NCBI GenBank assembly: GCA_041609855.1
Contig: JBFIPZ010000001.1
Coordinates: 1,491 to 65,490, forward strand
Length of the DNA stretch: 64,000 bases
DNA from: Nitrosopumilaceae archaeon
GTDB lineage: Archaea; Thermoproteota; Nitrososphaeria; Nitrososphaerales; Nitrosopumilaceae
Direction: 5' to 3'
A program made the translations under genes and the position numbers. How positions within the stretch are numbered: position 1 is the stretch's first letter; each line of letters starts with the position of its first letter. Below, in pieces: positions 1-64,000 of this stretch. The notes below the pieces were generated by a model. That model was not told where the DNA came from, made no database searches, and was given only the letters and a program-made list of their open reading frames with translations.

Positions 1-160
1 CATTGTTTTCTTCTTTAATTTTATTTTCAAGATCTGCAAGTCTATCTGTTCTTCTTGCGCCTATGGCAACTTTAGCACCAGCTTTTGAAAGAGCCAGTGC
101 AGTGGCGTAGCCTATACCACTACTTGCTCCAGTAATTATTGCCACTTTATCTTTAATCAT
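1..160 (-). CDS. short-chain dehydrogenase/reductase, N-terminal part (gene runs off the window start)
   Basis: Reverse translation from the ATG (cat at 158-160) reads [37 protein letters not shown]. This contains the TGxxxGxG Rossmann motif of classical SDRs. The frame stays open to position 1. Confidence 0.7.
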
Positions 161-274
161 TAAAATTCACTTATCATCCTTGAATGAGTAAGGCGTAAAA
201 ATGTTTTTGTAAATTTTACACAAAAATGCGATAAAACTAACAGGTTTATTAGAATTAAATTATTTAGATAAATT

Positions 275-502
275 ATGAAGCCCGAAAATTGTGCGTATTG
301 TGGAGATATGACTGATATGCCCTTTCATTGTAGTTATTGTAAGGATCCATTTTGTTCAGAGCATAGACTTCCTGAAGAGCACAGATGTGTCAAACTTACT
401 TTAATTCGAGCAAAAAAATTTGGAGAAAAAAAAGTAATAAGAGATGGTAATGTTGGTAGGCAAAATCCTTTCAAAAAATTTTTTAGAAAGTTTAAGGGTT
501 GA
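275..502 (+). CDS. AN1-type zinc-finger protein
   Basis: The Cys/His spacing CAYCG...FHCSYCKDPFCSEHRLPEEHRC matches the AN1 zinc-finger pattern. The C-terminal tail is basic. Confidence 0.7.
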   Translation: MKPENCAYCGDMTDMPFHCSYCKDPFCSEHRLPEEHRCVKLTLIRAKKFGEKKVIRDGNVGRQNPFKKFFRKFKG

Positions 503-508
503 ATAATT

Positions 509-838
509 TTAGTATGGACTTTTATCAGGAGAAATTTTTGCACGTTTTCCTTGGTAAATTAGGGCAATAGCTAAGGCAAACATTACTAGTGCAGTTAATG
601 GAAAGTTCTGTGGAGCAGGTAAGATAAACCAGTAATAGATTCCAAATCCAATTGAAACAAGTGCTTGTATCCAGAGTTTAATCCATTTGGGGGCCTTTAC
701 AATTCTGCTTATTCCCTCAACAATGAAAATTCCAATTACTGGGTATATTGTGTAGAATAGAAAATCAATTACATCTACACCTGTATGGGACATATTGTGA
801 AAATATCTAAAAGCGTAATTTCTATCTAATCTTCCCAA
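509..838 (-). CDS. small integral membrane protein, unknown function
   Basis: 109-aa ORF with about three hydrophobic helices. It overlaps the stop of the upstream gene by 13 nt, which suggests an operon. Confidence 0.45.
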   Translation of the reverse strand: MGRLDRNYAFRYFHNMSHTGVDVIDFLFYTIYPVIGIFIVEGISRIVKAPKWIKLWIQALVSIGFGIYYWFILPAPQNFPLTALVMFALAIALIYQGKRAKISPDKSPY

Positions 839-1383
839 TGAATTTTGGTTGCCACCTTTTGTGTGACTAAGGCTTGAGCGTTCTCAAATGGAATAGTTGC
901 AATATCTTCTGCCTTGAAAGGACCATACTTTTCCAAATCAACGCCTACAATTTCATCAACTTCTTTAAGAAATCTCAGAACCACAGTCTTGGTTTTATGT
1001 TTTTGAGAAATGGATTCTAAAAATTTTGATTTTCCATTGATTGTTGCCGAAAGGATCATTTCAATTCTTTCTCTTTTTTGTTCTTCCACATCAAGGATAA
1101 ATTTTTCCTCGTCTAATAGATTCGAAAAATCAGCAAGATCTTGTTTGATTGTTTTTTCAAGTCTAAGGCGAAGTAAAATGGAAGTTAATTCTGAGGCCAT
1201 ATCAACTAGGTTTTGTTTGATTTTACTTTCAATTCCATCAAACTCTTGCTTTTTCAAATTTCCAATAAATTCCGAAACATTTCTATAAAAATTCGTATCA
1301 ATTTCCTGGATTGAATCACTTTCTGTTTCTCTTAGAACAATTCCATGCAATGAGTTGATATCGATTTCATTTAACTCAGACAT
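826..1383 (-). CDS. hypothetical protein, possibly a GINS (Gins51-like) replication subunit
   Basis: 185 aa and helical. The N-terminal pattern (LRETESDSIQEIDTNFYRNVSEFIGNLKK) and the length resemble archaeal GINS subunits. Assigned by resemblance only. Confidence 0.45.
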   Translation of the reverse strand: MSELNEIDINSLHGIVLRETESDSIQEIDTNFYRNVSEFIGNLKKQEFDGIESKIKQNLVDMASELTSILLRLRLEKTIKQDLADFSNLLDEEKFILDVEEQKRERIEMILSATINGKSKFLESISQKHKTKTVVLRFLKEVDEIVGVDLEKYGPFKAEDIATIPFENAQALVTQKVATKIHWED

Positions 1384-1437
1384 TTCTTACCTAATCCTTA
1401 AATGATGGATGTATTTGTGTTAGCTTGAAGTCTAAAA

Positions 1438-2898
1438 TTGCCATATAAAGTGAGTCATGGAAAGGCCCTTCAGGTAACTTACTCACCTGATGAAGTTTTT
1501 GCTAGAATTCAACATGAAGATATTCAATTTATCGACCTTCAGTTTACTGGACTAACAGGCCGCTTTCACCACACAACTATCTCAGCAAATACTTTTACCC
1601 CCGATCAAATGAGAGATGGACTACCAAAATTAGATGGGTCATCAATTATTGGTTTTACAAGTATCGATGATTCTGATCTTTTGTTAAAGCCTGATCCGAG
1701 TACTTTTGCAATAATTCCATGGATGACAGAAAATAAAACTGCACGATTATTGTGCGATGTTTATTGGGGTGGAAATAGAGGAAGGCTTTCGAGAGATCCT
1801 AGAGGAATTTCCCAAAAAGCAGAAGAATATATCAAATCCCAAGGATTTGATTATAGTGCTTGGGGTCCTGAGGTAGAATTTTTTGTGTTTGATAAAATTC
1901 ATTGGGATGTTCTTACTCCTTACAAGGGACAGTCCTATTCCATTGAATCCAAAGAAGCGCCTTGGAGCCAAGAAGGAAGTGGTTATCCTATGGGTCTGCA
2001 AGAAGGATATTATCCCAGTACGCCTTCAGATACTCTTACTCCTTTTAGAAATGAATGTGTAAATATTTTAAATACACATTTTGGAATTTTATGTGACAAT
2101 CATCATCATGAAGTAGCAACGGCCGGACAATGTGAAATTGATATTAAATATGATTATATGACAAATGCAGCCGATGCTGCACAGACTTACAAATATGTAA
2201 TACGAAACATTGCTGCAAAATATGGAAAGGTAGCCACAATGATGCCAAAACCTATTGCAATGGATTCTGGTTCTGGGATGCATGTTAATGTAAGCGTGTG
2301 GAAAGGGAAAGAAAATGTATTTTATGATTCCACTGATGGTGATGAGTTAAGCCAAACAGCTAGATATTTCTGTGGTGGAATTATTAATCACGCAAAAGCA
2401 TTATCAGCAATTTGTAACCCAACTACAAATTCGTATCATAGGTTGGTTCCAGGTTATGAAGCTCCGGCCTATATTGCTTGGAGTGCAGGAAATAGATCAG
2501 CTATTGTTAGGGTTCCAAAACATCTTACTGGGAAAAATTATTCTCATCTGAAACGACTTGAATTTAGAGCACCTGATCCTTCATCTAATCCATATCTTGT
2601 GTTTGCTGCAGTAACCGCAGCTGGGATGGATGGAATAAAGAAAAAAACTGATCCAGGTGAACAAATACTAGATGATATCTTCAAAATGACAAAATCAGAT
2701 AGAAAAAAGAGGGGAATAGGTGTCTTGCCAAAAAGTCTAGGGGAGGCATTAGATGAATTAGAAAGTGATAGAAAGTTCCTAAATCCAATTTTTACAAATG
2801 ACGTTATCGATAAAATTATAGAGTTAGAAAGAAGGGATCAGAGAGAAATTGCCATTCGGCCCCATCCGCATGAATTTTATTTATATTTTGACGTTTAG
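1438..2898 (+). CDS. glnA: glutamine synthetase, type I
   Basis: 486 aa. Typical GS blocks are present: FIDLQFTGLTGRFHH, GPEVEFFVFD, HHHEVATAGQCEI, KPIAMDSGSGMHVN, NSYHRLVPGYEAP and RLEFRAPDPSSNPYL. The ORF track begins at a TTG. Confidence 0.95.
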   Translation: MPYKVSHGKALQVTYSPDEVFARIQHEDIQFIDLQFTGLTGRFHHTTISANTFTPDQMRDGLPKLDGSSIIGFTSIDDSDLLLKPDPSTFAIIPWMTENKTARLLCDVYWGGNRGRLSRDPRGISQKAEEYIKSQGFDYSAWGPEVEFFVFDKIHWDVLTPYKGQSYSIESKEAPWSQEGSGYPMGLQEGYYPSTPSDTLTPFRNECVNILNTHFGILCDNHHHEVATAGQCEIDIKYDYMTNAADAAQTYKYVIRNIAAKYGKVATMMPKPIAMDSGSGMHVNVSVWKGKENVFYDSTDGDELSQTARYFCGGIINHAKALSAICNPTTNSYHRLVPGYEAPAYIAWSAGNRSAIVRVPKHLTGKNYSHLKRLEFRAPDPSSNPYLVFAAVTAAGMDGIKKKTDPGEQILDDIFKMTKSDRKKRGIGVLPKSLGEALDELESDRKFLNPIFTNDVIDKIIELERRDQREIAIRPHPHEFYLYFDV

Positions 2899-2901
2899 GC
2901 T

Positions 2902-3180
2902 TTAAACTCGGCCAGTTATTTGAAAGATTAATGAGAGTGAAACTGCAATAAGAACAAACCCACCGCCAAAATAAATTTCTCGTCTTTTATCTGAAGTTGT
3001 AGATTTATACAATAAAATTCCTCCTCCAAGACCAACAAACAATACTATAACTCCAAAAATAACAATAACAAATGAACCATCTGTAATCAGAGGGTTGAAA
3101 AATCCTGCAAGCAAGGCAAAAAATACAGCAAGATAAAAGTATTTGAAAGCAGAACGTGTTTTTAATATACTTTTACTCAA
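2902..3180 (-). CDS. small membrane protein
   Basis: 92 aa with three predicted TM helices. It fills the gap between glnA and the thermosome gene. Confidence 0.5.
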   Translation of the reverse strand: MSKSILKTRSAFKYFYLAVFFALLAGFFNPLITDGSFVIVIFGVIVLFVGLGGGILLYKSTTSDKRREIYFGGGFVLIAVSLSLIFQITGRV

Positions 3181-3237
3181 TGCAATTTTGAAATCTAATT
3201 ATCAATTAAACTTTTAAAAAAAATCAAATGGAGAATT

Positions 3238-3330
3238 CTACATCATGCCGGGCATTCCGCCCATTCCAGGCATGCCACCCATGCCGGGCATTCCTCCCAT
3301 GCCGCCCATTCCGCCCATATCAGGCATTCC
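3238..3330 (-). repeat. imperfect tandem codon repeat encoding the GGM/PGM tail of the thermosome
   Basis: DNA reads catgccgggcattcc / catgccaccc / catgccgggcattcc and so on. The translation is [31 protein letters not shown]. Confidence 0.8.
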
Positions 3331-4950
3331 GCCTTCACCTCCTGGAGGAGGTCCAGCAGATTTTTGGGTTGCAATTACATCATCAATTCTAAGAATCATA
3401 CATGCTACCTCTGCAGCTGCAGAAACAATTTGGAGTTTTACTGCCAAAGGTTCAATAATATCACTAGATTTCATGTTTGCAATTTTTGCTTTCATGACAT
3501 CAATTCCAGTCCATTTTTCTCCTTTCATCTGTTTAGAACGCAAAACAGTCAATGTGTCTATTGGATCCATTCCAGCATTCTCTGAAAGAGTTAATGGAAT
3601 CGTTTCCAAGGCGTCTGCGAATTTTTCTGCTGCTAATTGTTCTCTTCCTTCTAGAGTTTTTGCCCAGCTTCTTAATTTGGTTGCAGTATAGGTTTCTGGT
3701 GCACCTCCACCTGCTACAATTAAGGGATTTTCGATTACATCTTTAACGACCATTAATGAATCATGAACTGAGCGCTCAACTTCATCCACTACTCTTTGAG
3801 ACCCACCGCGAAGAAGAAGTGTCACAGATTTTGGATGTTTACATCCCTCAATGAAGACCCATTTATCTTCCTCAATTTTTCTCTCTTCAACTAGCTCAGC
3901 ACTTCCAAGATCTTTTTCAAATAAATCATCAAGATTTGTTACAATTCTAGCTGCTGTAGCTCTTCCAAGTTTAGTAAGATCACTTTCCTTAATTCTCCTT
4001 ACTGCAATAATTCCTGCCTTTGCAAGATAATGTTGGGCCATGTCATCAATTCCTTTTTGGCACAAGACCACATTAGCTCCCGAACCAATTACTTTGTCAA
4101 CCATGGTCTTCAGCATTCGATTTTCTTCATCTAAGAAGGACTTCATTTGTTGTGGATTTGAAATATTAATTTTAGCATCTGTCTCAGTTTTATTAATTTC
4201 AAGGGCTGTATTAATTAGGGCAATTTTTGCATCAGTAATTTTTTTTGGCATTCCACCATGAACGATTTCTTTATCGAGAACGATCCCTTGAATAATGGAA
4301 GAATCCTTAATTGAGCCTCCTGCCTTTTTTTCTACTTTAATATCATCAATATCAATTTGGTAATTTTCTCCTTCCCTTTCGGCAACAGAAAGAACAGATT
4401 TTACAACAATATCTGCAAGCTGATCTGAATCTTTTCTTACCAATTTAGTTTGCATTGCTGTTTTTGCAATTTTATTAAGAATTGATTTGTCATTTGCAGT
4501 TACTGATTCTGCGATGTCTTTTAGGTATTGTTTTGCTTTTTTTGCTGCTTTTCTATATCCGTCCACAATTATTGTTGGATGAACGTCTTGGTCAAGTAAC
4601 GATTCAGCTTGTTCCAAAAGAGCACCAGCTAAAACTACAACCGAAGTAGTTCCATCCCCAACTTCATTATCAGTAGTTTTTGAAATTTCTACGAGCATTT
4701 TTGCTGCGGGGTGTTGAACATCAATTTCCTTTAGAATTGTTGCCCCATCATTAGTAATCGTAACGTCTCCAAGTGAATCAACTAACATCTTATCCATACC
4801 TCTGGGTCCAAGGCTAGAATGAACAATTTCCGCAATAATTTTTGATGCGGCTATGTTATTTTTTTGAGCGTCTCTTCCTTTAGTTTCAGATCCACCCTCT
4901 TTTAACAATACTACTGGCATAGTTCCTTTGGAAGTTGCTTGCATACCCAT
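3238..4950 (-). CDS. ths: thermosome (group II chaperonin) subunit
   Basis: 570 aa. Contains [33 protein letters not shown] and VAGGGAPE, plus a C-terminal GGM-repeat tail. Confidence 0.95.
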
Positions 4951-5053
4951 AGAAAGAAAAACTTCTGATTCCCCTTTTATACCTTGCAGATAATTGATTA
5001 TTTTTGAGATCTAGAATCGGTGTTTTTAAATTGGGAAAATTAATTCGCAGGTC

Positions 5054-6376
5054 ATGGCAAAATCTCCTTACAAAGAATCTTATGATAAAATTTTCTCAAA
5101 ATTAAAGGAACATCACAAGTGGTTTGAAAATTCTATTCCATTAATTGCCAGTGAAAATGTCCCTAGTCCTGCAGTTCGTGAAGCAATTATTTCAGATTTT
5201 GGTAATAGATATGCAGAGGGCTGGCCCGGGGAGAGAGTCTATGCAGGTTGTGTCTACATAGATGATGTAGAGTTTGAATGCATGAAACTTGCAAAAAAAC
5301 TGTATAAGGCTAAATTTGCAGATGTAAGACCAATTTCAGGAGTAGTTGCTAATCTAGCCATATATTCAGCTTTTTCGGATCCAGGGGATATTATGTTAGC
5401 TCCTTCTATTCCAGCTGGGGGTCACATCTCCCATGGAAAAAAAGAGCATTCTGGAACTGCGGGGTTGGTTCATGGTTTAGAAATTGAATTTTATCCATTT
5501 AATGCCGAAGAGATGACTATTGATGTAGATAAGACAAAAGAAAAAATCAAAGAATTAGAGAAAAACGGTCGGCTTCCAAAAATAGCAATGTTTGGGGGAT
5601 CCTTGTTTTTGTTTCCACATCCAGTAAAGGAACTTGCGGAATTTTTGAAAAGTTATAATATTCATATTAATTACGATGCAGCGCATGTTGCAGGCTTGAT
5701 TGCTGGAGGTAAATTCCAAGATCCATTACGAGAAGGAGCAGATACAATGACTATGAGTACGCATAAAACTTTGTTTGGTCCTCAAGGTGGACTTGTATTA
5801 GGTTCTACAGAACATGAAGAGAAGATCAAAAAGGCAATGTTCCCTGGCCTGACAAGTAGTCATCACATTCATCATATGGCAGGAAAAGCAATAGCCTTCG
5901 CCGAAGCACTAGAATTTGGAAAGGATTATGCAAGTCAAATAATTAAAAATGCAAAAGCATTAGGTGAGGCATTAAGTAATTTCGGTTTCAAAGTTTTAGG
6001 TGAAAGTAAAGGATTTACTCAATCTCATCAAATTGCAGTAAATGTTCTTGATTATTCAGATGGGGGTAAAGTTGAGGCGGAGTTAGAAAAGGCTAACATA
6101 ATAGTAAATAGGCAATTAATTCCAGGAGACATTAAAGCAGGTCGGAATTATTTTCATCCAGGTGGAATTAGGTTAGGAGTAGCTGAGATAACAAGAATTG
6201 GAATGAAACAAGAGGAGATGAAGGAAATCGCATTCTTTATCAAAGAAATTGTAATAGGAAAAAAAGATCCTAAGAAAATACTACCAAAGATTAAAGCATT
6301 CAGAAGGGATTATCAAAAGGTTCAATATTGTTTTGATAAAAAATTAGGAGCATATGAATACGTCAAATTAAGATAG
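5054..6376 (+). CDS. glyA: serine hydroxymethyltransferase
   Basis: 440 aa. Contains LIASENVPSPAVREA, GNRYAEGWPG and the PLP-lysine block MSTHKTLFGPQGG. Confidence 0.95.
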   Translation: MAKSPYKESYDKIFSKLKEHHKWFENSIPLIASENVPSPAVREAIISDFGNRYAEGWPGERVYAGCVYIDDVEFECMKLAKKLYKAKFADVRPISGVVANLAIYSAFSDPGDIMLAPSIPAGGHISHGKKEHSGTAGLVHGLEIEFYPFNAEEMTIDVDKTKEKIKELEKNGRLPKIAMFGGSLFLFPHPVKELAEFLKSYNIHINYDAAHVAGLIAGGKFQDPLREGADTMTMSTHKTLFGPQGGLVLGSTEHEEKIKKAMFPGLTSSHHIHHMAGKAIAFAEALEFGKDYASQIIKNAKALGEALSNFGFKVLGESKGFTQSHQIAVNVLDYSDGGKVEAELEKANIIVNRQLIPGDIKAGRNYFHPGGIRLGVAEITRIGMKQEEMKEIAFFIKEIVIGKKDPKKILPKIKAFRRDYQKVQYCFDKKLGAYEYVKLR

Positions 6377-6381
6377 AAAAA

Positions 6382-9300
6382 TTAAGACGCATAATCCGTA
6401 AGTAGGGACTGATCTCCTTTATTCTTTCCAAAAACTAGGTCAATTTCATCAGATAACGCATGAATTCGTCCTTTCTGATATTGGCCAACATCGTAATTAT
6501 CTACCAATCTTTTTGCAAGTTTTAGATATTTTTCTACAGATCCCCGAGTTATAGTTTGAATTAGTTTGTGACCACAAACACAGTTTTGAATTAAAGGAAT
6601 ACGGCGGTAAGTTTTTCCACATGCTGTGCATCGGAAACTTTGCCTTGCGTATGCACGAAGATTTCCCATAATATCTGGAACTAGATGAGTAGAGATTACA
6701 TTTGAAACAATTTCTGATGTATCCACTGCATCAATCATATCGGCATTTCGGATTTGCATATCAAGTTTATCCAACATGGAACCCAGTGTGGAATATGCGC
6801 TTCGTGATTTTGAGGTAGTAAGAGAGGAGGTAGTGTGAGTAAAATAATAATCATAAAATTGTCTTTCAGTCTCTAGTCTGGATTCTATAATTTCAATTGA
6901 GTTCACTGTTGAAGCCGGGTTTTGCTGAAGAGTTGATTTAAAAAATTCTAGAGGAAATGATTTGGTAACTTCCAAGTTGTGAGCCTGTGGTTGGGATTCA
7001 TGTGGTAAAACCACGGGTTGTATAAGTAATGGAGCATCCATTAAACCCCCAATCCTATCTGAAAGAAATTGTCTTGAAAAATTTAGAAGGCTATCCATTA
7101 GTAGCATTATCGAGTCTGCGTCTCCATCAGCATCTCTTCGTTTTGCTGAATGCCAGTTTGGAGTTGCAAAACAAACATGTGTCTCCGTAAAACCTATGAC
7201 TCTTCCCACAATCCCTACAGATGTGTGAGGAGCTAATCCGATTATTAAATGCCCAATCAACTCTTCAGTTTTTTTTACATTGTAAAAAGGGTGATTACCA
7301 TAGAATTTTTCCATTAGAGAATCAATGTATTTACAGGTTGAAACTAGATACCTTCCACTTTCATAAGGAATTATAACATCTTGCATTCGGATTTCTATAA
7401 TCTGTTCGGGGTTTGTTATTGGCTTTCCATCAATATCATTGGTGTACCCCAATTCTTTGAGTTTTTCAATACTTGTTCCAATCCATGCAGGTTTGAATTG
7501 AGTTATGGGTGAATTCGTAGCATCAAACCTAATAGTGCCGTCTTTGAAGGTAGTTAGGTCATAATGTTGTCTAACCAGTCCCTTCTCAATAGGTTCGGCA
7601 ATTCTATCTTGGTTTATTAGCTCTTTTACACCCTTCAAAGGTTCTTGTGCTCGGAAACCCATTTTTTCTTGTGCTCTAAGCAATTTTTCCTTTAAGGGAA
7701 ATGCTTTGTAGGAGTGAGAAGAGGTTTTCCTTTTACATTTTTCACAATAGGTCGAATCTAGAATTTCTCTACAATTTGAGCATTGGTATGTTATGGATGT
7801 TTTTATGCCACATTTTGAGCATTTTATTCCAATGGAAGGTTCGCCACAATTATTACATTGACGATTAAAAATATTTGTAAAGAAATTATCATATCTTGAA
7901 GCCTTTAGAAGATCTCTTGTGGGTCCTCCTTTATCACTAATAGGAAATAAAACATGAGTTGGTGGTTTCATTTGCCTGGCTGCTGCCTTTTCTGGCCTTC
8001 CTATTCTAACCCCAATTGATGTAGAAGACTTGTTTCGTATTGGAATTCCAGAAGATTTTGAAATTATTTTTGGAACAGATGAATCGTTAATAATCAATGG
8101 ATTTCGATAGAGTAAATTATAGAAAATTTTTGCTTCATTTTTTTCAAGAACAAGAGAGTCTTTTTGTAGATGTGGTACCCCTAATTTTTCAAGAATTTTT
8201 TTAACATTTAATGAAAATTCTATAGAGTCTTCATTGACTTTTTTAGGATGTAAAATTTGGGATAGTTCTAAGGGAGAAATTTGATCCCAAAAATAAAGAA
8301 ATTTAGGATATAATGGGATTTGAAAATCTAATGAAATTTTTAGGGCTTCATCTAAATTAGGTTTTCTTGTTATAAATTGACTCAAAAATTTATCATTAGG
8401 CTCATATTTTTCTAATTTTTCTTTTAATTCGGAAATCCAATATTCCTCAACATATCCTGTTGGTACTAACTGAGCATTATTTTCCAAGAAATCTCCAAAT
8501 GAAATTAGAATATCTCCCAGATGTAGAATTTTTTTAATTTCCTTTTTAATTTCAATTCCATGTAAAACATCCTTAATTTTTACCACGTTTCCATTCTTTA
8601 GACAAACGATTGGGGTTTCGATTGAATCAACAAATGCCACTGTGGCCCCTTTTCCAGGAATATCTATTTTGATTTGAGTTCCAACTGCAATAGTATGGTC
8701 TAAAATTTCTGCGACTACGGGATGAATTCCTACAGCAGCAAAGCCTGTATTACAAGCACGGCCATATCTTAACCTAAACCCTCCCAATTTATTAGGCATA
8801 GATAAAACCGAACGGCCTGTAATTACCTCACGCATCCTTTTGGCAGATGCATCTTCTTGTTTGTCTCCTGTCTGGATGGCTCCTTTAAGATCAGCAAGCC
8901 ACTCCCAACCATCAAGATTATAGAGTTCAATTCTTTGGAGGAGTTTTTTTGCCCTCCCAATCAATCCATCATTTAAAACCCTTAAAGCTCCACCTCTAAC
9001 TCTATCTGTTTTGATTCTTGTCATTCCTTTATGATTGACAACTTCATATGGGTCGGTATCCACACCATCAAGTTCTACTGGAAGGTTTGAGATCACTCGA
9101 ATAATATCCTCATCTAAAATATGAAATTGAAAGTTTCCAGCCTCTCTTTCATAGATTCGTAGTTCTTCAACGAATCGTCCAGTTTCATCATCAAAAGAAT
9201 CAGCTTGGAATTTTGAAAGCCCAACTGCTTTGCGTACGTGATCTGCAATTAACATTGTAACTGCAGATTCCGTTCCACCAGCAGATCTCATAGGTCCCGC

Positions 9301-9759
9301 AATTGATACTGAGAGGTATTCTGTTCCATCTTTGTTTTTCTTTATTTTTACTTCACTTATTCCCTGAAGTGGAGCAATTGTCACACCTTCTGTAACTATA
9401 GCCAATCCCACCCTAACTGCTAAATCTAGTTTTTCCTCCAAAGGGGCATTAGAGATAGAATACTTTCCTAAGGCTATTTCTTTTGAGATAATCAATGCAG
9501 AAAGCTCTTTTCCATTAATTTTTAGTAATTCTCGTAATGGTTCAGAAATATCAATTTCATGCATTTTAGCAACCCTATCGGCTAGGTCAAATGCGATTTT
9601 AGGCTCAATGATTCCAGAGGAATCAACCAGACTTGATTTGGCTTTTGCTGCACTCTCAAAAATTTGAAAGGTTTGATTAGAAAGATCGGAATAGTAATTT
9701 CTGTAATAGTTGGGCATTTTTATTTCTCGTAAACGAGAAACGGCTTTATTTTCGGACAT
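6382..9759 (-). CDS. polC: DNA polymerase D (Pol II) large subunit DP2
   Basis: 1125 aa. The N-terminal YYRNYYSDL region is present, with internal zinc clusters (CNNCGEPSIGIKCSKCG, CSNCREILDSTYCEKCK) and a C-terminal zinc finger CTACGKTYRRIPLIQNCVCGHKL. The length leaves no room for an intein. Confidence 0.93.
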   Translation of the reverse strand: MSENKAVSRLREIKMPNYYRNYYSDLSNQTFQIFESAAKAKSSLVDSSGIIEPKIAFDLADRVAKMHEIDISEPLRELLKINGKELSALIISKEIALGKYSISNAPLEEKLDLAVRVGLAIVTEGVTIAPLQGISEVKIKKNKDGTEYLSVSIAGPMRSAGGTESAVTMLIADHVRKAVGLSKFQADSFDDETGRFVEELRIYEREAGNFQFHILDEDIIRVISNLPVELDGVDTDPYEVVNHKGMTRIKTDRVRGGALRVLNDGLIGRAKKLLQRIELYNLDGWEWLADLKGAIQTGDKQEDASAKRMREVITGRSVLSMPNKLGGFRLRYGRACNTGFAAVGIHPVVAEILDHTIAVGTQIKIDIPGKGATVAFVDSIETPIVCLKNGNVVKIKDVLHGIEIKKEIKKILHLGDILISFGDFLENNAQLVPTGYVEEYWISELKEKLEKYEPNDKFLSQFITRKPNLDEALKISLDFQIPLYPKFLYFWDQISPLELSQILHPKKVNEDSIEFSLNVKKILEKLGVPHLQKDSLVLEKNEAKIFYNLLYRNPLIINDSSVPKIISKSSGIPIRNKSSTSIGVRIGRPEKAAARQMKPPTHVLFPISDKGGPTRDLLKASRYDNFFTNIFNRQCNNCGEPSIGIKCSKCGIKTSITYQCSNCREILDSTYCEKCKRKTSSHSYKAFPLKEKLLRAQEKMGFRAQEPLKGVKELINQDRIAEPIEKGLVRQHYDLTTFKDGTIRFDATNSPITQFKPAWIGTSIEKLKELGYTNDIDGKPITNPEQIIEIRMQDVIIPYESGRYLVSTCKYIDSLMEKFYGNHPFYNVKKTEELIGHLIIGLAPHTSVGIVGRVIGFTETHVCFATPNWHSAKRRDADGDADSIMLLMDSLLNFSRQFLSDRIGGLMDAPLLIQPVVLPHESQPQAHNLEVTKSFPLEFFKSTLQQNPASTVNSIEIIESRLETERQFYDYYFTHTTSSLTTSKSRSAYSTLGSMLDKLDMQIRNADMIDAVDTSEIVSNVISTHLVPDIMGNLRAYARQSFRCTACGKTYRRIPLIQNCVCGHKLIQTITRGSVEKYLKLAKRLVDNYDVGQYQKGRIHALSDEIDLVFGKNKGDQSLLTDYAS

Positions 9760-9771
9760 TATTTTATCTTA

Positions 9772-10524
9772 TTATTTGGTTTTTTGAATTGTTTTAGCAA
9801 TTTCTGATAGTTTTTTAATACTTCCTCCTTTCTCTAGAAAAGTACCAATTACCAATGCATCGGCTCCTGCTTTGACTAAATCTTTGGCGGTTTTGGTATT
9901 TTTAATTCCACCCCCAACAATCAGGAATCCATTAAATGCTGCTCTAACAGTTTTTATCATTTCAGGAGTCACAGTTGATTTAGCCCCAGAGCCGGCTTCT
10001 AAATAGACAAATCTCATTCCCAGAAATTGAGCTGCAAGAGCGTAGGCTGCTGCGATCTTAGGTTTTTCAAACGGAATTCCACGTGCGGAGCCTATAAACC
10101 AAGCAGAGGTTCCTTCACCTATTACCAGATAGGCAGTAGGAAGGGGTTCTAACCCAAATTTTAGGACGTTAGGTGCCCCAAGGGCTTGTGCTTGTGTAAT
10201 AAAATATGGGTTTTCAGAATTCATTAAGGAACTAAATAGAATTGCATCAGCCTCTGGAACAACTCCGGTAATATTTCCTGGAAATAGGATAATGGGGATT
10301 TTAATTCCTTTTTTAATGCCTTTGACTACCTTAGCCATTTCAATTTGGTCTAAAGCAGATGATCCACCAACAAGAATTGCTGAGGCTCCAATTTTTTCTG
10401 CGTTCTTTGCCAATTTTTTTGAGGATTCTAAATTGGAAACTTCAGAATCTATTAACACAAATAATAATGCATTTTTCTGTTTTAATTCAGATTTTAAAAA
10501 TAATTCTACTTTATTTCCAGCCAT
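9772..10524 (-). CDS. geranylgeranylglyceryl phosphate synthase (PcrB/GGGPS family)
   Basis: 250 aa TIM-barrel pattern: LFVLIDSE, ILVGGS, VYLEAGSGA and IVGGGIK. Confidence 0.85.
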   Translation of the reverse strand: MAGNKVELFLKSELKQKNALLFVLIDSEVSNLESSKKLAKNAEKIGASAILVGGSSALDQIEMAKVVKGIKKGIKIPIILFPGNITGVVPEADAILFSSLMNSENPYFITQAQALGAPNVLKFGLEPLPTAYLVIGEGTSAWFIGSARGIPFEKPKIAAAYALAAQFLGMRFVYLEAGSGAKSTVTPEMIKTVRAAFNGFLIVGGGIKNTKTAKDLVKAGADALVIGTFLEKGGSIKKLSEIAKTIQKTK

Positions 10525-10589
10525 GAAATGAGTTTGTGGTTGATACTTTAAAGTTTAATTGGAATGGCAGTATACATATCTGTATAGCT

Positions 10590-10952
10590 ATGTCGGAGTC
10601 TAACTATTCCAATTTTAACAATATTATTAGAAAAATTATCAAAAAATCATTATTTACAGAGCGACAAATTGAAATTATTTTAAATCAGAAAGATCTTCTT
10701 GAAACCAAATTTACTATATCAAAAGGTGCCTATTATAGGCAAGTTAGTCAATCAAGAGAGAAGTTAATCTCTTTATTTTATTCAATAATTATTTTACGTG
10801 GTCTAGGCATAATTTTGCCTGATGATATTGATGTGATTTCAAAACTTTCCGAACAGATTAATGTGATAATGGATAGTGATGTTTTTCCTGAAAGAGAAGA
10901 TGATGTGATAAATGTTATTGATAGGGTAATACGTCAGACATGTAATTTGTGA
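10590..10952 (+). CDS. hypothetical small protein, possible HTH
   Basis: The ORF track starts at GTG 10536. The first ATG at 10590 (MSESNYSNF) is the more plausible start. The segment LFTERQIEIILNQKDL...ISKGAYYRQVSQSREKL resembles a sigma-70 region-4/LuxR-like HTH. The call is weak. Confidence 0.4.
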   Translation: MSESNYSNFNNIIRKIIKKSLFTERQIEIILNQKDLLETKFTISKGAYYRQVSQSREKLISLFYSIIILRGLGIILPDDIDVISKLSEQINVIMDSDVFPEREDDVINVIDRVIRQTCNL

Positions 10953-11075
10953 TTTTACTATGAAGTGTGGAGTTTGGGTGATGTATTGATTGTGATAAAT
11001 TATGTGAGTATGTTAATCTAAGATGTGAAATAATGTTGGTCAATCACAATAAATCACAAATTAAGAATCGTTTAT

Positions 11076-11678
11076 GTGATGTTAATAGAAATTCCAGATC
11101 CTGATGTAATTGCAAGTGTGATTGTGGCTTTTTTGGTAGGTTTGGGGGGTCTTTTTGTATATTACAAGTTACGTCCGATGATTAAATCAAAGGAAGCAAT
11201 AGACCCATCACAAACAGAACGATTAGAGTATTACGAACGGCAATTAATTGATATGAAAATACGTTTGGATTCATTAGAAATGCAAGGAATAGAGGCAAAA
11301 GTTGAAGATCCTAACCTAGAATTGAAACAATTCTTAGAAAAACTTGCAAAAAATGAGGTAAAGGAAAACCCTACTAAAAACACAATTCAAACCAAATCTA
11401 AAGCTGAGGAGCCTCAAATTTCGTCTCGTATGCCTAATTTGGACCACAACAATGCAACAGATTATGTGTTGCATCTAATCACAAACAAAGCCATGACATC
11501 ACGTGACATACAAATCACATTAAAAAGAAGTAGAGAGCATACATCAAGGTTAATGAAAAAATTATTTGATGATGGATATGTTAAAAGAAACACCGATTCT
11601 AAACCATATACCTACTCAATTTCGGAAAAGGGAAAAGAGAAAATAGGTAATATTGAGTCTAGTCCAACTGTTGTTTAA
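11076..11678 (+). CDS. membrane-anchored winged-helix DNA-binding protein
   Basis: N-terminal TM helix (VIASVIVAFLVGLGGLFVYY), then a coiled-coil linker, then a C-terminal MarR/wHTH-like segment DYVLHLITNKAMTSRDIQITLKRSREHTSRLMKKLFDDGYVKR. Confidence 0.6.
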   Translation: MMLIEIPDPDVIASVIVAFLVGLGGLFVYYKLRPMIKSKEAIDPSQTERLEYYERQLIDMKIRLDSLEMQGIEAKVEDPNLELKQFLEKLAKNEVKENPTKNTIQTKSKAEEPQISSRMPNLDHNNATDYVLHLITNKAMTSRDIQITLKRSREHTSRLMKKLFDDGYVKRNTDSKPYTYSISEKGKEKIGNIESSPTVV

Positions 11679-11784
11679 TCCATTTTGATTTTTTCTATTA
11701 TGAAATTTAAGTGGTAAAACTTGTAATTGGTGGTTATTTATTAATAATTATAAATTATATATATTATTATTATATAATAATTAT

Positions 11785-11946
11785 ATGTCAATACAAGAAA
11801 ATGAGGTCCTTGTAAAAATAACCTCCGCAGGGACAATTTCTATACCAAAACAATTCAGAAAGTATATGGATATCCAAAAGGGAGAATATGTTAAGTTGAT
11901 TTTGGGAAAAGATCGATTAATTGTGCGTAAAATAACAATAAGTTAG
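11785..11946 (+). CDS. AbrB/SpoVT-family DNA-binding protein (53 aa, below the ORF-track cutoff)
   Basis: Manual translation gives MSIQENEVLVKITSAGTISIPKQFRKYMDIQKGEYVKLILGKDRLIVRKITIS*. The motif GTISIPKQFRKxxxIxxGxxV is the swapped-hairpin AbrB/MazE signature. Confidence 0.65.
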   Translation: MSIQENEVLVKITSAGTISIPKQFRKYMDIQKGEYVKLILGKDRLIVRKITIS

Positions 11947-12329
11947 GTTTGTTTTTGACTTAGTTTTATGGTGTGATAGGTCCATTCACGACCTGTTCTT
12001 ACCCTATCAATTTTTCCTTTTGTAGAAAATCTGGACAAATATGTGGAAATAATACTTAGTTTTACCGGCTCATCATATTCATCTTCATATTTTTCCAATA
12101 TATTCGTCGAGGTAAACTTGCCTATTGGGAAAAATTTATCTATAATATTCCAAATTTTGGCTCCAACAGAGTCCATATTGGTAATCCCTTGGTCCTCTTC
12201 AATATTCATAAGATCCATCATTTCAAATATTTTAAGGACCTTTTCTCTGGTTACATTTCCCTCTAATTTTATATCATAACGAGCTCCTTCCGAATCTTCC
12301 ATACCAATACGAATGTGCTTTTTTGCCAT
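11943..12329 (-). CDS. hypothetical protein with a possible C-terminal winged helix, flanking the origin
   Basis: 128 aa. The C-terminal segment NILEKYEDEYDEPVKLSIISTYLSRFSTKGKIDRVRTGREWTYH looks wHTH-like. Its start abuts the candidate oriC. Confidence 0.55.
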   Translation of the reverse strand: MAKKHIRIGMEDSEGARYDIKLEGNVTREKVLKIFEMMDLMNIEEDQGITNMDSVGAKIWNIIDKFFPIGKFTSTNILEKYEDEYDEPVKLSIISTYLSRFSTKGKIDRVRTGREWTYHTIKLSQKQT

Positions 12330-12486
12330 TTTAGATCTTTGAGGATCGATTGTTAACAGTTCAATAGATCCCAGAAGTTTTGTTAACTAGTTGGTTTGTT
12401 AACTTTGACTGCCTAACCCATGCCTAGAATGGTTTTTGTTATTAACAACTATTCCTAAATTAATAAAATAAAAGGCCTTATTTCAT

Positions 12487-12515
12487 GCCTGGAGTGGAAA
12501 TAAAGGGGTAAAATT
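12487..12515 (+). repeat. ORB-like origin repeat, copy 1
   Basis: gcctggagtggaaataaaggggtaaaatt. The GGAGTGGAAAT core plus a downstream GGGG string resembles archaeal origin recognition boxes (CCAGTGGAAA core plus G-string). Confidence 0.65.
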
Positions 12516-12547
12516 CGAATGTTCACAGTGTTAACGTCTATCTTAAC

Positions 12548-12576
12548 GCCTGGAATGGAAATAAAGGGGTAAAATT
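12548..12576 (+). repeat. ORB-like origin repeat, copy 2
   Basis: gcctggaatggaaataaaggggtaaaatt. It matches copy 1 at 28 of 29 positions and lies 61 bp downstream. A partial third match, gcctagaatgg, is at 12422-12432. Confidence 0.65.
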
Positions 12577-12649
12577 ACGGTTTTGGGTGGCTATTTAACA
12601 TCAAATTAACATTATGTTAACCTAGGCACGATTTTCACCCACACACCAA

Positions 12650-12661
12650 TATTTCCACTCC
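12650..12661 (-). repeat. inverted mini-ORB core
   Basis: tatttccactcc is the exact reverse complement of ggagtggaaata, the core of copy 1. This gives inverted ORB cores on either side of 12577-12649. Confidence 0.55.
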
Positions 12662-12798
12662 TCTTTTTCTTTAAATTTTTTTATTGGGAAAATCTAACTA
12701 AAAATAATTAATTACAAACTAAACTAGAGTTACTATTCTATTCTTTACTCTTCAAATTAAGATATGATCATATTGTTAACTAGTAGAAACAAAGGTGT

Positions 12799-14007
12799 GT
12801 GAGTATGTCAGACCCAATTGATAGAATGTTAGATGCAGCAGAGTCTGGAAAATCTATAATAAAAAACAGAGATATTCTTCATTTTACCTTTATACCTGAA
12901 ATTATCCAACATAGAGATTCTGAACAGGAACAAGTAACCCAATCACTTCTCCCTATTCTTAAAAAATCCAGACCATCAAATCTATTGGTTTATGGTAAAC
13001 CGGGAACTGGAAAAACCCTTGTGGTAAAAAAAGTAGTATCAAAAATTCAAGAAAGAGTTAGAAAGTCGAATTTTCCAATAAAATTAATTTATACAAACTC
13101 TAAAGAGGAGACAACTCTATATGGTTTGTTAGTAAGTTTTGGAAGGCAATTAGAATTATCAGAGAAGGAATTACCCACAACTGGACTTGCAATTAGTGAA
13201 GTCTTTAAACGAATTTTAAATAATATAGATGAGAAAAAAATTAATGTTATTTTTGTAATTGATGAAATTGACTATCTTGCACAACTAGCCTCCAAAACAG
13301 GTAAGGATATTTTATACCAACTAACTCGAGCCAATGAGAGGTTAAAACAAGGCTCTTTAACCCTAGTTGGCATCTCTAATGATTTAACTTTTAAAGAAAA
13401 ACTTGACCCTAGAGTAATTAGCAGTTTAGGGGAAGAAGAAATTGTTTTTACTAATTATAATGTAGAACAAATAAAAAAAATTCTTAAGGAAAGAATAGAC
13501 CATGCTTTTATTATAAATTCAGTTCAAGAACCTGCACTAAATCTATGTGCAGCCTTAGCCGGGGGTGAGCATGGAGATGCACGAAGAGCAATTGATTTGA
13601 TTCGTGTTGCAGGAGAAATTGCTGAAAGAAAACAATCAGAAAAAGTCACTGAAGAACATGTTAGAGAGGCCTCTTTAAAAATAGAAGAAAATAAAGAAGA
13701 AACATCACTCAAATCTTATCCTCTTCATGAGAAATTATTAATTTTAGCTATATTGAAGGCAGGAGGTTCATCCACCGGAGAAATTTACGCTTCATACAAA
13801 GCATTATGTAAAGTCGTAGGACGGCAGGAACTAACCCAACGAAGGATAACACAAATGTTGAGTGAAATTGAATTATCTGGAATTATTAGTGGTCGGCTTA
13901 TTCATCAAGGGATTCATGGAAGAACAAAAAAATACAAACTTACAATTTCTCCAGAAATGGTAAAAAAGACCTTCAAAGATGATCTAACTTTACAAGATAT
14001 TGTCTAA
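12799..14007 (+). CDS. cdc6: Orc1/Cdc6 replication initiator
   Basis: 402 aa. Walker A is GKPGTGKT, Walker B is VIFVIDEIDYL, sensor regions are present, and a C-terminal winged helix reads LTQRRITQMLSEIELSGII...GRTKKY. Confidence 0.95.
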   Translation: MSMSDPIDRMLDAAESGKSIIKNRDILHFTFIPEIIQHRDSEQEQVTQSLLPILKKSRPSNLLVYGKPGTGKTLVVKKVVSKIQERVRKSNFPIKLIYTNSKEETTLYGLLVSFGRQLELSEKELPTTGLAISEVFKRILNNIDEKKINVIFVIDEIDYLAQLASKTGKDILYQLTRANERLKQGSLTLVGISNDLTFKEKLDPRVISSLGEEEIVFTNYNVEQIKKILKERIDHAFIINSVQEPALNLCAALAGGEHGDARRAIDLIRVAGEIAERKQSEKVTEEHVREASLKIEENKEETSLKSYPLHEKLLILAILKAGGSSTGEIYASYKALCKVVGRQELTQRRITQMLSEIELSGIISGRLIHQGIHGRTKKYKLTISPEMVKKTFKDDLTLQDIV

Positions 14008-15432
14008 TTTTGAATTATAATTTTGGTGTAACACTTGAAATGTTTTTAAATTTACCATTAAGGCAATTCCAGGATTTGGGGTCATCCCAACACTAGCTTG
14101 AAAAGGAGTTTGATTTTGCCAAGATCCTGAGTTAACCAAAAGAATACCTTTGTACATATCTAATTGTGCTCTATGAACGTGGCCAACATGAAAGATATCT
14201 GGTATTTCCTCAATAACCAACAAATCCTCTAATTCAGGTGCAATAGGCGTTTGGCTACCATAGATAGGACTTAGGTGTCTTGTCTTTAGAAGTTGCTTCA
14301 TTACATTGGTAGGACTATCATAACTCAATCCAGGTGTAGTCTTTACGATATCATCAATACTCTGTCCATGAAACATCAATACCTTTACTCCATTCAATGA
14401 AACCACAGCTGGATTACCAACCATAACTACATTCTCTCTTTCCCATAACTCAGGATTGAATTTTTTTGGTATCGCAGGCTGCGGCAACGCTCTTCTTCCT
14501 GGGTCGTGGTTTCCAGGCATAATGAAAATTTTGATGCGGTCGGGAATTTTATCAATTAAATCCTCCATCTTTTTTAGTTGTTCTTCAATAGTTTGGCAAA
14601 CTAATTCTTTGTCTTGATTTGGATAAATACCAACTCCATCAACAACATCCCCACAAATTAAAACAAATCGAATTTTACGTGCTACAGGATCATGACTAGA
14701 TAACCAAGAAATAAAATCCTTGAATTCATCCTCCATGAAATACTTACTTCCAATATGTAAATCCGATAGAAAAACAGCAAAAGTTTCTGATTCTGATCTA
14801 TTTGATGCTTGGTCAGGTATATCTGGCGAAATTAAATCCTTAATTATAAAACCTGAATTTTTTCCAAATCCTATTCGCGCCATAACAAACTGGTCATTTA
14901 ACAATAAATCTGCATTCTTTTGAAGATCATTATCAAAAATAATTCCTTCAAACGAACCTGTAGGGTCCTCTAACAATAATTTTGTAATGTTTCTCTCACT
15001 AATTCTAGCAGTTAATAGACCACAAATGTACATGTCATCATTAGATTTTATCGATTTTATTGAGGCAATCGACTTTAACATTTTAGATTCAGGCCTATCA
15101 GAAACAATTCTTTTTAGTTTGTTAAACCTACTTGCAAACAAGGAATTATACCCATTAATCCCCTCACCACTAGTAATTTTCTCAGATGGGTCAAAAAGAA
15201 TTTTGTATTCATTTTGAAGATTCTTATCCTCTTTTATTCCAAAATAATTTTCTAGATCATCTTGGTTTATCTGAAAGGATTTTTGTTTTATTTTTTCTCT
15301 TACAATTTCTTTAATTATTTTTTCGAGTTTTTTTACATCTACGTTTTCCAAAAATTCAAAAGCATTAGGATGAATTTGAAATCCTTTATTCAAAGCGTAA
15401 TTCAAAACAAGGGTTAATTCTTTCTTCAACAT
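13990..15432 (-). CDS. polB: DNA polymerase D (Pol II) small subunit DP1
   Basis: 480 aa. Calcineurin-like phosphoesterase motifs are present (LSDLHIGS, CGDVVDGVGIYP, PGNHD, GHVH), with an OB-like middle region. It converges on cdc6 and overlaps its 3' end by 18 nt. Confidence 0.93.
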   Translation of the reverse strand: MLKKELTLVLNYALNKGFQIHPNAFEFLENVDVKKLEKIIKEIVREKIKQKSFQINQDDLENYFGIKEDKNLQNEYKILFDPSEKITSGEGINGYNSLFASRFNKLKRIVSDRPESKMLKSIASIKSIKSNDDMYICGLLTARISERNITKLLLEDPTGSFEGIIFDNDLQKNADLLLNDQFVMARIGFGKNSGFIIKDLISPDIPDQASNRSESETFAVFLSDLHIGSKYFMEDEFKDFISWLSSHDPVARKIRFVLICGDVVDGVGIYPNQDKELVCQTIEEQLKKMEDLIDKIPDRIKIFIMPGNHDPGRRALPQPAIPKKFNPELWERENVVMVGNPAVVSLNGVKVLMFHGQSIDDIVKTTPGLSYDSPTNVMKQLLKTRHLSPIYGSQTPIAPELEDLLVIEEIPDIFHVGHVHRAQLDMYKGILLVNSGSWQNQTPFQASVGMTPNPGIALMVNLKTFQVLHQNYNSKLDNIL

Positions 15433-15507
15433 CCAAGAATATCTTCTGGTTTAATTAAATCTGCGCCTATGCCGAACCCTCAAATATTGTAAAATTAAAA
15501 ACACATC

Positions 15508-16044
15508 ATGTCTAAAATGAGGGTAATTACATTTTTTGTGTTCATGGGATTATTTTCCTTGGTATTTCAAATAGGAACAATGCTTGAAGTTAGTGAAGAA
15601 GACGCAAACATATTCATGCAAGAATTTGAAAAATTAATTAAAGATATTGATGCCATTGGAATTTTTGTACATAATACTACAATCTCACTACCAATGTTTA
15701 TTCCTGGATTTGGAATAGCGTGGGGTCTTTTTTCAGCAGGCTCTACAGGGTATGCATTTTCTGCTATAACCGTTATAGCCCCTGAGCTAAAAGAAATTCC
15801 GCCTCTTACTATTCTATTCTTGTCACCATTTGGATTAATGGAACTTTGTGCCTACTCTCTTGCAACATCAAGAAGTTATATCTTGATAAGAGCAATTTCT
15901 AAAAAAATTAATCTAAAACCTTTCTTAAAACCAACCCTTATTGAAATTGGTGTTGTTGTGGGATTGCTCTTAGCTGGAGGATTTTTGGAAGATTATATGA
16001 TAAAACTCGCTCAAGAAGATGGTTTTCAAATGCCTACTCTTTAG
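15508..16044 (+). CDS. SpoIIM-like (DUF95) integral membrane protein
   Basis: 178 aa with four to five TM helices. The motif VHNTTISLPMFIPGFGIAWG is typical of the stage II sporulation protein M family. Confidence 0.6.
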   Translation: MSKMRVITFFVFMGLFSLVFQIGTMLEVSEEDANIFMQEFEKLIKDIDAIGIFVHNTTISLPMFIPGFGIAWGLFSAGSTGYAFSAITVIAPELKEIPPLTILFLSPFGLMELCAYSLATSRSYILIRAISKKINLKPFLKPTLIEIGVVVGLLLAGGFLEDYMIKLAQEDGFQMPTL

Positions 16045-16124
16045 CGTAAAAATTGGTAATTTGTGTACCCAGTCTAAAAAATTTTAGTAGCAAATTATAA
16101 ACTAAATAAATAGAAAAACATACC

Positions 16125-17054
16125 GTGAATAAATCCCTTATAGGACTATTAGGTTTTTGTGTTTTGTTCTCTGGATTTTTAATAAATGAGGCTTTTGCTG
16201 AAGTTAATGAAGATTCGGCCTATCTTCTTGAAGGCTCTGGGTTTGCTGTAACTGAGGAAAAAATCCGACTCTCTGAAATTGATATTGGATTATCATCTCA
16301 AAAACAAATAGGTAGTAGTATTGATTTTTTGATTGAAGATGGATTTGTTACATTAGATAATGAAGATTTTGTTATTTCAGAACTTGAGGGAAAATTTCTT
16401 CGAGAAGGCCGATATATTAGAATTAATGGAAATATTGAAAGCGCAGGTGGTTTTGATACTACGATTAGTTTTTTTGGACGATTAGTTGAAGAGAGTAAAA
16501 ATGGGTCCATTTATGGATTTACTGGAAGAATCAACACATTAGACAATTCTTATAAAATTATCTACACCTCCAAACTTTCTCAATTAACAAAAATAATAAA
16601 AACAACAGATGTTGGTATTGATGATGAAAAATTAACAATTCACATTCTTCGAGGCGCCTCAAACCAAGGAGTATTAAATAGTTACATTGAAAGTGGTGAA
16701 ACAAAGAACCTTAAACTTGGAGATACTAATCCCATAAGATTAAGTTATTTTTCAAAAGATAGGATTACTATTGAACCTGGAACAACAATTACTTTTGTAA
16801 ATGATGACACCGTTTCTCACAGCATTGTTAGTGGAAAAGAAAACTATGGTGATAGACACAATCCATTTACTCTTGATGGAAGAATCTCCAGCCCAGAAAT
16901 ATTACCTGGAAAATCAATTGATATAACATTTGATGAAATGGGATTTTATAGATTATATGATCCAAAATATCCTTGGATGAAAATAGTTGCTTATTCCTTC
17001 CCCAATGTAGACAATATTATCCTTGGAACGACCAAAAATCAACAAGGAAACTAA
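16125..17054 (+). CDS. secreted protein with a C-terminal cupredoxin-like domain lacking the Cu-ligand Cys
   Basis: A signal peptide (LIGLLGFCVLFSGFLINEAFA) is present. The C-terminus ITIEPGTTITFVNDDTVSHSIVSG...GFYRLYDPKYPWMKIVA follows the plastocyanin/amicyanin pattern, but D and Y sit where the Cys and His ligands are expected. Confidence 0.55.
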   Translation: MNKSLIGLLGFCVLFSGFLINEAFAEVNEDSAYLLEGSGFAVTEEKIRLSEIDIGLSSQKQIGSSIDFLIEDGFVTLDNEDFVISELEGKFLREGRYIRINGNIESAGGFDTTISFFGRLVEESKNGSIYGFTGRINTLDNSYKIIYTSKLSQLTKIIKTTDVGIDDEKLTIHILRGASNQGVLNSYIESGETKNLKLGDTNPIRLSYFSKDRITIEPGTTITFVNDDTVSHSIVSGKENYGDRHNPFTLDGRISSPEILPGKSIDITFDEMGFYRLYDPKYPWMKIVAYSFPNVDNIILGTTKNQQGN

Positions 17055-17824
17055 TTTTCCCACTGCCATTTGTAATTTATATAGGAATCTAATTTGGTTT
17101 GGCTGAACACCATTACACATAGATCAGAAAACTCCTTTCCCTCCAAATCTCTAACAGTGCCTACAAAATTAGTCTCATTTTCTTTAGTTAAATTTTCAAA
17201 TACATGAACTTTCATATTTTTTGTGGAAAAATTATTTTTTTTGAGGTAAAATGCAATTTCTGATGGCATGAAATGCTTTTCTGGTTTTTTAGGCCATGGA
17301 CGTGGAATCAAAATTACGCTAAACCCATCAATTAGGGCTTTTTGTAACTCTAGTTTCTTTTCTTCAATGGAAGTGGTTACATGCATTGTAATTACTTTAG
17401 ATTTATCTAGTGGAATTCTGGCTTTTGATGCGGCCACCTGAATCGAGCTTATTCCAGAAATTATTTCAACCTCACCAAAAATCTCAATTAAACGATCTAC
17501 AACTTCTGATTCAGAAAAATTTACATCACCAGTAAAAGGAATTACTAAAGATCTCGTACCTAAAACAGGTAATATTTTCTGATAAGACTCTTCTTGGTTT
17601 TTCATAGTAACTTCATGAACTTCTTTTCCTCTTAACAAATCTTGGATTGTTTCTAAAGTGTATTTGTATCCAATTACAATATCACATTTCTGTATTTTTT
17701 CTTTTACAATTTCTGTAATAAATTTTGGTGAGCCCGGCCCAACACCAACTGCATAGATTTTTCCCAACTTACCTTGTAATTTTTTGCCTTTCTTTAATAT
17801 ATTGCACAAATGGTTCCCAATCAA
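17051..17824 (-). CDS. cbiE: cobalt-precorrin-7 (C5)-methyltransferase / precorrin-6Y methylase, CbiE type
   Basis: Tetrapyrrole methylase N-terminus IYAVGVGPGSPKFITEIVKEKIQKCDIVIGY. The start is uncertain: the ORF-track TTG at 17824 overlaps the upstream gene by 56 nt, and an in-frame TTG at 17767 is also possible. Confidence 0.8.
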   Translation of the reverse strand: MIGNHLCNILKKGKKLQGKLGKIYAVGVGPGSPKFITEIVKEKIQKCDIVIGYKYTLETIQDLLRGKEVHEVTMKNQEESYQKILPVLGTRSLVIPFTGDVNFSESEVVDRLIEIFGEVEIISGISSIQVAASKARIPLDKSKVITMHVTTSIEEKKLELQKALIDGFSVILIPRPWPKKPEKHFMPSEIAFYLKKNNFSTKNMKVHVFENLTKENETNFVGTVRDLEGKEFSDLCVMVFSQTKLDSYINYKWQWEN

Positions 17825-18260
17825 CCCTCATGTACTTGGTTGGCTCTTTTGCAGGATACTTTACCCAATCTTGGGCAATAGAATATTGATGTTTTTCAAG
17901 TTTTTCATTTTTCTGATATTCAACAACCAATATACTCCCCCATGTTTTTTCTTCAAATGAAATATCCAAAATATCATCAAATCTTAATTCTACATTTTTT
18001 TCATTTTCCAAATCATTTTCTAGATTATTTTCATTATACCCATCATGAGTTATCATTGTATTTTTTGATTTTAAAAAATGAACAGTTTGCCGTTGTCTGA
18101 TTGCATCCCACCATTTCTTTTTTGCCTCAGTTTTGCGGATAAACATTAGATGTTTGTCCGTTAAAACTAACATACCTTCTCTTCCTCCAACAGAAAAGAA
18201 TTTTTTTGATTCTCTCCACACTGATACTAAATGTGCCTGAATTTTCTCATCAGGTTCCAT
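17769..18260 (-). CDS. hypothetical protein, PH/GRAM-like fold suspected
   Basis: 163 aa. The segment GREGMLVLTDKHLMFIRKTE resembles bacterial PH-domain proteins. There are no other motifs. Confidence 0.5.
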   Translation of the reverse strand: MEPDEKIQAHLVSVWRESKKFFSVGGREGMLVLTDKHLMFIRKTEAKKKWWDAIRQRQTVHFLKSKNTMITHDGYNENNLENDLENEKNVELRFDDILDISFEEKTWGSILVVEYQKNEKLEKHQYSIAQDWVKYPAKEPTKYMRVDWEPFVQYIKERQKITR

Positions 18261-18332
18261 ATTCGTTGATAAAATCGACTTGTTAAAAACTAATACAATT
18301 GGCTTTTATGTAAGATGATTTGAGGAAATTTA

Positions 18333-19850
18333 TTGCAAAAATTTTTAATTCTATTAACCATTACATTTACCATAATTACATTACCAAACCTATCATTTGG
18401 ACAGTCTGATGATAAATTAGTTATTTTAGAAACTAGTCAAGGGGAAATTGTAATAGAGTTCTTTCCTAACGATGCTCCAATCCATGTTGGAAACTTCATA
18501 AATTTGACTGAGAGTAAATTTTATGATGGAGTACTTTTTCATAGAATAATTCCTGGTTTTATGATACAAGGAGGGGATCCAAATACAAAAAACATCGACA
18601 ATAGCACTTCCTGGGGACAGGGAAATCCAGGTTATACTATCAATGCTGAATTTAATTCAATAAAACACAATCGTGGAATAGTTTCTATGGCACGAGCCCA
18701 AAACCCTGACAGTGCAGGATCTCAGTTTTTCATAGTTCATCAAAACTCTAATTTCTTGGATCAACAATATACTGTATTTGGAAGAATTGTAACCGATAAA
18801 AGTTTTGAAACTTTGGATAAAATTGCCTCCCTTGAAACTGGTTCTAGGGATATTCCAATTGATGCAAACCAAGCAAAAATTGTCAAGGCAACAACTGTAA
18901 ATCGCTCCATGGTTCCAGGACTACTCGATTTGGGGGCACCTGAGAGAGTTGAAGAAATTACTGATACCCCAACCCCACCAAATACTGAACTGGGTAGTCA
19001 ATTATTTGAAAATGAAGAATTGGATGTCTCATTTTCTGCACCAGAAGGATGGTCCTTACAAACACCTCCAAAGACCGATGAGAATACTCCCGATGTTGTA
19101 GCTGTAGGACCACAAACTGGACTGATCAACCCAGTAATCTCATTGAGAATAATTGAAAATGATGGAAAAACATTTGATGATTTTATACAGGAAAAAAATG
19201 AATTGCTTGCAGATGTAGTAGCTACCGGTAACTTGGTGATACTTTCTCAAGAAAAATCAAAAATTAAAGGAATGGATGCTTTTGTAACTAATGCTGAGGG
19301 AATTTTCCAGACTAATACCCAATCCTTTAATGTAAAGTTTAAAGAAACTACCATTTCCGGTCCTGATAAATTTTACACTTTTGCTTATAGTAATGGGATG
19401 GATGACTTTGATAACCAATTATCAAAATATGAAGATTCTATTGATTCATTCAAAATACTATCCGAATCCACAACAAACAATGAAGGTGGTGGTTGTCTAA
19501 TAGCTACTGCAACATTTGGCTCCGAACTTGCTCCTCAAGTCCAACAATTACGAGAATTAAGGGATAACGCTCTTCTTACTACAAAAACTGGATCGGCATT
19601 TATGAGTGGATTTAACCAATTTTATTATTTGTTTTCACCACCAATAGCTGATTTTGAGAGAGAAAATCCAATTTTTAAAGAAACCGTTAGACTTGCAATA
19701 ACTCCAATGTTAACTTCGTTATCAATCCTCAATCATGTGAATATTAATTCTGAGCAAGAAGTCTTAGGTTATGGATTAAGTATTATTCTTTTGAATATTG
19801 CAATGTATTTTGCTGCCCCAGCGATTCTAGTTTATAAAATTCGAAAATAA
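18333..19850 (+). CDS. secreted cyclophilin-type peptidyl-prolyl isomerase with a long C-terminal extension and membrane anchor
   Basis: Signal peptide, then cyclophilin blocks FHRIIPGFMIQGGDP and SMARAQNPDSAGSQFFIV. An unknown domain of about 170 aa follows, then GGGCLIATATFGSELAPQVQQLRELRDN and a terminal TM helix. Confidence 0.85.
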   Translation: MQKFLILLTITFTIITLPNLSFGQSDDKLVILETSQGEIVIEFFPNDAPIHVGNFINLTESKFYDGVLFHRIIPGFMIQGGDPNTKNIDNSTSWGQGNPGYTINAEFNSIKHNRGIVSMARAQNPDSAGSQFFIVHQNSNFLDQQYTVFGRIVTDKSFETLDKIASLETGSRDIPIDANQAKIVKATTVNRSMVPGLLDLGAPERVEEITDTPTPPNTELGSQLFENEELDVSFSAPEGWSLQTPPKTDENTPDVVAVGPQTGLINPVISLRIIENDGKTFDDFIQEKNELLADVVATGNLVILSQEKSKIKGMDAFVTNAEGIFQTNTQSFNVKFKETTISGPDKFYTFAYSNGMDDFDNQLSKYEDSIDSFKILSESTTNNEGGGCLIATATFGSELAPQVQQLRELRDNALLTTKTGSAFMSGFNQFYYLFSPPIADFERENPIFKETVRLAITPMLTSLSILNHVNINSEQEVLGYGLSIILLNIAMYFAAPAILVYKIRK

Positions 19851-19937
19851 AAAAATATTAGGTTTGAATTATTTTTTAAAAATAAGGTCCTAATGAAAAA
19901 ATTTCCTAATTTCAATACAAAAATCTAATTGATTTAT

Positions 19938-21290
19938 TTACCAAACATCATCAACTTCATCGAGTATTTTGTATTCTTTTGAGGTTTCTTTATCTGAAAA
20001 CTTTAATCTGGAAATATCCCTATCAAAAAACACATCAATTGTCCAATCTAATAATACCCTTAATCGTTTATCCCATCTAGGAATTTTTGAAATGTATACA
20101 TTTCTCCATAAAGCCCATGCCCAAATTCCACTAATATTCATGCCGAAAAAAGAAGCAACCCCATTTCTTTTTCCTATAATCGCCATTTGTCCACGTGATT
20201 TATATTCAAATTTTTTCATGTCTTTATTCCGTATTAACGAATACAAATTATATGATGCTGCTTTTGCTTGAGCCTCCGCTAACTGTGCTGTTGGAGGAAA
20301 AGGTCTACCAGTAGTTGGATCGACAAAGAGGGCACAATCTCCAATTGCAAAAACTCCCGGGAATTGAGGAACTTCTAAAAAGTCATTTACGATGATTTTT
20401 CCTCTTTCAGTTTTAAACATAGATCTTTTTATGGTATTTACTGGAGTAACTCCTGCCGTCCAAATCATAGTCCTAGTTTGAATTGCTTCTCTGGTGGAAA
20501 TTTCTGAATCGGATTTTTCCTCAATTTTTTTAGTCATTATCTCACGACCATCAAAACTGATAACGGCTGTTTTTAATTTAATCACAATTCCATTTTTTGT
20601 CAATAACTTATGTGCAAAATTTGCTAACTTTTCACTAAATCCAGGTAGAATGTTTGGAAGAGCCTCTAAAACAGATACCTTGACCTCATCTTTTCCAATA
20701 TTAGGATAATATTTTCTTGCGTCTAGTAAAAAATCCATAATCTCCCCAGCTGTTTCAATTCCAGCAAAACCTCCACCCACAATTACAAAATTAAGCAAAC
20801 TCTTTCTAAGAATTGGATTTGGTTCATTTTCTGCTTGTTCAAGCATATCAATTACTCTATTTCTAATTGTCATAGCATCATTTAGATTCTTTATTGTATA
20901 GGAATATTTTTCCACATCACTCATTCCAAAGAAATTTGTTTCACTTCCCAGAGAAACCACAAGAAAATCATAATGTATTGAAATTCCTCGTTTTTCATTG
21001 GTTCCCCATAAATTTACAATCTTCCCATAGGGATCAATGTTCTTTACTCTTCCTTCATAAAATGTTGTTTTTTTAATAATTGTACGAATTGGCATTACAA
21101 TGTGTCGAGTCGCAAGCATACCTGCAGCTACCTGAGGAAGCATTGGGGTAAATAATAGAAAATTATCTTCACTAATAAGAACAATTTCAATATCATCATT
21201 ATTCTTAAAATAACTTTCCAATTTTCTAGTACATTCGACACCTCCATAACCACCACCTAAAATGACAATTTTTTTCTTATTTTTTACCAA
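19938..21290 (-). CDS. type II NADH dehydrogenase (NDH-2) / FAD-dependent pyridine nucleotide-disulfide oxidoreductase
   Basis: 450 aa. Two dinucleotide-binding motifs (VILGGGYGG, VIVGGGFAGIE) and the block AIGDCA are present. Confidence 0.85.
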   Translation of the reverse strand: MVKNKKKIVILGGGYGGVECTRKLESYFKNNDDIEIVLISEDNFLLFTPMLPQVAAGMLATRHIVMPIRTIIKKTTFYEGRVKNIDPYGKIVNLWGTNEKRGISIHYDFLVVSLGSETNFFGMSDVEKYSYTIKNLNDAMTIRNRVIDMLEQAENEPNPILRKSLLNFVIVGGGFAGIETAGEIMDFLLDARKYYPNIGKDEVKVSVLEALPNILPGFSEKLANFAHKLLTKNGIVIKLKTAVISFDGREIMTKKIEEKSDSEISTREAIQTRTMIWTAGVTPVNTIKRSMFKTERGKIIVNDFLEVPQFPGVFAIGDCALFVDPTTGRPFPPTAQLAEAQAKAASYNLYSLIRNKDMKKFEYKSRGQMAIIGKRNGVASFFGMNISGIWAWALWRNVYISKIPRWDKRLRVLLDWTIDVFFDRDISRLKFSDKETSKEYKILDEVDDVW

Positions 21291-21355
21291 TAGGATTTAC
21301 CTCCCAAAATAGTAGAATATATCCTATGAGTTTGACTTTCCGGTAATAAAAAAAC

Positions 21356-22027
21356 TTAGGAGGTTCTAATAATGTCCGAATGGAGAATATCATATGCTCT
21401 TGATGAATCTCTTTCATTCAGAATTATTATTATATTATCTTGGCTGAAAAAGGCATTTACCAATTCAATTCCATTTGCATGTAAAACCTCTGCAACATAA
21501 GATACTACATCAGATTTGTTCTTGTTGGCGGGTATAGAAATTCTAATTTTTGCCAATCCTGTATTAAAAATATCTTCTTGATTTGGCAGAGAATCAAAAA
21601 TTCTACGTATTCCATCTAGGTCTTCTGAAAGAAATCTAAAAGAGTCAGAGGATCTAAAAAAATCATAGTTACTAGTAATTTTTGAAAATTTGTCTAAAAT
21701 CGTTAAAGGGTCTATTCCTTGAGAATCATTTAATGAAAATTTAATATCAATTATTCCATCTGTAAGAGATAATCTGGCATTTTTTAAAACCGATTTCTCT
21801 TCCAATTCATCTTTTACCTCAAAGGAATCTGCATACCGTTTGATTGCAACGACAATAGTATTCAGGTTAACAGGATTTCCAAGAATTTTCTCAACATCTG
21901 GCTGGATTTTTACTGCAAGAGCTGTATAATTGATTAAATCCATTTTCATACAGTCAAAAATTGATCGATTTCTTGTTATCATCTCCCTGACTACTTCAGG
22001 GACTGACATGCTTGTTAGCCTCATCAA
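21356..22027 (-). CDS. hypothetical protein with a C-terminal ACT-like domain
   Basis: The C-terminus LAKIRISIPANKNKSDVVSYVAEVLHANGIELVNAFFSQDNIIIILNERD follows the ACT beta-alpha-beta-beta-alpha-beta pattern. Confidence 0.55.
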   Translation of the reverse strand: MMRLTSMSVPEVVREMITRNRSIFDCMKMDLINYTALAVKIQPDVEKILGNPVNLNTIVVAIKRYADSFEVKDELEEKSVLKNARLSLTDGIIDIKFSLNDSQGIDPLTILDKFSKITSNYDFFRSSDSFRFLSEDLDGIRRIFDSLPNQEDIFNTGLAKIRISIPANKNKSDVVSYVAEVLHANGIELVNAFFSQDNIIIILNERDSSRAYDILHSDIIRTS

Positions 22028-22090
22028 ATAATATTATATATTGTCAAATATAATAGCATTATGTCAGAAATAGCAGAATTGTAAGTAATC

Positions 22091-22116
22091 TTTATATAAT
22101 GTAATATGTATTACAT
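22091..22116 (+). promoter_or_regulatory. TATA-like box plus a 7-bp inverted repeat upstream of hsp20
   Basis: tttatataa (22091-22099) is followed at once by ATGTAAT-atgt-ATTACAT (22099-22116). The repeat ends 13 nt before the hsp20 ATG at 22130. Confidence 0.4.
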
Positions 22117-22129
22117 ACATTAGATAAAT

Positions 22130-22627
22130 ATGACAATATTTGATGATGAATTCAATCGAATCTTCAAAAAAATGTCAAGCTCTTTTTTTAACATAGATGA
22201 CATTTTTGAGGAAATCAAAACCAACGGAGTTAGAGGAGGCCCGTATTATTATGGTTATACAATGACCGTTGGTCCAAATGGAAAACCCATTGTAAAAGAA
22301 TATGGAAATGTAAAACCTGAATTACTTCCAGAATCTAATACAAGAGAACCTATCGTTGATACAATCTTTGATGATAAAGAAAAACTTGTAAAACTAGTAG
22401 CAGAGATGCCAGGGGTTGAAAAATCTGATGTAAAGATTCTGGTACAAGAAAAATCAGTAAATATTTCTGCAGAACACGGAGAGAAAAAATATCACGTCAA
22501 CGTTCCAATACAATACAAAGTTGAGGAAGATTCCGCAAAAGCTTCCTACAAAAATGGGATTCTTGAGCTGGTCTTTAAATTAGCACAAGATGAAAAACCC
22601 AAAGGTAAATCGGTGGAGGTTGAATAA
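22130..22627 (+). CDS. small heat-shock protein (Hsp20/alpha-crystallin)
   Basis: The alpha-crystallin domain reads LVAEMPGVEKSDVKILVQEKSVNISAEH...ASYKNGILELVF. Confidence 0.9.
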   Translation: MTIFDDEFNRIFKKMSSSFFNIDDIFEEIKTNGVRGGPYYYGYTMTVGPNGKPIVKEYGNVKPELLPESNTREPIVDTIFDDKEKLVKLVAEMPGVEKSDVKILVQEKSVNISAEHGEKKYHVNVPIQYKVEEDSAKASYKNGILELVFKLAQDEKPKGKSVEVE

Positions 22628-22655
22628 ACCCCCCAAAATTTTTTATGGTGATTAA

Positions 22656-24797
22656 ATGAGTGAAATTATTTTAAAAATTGAAGAAATTCCCCAGCAACAC
22701 GTGGGAAGAGGAAGAGCAATAGTAGATCCTAAAATTATTGAAGAAACAAATTGGAATACAGGACAAATTTTAGAATTAACCTACAATAAAAAAACACATG
22801 TAAAACTCTGGCCAGGTTCTCCAGAGGAATATGGAACAGGTTTAATCAAGATTGATGGAATTACAAGACAAAATATTGGAGCAGGAATTGGAGACAAAAT
22901 TTCTGTAAAATCTGTTGAAGCAGTAAATGCTGAACAAATTATTTTATCACCAACAGAAAAAATCGCAATAGATGGTTTACAACAATATATGATTTATAAT
23001 TATTTGAATCATGTTTTTACCACCGGAGACACAATCTCACTAAGTACTCAAATGGGAGGAAGAGTACAATTTGTAATTACCAGTACCAAACCAACAAAAC
23101 CAGTAATTGTTACAGAAAGTACAATTTTCAAACTAGGCCCAATGACAAAAGCTGTTGATACTACTATTCCACGAATTACATATGATGAGCTTGGAGGTCT
23201 AAAGAATGAAGTTCAAAAAATACGAGAGATGGTAGAACTTCCTATGAGACACCCCGAATTATTTGAGAAAATTGGTGTAGAAGCCCCAAAGGGAGTTTTA
23301 TTATATGGCCCTCCTGGAACGGGAAAGACTCTCCTGGCAAAGGCTGTTGCAGGAGAAACAAATGCTCATTTTATTTCTCTTAGTGGTCCGGAAATTATGG
23401 GAAAATACTATGGAGAAAGTGAAGAAAGAATTAGGGAGATTTTCAAACAAGCTGAGGAAAATTCACCAAGCATAGTTTTCATAGATGAAATTGATTCTAT
23501 CGCACCCAAACGAGATGAGGTATCAGGTGAGGTTGAAAAAAGAATAGTTTCACAACTGTTGACATTAATGGATGGAATGAAAAGCAGAGGGAAGGTTGTA
23601 GTTATTGCAGCCACAAATAGACCCGATTCAATTGATCCTGCTCTAAGAAGACCGGGAAGACTTGACAGAGAAATAGAGATTGGAATTCCTGATGCAGAAG
23701 GAAGACATGAAATACTTTCTATTCATACTCGTGGAATGCCTATTGATGAAAAAGTTGATCTTGAAAAAATATCCAAAACTACACATGGTTTTGTTGGGGC
23801 GGATTTAGAAGTTTTGGCGAAAGAAGCAGCAATGAGATCTTTAAGGAGAATTTTACCTGAAATTGATCTTAACGAAGATAAAATTTCAACTGAAATTCTG
23901 CAAAAAATTCAGATAACTAGTGAAGATTTTAGAGAAGCTCTTAAAGAAGTTAGCCCAAGCGCATTACGTGAAGTGCAAGTACAAATTCCAAATATTAGTT
24001 GGGATGATGTAGGAGGACTACAAGAACTAAAAGAAGAACTTCGTGAAGCAGTAGAGTGGCCTATCAAATACAAGGAAGCTTTTGATTATGTTAATGTAGA
24101 AACTCCAAAAGGAATTTTATTACATGGACCTCCTGGAACTGGAAAGACCTTGATTGCAAAAGCTTTAGCCAAAATGACCGAGTCTAACTTTATCAGTATT
24201 AAAGGTCCAGAACTACTTTCAAAATGGGTTGGTGAATCTGAAAAAGGAGTACGAGAGATTTTTAGAAAAGCTCGCCAAGCTTCCCCCTGTATAATTTTCC
24301 TAGATGAAGTAGATGCTTTGGTTCCAAGAAGAGGCAGTGGTGGATCAGAATCTCATGTAACAGAGAGTGTTGTTTCTCAGATTCTAACAGAAATTGATGG
24401 ACTAGAAGAATTACATGATGTTTTAATAATTGGTGCGACAAATAGACTAGACATTGTGGATGAAGCCTTACTTAGACCTGGAAGATTTGATAGAATAATT
24501 GAGGTACCCAATCCAGATATTAAAGGCCGAGAACAAATTTTCAAAATTCATACCAAAAAGAAACCCCTTGCAAATGATGTAAACATTTCAAATCTAGTTG
24601 AATTAACTGAAGGATTCAACGGAGCTGAAATCGCGGCTGTTGCCAATAGAGCGGCCATTTCTGCTCTCAAAAAATATGTTGGAGGGTCATCTAAAAACCT
24701 CAAGGAAATCAAAATTACGCATGCAGATCTTTTGGATGCAATTGATAAAATCAAGCCTAGAAAGACCGAATCACCCATGACTCAATCCATAAAATAG
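22656..24797 (+). CDS. cdc48: CDC48/VCP-type AAA+ ATPase
   Basis: 713 aa. An N-terminal double-psi barrel region is followed by two AAA modules, each with GPPGTGKT Walker A and DE Walker B (FIDEID, FLDEVD). It starts 28 nt after hsp20. Confidence 0.95.
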
Positions 24798-24827
24798 TCT
24801 AAATACTAAGGAATATGTCTTGAAATT

Positions 24828-25046
24828 ATGAAACTCTATCTCGATTTTGACCCATGTAAAGAATGCAATACAATGATGAAAGAATTGAGTAGTCCTGAAA
24901 TGTTGTTTGCAGATGAGAAAACCAGATCTGATGAATCTGCAAAATTCCTACGGCATCTTACCTATAATCATAACGAAGTAGTCCAAGCCGTTATGGAGGA
25001 CCTACCAAAACAGAAAAGAGATCAAGAATTCGATTTTTTTAAATAA
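24828..25046 (+). CDS. hypothetical small protein
   Basis: 72-aa ORF in an otherwise empty gap. No motifs beyond CxxC. Confidence 0.4.
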   Translation: MKLYLDFDPCKECNTMMKELSSPEMLFADEKTRSDESAKFLRHLTYNHNEVVQAVMEDLPKQKRDQEFDFFK

Positions 25047-25138
25047 TTATTTTCCCATTTTTTGCAATTATCAAACTTAGAAAATAGTAATTATATTGAT
25101 ATACAAAAAATTATTTTACTATAGCAGGTATTGAAAAA

Positions 25139-25522
25139 TTGAAAACTAACTTCCTATTTGGGTTAACGATAATTATTTTTTCACTAATAATTATCTCACC
25201 AGTTTTCGCTCAAGAACCAGAGCCACCAAAAATTCCTGAACCTTCCCCTGAACCTAAACCTATTAAAATTCCTGAACCCGAACCAATTCGAGAACCATTT
25301 CCAGAAGAAAGTGATCCTGAAAAAATTCAAAGATTAAAAGAAGAAAATACCCATCTAAAAGAAGAAAATCTTAATTTAAAAATACAAATTAATGAATTAA
25401 ATAAAATAATTGAAAATCTTCAAGCAATAACTTTGGAACAAATCAAAGTAATAATGGAATTAGTAAGTCAGCTTCGGGAAATATTGTTTGAAAAACCGCT
25501 CTCTTCAATAACAAACTTGTAA
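25139..25522 (+). CDS. secreted Pro/Glu-repeat coiled-coil protein
   Basis: Signal peptide, then PEP-type repeats (EPEPPKIPEPSPEPKPIKIPEPEPIREPFPEE), then a leucine-zipper-like heptad segment. The start codon is TTG. Confidence 0.5.
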   Translation: MKTNFLFGLTIIIFSLIIISPVFAQEPEPPKIPEPSPEPKPIKIPEPEPIREPFPEESDPEKIQRLKEENTHLKEENLNLKIQINELNKIIENLQAITLEQIKVIMELVSQLREILFEKPLSSITNL

Positions 25523-25527
25523 CTAAC

Positions 25528-26460
25528 CTAATCAGTTATTTTTAAGGTTTTTTTTATTAATAATGCACGATTTCGAATTGTAACATCACTAACACCCGAT
25601 TCATTTGAAAACTTTTTTTGACTTATTTTTTCTCCATTAACAATACATGCAATATACAATGATGCTGCTGCTTGGGCTACAGGATGTTTTCCTGCGGTAA
25701 TTCCTTTGTCTTCACATTTTTTAAGAATTTCAAATGCATCTCTCTTTGTTTTTTCACCCAAATTCATGTTATTTGAGATTTTTACAATAAATGATGCAGT
25801 ATCATATTGATTCAGATTCAAAGATAATTTTTTAATAAGCGTTCTTAGATCTCTTGATAAAATCCTTCGCTCTACATTTCCAGCAAGTGCAACATCATCT
25901 AGTGTACGAGGTATGTTGTTCTGTCTACATGAGGCATACAAAGAGGCTGCAATTAATGATGACATAGTTCGTCCCCTAGTAAGTTTTGCATTTACAGCTT
26001 TTCGATAAATATATGCAGCATTTTCAACTACATTATTAGATACTCCGATCTTGGTTTTCATTCCATGTAATAGGGTGAAGGCTTTACTTAATGATGAAGT
26101 TGTTTTTGATTTACTCCTCTGATCCCATGTGCGGAGTCTTTTAAAATCAAATTTTGTTTTACTTGAAAGGCTAGTTCCAGTAGAATCTCTGTTAGTTCCT
26201 ATTACCGTCGATAATCCTTTATCAAACATTGTAAGAGATGTTGCAGGACCAGTTCGGGCATTCTTCATAAAATCTTCTGAACTATAACTATGATTTTCGT
26301 GTGACATATCGTCTAAGTTTTGCACTAAGACAAGCCCGCAACCCCCGCAAAAAACTTCTCCTCTATTTGAATCTGTTATTACAGGGTAGGTTTTGCAAGT
26401 ATCAAGTTGACACTTGACATCATAATCACTAGAATAATACACTACCACTACTAGATACAA
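25528..26460 (-). CDS. tfb: transcription initiation factor B (TFB)
   Basis: N-terminal zinc ribbon (CQLDTC...CGGCGLVL), a B-finger region and two cyclin-like repeats. The exact start is uncertain; GTG codons follow the first ATG. Confidence 0.93.
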   Translation of the reverse strand: MYLVVVVYYSSDYDVKCQLDTCKTYPVITDSNRGEVFCGGCGLVLVQNLDDMSHENHSYSSEDFMKNARTGPATSLTMFDKGLSTVIGTNRDSTGTSLSSKTKFDFKRLRTWDQRSKSKTTSSLSKAFTLLHGMKTKIGVSNNVVENAAYIYRKAVNAKLTRGRTMSSLIAASLYASCRQNNIPRTLDDVALAGNVERRILSRDLRTLIKKLSLNLNQYDTASFIVKISNNMNLGEKTKRDAFEILKKCEDKGITAGKHPVAQAAASLYIACIVNGEKISQKKFSNESGVSDVTIRNRALLIKKTLKITD

Positions 26461-26625
26461 TTGTTATTGAATACATAAAAATAAACTGAAGGAGGTAATT
26501 TTGGAACCAAAAGAATACTTTCCCTACAAAAAATTCCTAATTATTTTTTTTAATTAAATGTGATTTTTCTATATCTTACATTCTATTAAATGTTAAAAAT
26601 AAATAAAAATTATTCTTGAAGTTGC

Positions 26626-26817
26626 CTATTTCTTTATAGAATCAAGAGAATGTCCACGGTTTACAATCATCTGGATTACCGCATCTATTGGGTACTCTAT
26701 TCCATGTTCTTCCTCAAAATGTATTCTAAGCTTTTCAAGTAGTTCAAGGCTTTTTTCTCCTTCTAAAGAAAAGTCACACTCAAACCCATATTCATCGCAC
26801 CGAAGTTTAAGGGTCAA
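26626..26817 (-). CDS. DUF1059-like small metal-binding protein
   Basis: 63 aa. LRCDEYGFECDFSLEGEKSLELLEKLRIHFEEEHG matches the DUF1059 pattern. Confidence 0.65.
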   Translation of the reverse strand: MTLKLRCDEYGFECDFSLEGEKSLELLEKLRIHFEEEHGIEYPIDAVIQMIVNRGHSLDSIKK

Positions 26818-27010
26818 TAGTCTAAAAAAATACTGAACCTATAAAAATCATAAGTACATTTTTCAAAAGAAATCAAAAAAACTAATGTAAACCAATTTAA
26901 TTTTCATACCCTAAATTAAATAAAATTATTATAATTTACTTTACGAGTGGATTCAAATTGATTTCATGCCATGTTAAGGCTAGAAAATGGATGATAATGG
27001 TGAATAGAAA

Positions 27011-27394
27011 GTGAAAGGTTTGGAATTTGTTTTTTTGGCAATAGGGTCTGTTTTTGGCGCTTTTTTAAGGTATAAAATTACCGAATCCCCACTAATTTTC
27101 AACACACTTCCATTGAACGTTTTGATTGTTAACATAATTGGGGCTTTTATTTTAGGAATTTTTATTGTGGTATCTGAACAATGGAATCTCGATGGTAGAT
27201 ACTCTCTATTAGCCGCTGTAGGATTCTGTGGATCTTTGACTACAATGTCTTCCTTTGCCCTTGACTCTAGTAATCTTTTGGATAACCAACATTATACAAC
27301 ATTAGTAGTTAATATTTTAACAAACATTGGGTTATCAATTGGTGCCTTGTTAGCAGGAAAATCTATAATGACAGCCATACTCAACACTGGTTAA
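27011..27394 (+). CDS. crcB: fluoride ion channel CrcB/FluC
   Basis: 127 aa with four TM helices. Contains GSVFGAFLRY, NIIGAFILG and GFCGSLTTMSSF. The start codon is GTG. Confidence 0.85.
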   Translation: MKGLEFVFLAIGSVFGAFLRYKITESPLIFNTLPLNVLIVNIIGAFILGIFIVVSEQWNLDGRYSLLAAVGFCGSLTTMSSFALDSSNLLDNQHYTTLVVNILTNIGLSIGALLAGKSIMTAILNTG

Positions 27395-27876
27395 TTATAA
27401 GGACTGTATTGTTTGTAGACCTTGATTACTGTTTCATGATACATTTTTTGAATGTCATCCTCAGTTGATATTGCTAGTTGTTTAACTAGATCCGAAGCTG
27501 TAACTATTCCTATAACCTTATCATTATCAATTACTGGCAATTTCCTTATGTCCCTAGAGTACATTAAATCTGCAGCCATCAAAACGGTTTCATCTGGACT
27601 GGTGGCAATAAGTGGAGAGGACATAATCTGTTTTACTGGAGTTGTAATTTGATAAGCATGAGCTACAATTTTAATAGCAAAATCTCTATCTGTAACAATT
27701 CCTATCGGTGTGTTATTTTCCATCACAATTACAGCACCTACCTTGGTATCCTCCATCATTTTTGCTGCCTCATTGGCAGTAATAGTAGCATCTACAGAAA
27801 TAATCGAATTATTCATAATATCCTTTACAGTAATACCCCCATCCTCAGATTCCATAATTTTAATTAGAGTTTCCAA
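27391..27876 (-). CDS. CBS-domain pair protein
   Basis: Two CBS motifs are present (VGAVIVMENNTPIGIVTDRDF and RKLPVIDNDKVIGIVTASDL). Confidence 0.85.
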   Translation of the reverse strand: METLIKIMESEDGGITVKDIMNNSIISVDATITANEAAKMMEDTKVGAVIVMENNTPIGIVTDRDFAIKIVAHAYQITTPVKQIMSSPLIATSPDETVLMAADLMYSRDIRKLPVIDNDKVIGIVTASDLVKQLAISTEDDIQKMYHETVIKVYKQYSPYN

Positions 27877-27995
27877 GTATTATAGAGACTTCGCAAAATC
27901 TCATTCTTGAAAATCAAACCAGAGAATACTATTTGGAAATTATTATTGACGATAATTTGAAAACTTCTTAAATTCTATTTTACAATTAATTATCC

Positions 27996-28418
27996 ATGAA
28001 GAAAATAAAGAAAATTCTTGTTCCATTAGATGGATCTAAAAATTCTATGAGGGGTCTAGATGAGGGAATTTATCTGGCAAGGCAATGCCAGGCAACAATT
28101 ACAGGTTTGTATGTTGTTCCTTTAGCAAAACCCCAAACCAATTCTCAGATTTCATACGTTGAAAAATACTTGCTAAATAATGCCGCAAAATTTATGGCAA
28201 AAGCCAAAAAACGAGCTGCGCAAAATGGAATACTTTTTGATGATAAAGTAGTTTACGGTGATGAAGCTTCTAAAATTATTAAATTCTCAAAGCAAAAATC
28301 GTACGATATTATAATAATGGGCTCACGAGGAATGAGCTCTCTCAAAGAAACTTTTCTAGGGAGCACTTCAAATTCAGTTCTTCATAAATCTACAATACCA
28401 GTTTTAATCGTAAAGTAA
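27996..28418 (+). CDS. universal stress protein (UspA family)
   Basis: Contains KKILVPLDGSKNS and IIMGSRGMSSLKETFLGSTSNSVLHKSTIPVLIVK. Confidence 0.9.
   Translation: MKKIKKILVPLDGSKNSMRGLDEGIYLARQCQATITGLYVVPLAKPQTNSQISYVEKYLLNNAAKFMAKAKKRAAQNGILFDDKVVYGDEASKIIKFSKQKSYDIIIMGSRGMSSLKETFLGSTSNSVLHKSTIPVLIVK
27998..28115 (+). repeat. 118-bp inverted repeat, left copy (5' end of a USP gene)
   Basis: Matches the reverse complement of 29738-29855 at 117 of 118 positions. The single mismatch is a synonymous A/G at 28085. Confidence 0.9.
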
Positions 28419-28490
28419 CTTGTTCATAAACCAATTTCTCGGAATGAAAATGAGGATCCTCTTTATTAGAATATTCCTTATGATAAAAAT

Positions 28491-28931
28491 ATGGCCCATA
28501 CCTTTGTAAAAGATGTCATGATTGACAAAGTAGATTCCTTAGATTCTTTGTCAACGATTAAAGATGCAGCAAAATTAATGGATGATAAAAATATTGGATG
28601 TGTTATTGCAACCCGAGATGGATTACCGATAGGAATTCTTACAGAACGGGATTTTGTAAAAAGAATTGTTTCTAAAGAAAAATCAATAACTTCCTCAATA
28701 GAAGAAGTAATGTCTTCCCCTCTGATTTCAATTGATCCTGATGAAACGGTATGGGAAGCTGCTGAGGAAATGAAGAGAAATAATATTCACAAATTACCAG
28801 TAATAAAGAATGACAGGGTTGTAGGAATAATAACAACATCCGATTTAGTCGAAATTTGTAGTATTGGATCTGACTCTGAAATGAGAAAAATATGTGATCA
28901 AATCCTAACTAGAATGGAAAAGGAACAATAA
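28491..28931 (+). CDS. CBS-domain pair protein
   Basis: Contains IGCVIATRDGLPIGILTERDF and HKLPVIKNDRVVGIITTSDL. Confidence 0.85.
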   Translation: MAHTFVKDVMIDKVDSLDSLSTIKDAAKLMDDKNIGCVIATRDGLPIGILTERDFVKRIVSKEKSITSSIEEVMSSPLISIDPDETVWEAAEEMKRNNIHKLPVIKNDRVVGIITTSDLVEICSIGSDSEMRKICDQILTRMEKEQ

Positions 28932-28956
28932 AAAAATTAAATTACAAAAAACTAGA

Positions 28957-29427
28957 TTATCTTATTATTAAAACTGGGCATTTTGCATTTTCTGATACCC
29001 TTCTACTTACACTTCCAAGAGTCTTTAATTTTCCTAATCCATGAAGCCCAACACTCCCAATAATTATTAATGAGATTTTTTTGTCTTTTGCAAAATCCAA
29101 AATCTTACCTGCAATATCTCCTTGATCAATCCAATATGATGCAGTAATTCCTTTTGAGTGACATTTTTTTACAGCTTTTTTTAACATTTTTTCTGCATCT
29201 TCTCTGACTGATTTTGACCACTTTTTAATGGCAGCTTTTTCTTCTTTGGAATTTATTAAACTACGAAGTAATCCTGGAGGAGAAATATATCCTACATTTA
29301 CCACAGAAAATAAAAATATTTCAGAATCAAGATTGTGTGCAAGCTCCATAGCTCGTGTTAGTGCCTTTACTGAAAATTTTGAACCGTCATATGGAACTAA
29401 AATTTTAGTTAACATTTTTGAGAACAT
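28957..29427 (-). CDS. universal stress protein (UspA family)
   Basis: Contains KILVPYDGSKFS and IIIGSVGLHGLGKLKTLGSVSRRVSENAKCPVLIIR. Confidence 0.9.
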   Translation of the reverse strand: MFSKMLTKILVPYDGSKFSVKALTRAMELAHNLDSEIFLFSVVNVGYISPPGLLRSLINSKEEKAAIKKWSKSVREDAEKMLKKAVKKCHSKGITASYWIDQGDIAGKILDFAKDKKISLIIIGSVGLHGLGKLKTLGSVSRRVSENAKCPVLIIR

Positions 29428-29434
29428 ATTACCA

Positions 29435-29878
29435 CTATTTCACCACCAACACTGGTACTTTTGATTTATGAACAACAACCTTTGCTACACTACCCAAAAA
29501 AGCTTCTTTTAATCCACTTTGTCCCCTTGATCCAATAACTATCATATCAAATTTTCCAGTTCTTGTCACTTTTTCTATCTCTACAGTTGGACTCCCAAAA
29601 ATAATTTTTGATCTAAAAACAATTCCTTTTTGAGCACATCGAGTTTTTGCTTCACCCATGAATTTTTTTGCGATCTTTGTAAGATGAATTTGAAAGGGCA
29701 TAATTGCATCAATGAAATTTCTAGGGAAAATTGGTATAACATACAAACCTGTAATTGTTGCCTGGCACTGCCTTGCCAGATAAATTCCCTCATCTAGACC
29801 CCTCATAGAATTTTTAGATCCATCTAATGGAACAAGAATTTTCTTTATTTTCTTCCTAATCATTTCTATACAGATCAA
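29435..29878 (-). CDS. universal stress protein (UspA family)
   Basis: Contains KKILVPLDGSKNS and IVIGSRGQSGLKEAFLGSVAKVVVHKSKVPVLVVK. The true start may be the second ATG at 29863 (MIRKK). Confidence 0.9.
   Translation of the reverse strand: MICIEMIRKKIKKILVPLDGSKNSMRGLDEGIYLARQCQATITGLYVIPIFPRNFIDAIMPFQIHLTKIAKKFMGEAKTRCAQKGIVFRSKIIFGSPTVEIEKVTRTGKFDMIVIGSRGQSGLKEAFLGSVAKVVVHKSKVPVLVVK
29738..29855 (-). repeat. 118-bp inverted repeat, right copy (5' end of a USP gene)
   Basis: Reverse complement of 27998-28115 with one mismatch. Both copies encode KKIKKILVPLDGSKNSMRGLDEGIYLARQCQATITGLYV. Confidence 0.9.
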
Positions 29879-29986
29879 CTTTTATGAATTAATACTAAAT
29901 CTAGATTATCAAATTTAATAATCAACTTTTTCTTAATTGAATTTCAACGGTTTAGTTTAATATCTATGATTACTGATTTTTTTTAA

Positions 29987-30415
29987 ATGAGAAAATCACT
30001 ATACATGAACATCCTAGTTCCATTAGATGGTTCAGAATATTCGCAAAAAGCTCTTATTCAAGCATGCGACCTTGCTAAAGTATACCAATCAAATTTGATT
30101 TTAGTTTATGTTGTTGATAAATCTCCCTCTTTAAATTTATTAGATAGAAAGGAGTTTTTAGAAATTCTTCGAAAATTTGGAAATAGGGTTCTAACCAAAG
30201 GAAAAAAAATCGCTAATGACAAAGGACTGGATGTTACTACGATAATAAAAGAAGGGAATGTAACAAACGAAATTGTAAAACTTGCTAAAAATAAAAAATG
30301 TAACTTGATTATAGCGGGAAATAAAGGCCTTGGTGCCACTGCAAGGTTCTTCCTTGGTAGTGTATCAAATAAACTTGCAAATAGTTCTCCTTGTTCCTTA
30401 TTAATAGTAAAATAA
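29987..30415 (+). CDS. universal stress protein (UspA family)
   Basis: Contains NILVPLDGSEYS and IIAGNKGLGATARFFLGSVSNKLANSSPCSLLIVK. Confidence 0.9.
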   Translation: MRKSLYMNILVPLDGSEYSQKALIQACDLAKVYQSNLILVYVVDKSPSLNLLDRKEFLEILRKFGNRVLTKGKKIANDKGLDVTTIIKEGNVTNEIVKLAKNKKCNLIIAGNKGLGATARFFLGSVSNKLANSSPCSLLIVK

Positions 30416-30416
30416 T

Positions 30417-31328
30417 TTAAGCTTCTGCAATTGCTTTTACAACATCAGCTTTTGTAACAATTCCTACAAGTTTCGAATTTTTTACAACTGGTAATCCACT
30501 AATACCATTTCTTATCATTAATAAAACAGCAACGCTAACATCCTCATCAGCTTTTACGGTAATTGGGTTAGGCGTCATAATATCTACAGCTTTGAATTGA
30601 AGTAAATGACTCATTTGATTTACCTGAAATTCTCCGAGATCTTTCTTGGTCCTATAATCCTCCACCTCCTTAGGATCTGCAAATTGAGAAATCCAATGTG
30701 GTAATTTTGCGGGTACAAAATCCCTATATGTGATTATTCCAACAGGAATTTTATCACGTTGGATAATAATTCTTGAAATTCGGTTATGAATTAACAAACT
30801 TTCCACATAAAGCAAAGAATCTCCTGGCATTGCAGTAACTACTTGTCTAGTCATAATTTTTGATACTTTAAGGGGAGACGCAGCATGGGTTAGAAAAATT
30901 GAAGCTAAATCTGTTTTTGTAACTAAACCTTCTAAAATTCCATTTTCTCTCAAAATAATAACCGAACTAATACGATGTTTCTTCATTATTTTTGCGCAAT
31001 CATATACCGATGCCGTTTTTTTTAACGTAAATAGTGTTTTTGACATAAATCCTGACACCTTTACAGATTTGATCGGTTTGTCCCCTAAGGCATAGATCGT
31101 TTTTGCAATATCTTTCTCTGTAATAATCCCAACTGGAATTTTTTTAGAATTAATCACAACAAGCCGTTTTAAATTATGTCGAAGTAAAATTCCTCTTGCC
31201 TCAAGTAGACTAGTATTTGGGCTGATGGTAATAGTTTTTTTTATAATTATTTGGTTTAAACTGGCATTTTTTAATAGCATTAATTCATTTGATTCTTGAA
31301 CTGTTAAATATATGAACTCAAATATCAC
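30417..31328 (-). CDS. protein with four CBS domains
   Basis: 303 aa with four CBS repeats (for example KRLVVINSKKIPVGIITEKDI and SGLPVVKNSKLVGIVTKADV). Confidence 0.85.
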   Translation of the reverse strand: MIFEFIYLTVQESNELMLLKNASLNQIIIKKTITISPNTSLLEARGILLRHNLKRLVVINSKKIPVGIITEKDIAKTIYALGDKPIKSVKVSGFMSKTLFTLKKTASVYDCAKIMKKHRISSVIILRENGILEGLVTKTDLASIFLTHAASPLKVSKIMTRQVVTAMPGDSLLYVESLLIHNRISRIIIQRDKIPVGIITYRDFVPAKLPHWISQFADPKEVEDYRTKKDLGEFQVNQMSHLLQFKAVDIMTPNPITVKADEDVSVAVLLMIRNGISGLPVVKNSKLVGIVTKADVVKAIAEA

Positions 31329-31400
31329 ACATGAAAATCAAATATGAAAATCTAGGGTTTTCTTTTAATTTAAAACAGGGTGATTAATTAAATAGATCAA

Positions 31401-32567
31401 ATGATTACAGATACAATTTATGAACATCTTAAAGACTTACAGTCTACTAAAATAAGGGATCTAATATCAAAACCTACAATTATTGAACCTGATGAAAAAC
31501 TATCTTCTGTAATTAACAAAATTAGTAGAAATAAAGCATATGATGTATTCTGTTTAAATGGGAAATCTACCCTCTCAACTAACATCCTTTCTTTGCTTAA
31601 TGCAAAAAATATTACAAGCATGAAAGTAGATTCCTTTCTTTCACCAGTTCCTTTTATCTCTCCCGAGGATTCAATTCAAAAAGCGTCCCACATAATGATT
31701 CATTATAAAACAAGAGAAGTTCCTGTTGTTTCCAAAAATAAAATTATTGGAGTCGTGACGGCAAAATCAATTCTTAAATCGCTTTCATTAAAGGACAACA
31801 AATGGATAAAAGGCAATCTAATCTACACACAAAATCCTATTACAATTAACGCAAACGAATCATTGAGTAATGCAAAACGAATAATGACTAGTAAAAAAAT
31901 TGATCATCTTCCAGTGCTTCATAATGGTAAAATTAAACAAGTTTTGACCTCATTTCATCTAATGGAGGCTATAATTCCCAAAGAAAGTTTAGGTCGTTTT
32001 TCGGTAGGAGCAAACCGAGTTCATAAATTAGAATCAAGGATTGGGAATATTGGGAGTACGAGAATTCCTCAATGTTCACCTAATGATGATCTAAACAAAA
32101 TTCTTAATTCTATGCTAAAGAGTGATACAACGTGTTGTCTGGTTAATCTCTGGGATAATCTACAAGGAATAATTACATTCAAAGATATCCTAGGACTATT
32201 AGCATCCAAAATTGAAACACAAATTCCATTATTTATAGTTGGAATGCCAGAAGATCAACGCAACTCCAATTTGATTAAATCTAAATTTGAAAAAACTTTA
32301 AAAAGATTACAACAAACTTATTCAGAAATTCACGAAGCTAGAGTTTCAATTAAGAAACAAAGAAGTGGAGGAAAAAAAGAAGGAAAATTTGAGGTTTCAA
32401 TTATGGTTTCTACCTCTCACCACGCTCCACTAATTTACAAATCTGTTGGATTTGATCTAAGTGAAGTTTTAGAAGAAATTAGCCAAAAACTATTAAGGAA
32501 TCTATCTAAACGGGCTAAACGAAGATCAAAAACTAGTATTAGAAAAATGGGATTACCAGTATTCTAA
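31401..32567 (+). CDS. four CBS domains fused to a C-terminal HPF/RaiA (S30AE)-like domain
   Basis: Residues ~1-270 carry four CBS repeats. The last ~110 aa read IPLFIVGMPEDQRNSNLIKSKFEKTLKRLQQTYSEIHEARVSIKK...GKFEVSIMVSTSHHAPLIYKSVGFDLSEVLEEISQKLLRNLSKRAKRRSK. Their spacing follows the beta-alpha-beta-beta-beta-alpha layout and basic tail of bacterial hibernation-promoting factor. Confidence 0.75.
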   Translation: MITDTIYEHLKDLQSTKIRDLISKPTIIEPDEKLSSVINKISRNKAYDVFCLNGKSTLSTNILSLLNAKNITSMKVDSFLSPVPFISPEDSIQKASHIMIHYKTREVPVVSKNKIIGVVTAKSILKSLSLKDNKWIKGNLIYTQNPITINANESLSNAKRIMTSKKIDHLPVLHNGKIKQVLTSFHLMEAIIPKESLGRFSVGANRVHKLESRIGNIGSTRIPQCSPNDDLNKILNSMLKSDTTCCLVNLWDNLQGIITFKDILGLLASKIETQIPLFIVGMPEDQRNSNLIKSKFEKTLKRLQQTYSEIHEARVSIKKQRSGGKKEGKFEVSIMVSTSHHAPLIYKSVGFDLSEVLEEISQKLLRNLSKRAKRRSKTSIRKMGLPVF

Positions 32568-32569
32568 TT

Positions 32570-33289
32570 ATGCAAACCAGCAAAAAAATACCCAAAGAAA
32601 ACATATTACTTGTAGGATTTCCAAGTAATGGCCTTGTAGGAACTTTTACTATTTCATATTTAATTCATCATTTAGAAATGAATCAAATAGGAGAGATAGA
32701 ACATCTAGATTTACCTCCTACCTTATTTGTCGAAGATGGAGAAATTCTCCCACCCATTAGAATCTATAAAAAAAATAATCTTTTTGTTATATTGTCAGAT
32801 CTTCCATTCGATCCTTTTATTGCATATGACTTTGCCGAATCGATATTAGATTATTCAAAAAAAAATCAAATTAAAAAAATAATTATAATAAGTGGAATGG
32901 AAACAACAAACAGAGATCCAAAAGCTCCCAAAATTTATGGTCTAGTTACACATAAATCATTAGAAAAACTTCTTTATGATTTCAGAATTTCCAAATTTTT
33001 AGCAGGTTCAATTTTTGGAACGGATGCAGCAATGATTACATCCTTTAGAAAATCCCAAATTCCCGCCTTAATCTTATATGCAGAATGTCATCCCTTTTTC
33101 CCTGATCCTGAAGCCTCCATTACAGCAATTACTACTTTAGCTAGGGTATTAGATGTAAAAATAGACACCGCTGATATACAAAAGAAAATTGAATGGTTAC
33201 GGATTCAACATAGGAATTTAATGGACGAAACTATTCGTTCCTTACAACAAGAAAAAAAAGTTGGAAGACCTCCTCAAATTTACAGGTGA
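32570..33289 (+). CDS. PAC2-family proteasome assembly chaperone-like protein (PbaA/B-like)
   Basis: The N-terminus LVGFPSNGLVGTFTISYLIHHL is typical of the PAC2 family. The protein ends ...PPQIYR, a hydrophobic-Tyr-X (HbYX) terminus. It starts 2 nt after the preceding stop. Confidence 0.8.
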   Translation: MQTSKKIPKENILLVGFPSNGLVGTFTISYLIHHLEMNQIGEIEHLDLPPTLFVEDGEILPPIRIYKKNNLFVILSDLPFDPFIAYDFAESILDYSKKNQIKKIIIISGMETTNRDPKAPKIYGLVTHKSLEKLLYDFRISKFLAGSIFGTDAAMITSFRKSQIPALILYAECHPFFPDPEASITAITTLARVLDVKIDTADIQKKIEWLRIQHRNLMDETIRSLQQEKKVGRPPQIYR

Positions 33290-33293
33290 TTTT

Positions 33294-33686
33294 ATGGTTA
33301 AAGATGATAACAAATCTGAATTTCGGATCTTATCACCATCAATTAGCTCATTGCTAAGCGATGATATTGATCAACGGACACTCTCTCCGCTGTCTTGTTT
33401 AAGGGAATTTGAAACAAATTGGTTACTAGAGTTTGATCTTCCGCTTGTAAACAAAAATGACATAAAAATAACAATTAATGACAATTCAATTTCTGTAGAA
33501 GCAAAATTAAAAGAAAGCTATTTAGAAGAAAAATTAGGTGTGAAAACAAAATTTGAATATTTCAAAAAAACTCTTACTCTTCCTAGAAAAATTGATGACA
33601 AAAAAACAACTGCTAAATTTAACAAGGGGAGATTAACAATTAAAATACCAAAGGCAGCTTCAGGCCATAAAATCCAAATTCGGTGA
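33294..33686 (+). CDS. Hsp20/alpha-crystallin-like small heat-shock protein
   Basis: Contains WLLEFDLPLVNKNDIKITINDNSISVEAK...TAKFNKGRLTIKIPK. I place the start at ATG 33294 (MVKDDNK), 4 nt after the PAC2 stop, rather than at the overlapping upstream codon 33261. Confidence 0.75.
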   Translation: MVKDDNKSEFRILSPSISSLLSDDIDQRTLSPLSCLREFETNWLLEFDLPLVNKNDIKITINDNSISVEAKLKESYLEEKLGVKTKFEYFKKTLTLPRKIDDKKTTAKFNKGRLTIKIPKAASGHKIQIR

Positions 33687-33959
33687 TTATTTGAAAAATT
33701 GATCGATTTGATCTCTATACTTCACCGTAATTTTTCCAAATTCAGTAAAATCTTCAGCAGTAGGGTATTTCATTCTCATGGCATATTGATTTACAAAAAT
33801 TGAAACTGCACTCCCTACAATTAGATTATAGCATGCATCAGCCAAATTTTTTGAATAAGGATATGCAATTTTAATGAAGGGCAAATATGCCTCAGTTTGT
33901 GAAATCATTAATTTTATTTGCTTTTCAATAAAATCTTGTACATCCTCAGGGATTGGCAT
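33687..33959 (-). CDS. hypothetical protein
   Basis: 90-aa ORF with no competing ORF and no recognisable motif. Confidence 0.45.
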   Translation of the reverse strand: MPIPEDVQDFIEKQIKLMISQTEAYLPFIKIAYPYSKNLADACYNLIVGSAVSIFVNQYAMRMKYPTAEDFTEFGKITVKYRDQIDQFFK

Positions 33960-34014
33960 GATAACAATAATACATTATCCTAATAAATAAGCACTTTTTA
34001 CTTTTTCAATTATT

Positions 34015-34233
34015 TTAGGGAATAATTTGTTCTAAATATCGTTCTTTACCTTTTCTACTCCTAGGTAAACATCTAAGCTGTCTATTGCAACAAGGACAAG
34101 AGATCCCATCAAATTCAACAAAAATTTCGCAATAGTTACACCTTTTTTGCCCAGAAGCATATCTTCCAATTCGAGATGGTTTCTGAGCCTTAAAATTCTT
34201 GCACTCGCCATTACAATAAGTCATTTTTTCCAC
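34015..34233 (-). CDS. small zinc-ribbon protein
   Basis: 72 aa with CNGEC, CNYC and CPCC cysteine pairs. Confidence 0.5.
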   Translation of the reverse strand: MEKMTYCNGECKNFKAQKPSRIGRYASGQKRCNYCEIFVEFDGISCPCCNRQLRCLPRSRKGKERYLEQIIP

Positions 34234-34396
34234 CTTCTTTTTTTAATTATAATATAATACTCTAATTTCTAATTTCATATTTGATAATTACCTTTGAAAA
34301 TAAATAACAAAATTCTAGAAAAAATAGAAATTAATTTCTAATAAATCAAAATTTTGTAGTATTGAATTTATAACACATATAATTCAAGTAAAAAAA

Positions 34397-34696
34397 TTGA
34401 TAGAACTTGATAGAAAAATATTTGGTCAAATTACGCTTAAAGAAATCATTGGTGCCTCGCCACCAGCAATTCCAGATACAAAAAATCTACTTGATGCTGA
34501 ACTACAACAATTAACAAGAAAACTTGAAACGCAAACCACAGAGACATTACAAATATTGTTAAAAGAACAAAAAATATTAGAAAATCATGTAAATAGTAGG
34601 TCTGGTGCTATGGCTCTTGCTCAAGATAAAATTCAATTATTTACACAATATAGTCAACGATATATTGAAAGGATAAACAGAAAACTCTATTCCTGA
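34397..34696 (+). CDS. hypothetical helical protein
   Basis: 99-aa ORF starting at TTG. No motifs. Confidence 0.35.
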   Translation: MIELDRKIFGQITLKEIIGASPPAIPDTKNLLDAELQQLTRKLETQTTETLQILLKEQKILENHVNSRSGAMALAQDKIQLFTQYSQRYIERINRKLYS

Positions 34697-34708
34697 ATTT
34701 TTTAAATT

Positions 34709-36124
34709 TTATTTGACATTTTCTTTTTGAGAGTCCTCTGGGGGTTTTTGAATAAAACCACCTTCTTTTGGATCTGGAGGTGGAATTTTTTTTGATCGTC
34801 CCAAACCAATTGTAGTGATGATTACTGAAGCTAAAATAATAAAGAAAACTATTTGAGGATAAATTTCTGCGTTTGGCAATCCTAATGTTAAAGGAATTGT
34901 TGCCAATACCGCAGCAGCTAAACCACGAGGAATCATTGAGTAGGTGACCTTCTTATCTAATAATGAGAATCTTTTAGTTAAAGTGATCTTACCCACAATT
35001 AGTCTTCCAAAATAAATAACAATTGTAATTCCAACCCCTAGTATGGCATATTCTAAACTACCTATACTTGCCAATAATCCTACAAATACAAAGAAGAAAG
35101 ATCTTACCAAAAAGGTTAACTGGTTATGAGTTGGATCATCAACCTCTACTCTAGGAACTTTGAATCTCAAAATCTTCGAGAGATTATTTCTATTTCCTAT
35201 CATTAATCCAAATACTAATGCAGTCAGAGCCCCCGATTCTCCAAAGGAAACTGCCAAGAAGAATAAGACAAATAGGATTCCAAGTGTAAGCATGTAAGCA
35301 TGTTGTGTGTTTGCTAACTTGGTAGATACATACATCCATGGAATTCCTACTCCAAAACCTAAAACTAGTCCTACAACGATTGCTCTGCCTAAGGTTTCTT
35401 GTAAAACCTGAAGATCAAATTGACCTGCAAGTATTGCCCCAAATAAAATAAAGGCAATAATTGTAGATAAGATATCGGTCAAGGCAGATTCAAAACTAAG
35501 CATATTCTTTGCTTCCTCTGAAATCCTAATGTTTCTCACGAGGCCAAATACAATTACAGAACTACTTCCTCCAACTATTGATCCGAGAAGAATACTTTCT
35601 AACCATGACCAATCTAGAACATAATGTACTGCTAGAGTTGCAATTATAACTGATAAAATAAAACCTAGTATTGCTAAGGTAAACGAAAAATGAGCTGTTT
35701 TTATAATATGTTTTAAATCTAAATTTAGTCCTCCATCAAACATGATTATTATCAATGCCAAAGCTGCAAAATATGGAACAATTTGTAAAACAGCCTCTGG
35801 TTGAATTATTCCAAGAATTGGTCCTATTATTACTCCTAATACCATCAAAAATGCAATATCGGGTATTCCTGTTTTTTTAAAAAAGGCCTCACCAATAACT
35901 CCTGAAAAAATAACCACACCTGCAGCAAGTAATAACACATGAGCAGAAGCTATTGGTCCTTCTTGACTTAAGGTACCGATAAAATCCTGAAATTCATTTA
36001 GTTTAACAAGTATGAAATTAATGTCAATTCTATTCAAAAATCCTAGGTCCCCTAACTGCCCTCTTAATATATCCAAAACTCCAAAAAAGACTGGGAACAT
36101 TCTATAGGTGACTCTAATTATCAC
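34709..36124 (-). CDS. cation:proton (Na+/H+) antiporter, CPA family
   Basis: 471 aa with about 11-12 TM helices and the layout typical of sodium/hydrogen exchanger proteins. The real start may lie downstream of the first ATG. Confidence 0.75.
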   Translation of the reverse strand: MIIRVTYRMFPVFFGVLDILRGQLGDLGFLNRIDINFILVKLNEFQDFIGTLSQEGPIASAHVLLLAAGVVIFSGVIGEAFFKKTGIPDIAFLMVLGVIIGPILGIIQPEAVLQIVPYFAALALIIIMFDGGLNLDLKHIIKTAHFSFTLAILGFILSVIIATLAVHYVLDWSWLESILLGSIVGGSSSVIVFGLVRNIRISEEAKNMLSFESALTDILSTIIAFILFGAILAGQFDLQVLQETLGRAIVVGLVLGFGVGIPWMYVSTKLANTQHAYMLTLGILFVLFFLAVSFGESGALTALVFGLMIGNRNNLSKILRFKVPRVEVDDPTHNQLTFLVRSFFFVFVGLLASIGSLEYAILGVGITIVIYFGRLIVGKITLTKRFSLLDKKVTYSMIPRGLAAAVLATIPLTLGLPNAEIYPQIVFFIILASVIITTIGLGRSKKIPPPDPKEGGFIQKPPEDSQKENVK

Positions 36125-36225
36125 TTATTAAAAGGCAAATTAGTCAAGGTAGATTGATTCAATGTTTATGATTAATTTAAAAAAACTACGAACAAATTAA
36201 ATCCCTGATTAAAGACCAATTTTTA

Positions 36226-36768
36226 TTGAGTGCAACGGCCGAACTTCGAGCGGATCATGATCAGGTCCGGCGTCTGCAAAAAATTATTGAAAAATGTTCA
36301 GAAAAGATAACCAATGGATCAAAAATTCCATTTTCAGATATTGACAAGATAACAATAATTATTTATGAATTTGTAGATACCATTCATCATTCTAGAGAAG
36401 AAAACTCCTACTTTCCATGTGTAGCAAGCTATGATACTTTAAAAGAAGAAATTCGAAAATTTATGATAGAACATGAATTTGGACGAAACATTGCAAGGGA
36501 AATTAACAAACATCTACAAAGATGGAAAAAAGGAGAAGATGCAAGAGAACCAGTTTCAAGATTTTTGAGAACTTATTCAGTATACCTTTTTGATCATCTG
36601 AACAAAGAAAACAAATTTTTTGATCAAGCAGAAGCTGAGGTTCTATCAAAAGAAGAAGAAACTGAGATGTACGAACAATATAGATCAATTACTGCTATTA
36701 CAAAAAAGAAAGAAGACATGATAAAAGAAATAGACTTCCTAGAAAACCAACCTTGGTTTAAAATTTAA
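36226..36768 (+). CDS. hemerythrin-like (HHE cation-binding) domain protein
   Basis: His/Glu-rich helical pattern: LRADHDQV, HHSREE, EHEFGR and FDHLNKENKFF. The start codon is TTG. Confidence 0.55.
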   Translation: MSATAELRADHDQVRRLQKIIEKCSEKITNGSKIPFSDIDKITIIIYEFVDTIHHSREENSYFPCVASYDTLKEEIRKFMIEHEFGRNIAREINKHLQRWKKGEDAREPVSRFLRTYSVYLFDHLNKENKFFDQAEAEVLSKEEETEMYEQYRSITAITKKKEDMIKEIDFLENQPWFKI

Positions 36769-36806
36769 CGTAAGCTCTTTATGTTGTATTAATTTTAGAA
36801 ATTAAT

Positions 36807-37322
36807 ATGAAGCCATTTGTACTTTGGATGACGGGACTTCCATGTTCAGGAAAGACCACGATCGTTAAAGATCTGCAGAAAGACATTCCAAATTTAGCAA
36901 TGCTTGATGGTGATGAATTACGAGAATGGTTCTCGCCTAAGGACTTTTCAAAAGAAGGTAGGGACGAGCACAACAAAAAGGTTGCCCATTTAGCCAAACT
37001 GTTACTGAAACATGGGGTTCCTAGTGCCGTATCTTTGGTATCTCCATATCTTGAGAATAGAGAAAAAGCAAGAGAAATAATTAATGCAGGTGATCAATTT
37101 GCTGAATGTTATGTAAAATGTTCCCTAGAAAAATGTGAAGAACGAGATGTAAAAGGAATGTATGCAAAGGCAAGAAAAGGCGAAATTAAGGGATTTACAG
37201 GAATCGACGATCCATACGAAGCACCAGAAAAAGCAGATCTTGTAGTGGATACCGAAAATGAACCTCTTTCAGAAAGTGCAAATAAAGTTAAAGAATTCCT
37301 AAAGGGAAGAAATCTAATTTAA
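36807..37322 (+). CDS. cysC: adenylylsulfate (APS) kinase
   Basis: P-loop WMTGLPCSGKTT, then LDGDELR, and a C-terminal FTGIDDPYEAP. Confidence 0.9.
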   Translation: MKPFVLWMTGLPCSGKTTIVKDLQKDIPNLAMLDGDELREWFSPKDFSKEGRDEHNKKVAHLAKLLLKHGVPSAVSLVSPYLENREKAREIINAGDQFAECYVKCSLEKCEERDVKGMYAKARKGEIKGFTGIDDPYEAPEKADLVVDTENEPLSESANKVKEFLKGRNLI

Positions 37323-38129
37323 TTTTTTAAATTCTTCAAGTATCTTGTTATGGATTAAGCTATTTGTAACTAAAATTCCGTTTTGATGATAGACATCCTT
37401 GTTATTATAGGTCAATTCATTTCCACGCAGATCAGTCATTTTTCCTCCGGCTTCATAAATAATACAATACGATGCAGCCGAATCCCACTCTTTCATTTTG
37501 TTAGTTGTTGTAATATATGCTTCAGCTTCGCCGGAACTAATTTTTCCAACCTTTAAAGAACTTCCAATACTTGTGAAATTTTTGAAACCTAATTTTTCAA
37601 TAAGCGTTTTTTCTTCATTTGAGAGGTGATGTCTAGATCCTATAACCCTAGATTCTTTGAGGTTTGAAGTTTTACTAACGGAGATTTCTCCCCAACTGCC
37701 TTCTGAATATCTAAAAGCTCCACTTCCCTTTTGGGCAGCAAAAATAGTATTTTCTGTTGGCCAACCAATTACACCTAAAACAGGTTTTTTGTTTTTTACT
37801 AAGGCAATCATCACAGTAAATTCACCAGTTTTATCTATAAAATCAGAGGTTCCATCTAATGGGTCTACTATCCAAATAATCTCTTGAGATAATCTATTTT
37901 TGTCATCCTTATCCTCTTCAGACAAAATACTGTAAGATGTCTTGGATAAAATTTTCTTAATTATTTCATTGCTCTTTAGATCAGCTTCTGTAATGGGAGA
38001 ATCGTCTTTTTTTATCAAAGTTTCATAATTTTTACCATAAATATCTAAAATTGCATTTCCTGCCTCAACAACTGCCTGCAAAGCTACATCTAACTCTGGA
38101 ATTTTATTAACAATTGGAATTTTTTTCAA
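37314..38129 (-). CDS. cysQ: 3'(2'),5'-bisphosphate nucleotidase / inositol monophosphatase family (CysQ-like)
   Basis: Contains ILSEED, WIVDPLDGTSDF and EWDSAA. It converges on cysC and overlaps it by 9 nt. Confidence 0.75.
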   Translation of the reverse strand: MKKIPIVNKIPELDVALQAVVEAGNAILDIYGKNYETLIKKDDSPITEADLKSNEIIKKILSKTSYSILSEEDKDDKNRLSQEIIWIVDPLDGTSDFIDKTGEFTVMIALVKNKKPVLGVIGWPTENTIFAAQKGSGAFRYSEGSWGEISVSKTSNLKESRVIGSRHHLSNEEKTLIEKLGFKNFTSIGSSLKVGKISSGEAEAYITTTNKMKEWDSAASYCIIYEAGGKMTDLRGNELTYNNKDVYHQNGILVTNSLIHNKILEEFKKLN

Positions 38130-38139
38130 TGATAACTAC

Positions 38140-38346
38140 CTAGGTTGTTAACTCTGGTTTTAAAGTCCACGCCACTCCAAGCATTATGAATGGAATAGAC
38201 ATCACGCCAATAATTGATAAAATAATATTGAATTGAGAATCGGATACTTGGGGATTATTAACTATCCAAGGTAATGGTAAGGTTACAACTACCCAAATAA
38301 TACCAAGTAAAATAATTATTTTTGCTTTTTTCTTTTTGTCTTCCAT
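38140..38346 (-). CDS. small membrane protein
   Basis: I use the internal ATG at 38346 (MEDKKKKAKIIILLGIIWVV), because the longer ORF to 38439 overlaps the SDR gene. Two TM helices. Confidence 0.4.
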   Translation of the reverse strand: MEDKKKKAKIIILLGIIWVVVTLPLPWIVNNPQVSDSQFNIILSIIGVMSIPFIMLGVAWTLKPELTT

Positions 38347-38387
38347 AGCTACAAATACATTTTGCACAGTATTAAACTGATGTGAAA

Positions 38388-39167
38388 TTATTTGGTTGAT
38401 TGTCCTCCATCTACAGCCAAAATTGCTCCTGTAGTCCAAGAAGAATCCTCCGAGGCAAGAAACAGAACTGACTTTGCAACCTCCTCAGGCTGACCAATTC
38501 TTCCTAATGGATGATCCTTGTCCATAAAATCTCTATCTTTTGAGGTTATCAAAAACGGTTTGGTCATATCTGTATCGATCACACCAGGACAAATGCAATT
38601 TACTCTAATCCTATCTTTTGCATACTCTAATGCCCAACACTTGGTCAGAACAATCAAAGCCGCCTTTGTTGCAGAGTATGCATCAGCATTAAATCCTTCA
38701 TAGGCTTTTAGTCCAGCATCTGATGAAATATTTATGATAGTCCCTGATGTTTTTTGCAGATGCGGAATGGAAAATTTTGTAAATCTAAATTGCCCAGTAA
38801 GATTTACATCTAACACATCATTCCATTCCAACTCTGAGATTTCATGCAATGGCTTTATCTTGGGAAAAACTCCTGCATTATTTACTAGGATATCCAACTT
38901 TCCAAATTGTTCTATTGTTTTTTTTACTACTTTTTTAACTTCCTCTTCTTTTCTAATGTCTGCAGATATTGGTATTGTATTAGTTAATTGATTAGCAGAT
39001 TTTTCTAATTGTAAGGAATTTTTTGAGGTGAGTACTACTTTAGCACCATTTTCAGAAAAAATTTTAGCAATTTCAAATCCGATGCCTCGACTTGCACCAG
39101 TAACTAATGCTACTCTACCTTCTAATTTCAATATTTTTTCAGAGTAAAAATCGTAATTTATACCCAT
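38388..39167 (-). CDS. short-chain dehydrogenase/reductase (FabG-like)
   Basis: Contains TGASRGIG, NNAG and YSATKAA, which is the catalytic YxxxK motif. Confidence 0.85.
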   Translation of the reverse strand: MGINYDFYSEKILKLEGRVALVTGASRGIGFEIAKIFSENGAKVVLTSKNSLQLEKSANQLTNTIPISADIRKEEEVKKVVKKTIEQFGKLDILVNNAGVFPKIKPLHEISELEWNDVLDVNLTGQFRFTKFSIPHLQKTSGTIINISSDAGLKAYEGFNADAYSATKAALIVLTKCWALEYAKDRIRVNCICPGVIDTDMTKPFLITSKDRDFMDKDHPLGRIGQPEEVAKSVLFLASEDSSWTTGAILAVDGGQSTK

Positions 39168-39410
39168 TAAAGAAATTTACAGGAGAAAATTTAATTTAAA
39201 ATTAATCTCAGAGCAACATTGTATTCCAAATATGGGGGAGCAAGGTTTTCCTTTTTTTACAATTAATTTTGAAATTTCTTTAATTGGAATTTTTAAAATA
39301 TTTTTTGATAAAAGAAAGTCTAAAAAATAAATCAAATAAATTCAAAAATTATTGGAAAATACAAAAAAAATTTCATTAATTGATAAATAGTTAGAATTAC
39401 TATAATATTC

Positions 39411-39540
39411 AATGCCGAAGGACATTATTCCTATCGACTAAATCGCGTGGCCTCGCAGAACGAAAATGGCAATCAGGTCTCCAAACCCCCTGATCACGAG
39501 AGGAAATCTCTCATAGTTCTGTAACTAGGGGGCACGCCTC
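39411..39540 (-). ncRNA. candidate structured RNA (unknown class), directly 3' of the CDS at 39541-39990
   Basis: A GC-rich island in AT-rich spacer. Nested perfect helices are 39445-49/39533-37, 39456-61/39516-21, 39472-77/39489-94 and 39498-502/39508-12. The hairpin at 39412-39425 closes with a G-U pair only on the minus strand. Confidence 0.3.
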
Positions 39541-39990
39541 CTACTTTCTGATGATATCAACTGAAACACTCCCCCTGACATTGCCATTTGGATTGATCTG
39601 AATAGAAATTTCTTTTTGGATTGGAATCAAGAATGACTTTTCTCCATTATAATCCCACGTGTAATACTCTGAGATACCAGTCTCGTGTAATGTTCCAATC
39701 AATTCGAAATTTTCTGAAAACTCAAAACTATCTCCCTTTAATGATATCGTCAGTATCTTAGGACTGTCACCATTAGGCACAAACCTAAAAAAATATTCTC
39801 CTTTTTCTAAAACAAACTCATTGGAATATATCCCATTCTGATATAATTCGGGACTAGCTAGAGTTACATGAAAAATAGGCTCATTTTTTGTTATTTGCTG
39901 ATCGGTCTGCGAGGCCAAGGCAACTATAACAATGATAATCATAACTGGAATAATTAGAAATAATTTTTTCAATTTGCTTTCTTTTTTCAA
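39541..39990 (-). CDS. secreted or membrane-anchored hypothetical protein
   Basis: 149 aa with an N-terminal signal anchor (LFLIIPVMIIIVIVALA) followed by a beta-rich domain. Confidence 0.5.
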   Translation of the reverse strand: MKKESKLKKLFLIIPVMIIIVIVALASQTDQQITKNEPIFHVTLASPELYQNGIYSNEFVLEKGEYFFRFVPNGDSPKILTISLKGDSFEFSENFELIGTLHETGISEYYTWDYNGEKSFLIPIQKEISIQINPNGNVRGSVSVDIIRK

Positions 39991-40128
39991 ATAAGGTAAA
40001 AAAAAATTTCTAATTACGACTGAAATTCGCTCTCCCCACGCTTGAGAAAATTTTTGTAAGGTTAATTTTATTTACAGTGAATCAATTTTTACACCGGAAA
40101 TTAAGTATAAATTTTAAAATCGCAAATA

Positions 40129-40773
40129 TTGACAAATCTTCAAGATAAGTGGATTAAACAACCACAACCAGGTATTACAGAGATTATTAATGATGCCATT
40201 AAACCTAAAGGCCCGCTAAAACCCAGAGTCCAAACCGCAATTAAAAAATTAAGATTACAAATTTCAAAATTGGATGGAATGTTAATTAAATTAAAGGAAA
40301 GAGATGGAAAAATATTTCAAAGAATCGTAGAGGCGACACAGCACCACGATGGTCAAACCAGCAAAGTATTATCCAGTGAACTAGCTGAAATTAGAAAAGT
40401 TACAAAGATTTTGAGCAATGCACGAATTGCTTTGGAGAGAATCGAATTACGATTAACCACCACCAATGATATTGGTGATACCGTAATGACAATAATGCCA
40501 ACTATGGGTCTAATGAAAAACCTCAAATCTTCACTAGGAAAAATAATGCCTGGTGCAGAACAAGAGATTAGTCAAATGGCAGACATGTTGGGAGGATTTA
40601 TGACCGAAAGTTTCGCCGGTGATGGTGCATTTGGTATCGATGAGACTACCAGTATAGAATCTGATAAAATATTACAGGAAGCTGCAGCAGTAGCTGAAAA
40701 CTCTACTGGAGATCTATTCCCCTCAGTGCCATCCTCAACTACATCATCAACAACATCCACCAAATTTCTTTAA
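40129..40773 (+). CDS. cdvB: ESCRT-III / CdvB-family protein (paralogue with a Ser/Thr-rich tail)
   Basis: PLKPRVQTAIKKLRLQISKLDGMLIKLKERDGKIFQRIVEA...LAEIRKVTKIL...ALERIELRLTT...IMPGAEQEISQM follows the archaeal Snf7/CdvB helix pattern. The start codon is TTG. Confidence 0.72.
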   Translation: MTNLQDKWIKQPQPGITEIINDAIKPKGPLKPRVQTAIKKLRLQISKLDGMLIKLKERDGKIFQRIVEATQHHDGQTSKVLSSELAEIRKVTKILSNARIALERIELRLTTTNDIGDTVMTIMPTMGLMKNLKSSLGKIMPGAEQEISQMADMLGGFMTESFAGDGAFGIDETTSIESDKILQEAAAVAENSTGDLFPSVPSSTTSSTTSTKFL

Positions 40774-41007
40774 AAATTAGTTTTCAACTGAGTGTTTCAA
40801 TTTTTTTAAATTCTAAAATAATTGGTATAATTTTACTCGATTCTATCGGTGCCTTTCCAGTTTTGATTCCATTTTTTTTGATTTCTTTTCTACTACTCAC
40901 AATATCATAACATCACTAATTTCTTTAAGCACTACGATAACCTAGCATGTTTTCTCGAGTAAAATGAGGGGATTTGCCTTTATATCGACAAATAGAATAA
41001 TCTTAAA

Positions 41008-41154
41008 GTGAGAAAAAAGGAAGTAACAAAAGAAAAATTTTGTATGTGTTGTAAATCAAAAGATAATTTGCAAGCTAGTATTAATCTCCTTACCAATCCT
41101 GCTTTTCTCTGTAGTAAGTGTATTTCAATTCCGTACCGTAAAACTAAGAAATAG
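41008..41154 (+). CDS. possible 48-aa zinc-ribbon-like micro-ORF
   Basis: Manual translation from GTG gives VRKKEVTKEKFCMCCKSKDNLQASINLLTNPAFLCSKCISIPYRKTKK*. It has two Cys pairs and a basic C-terminus. Nothing else supports it. Confidence 0.2.
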   Translation: MRKKEVTKEKFCMCCKSKDNLQASINLLTNPAFLCSKCISIPYRKTKK

Positions 41155-41279
41155 CTATTTTTTCTAATTCTATTTTTACTAATAGTCGATAAACTCGTTT
41201 AAACTACTATGAACCCAAATAACAATAAGCTCAAATTCTGGGGGGACTGCAAATAATTACTTCATTCAGCCTAGTGCCA

Positions 41280-41771
41280 TTAATTTTCTAGGGTTTCTCT
41301 AGACTCTTTAATCTTCTTTACTAAATTACCCTCACTGTCTACAATCTTGTCTATTCCTGATAGCTTTTCTTTCAAATTATTAATTATAGATCCTACCTCA
41401 TCAGCTTCGCTTTCTACATTTTGTCTCTTACGGGTAAGCTCTTTAATTCCTTGATTTTCTTCATCAATGTATGCACTTACCTTTTCTAATTTTTCTTTTA
41501 AATTTTTTATATCAACGGACTCATCCTCAATATCCTTCTCTAAACTAGTCCTTTTATCCTTCAAATTTTTTATCATCAAACCTACATAATCGATTGCCTC
41601 ATCCAATTTGGCCCTCTTATCCATAAGGTTCCCAATCCCAATTTCACTTGATCTGTCTTCAAATGACAATTCTTCTCTAAATTCACTATTTTTAGATTCT
41701 TCTCTAGACTCCTCAGGTTTTTCTTCTACCATTTCTCCTCCCTCTTCCTTGTTTTTGAATTTATCAAACAT
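41280..41771 (-). CDS. acidic coiled-coil protein
   Basis: 163 aa with heptad repeats (IKNLKDKRTSLEKDIEDESVDIKNLKEKLEK) and no catalytic motif. Confidence 0.5.
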   Translation of the reverse strand: MFDKFKNKEEGGEMVEEKPEESREESKNSEFREELSFEDRSSEIGIGNLMDKRAKLDEAIDYVGLMIKNLKDKRTSLEKDIEDESVDIKNLKEKLEKVSAYIDEENQGIKELTRKRQNVESEADEVGSIINNLKEKLSGIDKIVDSEGNLVKKIKESRETLEN

Positions 41772-41875
41772 TTTATAATTTAACTAGAAATTAAGAATAA
41801 AAAGTTATAATGTATTCTCAAAACTGACCCAATGAATGAATTTTTGTAAATAAAAAAGTGAAAGATGGAGAAATT

Positions 41876-42547
41876 CTAAAAAATTGAATTTCCAACCATT
41901 TGTTTTCCTTCAAGTGGATTTACTGCCTCAGATACTGGGTTCCAGATTTGAAGAAATTTGGTATTTGGGGTTGTATCGGAGGTTTTCTGAGAGCTCATCA
42001 AGGCAATGGCAAACTCGCTCTTTTCATCGGAATCTATTATTTTTCCTGAAAAAATGACCCTATAACCGAGACCCTCATTAGAAACATCTTCAATAGTTTC
42101 TAGGTTGGAGCTATGCGATTTTCCACTTAGCTTCATACCAAATTCTACTTTGGATAGATTAATGGTTCCATCGACTGAGAATTTCCAATTTTTGGTCTCC
42201 TCTTTGGAAGTTTTTCCATCAAAAATTACTATCCCTGAATGATGCCACAAGTAATCAAAATTGGGCCTCTTGGATGTTCCTTCTGATGAAAGAAATCTAT
42301 TCATATCATCTTTCATAGGATTTTCTGGAAAAACACCCAGTTTTTCAATGTCTCCATCTTTGAATTTTTCAGCTACCGAATCTTCAAATTCGGCTTGGGA
42401 TTCGCTCACAAGATTAGCATTTTTTTGTGTTTCTAGTTCAGATCCTTCTACGTTTTCCGCATAAGAGTAGCTAACAGCAAAAGGAGCTGTTGATAGCATA
42501 AACAAAATTGCTACTACTCTGAATGTTTTTCTATGGTATTTTTCCAT
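41876..42547 (-). CDS. secreted hypothetical protein
   Basis: 223 aa with a signal peptide (VVAILFMLSTAPFAVSYSYA). Confidence 0.55.
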   Translation of the reverse strand: MEKYHRKTFRVVAILFMLSTAPFAVSYSYAENVEGSELETQKNANLVSESQAEFEDSVAEKFKDGDIEKLGVFPENPMKDDMNRFLSSEGTSKRPNFDYLWHHSGIVIFDGKTSKEETKNWKFSVDGTINLSKVEFGMKLSGKSHSSNLETIEDVSNEGLGYRVIFSGKIIDSDEKSEFAIALMSSQKTSDTTPNTKFLQIWNPVSEAVNPLEGKQMVGNSIF

Positions 42548-42792
42548 AAAATGAGGATTTTTGGATGATAATTTAGGAATGTTAACGAAACGTCCTGTTC
42601 CTTATATACAAAAATGAATGAAAACTAGGTAAAAATCCTTAAAAATTTTTGAAAATTCAGAAAAGTTTGTTTTTTAATCCTTTTTCCAAAACTTTCAAAA
42701 AAACTGAGTAAAATTTTAGGCATTAATTTAATCCTAATTTTTCGTTAAAAATCAAAAATCTTCAATTTTTAGGATTTTTCAAGTGAAAAAAG

Positions 42793-42816
42793 GTGTTCCG
42801 CTTTGTGTTCCGCTTT
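42793..42816 (+). repeat. perfect 12-bp tandem duplication upstream of a wHTH gene
   Basis: gtgttccgcttt occurs twice in tandem and ends 47 nt before the ATG at 42864. The surrounding spacer repeats aggattttt/aaaaatcct motifs. Confidence 0.7.
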
Positions 42817-42863
42817 GAGGTTTCAAAATATTCCTCATAAACCAACCTACTCTATACTAACAC

Positions 42864-43151
42864 ATGTCAAAACAACAATACAGGTCCGAAATGGGCATAA
42901 TGGGTGATATCCTTGACGTAACTGCAAACGGCGGCCGTGATGGAATCATTATATCTGCAATATCTCGCAAAGCCAACCTATCTCACTATGCAGTACTAGA
43001 CAAATGTGAGAAACTGGTAGAAGCAGGCTTGGTTGAGTCCGTGAAAAACGATAGAAATAGAGTCTTTTTAATTACACAAAAAGGACTAGAATTTTTCCAG
43101 GAATTCAAGAGATTTCAAGGTTTAGTTGAGAGCATGAATTTAAGGTATTAG
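42864..43151 (+). CDS. small winged-helix transcriptional regulator
   Basis: 95 aa. IISAISRKANLSHYAVLDKCEKLVEAGLVESVKNDRNRVFLITQKGLEF is a typical archaeal wHTH. Confidence 0.75.
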   Translation: MSKQQYRSEMGIMGDILDVTANGGRDGIIISAISRKANLSHYAVLDKCEKLVEAGLVESVKNDRNRVFLITQKGLEFFQEFKRFQGLVESMNLRY

Positions 43152-43154
43152 CCA

Positions 43155-44186
43155 TTGAACCCCCAAATTGTACCTATCCATAGGATGGAATCACTTGTAG
43201 AAGATGGAATGCTTTTTGTAAGGACTGAGCGTATCCTCAATACGATGATTAAGATGCCCCTTATTCTTGCAGGCTTAGTCGTCATGGCGATCGGAATACC
43301 AATGCAGACCTCATTCAGCTCTACTAGAACCCTGGAATTAACCACCTATTCAGATGGCTCTGCCCACGTATCTATTCAGTTAGATGTCGATCCATTTTTG
43401 CCCGATTATAATCTGGTTTTGTTTGGTCCGTCAGTTGATAATTTCGTAGCGGTAGGTGAGGAGGGATTTTTGCTATCAAGTGAAATTATTGAAAATCAAG
43501 CTAGTATAGACACTTTCGGATCATCTAGCATTACGGTGGATTATGATATCCATGACCTCATATCAAAAGAGGGAAGAGTTTGGACCTTTTCTCTGGATTC
43601 ACCATCTGATTACACATTACTTATGCCATTAAACTCCATTATTGTTGGAATGAGTACAATACCAAAAAACATGGAAATAATGGAAGAACAAACAAAATTA
43701 GAATTATCGAGCGGTCCTACGGAAATAAATTACATTCTTGGAACCCCTCAAAATCAAATAGAGTCTCCCCCCCCACAAGCTCCTAGTCCAAATGAGGATT
43801 ATACTATTCCAATCATATTTGGTGGATTAATTGCCGCTGGAATTGCAGGAGTAACTGTAATTATACAAAGAAACAAATCAAAATTATCTAAACCAAAAAT
43901 TCAGGCAGAAATCGTCTCCGAAAAGAAAGCCGAGGAAAAAATCAATCCACAGGCAATTTTCGATTTTAGACCTGACATGCGAGAAGATGATAAAAAAATT
44001 GTGAGTTTTATTTCTGAAAATGGCGGGAAGGCCTTTGAGAGTGAATTAAGAAAAAAGTTTCTCCAACCACGGACAACTATGTGGAGAGCCGTTAAACGAC
44101 TGGAAAGATTGGGAGTAATTGAGATCGATAAAAAAGACATGCAAAACCTAGTAACCTTAAAGAAAGATTTGGAGGAAGAAGAATGA
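43155..44186 (+). CDS. membrane-spanning protein: extracytoplasmic domain, TM helix, cytoplasmic winged helix
   Basis: N-terminal anchor (MPLILAGLVVMAIGIP), a beta-rich domain of about 170 aa, a Pro-rich linker and a TM helix (IPIIFGGLIAAGIAGVTVII). The C-terminus carries the wHTH IVSFISENGGKAFESELRKKFLQPRTTMWRAVKRLERLGVIE. The start is uncertain: TTG at 43155, or later ATGs. Confidence 0.65.
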   Translation: MNPQIVPIHRMESLVEDGMLFVRTERILNTMIKMPLILAGLVVMAIGIPMQTSFSSTRTLELTTYSDGSAHVSIQLDVDPFLPDYNLVLFGPSVDNFVAVGEEGFLLSSEIIENQASIDTFGSSSITVDYDIHDLISKEGRVWTFSLDSPSDYTLLMPLNSIIVGMSTIPKNMEIMEEQTKLELSSGPTEINYILGTPQNQIESPPPQAPSPNEDYTIPIIFGGLIAAGIAGVTVIIQRNKSKLSKPKIQAEIVSEKKAEEKINPQAIFDFRPDMREDDKKIVSFISENGGKAFESELRKKFLQPRTTMWRAVKRLERLGVIEIDKKDMQNLVTLKKDLEEEE

Positions 44187-45178
44187 AATCCCTTACAATT
44201 TTTGTTTTCTTGATTTTAGCAGCCGGTTTAGGTTTTGGGGGGACCCAAAGTTTGGCCTTTGCCCAGGACAACCCTCACATTTTACAAAAAATTGCTGAAG
44301 GTGCACAAAACCAAATCCAGAGTCAAATCACTAGTAGTTCCTCTGAGGAAATCAAAAACTTGTTTCAAGAAGGTCAGAGTGGAGTACTAGCTTTGGAAAA
44401 CGCCCTAGCTAATGACGATTTAACCTTAGCTAGAGAACATTTTCTTTCTACGATGAAGATATTCACAAAAATTTCTCATCTTTTAACCACCCAACCAACA
44501 TCACCTCCTGAGCCCAAACCAACTCCAAGTGTTCCAAATCCCTCAAGCGATCTTCATAGAATGCAAAGTTATGTTACTAGCCTAAAAGCAATAGCAAAAA
44601 ATCAAAATTCATCAATGGATTTTTCTTTATTAGATAATTTGTTTTCAAATGCAAGGAATCAAATTAATAACTATCAATACGAGGAAGCAACACAAACAAT
44701 CCAAGAAATCAAAGAAGCAATCATAGATTATAATGCAAAACTTCGTCAACAAGCTTCACAACAAGAAACAAATCGTGCTCAAGATTTTGCCCAGAAATAT
44801 CTAGACAGACTTGATCGATTAATCGATCACGGACAAAAAACGGGAATGTCTGAAGATATCATTCAAATTCTTTCAACCTCAAGGCAAAGTCTATCTATGG
44901 CAAATACTCCATCAGAGGTAGTCAATGAAGTAAGAAAGATCCTATTACTTCAACAACAATATGAAATATCAGAAAAAAGTCTTCTAGAATTACGAATTAA
45001 GGATCTTGAAAAATCGGCTCTTGAAATTACAAACTCCGAACAATTCAATGAAGAATTCATAGAGGGGATTAACAAAAACATCTCAACCATTAAAGATCAC
45101 TTGGATAACAAAGAATTTGAAAGGGCAACTGTTTTACTCAATGCACTAGTATCAATACTTGAGAAAATCCAAATTTAG
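44183..45178 (+). CDS. secreted helical/coiled-coil protein
   Basis: Signal peptide, then long helical repeats interrupted by a Pro-rich linker (QPTSPPEPKPTPSVPNPSS). Its ATG overlaps the previous stop (ATGA). Confidence 0.55.
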   Translation: MKSLTIFVFLILAAGLGFGGTQSLAFAQDNPHILQKIAEGAQNQIQSQITSSSSEEIKNLFQEGQSGVLALENALANDDLTLAREHFLSTMKIFTKISHLLTTQPTSPPEPKPTPSVPNPSSDLHRMQSYVTSLKAIAKNQNSSMDFSLLDNLFSNARNQINNYQYEEATQTIQEIKEAIIDYNAKLRQQASQQETNRAQDFAQKYLDRLDRLIDHGQKTGMSEDIIQILSTSRQSLSMANTPSEVVNEVRKILLLQQQYEISEKSLLELRIKDLEKSALEITNSEQFNEEFIEGINKNISTIKDHLDNKEFERATVLLNALVSILEKIQI

Positions 45179-45207
45179 TCATAATTTTCATAAACTTCAT
45201 ATACATT

Positions 45208-45420
45208 TTGCAAACAGCATTGATCATGGCTTCTAAGGAAATTAGCTTAGGTGTGGGGATTCCGATGATTGTAGTTGGTGCCTTGATGGCATGGTTATGG
45301 GCTCCATTAGAAGGTGACATGCAAAACACAGTAGAATTTGTGGGAAGTTTAATTGGAATTTTAGGCGTAGTATTTTTCATCTCCGGATTATTTTACACCA
45401 AAGAACCGGTAATGCATTAA
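45208..45420 (+). CDS. small two-TM membrane protein
   Basis: 70 aa, hydrophobic. It is the last gene of the same-strand run. Confidence 0.4.
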   Translation: MQTALIMASKEISLGVGIPMIVVGALMAWLWAPLEGDMQNTVEFVGSLIGILGVVFFISGLFYTKEPVMH

Positions 45421-45460
45421 AGCCCATTGCATAAATATTGAAAAAAATTACTACTAGTAA

Positions 45461-46174
45461 ATGAAAGTAAGGTTATTTGAAATATTTACATCGGTAGAAG
45501 GAGAAGGAATTCTTTATGGTACAAAAACTCTTTTTGTAAGATTAGCAGGTTGTCCCTTTACCTGTTTTTATTGCGACACTAAAGAATCCTTACCTCTAGA
45601 TTCTGGGAAGGAATATGACATTCAGGAAGCGTGTAATCTAATAGATTCTAATCTTAAAAACCAAACATACAAGGTTAATTTTACCGGAGGAGATCCTTTA
45701 ATCCAACACGAAGCGGTAGCCAAACTAGCAAAATTTGTTCAGAATAAAAAAATCCCAACTTACCTTGAATCATCCTGCTTTGATATAGATAGATTTAATC
45801 ACGTTTTACCATTTATTGATATTGTTAAAATCGAATTTAAGACCAAAGATGCTGAATTTGTTGATTTCAAACATTATGAAAAATTAATTGAAAGTGCAAT
45901 TAATTGTCTTAAATCATCTGTAAAATCAAAGAAAACAACTTACATCAAAATTGTGGTAAGCTCTAAAACAGAATTAAACGAATTTTCAAACCTGGTAAAA
46001 AATATTTTCAGATCAGTTTCGAAGAATCAAATAGATGGGTTCGTAATTCAACCAACCTATGGAATAGCTGAACCGCCTTTGGATCTTCTTCTAAATCTAT
46101 ATGATATAGTATATCCTTATTACATTGATGTTAAAGTTGTTCCACAACTCCACAAGTTAATAGGTGCTCCATAA
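45461..46174 (+). CDS. queE: 7-carboxy-7-deazaguanine synthase (radical SAM)
   Basis: FTSVEGEGILYGTKTLFVRLAGCPFTCFYCDT contains the CX3CX2C cluster motif. Confidence 0.85.
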   Translation: MKVRLFEIFTSVEGEGILYGTKTLFVRLAGCPFTCFYCDTKESLPLDSGKEYDIQEACNLIDSNLKNQTYKVNFTGGDPLIQHEAVAKLAKFVQNKKIPTYLESSCFDIDRFNHVLPFIDIVKIEFKTKDAEFVDFKHYEKLIESAINCLKSSVKSKKTTYIKIVVSSKTELNEFSNLVKNIFRSVSKNQIDGFVIQPTYGIAEPPLDLLLNLYDIVYPYYIDVKVVPQLHKLIGAP

Positions 46175-46238
46175 AATTACCACCAGGCTAAAAACTAGAC
46201 TAGGTTCAAATAGTAGAAAAATTCTCTCAGAATATCAA

Positions 46239-46796
46239 ATGGATGAAGAACGTGTAAAAAAACTTGTCAGAGAGTTAATCATTGAAATTGGTGAAGATCC
46301 CACTCGCGAAGGACTCAAAGATACTCCTGAAAGAATTGGACGAATGTATCAGGAAATCTTCAATGGATACGAGTCTGAATCTGAACTATCAGTGCAGTTT
46401 TCAGAAGATTCTGACACAGTTGTGGCGCGTGACATTCAATTTTATTCCATGTGTGAGCACCATATGTTGCCATTTTTCGGTAAAATCCATATTGCTTACT
46501 CTCCAAATGGGAGGGTTTTTGGAATATCAAAACTTGTCAGATTAGTAGAAAAATTTTCCAAACGACTTCAAATTCAAGAGCGGTTAACAAAGAATATAGC
46601 TGATGAGCTATTTGCTCAAGGAGTAAAAGGAGTAATAGTAGTAGCAGATGCAGAACATCTCTGTATGAAAATGAGAGGAGTCAGAAATGATGCTACATTG
46701 ACAACCTCTGCTTCTAGAGGAGTTTATGAAAACAAGGAAGAAAAAGAAAGTATAATGGCTATGATACGCAAAACCTCCTCTAATTCTTCATTTTAA
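46239..46796 (+). CDS. folE: GTP cyclohydrolase I (FolE type)
   Basis: Contains GEDPTREGLKDTPERIGRMYQE, CEHHMLPF and QERLT. The start is placed at ATG 46239 (MDEERVKK), not at the overlapping GTG at 46164. Confidence 0.9.
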   Translation: MDEERVKKLVRELIIEIGEDPTREGLKDTPERIGRMYQEIFNGYESESELSVQFSEDSDTVVARDIQFYSMCEHHMLPFFGKIHIAYSPNGRVFGISKLVRLVEKFSKRLQIQERLTKNIADELFAQGVKGVIVVADAEHLCMKMRGVRNDATLTTSASRGVYENKEEKESIMAMIRKTSSNSSF

Positions 46797-46836
46797 CACC
46801 TGAAAAATTAAATATTCAATATTTGACAACAGTTCT

Positions 46837-47085
46837 ATGGTTGCTCATGATAATATCCATATTCCAAAAGAGTCCTTTCCAAATTGGATATGGTATGTTA
46901 TTGAGGTTTCATTGGTAATAGTAATTTCATTTGCAATTTCTTTCAAAGTTGCTGATTCTTTTGAAGTAACCCCTGATGTTGGTAACTGGATTTTAACTGG
47001 AACTTTTGGGGCATGTTTTCTTGTATGGTTTATAATAATTCGAGGTCTAATTCTCAAAAAGAAAATTCTTAGAAACAGGTACTAA
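46837..47085 (+). CDS. small membrane protein
   Basis: 82 aa with two TM helices, lying between folE and queC. Confidence 0.4.
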   Translation: MVAHDNIHIPKESFPNWIWYVIEVSLVIVISFAISFKVADSFEVTPDVGNWILTGTFGACFLVWFIIIRGLILKKKILRNRY

Positions 47086-47087
47086 AT

Positions 47088-47762
47088 TTATTTTAAATAT
47101 TTTGTCTTGTCTTTAATCCCCGATTTTTTGAATGCAAATTTTCTATTATTACATGACTCACAAACACCACAATGAAACTTTCCGTTTGAATAACAACTCC
47201 AAGTTTTAAAAATCGAATCTCCAATTGATTGGTTTCCAAATTTTATCAAATTGCTTTTAGAAATATTTTCTTTATAGGGAGACCAAATCTCTATTTTTTT
47301 TCGTACACCTGTTTTTATTCCATCAATTTCTCCTTTGTTAAACGCTGTTTCTAATTTTTTTGTAAAATCTGGCCTACAATCTGGGTAGTTTTTATCACCA
47401 GTATGGGCTCCAAAAGCAACTAAAGATGCTTTAAGGGTAAATGCCCACGCAGAGGCAATAGAGAGAAAAACGGCATTTCTAATAGGAACAACAATAGAGT
47501 AGTTAAAATTACTTGGAATCTTCTTTTTTGAACTGGTTAACACGTTAGAATTACCATATAGTTCTTTCATAAAACCAATATCCATAATTTTATGTTTTTT
47601 TAAACCTAAAATTTTTGCTAACGACTTTGCTGCAATAATTTCTTTATTGGCTTTTTGACCATAGGAGAATGAAATTCCATAAAGTTCGTATTTGGATTTT
47701 AAGTATGATGCAGCACACACGGAATCCATTCCACCACTAAATACCACAACCGCTTTTTTCAT
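47088..47762 (-). CDS. queC: 7-cyano-7-deazaguanine (preQ0) synthase
   Basis: PP-loop VVVFSGGMDS and a C-terminal zinc cluster CYSNGKFHCGVCESCNNR. Confidence 0.9.
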   Translation of the reverse strand: MKKAVVVFSGGMDSVCAASYLKSKYELYGISFSYGQKANKEIIAAKSLAKILGLKKHKIMDIGFMKELYGNSNVLTSSKKKIPSNFNYSIVVPIRNAVFLSIASAWAFTLKASLVAFGAHTGDKNYPDCRPDFTKKLETAFNKGEIDGIKTGVRKKIEIWSPYKENISKSNLIKFGNQSIGDSIFKTWSCYSNGKFHCGVCESCNNRKFAFKKSGIKDKTKYLK

Positions 47763-47777
47763 TGATTTATCTCCAAA

Positions 47778-48701
47778 TTATTTTTTTATTGAAGCACCAA
47801 TACTTGGTTTGCAGATTATTATTTGGCTTTCGATTTTTGCAGATTCAAATCCCTTAGTTATGGCACGACTAATTTTTTTAAGATTTCCAGAACTCTTTGA
47901 AAAGGCAATTACTGAAGGACCTGCCCCACTAATTGTAACTCCTAATGCACCAGCTTTTAAGGCATTTTCTTTAACTTTTGAAAATCCAGGTATCATATGT
48001 TTCCTAGCAGGTTCAACTATTACATCTTTTATTGATTTTCCAATTAGTTCCGGGTCTTTATTCATAAATCCAGCCACTATTGCGGTAGCATTTGATAAAT
48101 TCAATATACTATCTGTAAATTTAATTTTTTTTGGAATCACACTTCGTGAAACTTTGGTTTTCTTTTTTGGAACTTTTAATTTTGGAACACCAATAACCAT
48201 CCTAAGATTGGTTGGCGGGTCAATTTTTATGATATCGAGTGGATTTGTTTTTACTATTACAAATCCTCCTAGAACTGATGCTGCCACATTATCATAATGA
48301 ATTGTACCAGCACTTGCTTTTTCACCAATCCCGGCAAATTCAACAAGTAAATTTCCATTGAGCTTTAACTTATACAATTTATCAAATGCAACTGCTGCTG
48401 CAGCAGCTGAAGCAGCACTACTTCCCATTCCAAATCCGGCAGGTACATTCTTTTTTATTTTTATTTCTATTCCATCATTCGTGTTAAATTTTTTAATCAT
48501 ATTTTTTACAACCACCCCAGCAGTATTCTTCCCAGGATTTGTTGGGATATCATCATCAGTTAGAATTCTTACATTTTTTGTCCTCTTTTTTGTCAGAGTA
48601 ACCTCATCATAAAATGCATCCAATGCAAGTCCAAATACATCAAAACCTGGACCTAGATTTGCAGTAGAAGAGGGTGCAACAACTGTTATTGTTGTAGCCA
48701 T
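47778..48701 (-). CDS. thrB: homoserine kinase
   Basis: GHMP kinase motifs: ANLGPGFDVFGLAL and PAGFGMGSSAASAAAAA. Confidence 0.9.
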   Translation of the reverse strand: MATTITVVAPSSTANLGPGFDVFGLALDAFYDEVTLTKKRTKNVRILTDDDIPTNPGKNTAGVVVKNMIKKFNTNDGIEIKIKKNVPAGFGMGSSAASAAAAAVAFDKLYKLKLNGNLLVEFAGIGEKASAGTIHYDNVAASVLGGFVIVKTNPLDIIKIDPPTNLRMVIGVPKLKVPKKKTKVSRSVIPKKIKFTDSILNLSNATAIVAGFMNKDPELIGKSIKDVIVEPARKHMIPGFSKVKENALKAGALGVTISGAGPSVIAFSKSSGNLKKISRAITKGFESAKIESQIIICKPSIGASIKK

Positions 48702-49526
48702 CTAATCTTCTACCTCTTCTCCCAAATTAAGAATTCTACTTAAAGCTGCTTCTAAATTTACCAATCCATCTCCTGTTACATTAGAAATGGGAATTAATCC
48801 TTGAGCAAAACCACTAAAATTTAACCCTCGTAAAATATTGGTAGTTAGAGTGTAGGTTTCTCCATCTGATTCGGTTCCTATCGCATTTTCCAATGATCTA
48901 ATGTTGTTTGACCATTGTATGATGTCTTTAAGCTTAGAACCAATAACGTCTATTTTGGTGATGATATTAATTGTAGGGATGTTTAGTCGTAACCTTATTG
49001 AAGTTGCAAGAAGGGCCAGAGAAACAAAATTAATTGGTGTAGTAATGAGAGAACCATCAAACAAAAAAATACTAGTTCTTTCTTCAGCAGTTAAATTTTC
49101 AACAATAAATTTTCCGCTAGTTCTGTAAGCAAATAATTCTACTTGACCGGGGGTATCAACCAACAAGTAATCCGGATTTACTTTCTCAATTTGATTTCTT
49201 ATATCATCTATTTTTGAAGCGATTAGATCGTTTGCCATTATTAATGCTCCATTTGGTCCCAAATCATATTGTTTCATGACTGAAACAATATCGACATAAT
49301 CTCTAACATCGATATCACATGTATAGGGAAGATTTTCAACACCAGGATCTAAATTCAAAATTGCAGCGAATGCGCCATTTTGTGTGTAATAATCATATAA
49401 TTTAGAGGAGAGTAGAGATTTACCAGCACCTGCAGTTCCGGTTACAAAAATCGTTTTCACTACTTTCTTAAACCTAACAGTTGGCTTATATTTCAAACTA
49501 GATACAGGCACAAAAATATTGGTCAT
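48702..49526 (-). CDS. GPN-loop GTPase
   Basis: Contains VTGTAGAGKS (P-loop), NLDPG, GPNGA and DTPGQVE. Confidence 0.85.
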   Translation of the reverse strand: MTNIFVPVSSLKYKPTVRFKKVVKTIFVTGTAGAGKSLLSSKLYDYYTQNGAFAAILNLDPGVENLPYTCDIDVRDYVDIVSVMKQYDLGPNGALIMANDLIASKIDDIRNQIEKVNPDYLLVDTPGQVELFAYRTSGKFIVENLTAEERTSIFLFDGSLITTPINFVSLALLATSIRLRLNIPTINIITKIDVIGSKLKDIIQWSNNIRSLENAIGTESDGETYTLTTNILRGLNFSGFAQGLIPISNVTGDGLVNLEAALSRILNLGEEVED

Positions 49527-49572
49527 AAATTTGGGCCAACTTTCATATTTGAATTCATAAAAAAATTTTCCA

Positions 49573-50589
49573 ATGAATTGGAGAATAATAGTGATACCTG
49601 TAACTCTTATCCCGATTCTGTTTATTGCCTTTCAATTTGATATTAAAATTGAGGATGTGTTAGCGATTGGAATTTTTCCATTTATGTTGGCAGTAATTGC
49701 AATGATGGTAAAATTGGGTGTTCAAGGAATAAAACTTGCATATATTGCACAACAATATTTAGGAAAATTTGATTCTTTTTGGAAATTAACTGGAGTAAGA
49801 GTTGGAAGTGAATTTATTAAATTTACAACACCCATGTTTGTAGGAGCAGAATTTATTGTAATTTATTATCTCCATAAAAAAGGGATCCCTCCTTCTAAAT
49901 CTACTTGGATTGCAATTATGGATATAGTTACAGAGGTGTTGGCAGCTGGGTTATTGTCTATCATGGCAGGGATTATTGCACTAATTAGTGGTGCATATAT
50001 TGTTGGCGCCATTATTTTAGGAACAAGTATTTTTGTAACGACACTATGGATGGTTTTATTCTTTTTATCATCAAAGAGAATATTTCAGCTTCCAAAAGTT
50101 ATTTCAGGTTTAGTTGAAAAATTGGGAAAAGAAAAGGGGAAAAACATTGTAACTAAAACAAATTCTTGGATGGAAGAAGTTTGTGTGATGAGCAAAAAAA
50201 ACCTAAGAACTAGTGAGTCTAAAAAAATATTTACTGTTTCATTTTCACTATCTTTATTATCCTGGTCATTTTATGGAATCTCTTTTATGATTATTGCTTT
50301 TGGAACAGGGTATGTGATAGGAGCATTCGAATCTATTATGGCAGTAATGGGAGCAAACGCTATCGGAAATTTGCCAATTACAGTTGGAGGTTCTGGATTA
50401 GCGGAATTTGGAATTGTTGCATTCTTGAACAATCAAAACCCCTTCGATCTAGAAATACTAGAAGGGAATACCATATGGAATACAGTAATTGGTTGGCGAA
50501 TTGCAACTTATTATATACCAATAGGAGTTACTTGGCTTTTACTTGTAAAATTAGCCCTAAGTAAATATAGTAAAGTTAAATCGGAATAG
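49573..50589 (+). CDS. integral membrane protein, UPF0104/flippase-like (LPG-synthase TM region type)
   Basis: 338 aa with about eight TM helices. The family call rests on overall topology only. Confidence 0.5.
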   Translation: MNWRIIVIPVTLIPILFIAFQFDIKIEDVLAIGIFPFMLAVIAMMVKLGVQGIKLAYIAQQYLGKFDSFWKLTGVRVGSEFIKFTTPMFVGAEFIVIYYLHKKGIPPSKSTWIAIMDIVTEVLAAGLLSIMAGIIALISGAYIVGAIILGTSIFVTTLWMVLFFLSSKRIFQLPKVISGLVEKLGKEKGKNIVTKTNSWMEEVCVMSKKNLRTSESKKIFTVSFSLSLLSWSFYGISFMIIAFGTGYVIGAFESIMAVMGANAIGNLPITVGGSGLAEFGIVAFLNNQNPFDLEILEGNTIWNTVIGWRIATYYIPIGVTWLLLVKLALSKYSKVKSE

Positions 50590-50624
50590 AAACCACTTTA
50601 TCTTTTAAGGGAAATTTTTGAATT

Positions 50625-51425
50625 ATGGATTTTAAAGATAAAGTTGTTTTGATTACAGGGGCTTCCTCAGGAATTGGGCGAGCATCAGCTATTCAATTTG
50701 CAAAGAAGGGTGCAAATATTATTTTAGTTTCTAGAAGTCACGAAAAACTAGACCAGGTAGCCAAGGATTTAAAAAAATTTAATGTTTCAACCTTTGTATG
50801 TGTTTGTGATGTTTCTGATAAATCTCAGGTCAAAAAAATGTCTGAAATGGTATTAGAAAAATATGGAACAATAGATATTCTAGTAAATAATGCCGGATTT
50901 GCGATTTATGGATCCGTGTCTAAATTAACAATAGAAGAAATTGAATCACAAATGGAAACAAATTATTTTGGAATGATTTATTGCATCAAAAATTTTCTTC
51001 CTGCAATGATTAAAAAAAAATCTGGTCATATTGTTAATGTGGCATCAGTTGCAGGGAGTTTCGGCCTACCTGGTATTGCCTCCTATTGCGCCACCAAATT
51101 TGCAATGCTGGGATTTTCAGAAGGGCTTAAACACGAGCTTAAAGGAACAGGAGTTGGCATAACAGTGGTGAGTCCAATAATGGTTCGTACCAATTTCTTT
51201 GATCATAAATCATTTGAAAAAATGCCCAAATATTCACCCACCTCACTTAGTGCAGAAACTGTGGCAAAGGCAATTTTAAGAGCAGCAAATTCTCCAAGGT
51301 TAGAGATCATAGTTCCTTCTATAGTAAGAATAGCAGTATGGATAAAGACCACTTTTCCATACCTGATAAACCCAATTCTTGGTTCATCATTTAAAAAACA
51401 ATGTACTATTCAAGAAAAAAACTAA
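50625..51425 (+). CDS. short-chain dehydrogenase/reductase
   Basis: Contains [12 protein letters not shown] and YCATKFA, which is the YxxxK motif. Confidence 0.85.
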   Translation: MDFKDKVVLITGASSGIGRASAIQFAKKGANIILVSRSHEKLDQVAKDLKKFNVSTFVCVCDVSDKSQVKKMSEMVLEKYGTIDILVNNAGFAIYGSVSKLTIEEIESQMETNYFGMIYCIKNFLPAMIKKKSGHIVNVASVAGSFGLPGIASYCATKFAMLGFSEGLKHELKGTGVGITVVSPIMVRTNFFDHKSFEKMPKYSPTSLSAETVAKAILRAANSPRLEIIVPSIVRIAVWIKTTFPYLINPILGSSFKKQCTIQEKN

Positions 51426-51426
51426 A

Positions 51427-51822
51427 TTATTCTTCATCCATGTCTGCAGATTCACTTGATCCTACATCTAACAGTTCCATTGATTTTAGATTAAATTGAT
51501 AAATGGCTGCCATCTCTATCTCCTTTTCTTTTTGTAAAAATTCGGTAACTTTTTTACTTAAAGGAGCTTTGTGTTGATCAAAAATAAATTCATAAACTAC
51601 TCCTTTCTCTAATTTTGAAATTTTAATTTTTTTTGGTACATCCATAGTTACAATATGCCTTCCATCTTCAACAGGATCATAAAGCTGAGCATCTATTTTA
51701 TTATCGGCATCATAAATCTCTAAAATATATCCTGATCTCTTTAATTCTTCAGGTTTCTTAAATTTTGCATTTTGAATTTCATCAGAAACCCATTCAGGAA
51801 TATCATCTTTCTTTTTTACCAT
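51427..51822 (-). CDS. hypothetical protein with an acidic C-terminal tail
   Basis: I start it at the internal ATG 51822 (MVKKKDDIPEW), which removes the overlap with the upstream gene. It is beta-rich and ends SSESADMDEE. Confidence 0.5.
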   Translation of the reverse strand: MVKKKDDIPEWVSDEIQNAKFKKPEELKRSGYILEIYDADNKIDAQLYDPVEDGRHIVTMDVPKKIKISKLEKGVVYEFIFDQHKAPLSKKVTEFLQKEKEIEMAAIYQFNLKSMELLDVGSSESADMDEE

Positions 51823-51833
51823 AAATACCAGCT

Positions 51834-52142
51834 CTAGTTTAGTTCTTTGTCTTTTTTGCTTTTTTGCCACCACTCTAAGTAATCATCTTGTTTGTCTTCT
51901 CTTGTTCTTTCTCTTTGATTTAGTTTATATCGAATATCTGAAACTTGTTCTCTTGTTGCATAAAGTCCACATCTTTTACAAATGAAATGTTTTGTTGAAG
52001 GATCCATTTTCATTGGAAAATCTATCTCATCAAATAGCTTGAATAAATCATCTCTCCCCCTATCCTCCTCAGGTGTGTCTTCTTCATATTTAGCTTGAAT
52101 TTTCTTTTTCTCTCTTGCAGTACATTCCGGACAGTTAGGCAC
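51834..52142 (-). CDS. zinc-ribbon protein
   Basis: 102 aa with CPEC...CKRC cysteine pairs and a basic C-terminal half. Confidence 0.55.
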   Translation of the reverse strand: MPNCPECTAREKKKIQAKYEEDTPEEDRGRDDLFKLFDEIDFPMKMDPSTKHFICKRCGLYATREQVSDIRYKLNQRERTREDKQDDYLEWWQKSKKDKELN

Positions 52143-52207
52143 TGCTGATATGCCTTAATTTTTTCCATAAAAGCCTTCCCACATATCTATAGATCGATTA
52201 CAAAAAT

Positions 52208-52275
52208 ATCTGACACGCGGATATTATCGTCATCCCTTTCGGTCAGTTCGCCCATCGAACTCCCGCGTGCCAGAT
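52208..52275 (-). ncRNA. GC-rich 68-nt compound hairpin with a U-tract, 25 nt after the glycosyltransferase stop (terminator-like element or small RNA)
   Basis: The 13-bp outer stem pairs 52208-52220 with 52263-52275. Its one non-Watson-Crick position is G-U on the minus strand and A-C on the plus strand. The inner hairpin is GUUCG-AUGGG-CGAAC. A CUGA-CC-GAAA-GG-GAUGA segment and a following AUAUUUUU are read on the minus strand. Confidence 0.35.
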
Positions 52276-52299
52276 AACTAGAATTTCCAAAATATTCCT

Positions 52300-53535
52300 T
52301 TATCTCTTTTCTTCTAGGACCTCAATTGCAATTTTCGCTGTATTTTCAGCCCCATTTGAAACAAAATTTTTGGAAAAATCCAATAAATTTTCCATAAAGT
52401 TATCATAATTTTCTTTGATTGTGTTTATTCCATTAATCACATGTCGAGTTTTTTTGGCTAAAATGGCCAAATTCTTTCGTTCTGCCCATTCGATATTATT
52501 TGTATGCTCATCATAAATTGGAATCCCTATCACTGGTTTAGATTTACCTCCAAGTATTTCCCCCATTACAGTATGTGAACCATTTACAACCACATATCGG
52601 CTTGCACTCAACACCTCCTCCTTTTCTTGCTCCGAAAGATAACCCACATCTATCTGAAGCCAATCTATTTTTTTTTCTAAGGTTTCTGATATACTATATT
52701 TTTTTCCATTCATTCCAGTTACAGAATTAATTGAAATATCATTTTTTGCATGAGAAATTATTCTTTTCTCTTTTCTCATTTCATCATGATGGAAAACTTC
52801 TTCATATCGTTTTCCTGTCCCATCATTGGTGGATCTGTTTCCTGTCCTCATCCAATATCCAAAATCATTCCCCTGAATAATTTTTTCAAGATCAGAGATA
52901 GGAGTTTTGGGAGTATTTTTTTTATTTGTAAAATGACCCACATATGACACCTTTTTTTCTAACTCTTTTGGAAAATTTAGATTGAATTCACATAGAGTAT
53001 AGGGAGGTGGAGAATCGGCTACGATAATTTTATCAGCTTTAGCAATTTGTTTTGCAATAAAATAAAGTGAAGGATAAAGATAAATTCTTGATTTATACAA
53101 TTTTGGTTTAAATTGATTGGTAATGAAAAGACTTGGGATATTACGGTTTCTTGCTAAAATATTTGAACCCATATCTCCATCATTGATTACCAGATCAAAT
53201 TTTTCTGAATCGTATAGTTTCCTTTCTTCTCTCAAATAATCAATTATCTGATTAACGAGTGGAGGATTTTTTGCAACTGGTAATAAAAAATTTAACATTG
53301 ATAAAAAAATACTTGGACCAAATTTTCCATCAATTGGAGTGGGCATTAAAATATTATGAATCTTATCTTTTTGATTTGGAAATTTTTCTAATAATTTTTG
53401 GTAAACATGATCTTTACTAGAGAAATGGACCTCAATGTTTTCTTTCATAATGTCGGAAAACACATCATGGAATCTCAACATACGTGAATAATGACCGCTT
53501 CCCCATGGGTAAATAAATTCACCAATTTTATACAT
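52300..53535 (-). CDS. glycosyltransferase (GT28/MurG-like, GT-B fold)
   Basis: The N-terminus FIYPWGSGHYSRML is a glycine-rich motif resembling GT1/GT28 family proteins. The C-terminal half has the VVVNGSHTVMGEILGGKSKPVIGIP nucleotide-sugar-binding pattern. Confidence 0.65.
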   Translation of the reverse strand: MYKIGEFIYPWGSGHYSRMLRFHDVFSDIMKENIEVHFSSKDHVYQKLLEKFPNQKDKIHNILMPTPIDGKFGPSIFLSMLNFLLPVAKNPPLVNQIIDYLREERKLYDSEKFDLVINDGDMGSNILARNRNIPSLFITNQFKPKLYKSRIYLYPSLYFIAKQIAKADKIIVADSPPPYTLCEFNLNFPKELEKKVSYVGHFTNKKNTPKTPISDLEKIIQGNDFGYWMRTGNRSTNDGTGKRYEEVFHHDEMRKEKRIISHAKNDISINSVTGMNGKKYSISETLEKKIDWLQIDVGYLSEQEKEEVLSASRYVVVNGSHTVMGEILGGKSKPVIGIPIYDEHTNNIEWAERKNLAILAKKTRHVINGINTIKENYDNFMENLLDFSKNFVSNGAENTAKIAIEVLEEKR

Positions 53536-53575
53536 GTACAGAAATCAATTGATGTTGTTTAAATTTTCAATGATT

Positions 53576-54694
53576 TTATCCTAAAGAATCTAAAATATCA
53601 TGCACATTATTTGGACCAATTTCTACATTTACTGTCTTCTTTGCAGATAATGCTGATTTAATTAATGTTGGAGAAATCTGAGGAACTATCTTTGAATTTA
53701 TTTGGATTATTTTATTCATTTTTGAAATATTCTTTTCTAAACCGATTTCTTTAGCTTCTTCAAACAATTTGTAATCTACTCCGCTAAGTGGCATGATTGG
53801 TAACTTATTATTCTGGAATATTTTTTTAATGGAAAATTCTATTAAATTTTGGGAAAAAATTAGAGGAGACAAAGATAAGGAAATATAGTTTAAATTATTG
53901 GACTTTGCTTCGTGAAGTAAAATTTCCATTACAGAATTTATGAAGATAAGATAATTCTTTGAACCAGAAGGATTTACCTTTATATGAAAAAAATCTATAG
54001 AAATTTTTTCTTTAACTAATCTAGGAATTATTTGATTAATAATTTTGGATAGATTCATCAATTCCGATTTTTTTCGATAACAAACTATTATTTTTGAATT
54101 AAATCCTTGTTTTATTGTTTCAAAACATGAAACTGCTGATATTTCATCATAAATACCACAAATTGTATTTTCTTTTTGTGATTTAAAGGAAATACCTCCT
54201 TGACCTTCGTCTATAAAAATGCAAATGTATGCATTGTTTTTTGTCAAATAGGTATATAGTAACTTGTCATAATTTTTCTCTGTTCCAGGTTTAGCACCTA
54301 ATTTAGATTTTTTTTCTATTATTGATGATGTTGCAGCAATTTCAATATCCTTTGGAAAAAATCCCTTTGAATATCCTTCCACTTTAACTAGAAACTTTTC
54401 TCCTTTTAGAAGCAAGTTTCCACCTAAAGAAGTAATTTCAGATACAATAGTCTTAAAATCATTTTTTACCTGTCGAGCAATTGCTATTTTCTCAACCCCA
54501 AAAAGTAAATTGATAGCAGATGAGGAAAAAACAGGATCAGTTGAATTAACTAAAATAACTTCTCCATCTCGTTTTATTGCTTGATATTCTTGATTTCTAA
54601 TTTTTAGAATTTTTTTGATATTTAAAATTAATTGAGGAATTTTATTTTTGGAAAATACTGTAGGAAAAACCACTACATATGAAACCTCTTTCAT
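53576..54694 (-). CDS. ThiI-like protein: THUMP-like domain plus a degenerate PP-loop domain
   Basis: The start is set at ATG 54694 (MKEVSYVVVF). GEKFLVKVEGYSKGFFPKDIEIAATSSIIEK resembles THUMP. The position where ThiI has LLSGGIDSPVAA reads TICGIYDEISAV. Confidence 0.45.
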   Translation of the reverse strand: MKEVSYVVVFPTVFSKNKIPQLILNIKKILKIRNQEYQAIKRDGEVILVNSTDPVFSSSAINLLFGVEKIAIARQVKNDFKTIVSEITSLGGNLLLKGEKFLVKVEGYSKGFFPKDIEIAATSSIIEKKSKLGAKPGTEKNYDKLLYTYLTKNNAYICIFIDEGQGGISFKSQKENTICGIYDEISAVSCFETIKQGFNSKIIVCYRKKSELMNLSKIINQIIPRLVKEKISIDFFHIKVNPSGSKNYLIFINSVMEILLHEAKSNNLNYISLSLSPLIFSQNLIEFSIKKIFQNNKLPIMPLSGVDYKLFEEAKEIGLEKNISKMNKIIQINSKIVPQISPTLIKSALSAKKTVNVEIGPNNVHDILDSLG

Positions 54695-54779
54695 CTTTTT
54701 TCTTTTGAATTTTACTTGTTTATAATTTAGGATAAAAATCACGGGTAATCAATATAAAACAATTAACAATGGATCTTTT

Positions 54780-55499
54780 GTGGTAAAATTTACTCAAAGA
54801 GAACTCGATGAGGTTAACCCTACATTAAAAACTGCAGAAGATGCTCTAAAATGGACATCAGATAACCTACATCCTAAGGTTGCAAAGGCATCAAGCTTTG
54901 GGGCTGAAGATTCACTATTAATTGATATGATGACAAAAATTAATCCGAAATTTCGGTTTTTTACTTTAGATACTGGAAGGCTTCCCCAAGAAACTTATGA
55001 TATAATGGATAATCTTTCCAAAAAATATAATGTGATTTTTGAAGTAATGTTTCCTGATGCAATGGAAGTACAGGAAATGGTTCAAACCAAAGGAATCAAT
55101 CTATTTTACGATAGCGTGGAAAACAGACGTCTTTGTTGCGGAATTAGAAAGGTAAAGCCATTGCGAAAAATGTTGGCAAATTTGGATGGATGGATAACAG
55201 GAATTAGGAGAGATCAAACCTCAACCCGTGGAAATGCAAAAATGCTTGAAATTGATGAAAAATATGACGGAATCGTCAAAGTAAATCCCTTACTAGATTG
55301 GAGTTGGGACCAAGTTTGGAATTATATTAAAAAGAATAACGTGCCTTACAATTCTCTTATTGATAAAGGATATTCCAGCATAGGATGTGATCCATGTACA
55401 AGAGCCATTAAAAACGGTGAAGATTTAAGAGCAGGCCGTTGGTGGTGGGAAAATGATGAAACCAAAGAGTGTGGATTACATTCACCTGAAGGAGTATAA
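54780..55499 (+). CDS. cysH: assimilatory adenylylsulfate/phosphoadenylylsulfate reductase (CysH), Fe-S cluster type
   Basis: The PAPS-reductase fold block [14 protein letters not shown] is present. So are the Cys pair RRLCCGIRK, the CxxC IGCDPCTR and the catalytic KECGLH. The start codon is GTG. Confidence 0.9.
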
Positions 55500-55501
55500 T
55501 A

Positions 55502-56641
55502 ATGAGTAATGAAGCGATCAAACCCCATGGTGGAATTCTCGTAAATAGAATAAACAAAATTGATGCTTCGGGAATGTTTCCCGTATCAATTTCAGAAGAT
55601 CTTGCTAACGATGTTGAAAATATAGCAGATGGGATTTTTAGTCCTATTGAAGGATTCTTAGGGCAACAGGATTTTGAAAATGTGGTATCTAAAGGTAGAT
55701 TGTCAAATGGACTAGCTTGGACCATTCCAATTGTATTAGATGTAGAGGAATCAACTGCAAAAAAAATGAAAGATGCAGGTGATGTTTTACTACAAAATCA
55801 TCAGGGATTGGGTGTCGCTGTACTTCATGTTGAAGAAACATTTTCTTTTGATAAGGAAAAAACTACTCAAGGAGTATATGGAACAACTGATAGTTCACAC
55901 CCTGGCGTGGCAAAAACTTTGAACATGCAGGATTTTCTTGTTGGTGGAAAAATTGATTATATTCAAAGACCAGAAGAAAGTGAAATTAGAAAAAACAGAT
56001 TAACTCCTTTACAAACAAGAGAAGCGTTTGCTCAAGCGGGTTGGAAAACCATCTGTGCTTTTCAAACACGAAATCCTCCTCATGTTGCCCATGAGATGCT
56101 TCAAAAAACTTCAATAACTACAAGAGATGGTGTATTTGTTAACCCAATAATTGGAAAGAAAAAATCAGGTGACTTTGTTGATGAAGTAATCATAAAATGC
56201 TATGAAACCATGATTCAAAACTATTATCCAAAAAACAGATGTAAACTTGGAACTTTACATACTGAAATGAAATATGCTGGCCCAAAAGAAGCCATCCATC
56301 ATGCAGTAATGAGACAAAACTATGGATGTACTCATATCATTATTGGAAGAGATCACGCAGGAGTAGGAAATTTTTATGATCCTTTTGCGGCCCAAAAAAT
56401 ATTTGACAGTTATCCCGAATTAGAAATAGCCCCTGTTTTTTTCCCAGCATTTTTCTATTGCAGAAAATGCCTTACATATACAAATCCAAAAGCATGTCCA
56501 CATGGTGATGATTCAAAAGAACAAATTAGTGGAACAAAACTAAGAGAAATGATTCAAAATGGTCAAGCCCCATCAGAATTTATCTTAAGACCCGAGGTGG
56601 CAAAAGTAATCTTGGATCATTCACATCCATTTGTTGACTAG
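55502..56641 (+). CDS. sat: sulfate adenylyltransferase (ATP sulfurylase)
   Basis: Contains [12 protein letters not shown] and [10 protein letters not shown]. It starts 2 nt after the cysH stop. Confidence 0.93.
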
Positions 56642-56671
56642 ATATTTATTCAATCAAAAGTAGTTTAATCT

Positions 56672-57337
56672 ATGAAAACTCTAATCCTATTAATTTTTCT
56701 CACTGGGTTTCTTTTTTCACCTGCATTTGCTCAGGAAGTCAAAAACCCCTCTGTCATTATTGATACAATAGAAATTCCATTTGAGGAGTTTAATAAAATT
56801 TCAAGGGAGGCAATAATAATTGATTTACAAAATGACCATGCAATAAGCTGGCAATTAACTATTGATAACAATCTTGTATATGAAAATCCTAAAGGAAATG
56901 GAGTTTTCAAATTTTATGATAAAAATTCTGACAAATTTGTAGAAATAGGTATGGGTGCGCCACCTGATGAAAAATTTTGGGTTGCGGTAAATACTGAAAA
57001 AGAAGGATATGTAGTTGTACAAAGAGACCTAGAAAGAGGTTGGTATCCTGCAACCAAATTAATAATATCATATACTGAACGAGGTGGATTAACTGTAAAC
57101 AATGGAGCAAGAATTACCGTTTCGAATCTAAATATAGGCTCATTTGTAATTGATTCATATTCTGTTTATGGAATGGAGAGTCCCACTGATCCTCCAGCAG
57201 TAAATTCTGGTAGTATGATAGTTGAAATTCTTTCAGGAGATCCATCGGAAAATGTAATTGCCTTATTTCCTTTTTATCTAGCAGCTGCTATTGGAATTAT
57301 TGTGGGAATTTTATTTTTAACTAAAAAGAGAACTTAG
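56672..57337 (+). CDS. secreted protein with a C-terminal membrane anchor
   Basis: A signal peptide (LILLIFLTGFLFSPAFA) and a terminal TM helix plus basic stop-transfer (LAAAIGIIVGILFLTKKRT). Confidence 0.55.
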   Translation: MKTLILLIFLTGFLFSPAFAQEVKNPSVIIDTIEIPFEEFNKISREAIIIDLQNDHAISWQLTIDNNLVYENPKGNGVFKFYDKNSDKFVEIGMGAPPDEKFWVAVNTEKEGYVVVQRDLERGWYPATKLIISYTERGGLTVNNGARITVSNLNIGSFVIDSYSVYGMESPTDPPAVNSGSMIVEILSGDPSENVIALFPFYLAAAIGIIVGILFLTKKRT

Positions 57338-57998
57338 ATTTGTAATATTTACAATTTTTTTTGATCTTACAAACATCACACATTGGAGATATTGGTTTAC
57401 AAATATTCTGACCATACATTACAAAGGTATCGTTTATTTCAAGCCAAAATTTTTTCGGAATTTGCTCCATCAATTCAAATTCTGTTTCTTCCGGGGTTTT
57501 TGTATCAACTAAACCTAGTCGATTTGATATTCTATGAACATGAATATCAACAGGTATAGCTGGTTTATCATACGCATAAACTAAAACACAATTTGCCGTT
57601 TTTCTTCCAACCCCTGGAAGTCCTACTAATTTTTCAAGGTTATCTGGTACTTTTCCTTTATATTTAGAATCAATAATCTTTGCAACTTCAATAATTCTTT
57701 TAGCTTTAACATGGTAAAATCCAATTGGCTTGATAATTTTTTCAACATTTTTTAATTTGGCATTTGCAAGGTCCTTTGCATTTTTGTATTCAGAAAACAA
57801 AGCTTTTACAACTTTAGTAGTACTTTCATCTTTTGTACGGGCAGATAATATGGTTCCAATCAGTATGCTAAAGGGACCTCCTGTTTCTGCCTCGTGGAGT
57901 TCTCTAAGAGCTGTCATTCTTGGTGGCTTGACAGAATTCATTGTGTTCTTCATCCCTTGTAAAATTTTTTTCATCACTACCAAATTTTTTACGTACAA
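57321..57998 (-). CDS. nth: endonuclease III (DNA glycosylase/AP lyase)
   Basis: HhH-GPD motif LVGLPGVGRKTANCVL and a C-terminal 4Fe-4S loop CKPISPMCDVCKIKKNC. Confidence 0.9.
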   Translation of the reverse strand: MYVKNLVVMKKILQGMKNTMNSVKPPRMTALRELHEAETGGPFSILIGTILSARTKDESTTKVVKALFSEYKNAKDLANAKLKNVEKIIKPIGFYHVKAKRIIEVAKIIDSKYKGKVPDNLEKLVGLPGVGRKTANCVLVYAYDKPAIPVDIHVHRISNRLGLVDTKTPEETEFELMEQIPKKFWLEINDTFVMYGQNICKPISPMCDVCKIKKNCKYYKSKFSF

Positions 57999-58023
57999 GT
58001 ATTATATCTGTAATAATCAATAA

Positions 58024-59184
58024 TTGTTATTGGAACTAACAAGGGAAGAAGAATCTGCCTTAAAAGGTGACCAAGGTGAGACCATGCAGACAGCTTATAG
58101 AATTTTGGTGGCAACCGGGGAGGCAACTGATGCAGAAAAACTAATTCCAATAGAGTGGGCCCATCTTTCCGGTGTTAATTATAATACAATTGGTGATGCT
58201 GGTGAGGAATTTCTCTCAAAAATTAGTAAAGATGCTAGAGTAAAGGTGAAGACCAGTCTTAATCCCATGGGATTTGATATTGACAATGTTTTAAATTATA
58301 ATTTAGAGGATAATTTCATCTCAAAACAACTTTCCATTAAACAATCATATGAAACAATGGGAGTTATCCCTTCATTTTCTTGCATACCTTACGAAATTTT
58401 TGATATTCCAAAAAAGGGAACACAGGTATCTTTTGCTGAAAGTAATGCTGCAATTCACGCAAATTCTTTTGATAATTTAAAAACAAACAAAGAAAGTGCA
58501 TTTAGTGCTTTGGCAAGTGCTTTGACAGGTAAAAGCCCATATTCTTCGCTAAGAAAAGAAACTTCACCAAAACTCACAATTCGAATGAAAGTTGAGAATC
58601 CTAATGAGCTGACTTTTGGAATGCTTGGATTTTTTGCTGGGAAGGTTGGAAATGAATCAGTAAACATTTCCGGAATTGGACAGATGGATCGTCGAAGCTG
58701 TAAATCACTTTGCGGGGGAATGGGTACTTCAGGTACATGTGCAAAATTTAATTTCGATGAAAATGATCAAGAATCTGAAAAAATTGATTTTGATAAAAAC
58801 GAGATGTCTAAAATTTATGATGAATTAAACACATCCGAAAAAGGGGATTTAATTACTCTTGGAAGTCCTCAACTGGGATTAGAAGAAATTTCAGATTTAG
58901 TTGTAATGCTCAAAGGAAAGTCTTTCAAAAAAAGATGTATGATATTTTGTCCTAGATCTGTAAAAGAACAAGCTACAAAAATAGGACATACCAACCAACT
59001 GGAAAAAGCAGGATGTGAAATCCTTTCAGATTGTTGTACTTGTCTAACACCATTGATAAGGAAAGAAGAAGTTGATGGAGTAACCACAAATAGCATTAAA
59101 GGAGCTTACTATCTTAAAAATTCTAATGGTGTAGATGTAAATCTAAAATCACTATCTGAAATTATTCAAGATGAGACCAGATGA
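58024..59184 (+). CDS. aconitase X (DUF521) catalytic subunit, probable phosphomevalonate dehydratase large subunit
   Basis: The N-terminus LKGDQGETMQTAYRILVATGEATDAEKLIPIEWAHLSG is typical of AcnX. Conserved Cys are present (SFSCIPY, SDCCTCLTP). The start codon is TTG. Confidence 0.78.
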   Translation: MLLELTREEESALKGDQGETMQTAYRILVATGEATDAEKLIPIEWAHLSGVNYNTIGDAGEEFLSKISKDARVKVKTSLNPMGFDIDNVLNYNLEDNFISKQLSIKQSYETMGVIPSFSCIPYEIFDIPKKGTQVSFAESNAAIHANSFDNLKTNKESAFSALASALTGKSPYSSLRKETSPKLTIRMKVENPNELTFGMLGFFAGKVGNESVNISGIGQMDRRSCKSLCGGMGTSGTCAKFNFDENDQESEKIDFDKNEMSKIYDELNTSEKGDLITLGSPQLGLEEISDLVVMLKGKSFKKRCMIFCPRSVKEQATKIGHTNQLEKAGCEILSDCCTCLTPLIRKEEVDGVTTNSIKGAYYLKNSNGVDVNLKSLSEIIQDETR

Positions 59185-59573
59185 AAAAAATTTTAGTTAA
59201 AGGAAAAGTTAAAGGAACCATCCTAAAATCCCAAAAACCAATTAATTTTCTGGGAACAATGGATAAAAAAACTGGGATAATAAATGACGAGCATCATGAC
59301 TTGTTCCAAAAATCTGTAAAAGGCACAATTTTGGTATTTCCCTATGGAATAGGTAGCAGTGTAGGTGCTTACACAATCTATTCAATCAAATCTAATAACT
59401 CTGCCCCAATTGCTATGATTTGCAAAAAGGTGGATCTTACTGTAGCAACCGGATGTGCATTAGCAAATATTCCTCTTGTAACAACAACAAAAGAAGAATT
59501 CTCATCACTTGAAAATGGTAAAAAAATATTATTAGATACTGATTCTTCTAATCCAATAACTTTTCTTGAATAA
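59181..59573 (+). CDS. aconitase X swivel-domain (DUF126) small subunit
   Basis: 130 aa. Contains GTILKSQKPINFLGTMDKKTGII...GTILVFPYGIGSSVGAY. Its ATG overlaps the large-subunit stop (ATGA). Confidence 0.75.
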   Translation: MKKILVKGKVKGTILKSQKPINFLGTMDKKTGIINDEHHDLFQKSVKGTILVFPYGIGSSVGAYTIYSIKSNNSAPIAMICKKVDLTVATGCALANIPLVTTTKEEFSSLENGKKILLDTDSSNPITFLE

Positions 59574-60165
59574 CTTCTCCATTAGGCTCCATCTCTTTGA
59601 AGACAATTCCTTCAAATTTTTTTATTTCAGTTTCTAAATTTTTCCAATAATCCTTTGGTAATCCAGCTTTTTCACAAGTATGTTCAATAAATTCCTGCTC
59701 ATTCCATCCATATTCTATAGGAACTTGAGGTAAAAGTAATCCTGAACTATAATCATACTTTACAATTAATCCATCTCGCCCCACTTGGATTTTTGATAAA
59801 TATTCCTTAGGATCACTTACCTCTATTTTTATTGGGGGTGTTAGAACAGTCACCTCAAAAGTAATTGAATCAAGTTCTTCAAGTCTCACTGGAGGAAATC
59901 TCGGATCTTCAATAGCTGCTGAGATGGCTGCATCTTCAAGAGCATTAAATAATTTTTTATCTGGTAAAGGATATCCTATACAACCACGCAAACCTATTGA
60001 AGTATTCAAAGTTACAAAAACCCCAGCTTTGAAGGAAAAATTTTCTTGAAATCCCTTCTCCAATTTGATTCTGATTCTATTTTTCAGAAATTCTGTTACA
60101 ATTTTCCTTGCAGTTCTTACAAGAATTTCACCGTCTTTCTCTGAAATCTTCAATTTATCTTCCAA
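59548..60165 (-). CDS. AMMECR1-domain protein
   Basis: Contains GVFVTLNTSIGLRGCIGYP and LLPQV, both hallmarks of AMMECR1. Confidence 0.85.
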   Translation of the reverse strand: MEDKLKISEKDGEILVRTARKIVTEFLKNRIRIKLEKGFQENFSFKAGVFVTLNTSIGLRGCIGYPLPDKKLFNALEDAAISAAIEDPRFPPVRLEELDSITFEVTVLTPPIKIEVSDPKEYLSKIQVGRDGLIVKYDYSSGLLLPQVPIEYGWNEQEFIEHTCEKAGLPKDYWKNLETEIKKFEGIVFKEMEPNGEVIQEKLLD

Positions 60166-60652
60166 TTATTTCACTCACAAATTTTTGAAGATTTTTAATA
60201 TGCGTTCCTTCCCAAAAAATTTTATTGCAAACTTTACATATCCAAAATTTTTCATTGTATTCTAAAACTTTTGTAGGAATTTTTTCGTGAATATTTTTTT
60301 TTAAAACCAATTCGGTTTTAGAGTTACATTTTGGACATCGTGCCCTTTCGCCATTTATACTAATTGTTTTCAAATTCAAATTTTTTATCATATCACGAAA
60401 TTGCTCAATTTCTTCATTATTTTTTAAAAAAATAGCCTCAAGTCCAAACTTTTTTGCTTGACCTACCAAATTTTTATCTTTTGAAATAATAATTCGTTTA
60501 TCCTTCTTTGCAAGTCTAATTAATTCATCGTCTTCTATATCTGCTAAATATTTAGTATCATAACCCATAATTCTTAATTTTTTTGCAATATTTCCCAACA
60601 TTGCATCTACGAAAAATATTGGTTCAATTTTATTGTCATGAGGCATCACCAT
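60155..60652 (-). CDS. Mut7-C (DUF82) PIN-like ribonuclease with a C-terminal zinc ribbon
   Basis: Contains FFVDAMLGNIAKKLRIMGYDT and CPKCNS...CKVCNK. The start is set at the internal ATG 60652 (or 60646), just after the NFACT stop. Confidence 0.75.
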   Translation of the reverse strand: MVMPHDNKIEPIFFVDAMLGNIAKKLRIMGYDTKYLADIEDDELIRLAKKDKRIIISKDKNLVGQAKKFGLEAIFLKNNEEIEQFRDMIKNLNLKTISINGERARCPKCNSKTELVLKKNIHEKIPTKVLEYNEKFWICKVCNKIFWEGTHIKNLQKFVSEIIGR

Positions 60653-62552
60653 AACCCACTTCCTTAATCTGACTTTGACCAGCTGGAAGGACACGGACAA
60701 AGTCATCTATGCTTATTTGTTTTGTAATTTCTTCCTCTAACTTTGAAAACTCTAACCTAATTTTTTTTGCCACTTCAACCATATCTGAGCCATGAGGTTC
60801 AATAATTGCAAAACAAATAGAATTTTTTTTAATTGGTGTAGGTGGGCCAGATGTCAAAATAAAATGATCATCTTGTGGTACGATACCAACAGCTAATTTC
60901 AGGGATGGTATATTTACAAAATTTCTTTTACCTTCAATAGTAAAAGATCCTTTTGGAAGAAATTGACCACTCGGGGCTGATTTTTTTACCTGGTTAGGGA
61001 AAACCCAAAAAGCACTAAGACCATGCATCCCTTCTCTCCAAGCTCTGCTAAAACAAACTGTCGCATGAGCTACCTCATTCATACTAAGCATAGATGGATT
61101 TTCAGCGTCTTTTAATATAAAAAATGGGGATCCAAAAATATCTCCATGAAAAATTCGGTCATTCTTACCAAGATGCTTCCTAACAACCGCCGAATTTGAT
61201 GGAGCATCACGCCCTCCTATTGCAAGCATTCCATCAGAAGTAAAAAACCATCTATAACGCTCATACCAATTTTTTTTCCTAACTTCTGAAACTAAAACCT
61301 CTTTTTGGTCCAACTCAGTTTTATTTTTTAATTTCTCAAGTTTTTTCTGGGTTTTATGTTTGATCTGTTCAATCGATTTAATTGCACCAGATTGTCGTTT
61401 TGCTTCGTTGAACAATCCTGAGGCGATCGACTGGAGAGGTGCTTGTGGATTTATTTTTATTTTTTCTTCTCTTATTACAATTAAAGAGACTCCTTTTTCT
61501 TTAATTAATTGGGCATGGTGTTCACCTAGAATACTTTGAGCGTTAGAATCTTCTATGGAGATTATTCCTTTTGATACCATCTCAAATAGAGAATTTGCAA
61601 GATTTGTAATGTATTTCGATTTTTCCTTTACTGTTTCAATGGCTTTTTCCTGTTCAGATAATTGAGTTTCTAGGTCCTTAATTTTTTTGTCAGATTCACT
61701 CGTTTGTATACTTCGTCCTTTTTTTAAAATATTTTCCGTAAAAACAGTATCTAATCCTTCCATGAAACTTTTAACAGAGGTACATTTTTCTTCTAATTTC
61801 CCGAATTTAATGGGAACTACCTCAGTTTTGTCATTATGTATTATTATTGGATCATGATTACCTGAAGTTACATTTTTAACAATGGTTTTAGTTGTTTGAA
61901 AAATTTTTTGAACTTCTTCATTACTTAAACTAGATCCAATTTTTTTTGAATCAATATTAGCTAATTCAAATATGCCTTCAACATATTTTTTTGGCAACCC
62001 CAAGGTTCTTCCAAGCCACTTTCCTCCAATTAATTCAGAATTTTTAAGTTCTTTAAAATTTGCATCTGTAATATTAAAAATATCGATTCCACTTTGAGGT
62101 GGTGCCACATATTTTGTTCCCACCACTAACTTACGATGTCTTACATCTATAGAGTGCTGTAAGGCTAGAATTTTCATTTCTTCATTACAAAGTAAAATAT
62201 TTCCTTCACCAAAAAATTCACCAATAATTACAAATTCCTTATCAAACCCCGTAAATGTAAAATATGCTATCCTTTCAGATCCAATCTGCTCTATTTTTTT
62301 TATTTTAAATCTTAGAAGATCACTTCGTAATCGTTTTAATAATTTATTTGGTTCTATTTGATCTATTTTTACAGAAGTTAACCAAACTCCAGAAGTAGAA
62401 ATCATCATAAAAATATCTGATTTTTCTGGATGGTGTAATTTGAATAAAATACTATCCCTAGTTATTCCCCAAATATTACTAACATAGTAACCTTGTACTT
62501 CTTTTGAAATTTTATTCACTAAATAATTCAGCTCAATACCGGCAAGGGTCAT
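60636..62552 (-). CDS. NFACT-family protein (Rqc2/RqcH/FbpA homologue, ribosome quality control)
   Basis: The NFACT-N start is MTLAGIELNYLVNKI. A central coiled coil follows, then a DUF814/NFACT-R block WFFTSDGMLAIGGRDAPSNSAVVRKHL...FHGDIFGSPFFIL. I start it at ATG 62552 rather than 62690. Confidence 0.85.
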   Translation of the reverse strand: MTLAGIELNYLVNKISKEVQGYYVSNIWGITRDSILFKLHHPEKSDIFMMISTSGVWLTSVKIDQIEPNKLLKRLRSDLLRFKIKKIEQIGSERIAYFTFTGFDKEFVIIGEFFGEGNILLCNEEMKILALQHSIDVRHRKLVVGTKYVAPPQSGIDIFNITDANFKELKNSELIGGKWLGRTLGLPKKYVEGIFELANIDSKKIGSSLSNEEVQKIFQTTKTIVKNVTSGNHDPIIIHNDKTEVVPIKFGKLEEKCTSVKSFMEGLDTVFTENILKKGRSIQTSESDKKIKDLETQLSEQEKAIETVKEKSKYITNLANSLFEMVSKGIISIEDSNAQSILGEHHAQLIKEKGVSLIVIREEKIKINPQAPLQSIASGLFNEAKRQSGAIKSIEQIKHKTQKKLEKLKNKTELDQKEVLVSEVRKKNWYERYRWFFTSDGMLAIGGRDAPSNSAVVRKHLGKNDRIFHGDIFGSPFFILKDAENPSMLSMNEVAHATVCFSRAWREGMHGLSAFWVFPNQVKKSAPSGQFLPKGSFTIEGKRNFVNIPSLKLAVGIVPQDDHFILTSGPPTPIKKNSICFAIIEPHGSDMVEVAKKIRLEFSKLEEEITKQISIDDFVRVLPAGQSQIKEVGYGDAS

Positions 62553-62656
62553 AGAAAAATATTCAAAGAGTGAAATTATATCCTTACGGTCTATTATACT
62601 TATTTTCTGACCAAAGATTTTAAACGAGGATAAATGGAGACACACTAGAAATTTAC

Positions 62657-63133
62657 TTGGCAAAACATAAAAAGAAAATATCAAAACCAACTCCTAATCC
62701 TAAAGATTCTAAAAAGGATCCAATTGAAAGTACACCTGAGGATACTCCAGAAATTGAATCGACCGAACCTCCAACTAATCCTCCTTCCGAACCTGAAACA
62801 AACCAGGCTGAAAATAGTGAAAAAGATAGAAAACTAAACAAATTATTTTGGCTAAGAGTTTGTCTAGCTATTATTGCAGGTACCATAGCCACTTTTATCT
62901 TTGAAGACATTGAAGGGGAGGAAAGACGCTGGGCTTCAATCGGTTTTATGATTATTATTTTTGCTGGAACCATAGTTATAGCCAAAGGAATGAAAATGCA
63001 GTTACCCTCTTCTGATAGAAAAAAAATTGTTACACAAGGAATTGGAAGCTATATTTTCTTGTATTTGTTTACTTGGATTGTAACATACACTCTAGTTCAC
63101 GCAGGAAGTGCTTCCAGTGGAATTAATCTGTAA
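62657..63133 (+). CDS. membrane protein with a Pro/Glu-rich N-terminal tail
   Basis: 158 aa from a TTG start. A low-complexity N-terminus is followed by three TM helices. Confidence 0.5.
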   Translation: MAKHKKKISKPTPNPKDSKKDPIESTPEDTPEIESTEPPTNPPSEPETNQAENSEKDRKLNKLFWLRVCLAIIAGTIATFIFEDIEGEERRWASIGFMIIIFAGTIVIAKGMKMQLPSSDRKKIVTQGIGSYIFLYLFTWIVTYTLVHAGSASSGINL

Positions 63134-63164
63134 ATTTATCCTTAAAACCAAAGGAAAATAGCTT

Positions 63165-63755
63165 ATGTGGAATTATAAAACTCCCGGTATTCCAGATGAT
63201 TTTTTTGAACGAACGGAAAAAGTCCCCATTACAAAAGAAGAAGTTAGAGTAATACAATTAAGTAAAGCACGATTAAGTTCTGGACAAACTGTGTTTGATA
63301 TAGGATGTGGAAGTGGTTCCATTTCAATTGAAGCGGCATTTCAGGTAGAAAACTCTGGGAAAGTAATCTCAATTGATTATGATTCAAATGCAATAAATTT
63401 AACAAAAAAAAATATTGATAAATTTGGAGTTTCTAACGTTTCAGTTATTTTTGGTAACGCCAAAGAAAAAATTCCAGAATTAGAAATTGCTGATGCTATA
63501 TTTATTGGAGGAACAGGGGGAGATACAAAAGAAATTGTGGAATTGTGCCAAGATAAACTAAAACCTGGTGGAAGAATAGTAATTGGAATTATCTTAATTG
63601 AAACTCTTTATTCTGTTTTATCCATTCTCGATAAATTAGAGTTTAATTCCGTTGACATTACTCAAGTTACTATTTCGAAGAGTAGAAAAACTACTAAAGG
63701 TACCATGATGTTAGCTAGAAACCCTGTAACGATTATTTCGGCAACTAAAATTTAA
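63165..63755 (+). CDS. cbiT: cobalt-precorrin-6B C15-methyltransferase (decarboxylating), CbiT
   Basis: Contains PITKEEVRVIQLSKARL and the SAM-binding motif VFDIGCGSGSISIEAA. Confidence 0.85.
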   Translation: MWNYKTPGIPDDFFERTEKVPITKEEVRVIQLSKARLSSGQTVFDIGCGSGSISIEAAFQVENSGKVISIDYDSNAINLTKKNIDKFGVSNVSVIFGNAKEKIPELEIADAIFIGGTGGDTKEIVELCQDKLKPGGRIVIGIILIETLYSVLSILDKLEFNSVDITQVTISKSRKTTKGTMMLARNPVTIISATKI

Positions 63756-63791
63756 TCTAGCTTTTTAATTGGGAAGAAATTCCCTATATTC

Positions 63792-64000
63792 ATGCCTGAA
63801 CTTATCGGAATCGGAGTAGGACCAGGAGATCCAGAATTACTAACAGTAAAAGCTGTTAACGCGATTCACAATGCTGATGTAATAATGTGCCCTGCCTCAA
63901 AAGAGGATAGACCCAGTATCGCCTTGTCTGTAGTATCAAATTTAATTGATAAATCTAAAAATCAGGAAATTGTACGCTTAATTTTTCCTATGACAAAAGA
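63792..64000 (+). CDS. cbiL: precorrin-2/cobalt-factor-II C20-methyltransferase (CbiL/CobI), 5' part; runs off the window end
   Basis: Manual translation gives MPELIGIGVGPGDPELLTVKAVNAIHNADVIMCPASKEDRPSIALS..., the tetrapyrrole methylase N-terminus. The frame is open to the end of the window. Confidence 0.8.
   Translation, partial: MPELIGIGVGPGDPELLTVKAVNAIHNADVIMCPASKEDRPSIALSVVSNLIDKSKNQEIVRLIFPMTK

What the first reader, a model, noticed from the sequence alone, without database searches (positions are those of the whole stretch)
31401..32567. Four CBS domains fused to an HPF/RaiA-like C-terminal domain: a possible energy-sensing ribosome hibernation factor in an archaeon
The first ~270 aa are four clear CBS repeats, which are adenine-nucleotide/SAM-sensing modules. 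The last ~110 aa are not CBS. They read IPLFIVG-(helix SNLIKSKFEKTLKRLQQTY)-EARVSIKK-(Gly/Lys loop)-KFEVSIMVST-PLIYKSV-(helix DLSEVLEEISQKLLRNL)-SKRAKRRSK. This is the beta-alpha-beta-beta-beta-alpha order, spacing and basic tail of the bacterial S30AE/HPF/YfiA family (compare E. coli HPF: LNITG..ALREFVTAKFAKLEQYF..VYVVLKVEK..ATLHV..IHASAEG.DMYAAIDGLIDKLARQL.KHKDK). Canonical HPF homologues are generally regarded as bacterial or plastid proteins. A CBS-gated HPF-like protein would be a plausible way to couple ribosome silencing to energy charge. Its position inside a USP/CBS/Hsp20 stress block fits that reading.
Basis: partly seen in the sequence, partly recalled or inferred. Interest (0 to 1): 0.78.

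Follow-up and report, generated by a model that had tools for sequence, protein, structure and literature searches.

The report
HibA-type ribosome hibernation factor, Nitrosopumilaceae
This gene encodes four nucleotide-sensing CBS domains fused to a bacterial-type ribosome-silencing (HPF/RaiA) domain, which is the HibA/AHA archaeal hibernation factor described in 2025-26, and it occurs here in a marine ammonia-oxidiser family that one of those papers listed as lacking such factors.

Summary
[quoted passage not shown] Foldseek with this domain alone returns only HPF/RaiA/pY-type hibernation factors for all 21 hits with E<=1e-3. A profile of the domain family hits bacterial HPF structures (E=9e-5). 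Pfam PF02482 scores just below threshold (21.9 vs 23.7 bits).

This architecture was published in 2025-26 as HibA (P. abyssi) and AHA (H. volcanii), with cryo-EM, AMP binding and knock-outs. A family profile aligns collinearly with HibA chain 9sr9_H (E=1.4e-41).

What remains of interest:
- The HibA paper lists Nitrosopumilaceae as lacking identifiable factors, yet I find the gene in at least 17 GTDB species of that family.
- It sits beside a SriC-like CBS tetrad, a pairing also seen in soil-AOA-type contigs, although hibA and sri are reported as anti-correlated.
- It heads a tight hibA-PAC2-Hsp20 cluster.
- It has an invariant promoter element with a tandem repeat.

Direct sequence similarity of its C-terminal domain to that of P. 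abyssi HibA is not detectable.

The parts
31401..32567 (+). hibA/AHA-type gene, 388 aa (stop at 32565-32567)
   Evidence: ORF. Family profile A2 vs P. abyssi HibA chain 9sr9_H: E=1.4e-41, one stretch 11-366 vs 5-373. Orthologues 69-92% identical in 18 loci.
31401..32195 (+). N-terminal CBS tetrad (aa 1-265): predicted adenine-nucleotide sensor and large-subunit-binding module
   Evidence: Pfam CBS 1.4e-28. AF2 and Foldseek match SriA, AMPK-gamma, MJ1225 and Dri. The CBS-only profile A3 ranks 9l96_a (134.6 bits) and HibA 9sr9_H (126.5 bits) first, and these are the only end-to-end matches. G256, I257, T259 and D262 of CBS4 are invariant or nearly so across the family.
31968..32045 (+). Extended loop at the CBS3/CBS4 junction (aa ~190-215), at the position of the HibA 'PTC loop' / AHA 'loop 3'
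   Evidence: It is the only internal low-confidence segment of the AF2 model (pLDDT<50 at 196-206). It aligns without gaps to 9sr9_H residues ~190-207. Median dN/dS 0.083. The PTC role is inferred from PMC13324472 section 7 and PMC12934967 section 8.
32223..32519 (+). C-terminal HPF/RaiA-fold domain (aa 275-373), b-a-b-b-b-a: predicted 30S mRNA/tRNA-channel plug
   Evidence: AF2 topology in two runs. Foldseek: all 21 hits with E<=1e-3 are HPF-type factors, TMt up to 0.74. A1 profile vs S. aureus HPF 6qbz_A: E=9e-5. PF02482 21.9 bits and TIGR00741 E=0.012. Median dN/dS 0.090; pI 10.25 for aa 271-388.
32520..32564 (+). Basic C-terminal tail (aa 374-388, RRSKTSIRKMGLPVF)
   Evidence: A core RS(K/R)xS(I/V)RK is conserved in all 19 copies. 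pI 12.0 for aa 366-388, with 9 K+R and no D/E. Unstructured in AF2. [quoted passage not shown] 2 legend).
31362..31375 (+). Invariant TATA-like box CTTTTAATTTAAAA, 25 nt before the ATG (suggests a leaderless or very short-leader mRNA)
   Evidence: Identical in 19/19 copies, including the two second-context copies L012 and L014. The promoter role and the leaderless reading are inferred from its position.
31332..31352 (+). Tandem direct repeat TGAAAATCAA-N3-TGAAAATC between the two divergent promoters: candidate regulator binding site
   Evidence: Exact in 11 of 18 loci and recognisable in the rest (L005 keeps a single copy), always once per locus and at the same place upstream of hibA. It is the only exact copy in the 64-kb window. 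The function is inferred.
30417..31328 (-). Divergently transcribed standalone CBS tetrad (303-aa ORF; the true start is probably ~16 codons further in), SriC-like
   Evidence: Pfam CBS x4, E=9.8e-50. The best PDB sequence match is SriC chain 9zni_6, E=9.4e-23, against 2e-16 or weaker for other tetrads. Kept next to hibA in 16/18 Nitrosopumilaceae loci. Orthologues (33-37% id, E~1e-46) lie 440-670 bp from hibA in L024, L028, L031 and L032.
32570..33289 (+). PAC2-family (proteasome assembly chaperone) gene starting 2 nt after the hibA stop: probable co-transcription
   Evidence: PF09754 E=6.1e-36 and TIGR00161 E=9.9e-33. 2-nt spacer. Directly downstream in 16/18 loci.
33261..33686 (+). Hsp20 gene. 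The mechanical TTG start overlaps PAC2. An in-frame ATG at 33294 lies 4 nt after the PAC2 stop.
   Evidence: PF00011 E=2.3e-14. ORF and translation. Present after PAC2 in all 15 syntenic loci whose contig extends that far.
27996..30415 (.). Upstream stress block: four USP genes and one 2xCBS gene
   Evidence: PF00582 E=1e-25 to 5e-31 and PF00571. Conserved in the orthologous loci, with part of the block inverted in L005.

Best explanation
The gene encodes a HibA/AHA-type ribosome hibernation factor of a Nitrosopumilaceae ammonia-oxidising archaeon. By analogy with the solved HibA and AHA ribosome complexes, the predicted mechanism is as follows. The basic C-terminal HPF/RaiA-fold domain lodges in the mRNA/tRNA channel of the small subunit at the A and P sites, and its Lys/Arg tail reaches towards the mRNA exit channel. 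The N-terminal CBS tetrad binds the large subunit and inserts the long loop at the CBS3/CBS4 junction into the peptidyl-transferase centre. One polypeptide thereby clamps an idle 70S ribosome, blocks translation and protects the functional centres from degradation. The CBS3/CBS4 site probably binds AMP or other adenylates. The gene has its own strongly conserved promoter with a tandem-repeat element. It is probably co-transcribed with a PAC2-family chaperone and Hsp20 inside a USP/CBS stress block, so it is likely expressed as part of a stress or energy-limitation response. What is shown here: the domain architecture, the fold, the homology and the selective constraint. What is inferred: ribosome binding, nucleotide binding, regulation and physiological role.
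For: Architecture and fold: four CBS domains plus a b-a-b-b-b-a C-terminal domain, at pLDDT 86 and 83. In the Foldseek search with the C-terminal domain, all 21 hits with E<=1e-3 are HPF/RaiA/pY factors. Sequence: PF02482 E=3e-4. The A1 family profile hits 12 bacterial HPF sequences in the PDB, the best at E=9e-5, and 16 of 62 family members hit PF02482 individually. Link to the characterised family: the full-length profile A2 matches P. abyssi HibA 9sr9_H at E=1.4e-41, collinear through both modules, and 9l96_a at E=2.6e-39. The CBS-only profile ranks these two first and end to end. The C-terminal domain alone retrieves 360-410-aa proteins of the same architecture from Nitrososphaeraceae and Bathyarchaeia, and the AHA survey itself used a Nitrososphaera viennensis seed. 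Constraint: median dN/dS 0.085 (CBS) and 0.090 (C-terminal domain); the domain has pI 10.25 and the tail motif is conserved. The CBS4 ribose-binding positions T259 and D262 are conserved family-wide. Function of the family: PMC13324472 and PMC12934967.
Against: No experiment exists for this protein or for any Nitrosopumilaceae ribosome. The C-terminal domain has no detectable direct sequence similarity to the C-terminal domains of the two archaeal chains solved on ribosomes: 4.6 and 3.3 bits, and hhalign E=0.027. The orthology argument therefore rests on the CBS module, the shared fold and the published surveys. The margin of the HibA chains over Sri-type tetrads in the CBS-only search is modest, at 7-15 bits. 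The Pfam and NCBIfam HPF models are below their curated thresholds. The HibA paper reports Nitrosopumilaceae as lacking identifiable factors, so its iterated HMM either missed this clade or found it in too few genomes to count. Nucleotide control of ribosome binding is not demonstrated even for HibA.
Confidence: 0.8

Rival explanations
1. Convergent architecture: a SriA-like CBS tetrad became fused to an HPF/RaiA domain independently in the Thermoproteota/AOA lineage. The protein would work like HibA but would not be an orthologue of the Thermococcales and haloarchaeal HibA/AHA.
For: The C-terminal-domain profile of this clade reaches bacterial HPFs (E=9e-5) but not the C-terminal domains of 9sr9_H or 9l96_a even at E<=10. 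Standalone HPF-like proteins 35-58% identical to this domain exist on contigs of similar G+C.
Against: The CBS-only profile ranks the two HPF-fused chains first, and they are the only end-to-end matches. Domain order, linker position and the long CBS3/4 loop are the same. The published phylogenies find the HibA CBS module monophyletic and treat the standalone HPF-like proteins as derived by loss of the CBS module. Archaeal HPF domains are reported to be unusually divergent from one another.
Confidence: 0.1
2. An energy-sensing CBS regulator whose HPF-fold domain has been repurposed, for example to bind another RNA or a protein partner such as the neighbouring SriC-like tetrad or PAC2. It would not be a ribosome hibernation factor.
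For: Below the HPF matches, the fold gives weak dsRBD-like hits (rank 22 onwards, E>=2.7e-3). The lineage-specific conserved neighbourhood with PAC2 and Hsp20 is not reported for HibA elsewhere and is absent in Bathyarchaeia. The HibA authors themselves speculate about sequestering partners.
Against: Every feature used for ribosome contact in HibA/AHA is retained and under purifying selection: the basic HPF domain, the basic tail and the long CBS3/4 loop. No other domain is detected. Every characterised protein with this fold in the Foldseek list is a ribosome-bound factor.
Confidence: 0.07
3. A transcriptional regulator or histidine kinase, as some database records name close homologues.
For: Source names 'predicted transcriptional regulator' (JGI) and 'histidine kinase' (NCBI MAG records) for proteins 78-86% identical to the Nitrosarchaeum orthologue L013, which is itself 74% identical to this protein. 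One CBS-tetrad family member, HhpR, is a transcription factor.
Against: No HTH, HisKA or HATPase domain appears in the Pfam or NCBIfam scans. The HhpR model scores 41 bits against a cut-off of 520. The C-terminal domain is HPF-fold.
Confidence: 0.02

Closest known systems
HibA (Pyrococcus abyssi PAB0961 / Thermococcus TK1186; Madru et al., Nat Commun 2026, PMC13324472; PDB 9SR9-9SRF, 9T7H)
   Same: Same length class (388 vs 392 aa) and same order of parts: CBS tetrad (1-269 in HibA), long loop in the third CBS region, and a C-terminal b-a-b-b-b-a HPF/RaiA-like domain with a basic end. The family profile aligns collinearly at E=1.4e-41.
   Different: The C-terminal domains share no significant sequence similarity (4.6 bits). 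This clade's domain is closer in sequence to bacterial HPF and carries the motif IP.(F/Y)IVG(L/M)P(E/D)D...EAR..IK...(Y/F)EV.(I/V)...G(W/F)DL. The lineage is one the paper lists as lacking factors. The gene context (SriC-like, PAC2, Hsp20, USPs) is different.
[quoted passage not shown]
   Same: Same two-module design. The CBS tetrad resembles AMPK-gamma, which is also my Foldseek result. The survey used seeds from Thermoproteota and Nitrososphaera viennensis, so it covers this branch of the family.
   Different: AMP binding at CBS3/4 and ribosome binding are shown for AHA and only inferred here. Nitrosopumilaceae are not mentioned in the main text.
Bacterial and plastid HPF / RaiA (YfiA) / pY, Pfam PF02482, TIGR00741
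   Same: The C-terminal domain has the same fold, with Foldseek E down to 7e-6 and TMt up to 0.74. It also has profile-level sequence similarity over nearly the whole core.
   Different: Below the curated Pfam and NCBIfam thresholds. Fused to a CBS tetrad. It has no long-HPF dimerisation domain, so 100S formation by that route is not expected.
SriA-D / ARC-A,P and Dri (standalone or doubled CBS-tetrad hibernation factors; PMC13454478, 10.64898/2026.01.19.700304)
   Same: Homologous CBS tetrads; SriA is the top Foldseek hit for the full model. The neighbouring 303-aa gene is itself SriC-like.
   Different: Those factors lack an HPF domain and use loops or 'occlusion elements' instead. hibA and sri are reported to co-occur rarely (91 genomes), whereas here they are adjacent.

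Membership tests
HibA / AHA (archaeal CBS-tetrad-HPF hibernation factors) | N-terminal module of four tandem CBS domains forming a compact tetrad | tested here: met
   Pfam CBS E=1.4e-28. The AF2 model shows four units. Foldseek matches tetrads at TMt 0.7-0.8.
HibA / AHA (archaeal CBS-tetrad-HPF hibernation factors) | C-terminal domain with the HPF/RaiA b-a-b-b-b-a fold | tested here: met
   AF2 in two runs. In Foldseek against the PDB, all 21 hits with E<=1e-3 are HPF/RaiA/pY/protein Y/RafH.
HibA / AHA (archaeal CBS-tetrad-HPF hibernation factors) | Extended loop in the third CBS region (PTC loop / loop 3) | tested here: met
   Loop at aa ~190-215, with pLDDT<50 at 196-206. It aligns ungapped with 9sr9_H ~190-207 and is conserved, with dN/dS 0.083. 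Insertion into the PTC itself is not testable here.
HibA / AHA (archaeal CBS-tetrad-HPF hibernation factors) | CBS module belongs to the HibA-CM clade rather than to Sri/CM/AMPK-gamma-like tetrads | tested here: inconclusive
   The CBS-only profile ranks 9l96_a (134.6 bits) and 9sr9_H (126.5 bits) first and end to end, but SriB-type 9znf_5 (119.5) and MJ1225 (117.9) are close behind. No phylogeny was made.
HibA / AHA (archaeal CBS-tetrad-HPF hibernation factors) | C-terminal domain homologous in sequence to that of characterised HibA/AHA | tested here: inconclusive
   Collinear within the full-length profile alignment, but the domain alone scores 4.6 and 3.3 bits and hhalign gives E=0.027. The attempt to build a Thermococcales-branch profile failed.
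HibA / AHA (archaeal CBS-tetrad-HPF hibernation factors) | Binds 70S ribosomes at the A/P/E sites and mRNA channel; inhibits translation; protects ribosomes in stationary phase | not testable with these tools
   Needs sedimentation, cryo-EM, in vitro translation and genetics. The only indirect support here is the basic character (pI 10.25) and the selective constraint.
HibA / AHA (archaeal CBS-tetrad-HPF hibernation factors) | Adenylate (AMP preferred) binding at the CBS3/CBS4 interface | not testable with these tools
   Only the conserved G256-I257-x-T259-x-x-D262 motif of CBS4 and T183/S184 of CBS3 could be noted.
Bacterial HPF/RaiA (Pfam PF02482 Ribosomal_S30AE; NCBIfam TIGR00741 yfiA) | Score at or above the curated family threshold | tested here: not met
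   PF02482 scores 21.9 bits against a cut-off of 23.7. TIGR00741 scores 16 bits against 40.9. It is a distant relative of the family, not a member by those criteria.
Bacterial HPF/RaiA (Pfam PF02482 Ribosomal_S30AE; NCBIfam TIGR00741 yfiA) | HPF fold and profile-level homology over the whole core | tested here: met
   A1 profile vs 6qbz_A: E=9e-5, positions 23-114 vs 14-103. Foldseek.
SriC (for the 303-aa neighbour at 30417..31328) | Standalone CBS tetrad closest to M. acetivorans SriC, with a positively charged SSU-binding loop | tested here: inconclusive
   The best PDB sequence match is 9zni_6, E=9.4e-23. The loop aligned to the SriC binding loop carries about as many acidic as basic residues (read). 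That fits the 'SriC-short' subgroup, which the authors set aside as possibly diverged in function.

The most novel reading that the evidence does not exclude
In ammonia-oxidising archaea, HibA does not act alone. It forms a conserved functional pair with the adjacent SriC-short-like CBS tetrad, which could be a second factor on the small subunit or a nucleotide-dependent partner or antagonist that sequesters HibA. Both genes would be driven from a shared divergent control region containing the TGAAAATC tandem repeat, and hibA would be co-expressed with a PAC2 chaperone and Hsp20. This would be a lineage-specific two-component hibernation and proteostasis module. It would run against the reported mutual exclusion of hibA and sri, in a family said to lack hibernation factors.
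Probability: 0.2. Interest if true: 0.55.

Novelty: new member of a known kind. Interest (0 to 1): 0.35.

Why it matters
Ammonia-oxidising archaea of the Nitrosopumilaceae are among the most abundant microbes in the ocean and persist under chronic energy limitation, but how they park their ribosomes is unknown. One of the papers that defined HibA concluded that this family lacks identifiable hibernation factors and drew an ecological inference from that, namely that a stable water column reduces the need for them. This window shows that at least a subset of the family does encode a HibA-type factor: 17 GTDB species, including Nitrosarchaeum, Ca. Nitrosomaritimum and Nitrosopumilus sp. K4. The gene is routinely annotated only as 'CBS domain-containing protein'. 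It sits in a conserved stress cluster with its own invariant promoter element. This refines the published distribution, gives a concrete candidate to test in AOA starvation physiology, and points to an AOA-wide hibA + SriC-like gene pair that the general anti-correlation of these systems would not predict. The protein family and its mechanism are not new.

Tried and rejected
1. Single-sequence phmmer of the C-terminal 123 aa against the PDB gave only chance-level hits. A family profile was needed.
2. hhalign of the A1 profile against single sequences gave low probabilities: P. abyssi HibA C-terminal domain 1.8% (E=0.027) and S. aureus HPF 23% (E=8.7e-4). A one-sequence template is too weak.
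3. The last homologous-protein search, with the P. abyssi HibA C-terminal domain, returned only 4 fragments. No Thermococcales-branch profile could be built, so the profile-profile test was not possible.
4. Local phmmer and hmmsearch of the two archaeal ribosome-bound C-terminal domains against my family set gave no significant scores.
5. The supplements of the HibA paper hold genome lists but no per-genome presence/absence table that I could read. The supplements of the AHA and Sri papers are not held. I could not see whether those surveys already list Nitrosopumilaceae homologues.
6. The A1 profile's top PDB hit, a Q-beta coat/A1 fusion (E=2.6e-5), is a 28-residue beta-hairpin match counted twice in a tandem fusion. 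I rejected it as spurious.
7. No tRNA or Rfam family is found in the window.
8. A regulon search for the upstream repeat found no second convincing site in the window or in the flanks of the loci. The half-site upstream of USP 27996 is at chance level.
9. The taxonomy of the standalone HPF-like relatives could not be established; only ~32% G+C is known.
10. I rejected the database names 'histidine kinase' and 'transcriptional regulator' because no such domains are present.
Full report
OBSERVATION. Pfam finds CBS at E=1.4e-28 and, below threshold, PF02482 Ribosomal_S30AE. On the C-terminal 115 aa alone, PF02482 scores 21.9 bits against a cut-off of 23.7, E=3e-4, covering profile positions 14-87 of 88. 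NCBIfam TIGR00741 (yfiA/HPF) gives E=0.012. The window has 31-37% G+C. All close homologues are from Nitrosopumilus or Nitrosopumilaceae MAGs and are annotated 'CBS domain-containing protein'.

STRUCTURE. AlphaFold2 was run with a 41-sequence alignment of 22-64% identical full-length relatives (A2). It gives mean pLDDT 86.1 and pTM 0.71. A second, independent model of the C-terminal 123 aa (62-sequence alignment A1, pLDDT 83.0) gives the same topology. Foldseek with the full model returns CBS tetrads: SriA 9znf_4 (E=1.2e-17), AMPK-gamma, MJ1225 and Dri. In the Foldseek search with the C-terminal model, all 21 hits with E<=1e-3 are HPF/RaiA/pY/protein Y/RafH hibernation factors. They include chloroplast pY 28lu_y, Vibrio HPF 4hei_A (TMt 0.74), 6eri_BV (TMq 0.64), and the Borrelia, Listeria, Psychrobacter RaiA, M. 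smegmatis and E. coli HPF structures. The first unrelated fold appears at rank 22.

SEQUENCE HOMOLOGY OF THE C-TERMINAL DOMAIN. Alone, the domain finds nothing in the PDB. In an exhaustive phmmer search of 1.84 billion cluster representatives, the 121-aa domain finds 93 proteins at E<=1e-3. Many are 360-410 aa with the match at residues ~265-380, the same architecture. Others are standalone proteins of 113-145 aa. Named cluster members are from Nitrososphaeraceae and Bathyarchaeia/Thermoproteota. The profile of 62 such domains (A1) hits 12 distinct bacterial HPF sequences in the PDB, the best being S. aureus HPF 6qbz_A at E=9e-5 over positions 23-114 vs 14-103. Sixteen of the 62 members hit PF02482 individually at E<0.01. 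The one non-HPF hit near the top, a Q-beta coat fusion, is a 28-residue hairpin counted twice, and I discount it.

WHAT IS ALREADY KNOWN. A literature search shows that this architecture was published in 2025-26.
- Madru et al. (PMC13324472) found HibA on P. abyssi 70S ribosomes by cryo-EM. It has a CBS module (1-269) and a C-terminal b-a-b-b-b-a HPF/RaiA-like domain (270-392). The C-terminal domain sits in the 30S mRNA/tRNA channel. The CBS module takes three positions on the 50S, one of which inserts a 'PTC loop' (190-207) into the peptidyl-transferase centre. AMP binds with Kd 12 uM. Deleting hibA delays recovery from stationary phase.
- Souza et al. (PMC12934967) describe the same family as AHA in H. 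volcanii, with two AMP at CBS3/4 and homology of the tetrad to AMPK-gamma.
- Nissley et al. (PMC13454478) describe the related standalone tetrads SriA-D and note a SriA-HPF fusion, meaning HibA, in 42% of archaeal species.

IS THIS PROTEIN A MEMBER? The full-length family profile A2 matches HibA chain 9sr9_H at E=1.4e-41 in one collinear stretch, 11-366 vs 5-373. The alignment runs through the PTC-loop region without gaps and on through the C-terminal domain. It also matches the 406-aa chain 9l96_a at E=2.6e-39, with a second stretch covering that chain's C-terminal domain. That chain is acidic and looks haloarchaeal, which is my inference from its printed sequence. A CBS-only profile (A3) still ranks these two first, at 134.6 and 126.5 bits, and they are the only end-to-end single-stretch matches. 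SriB-type 9znf_5 (119.5 bits) and MJ1225 (117.9 bits) are not far behind. The weak link is the C-terminal domain. On its own it shows no significant similarity to the C-terminal domains of 9sr9_H or 9l96_a: nothing at E<=10, 4.6 and 3.3 bits locally, and hhalign E=0.027. The b3-b4-a2 motif is nevertheless in register. My attempt to build a Thermococcales-branch profile failed. This fits the AHA paper's remark that archaeal HPF domains are more divergent among themselves than bacterial ones. That paper also used a Nitrososphaera viennensis seed. Still, I cannot exclude an independent fusion, which I put at about 0.1.

CONSTRAINT AND CHEMISTRY. Across 18 orthologous loci the median dN/dS against the window copy is 0.085 for the CBS module, 0.083 for the loop, 0.090 for the C-terminal core and 0.151 for the tail. 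The C-terminal region has pI 10.25 and the last 23 residues have pI 12.0. A core RS(K/R)xS(I/V)RK is conserved in all 19 copies. G256, I257, T259 and D262 of CBS4 and T183/S184 of CBS3 are invariant or nearly so across the wide family. These are the classical ribose-contacting positions of CBS domains (established knowledge), at the interface where HibA and AHA bind adenylates.

DISTRIBUTION. The HibA paper states that Nitrosopumilaceae and Poseidoniia are 'the most notable' lineages lacking identifiable factors, and it builds an ecological argument on that. A pattern-based scan of one genome per GTDB species gives only a lower bound, because it needs exact 8-mers. It found the gene in 18 loci of 17 species: Nitrosopumilus sp., Ca. 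Nitrosomaritimum (2 species), Nitrosarchaeum (2) and unnamed Nitrosopumilaceae MAGs (one record is labelled Nitrososphaeraceae), at 69-92% identity. Roughly 550 clusters at 90% identity exist in public data. One carrier is not labelled as a MAG: Nitrosopumilus sp. K4, on a 1.65-Mb contig. N. maritimus SCM1 did not appear in the scan, so the gene may indeed be absent from typical open-ocean strains. I could not test this properly.

CONTEXT.
- In 16 of 18 loci the order is the USP/2xCBS block, then a 303-aa CBS tetrad (-), hibA (+) and PAC2 (+), with Hsp20 (+) following in all 15 of those loci whose contig extends far enough.
- PAC2 starts 2 nt after the hibA stop. An in-frame ATG of Hsp20 lies 4 nt after the PAC2 stop (read). 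The three genes are probably one transcript (inference).
- The 303-aa neighbour is closest to SriC (9zni_6, E=9.4e-23). Its loop aligned to the SriC binding loop is not positively charged, like the 'SriC-short' subgroup reported mainly in Nitrososphaerales.
- In four soil-AOA-type contigs (L024, L028, L031, L032), an orthologue of this neighbour (33-37% identity, E~1e-46) lies 440-670 bp from the hibA homologue. For comparison, generic CBS cross-hits score ~1e-7 to 1e-9. A Bathyarchaeia locus has none.
- hibA and sri are reported to co-occur in only 91 genomes, with SriC-short left out of that analysis. This AOA-wide pairing therefore seems not to have been described.
- The PAC2, Hsp20 and USP context was not seen outside Nitrosopumilaceae, apart from one USP in L028.

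PROMOTER. The 130 nt upstream of hibA carry an invariant CTTTTAATTTAAAA (31362-31375, 25 nt before the ATG) in all 19 copies. Upstream of it lies a tandem repeat TGAAAATCAA-N3-TGAAAATC (31332-31352). Both are retained in the two second-context copies L012 and L014, where the upstream gene is different. The repeat is exact in 11 of 18 loci, occurs once per locus, and is unique in the window. I read these as a TATA box giving a leaderless or near-leaderless mRNA, plus a regulator binding site. Both readings are inferences.

PHYSIOLOGY FROM THE LITERATURE. In N. maritimus SCM1, CBS proteins encoded next to uspA genes were detected only at the highest growth temperature (PMC12974425). Sponge Thaumarchaeota up-regulate USP, Hsp20 and CBS genes in hypoxia (10.1101/2023.02.27.530229). 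Neither paper lets me identify the hibA type. No paper in the library links ammonia-oxidising archaea to ribosome hibernation.

VERDICT. The family is already known, so this is a new member of a known kind. Three modest points add to the published picture: presence in a lineage reported to lack it, a conserved pairing with a SriC-like tetrad, and a conserved operon and promoter. Interest 0.35.

Noticed in passing
window 31332-31375: An invariant TATA-like CTTTTAATTTAAAA preceded by a tandem direct repeat TGAAAATCAA-N3-TGAAAATC upstream of hibA. Both are conserved in all 18 related loci, including two where the upstream gene differs (L005 keeps only one repeat copy). The repeat is unique in the window. 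It is a candidate operator of an unknown regulator.
   Followed up: partly
window 30417-31328 (-); L024:2331-3425, L028:6828-7949, L031:3457-4332, L032:828-1703: A SriC-like standalone CBS tetrad lies next to hibA in Nitrosopumilaceae (16/18 loci) and in soil-AOA-type contigs (33-37% identity, E~1e-46). The literature reports hibA and sri genes as anti-correlated.
   Followed up: partly
window 32570-33686: PAC2-family proteasome-assembly-chaperone and Hsp20 genes follow hibA with 2-nt and (from the ATG at 33294) 4-nt spacers. This suggests one hibA-PAC2-Hsp20 transcript. PAC2 follows hibA in 16/18 loci, and Hsp20 follows in all 15 of those with enough flank.
   Followed up: partly
L012:836-2011 and L014:6001-7164: These are copies of the gene in a different context, followed by a convergent USP gene. 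L012 is from the same MAG as L005, so that genome has two paralogues. L012 and L018 encode 392-aa variants whose aligned C-termini suggest a 4-aa insertion near the basic tail.
   Followed up: partly
P0125, P0127-P0132; L019:5001-5363, L022:1782-2156: Standalone 113-124-aa HPF-like proteins are 35-58% identical to this C-terminal domain and carry the same SIRK tail motif. They lie on ~32% G+C contigs, and one is next to a USP gene. They are probably CBS-less derivatives in related archaea, but the taxonomy was not established.
   Followed up: partly
window 27996-30415: A dense block of four universal-stress-protein genes and one 2xCBS gene lies upstream. It is conserved in the related loci, and part of it is inverted in L005.
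   Followed up: partly
window 22656-26460: A CDC48-type double AAA+ ATPase (713 aa) and a TFIIB/TFB gene lie a few kb upstream of the stress block. In N. maritimus a CDC48-like ATPase and Hsp20 are reported as heat-induced operon partners (PMC12974425). Here they are not adjacent.
   Followed up: no
window 33687-34233 (-): Two small conserved ORFs (90 aa with no Pfam hit; 72 aa, Cys-rich and zinc-ribbon-like) lie downstream of Hsp20 on the opposite strand. They are 72-99% and 80-90% identical across the loci.
   Followed up: no
P0249; P0289, P0363, P0288, P0300: There are annotation oddities. A Bathyarchaeota-type HibA homologue is filed under [Eubacterium] cellulosolvens (WP_455281038.1), probably through contamination. 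Close Nitrosopumilales homologues are named 'histidine kinase' or 'predicted transcriptional regulator'. JGI sometimes appends 'ribosome-associated translation inhibitor RaiA'.
   Followed up: no
window 30417-31328 (-), N-terminus: The mechanical GTG start of the SriC-like ORF is probably too far upstream. In more distant loci, similarity stops ~15 codons short of the mechanical N-terminus. A conserved GGTTAAATATATGAAC element (window 31311-31326) would then act as that gene's own TATA region.
   Followed up: no
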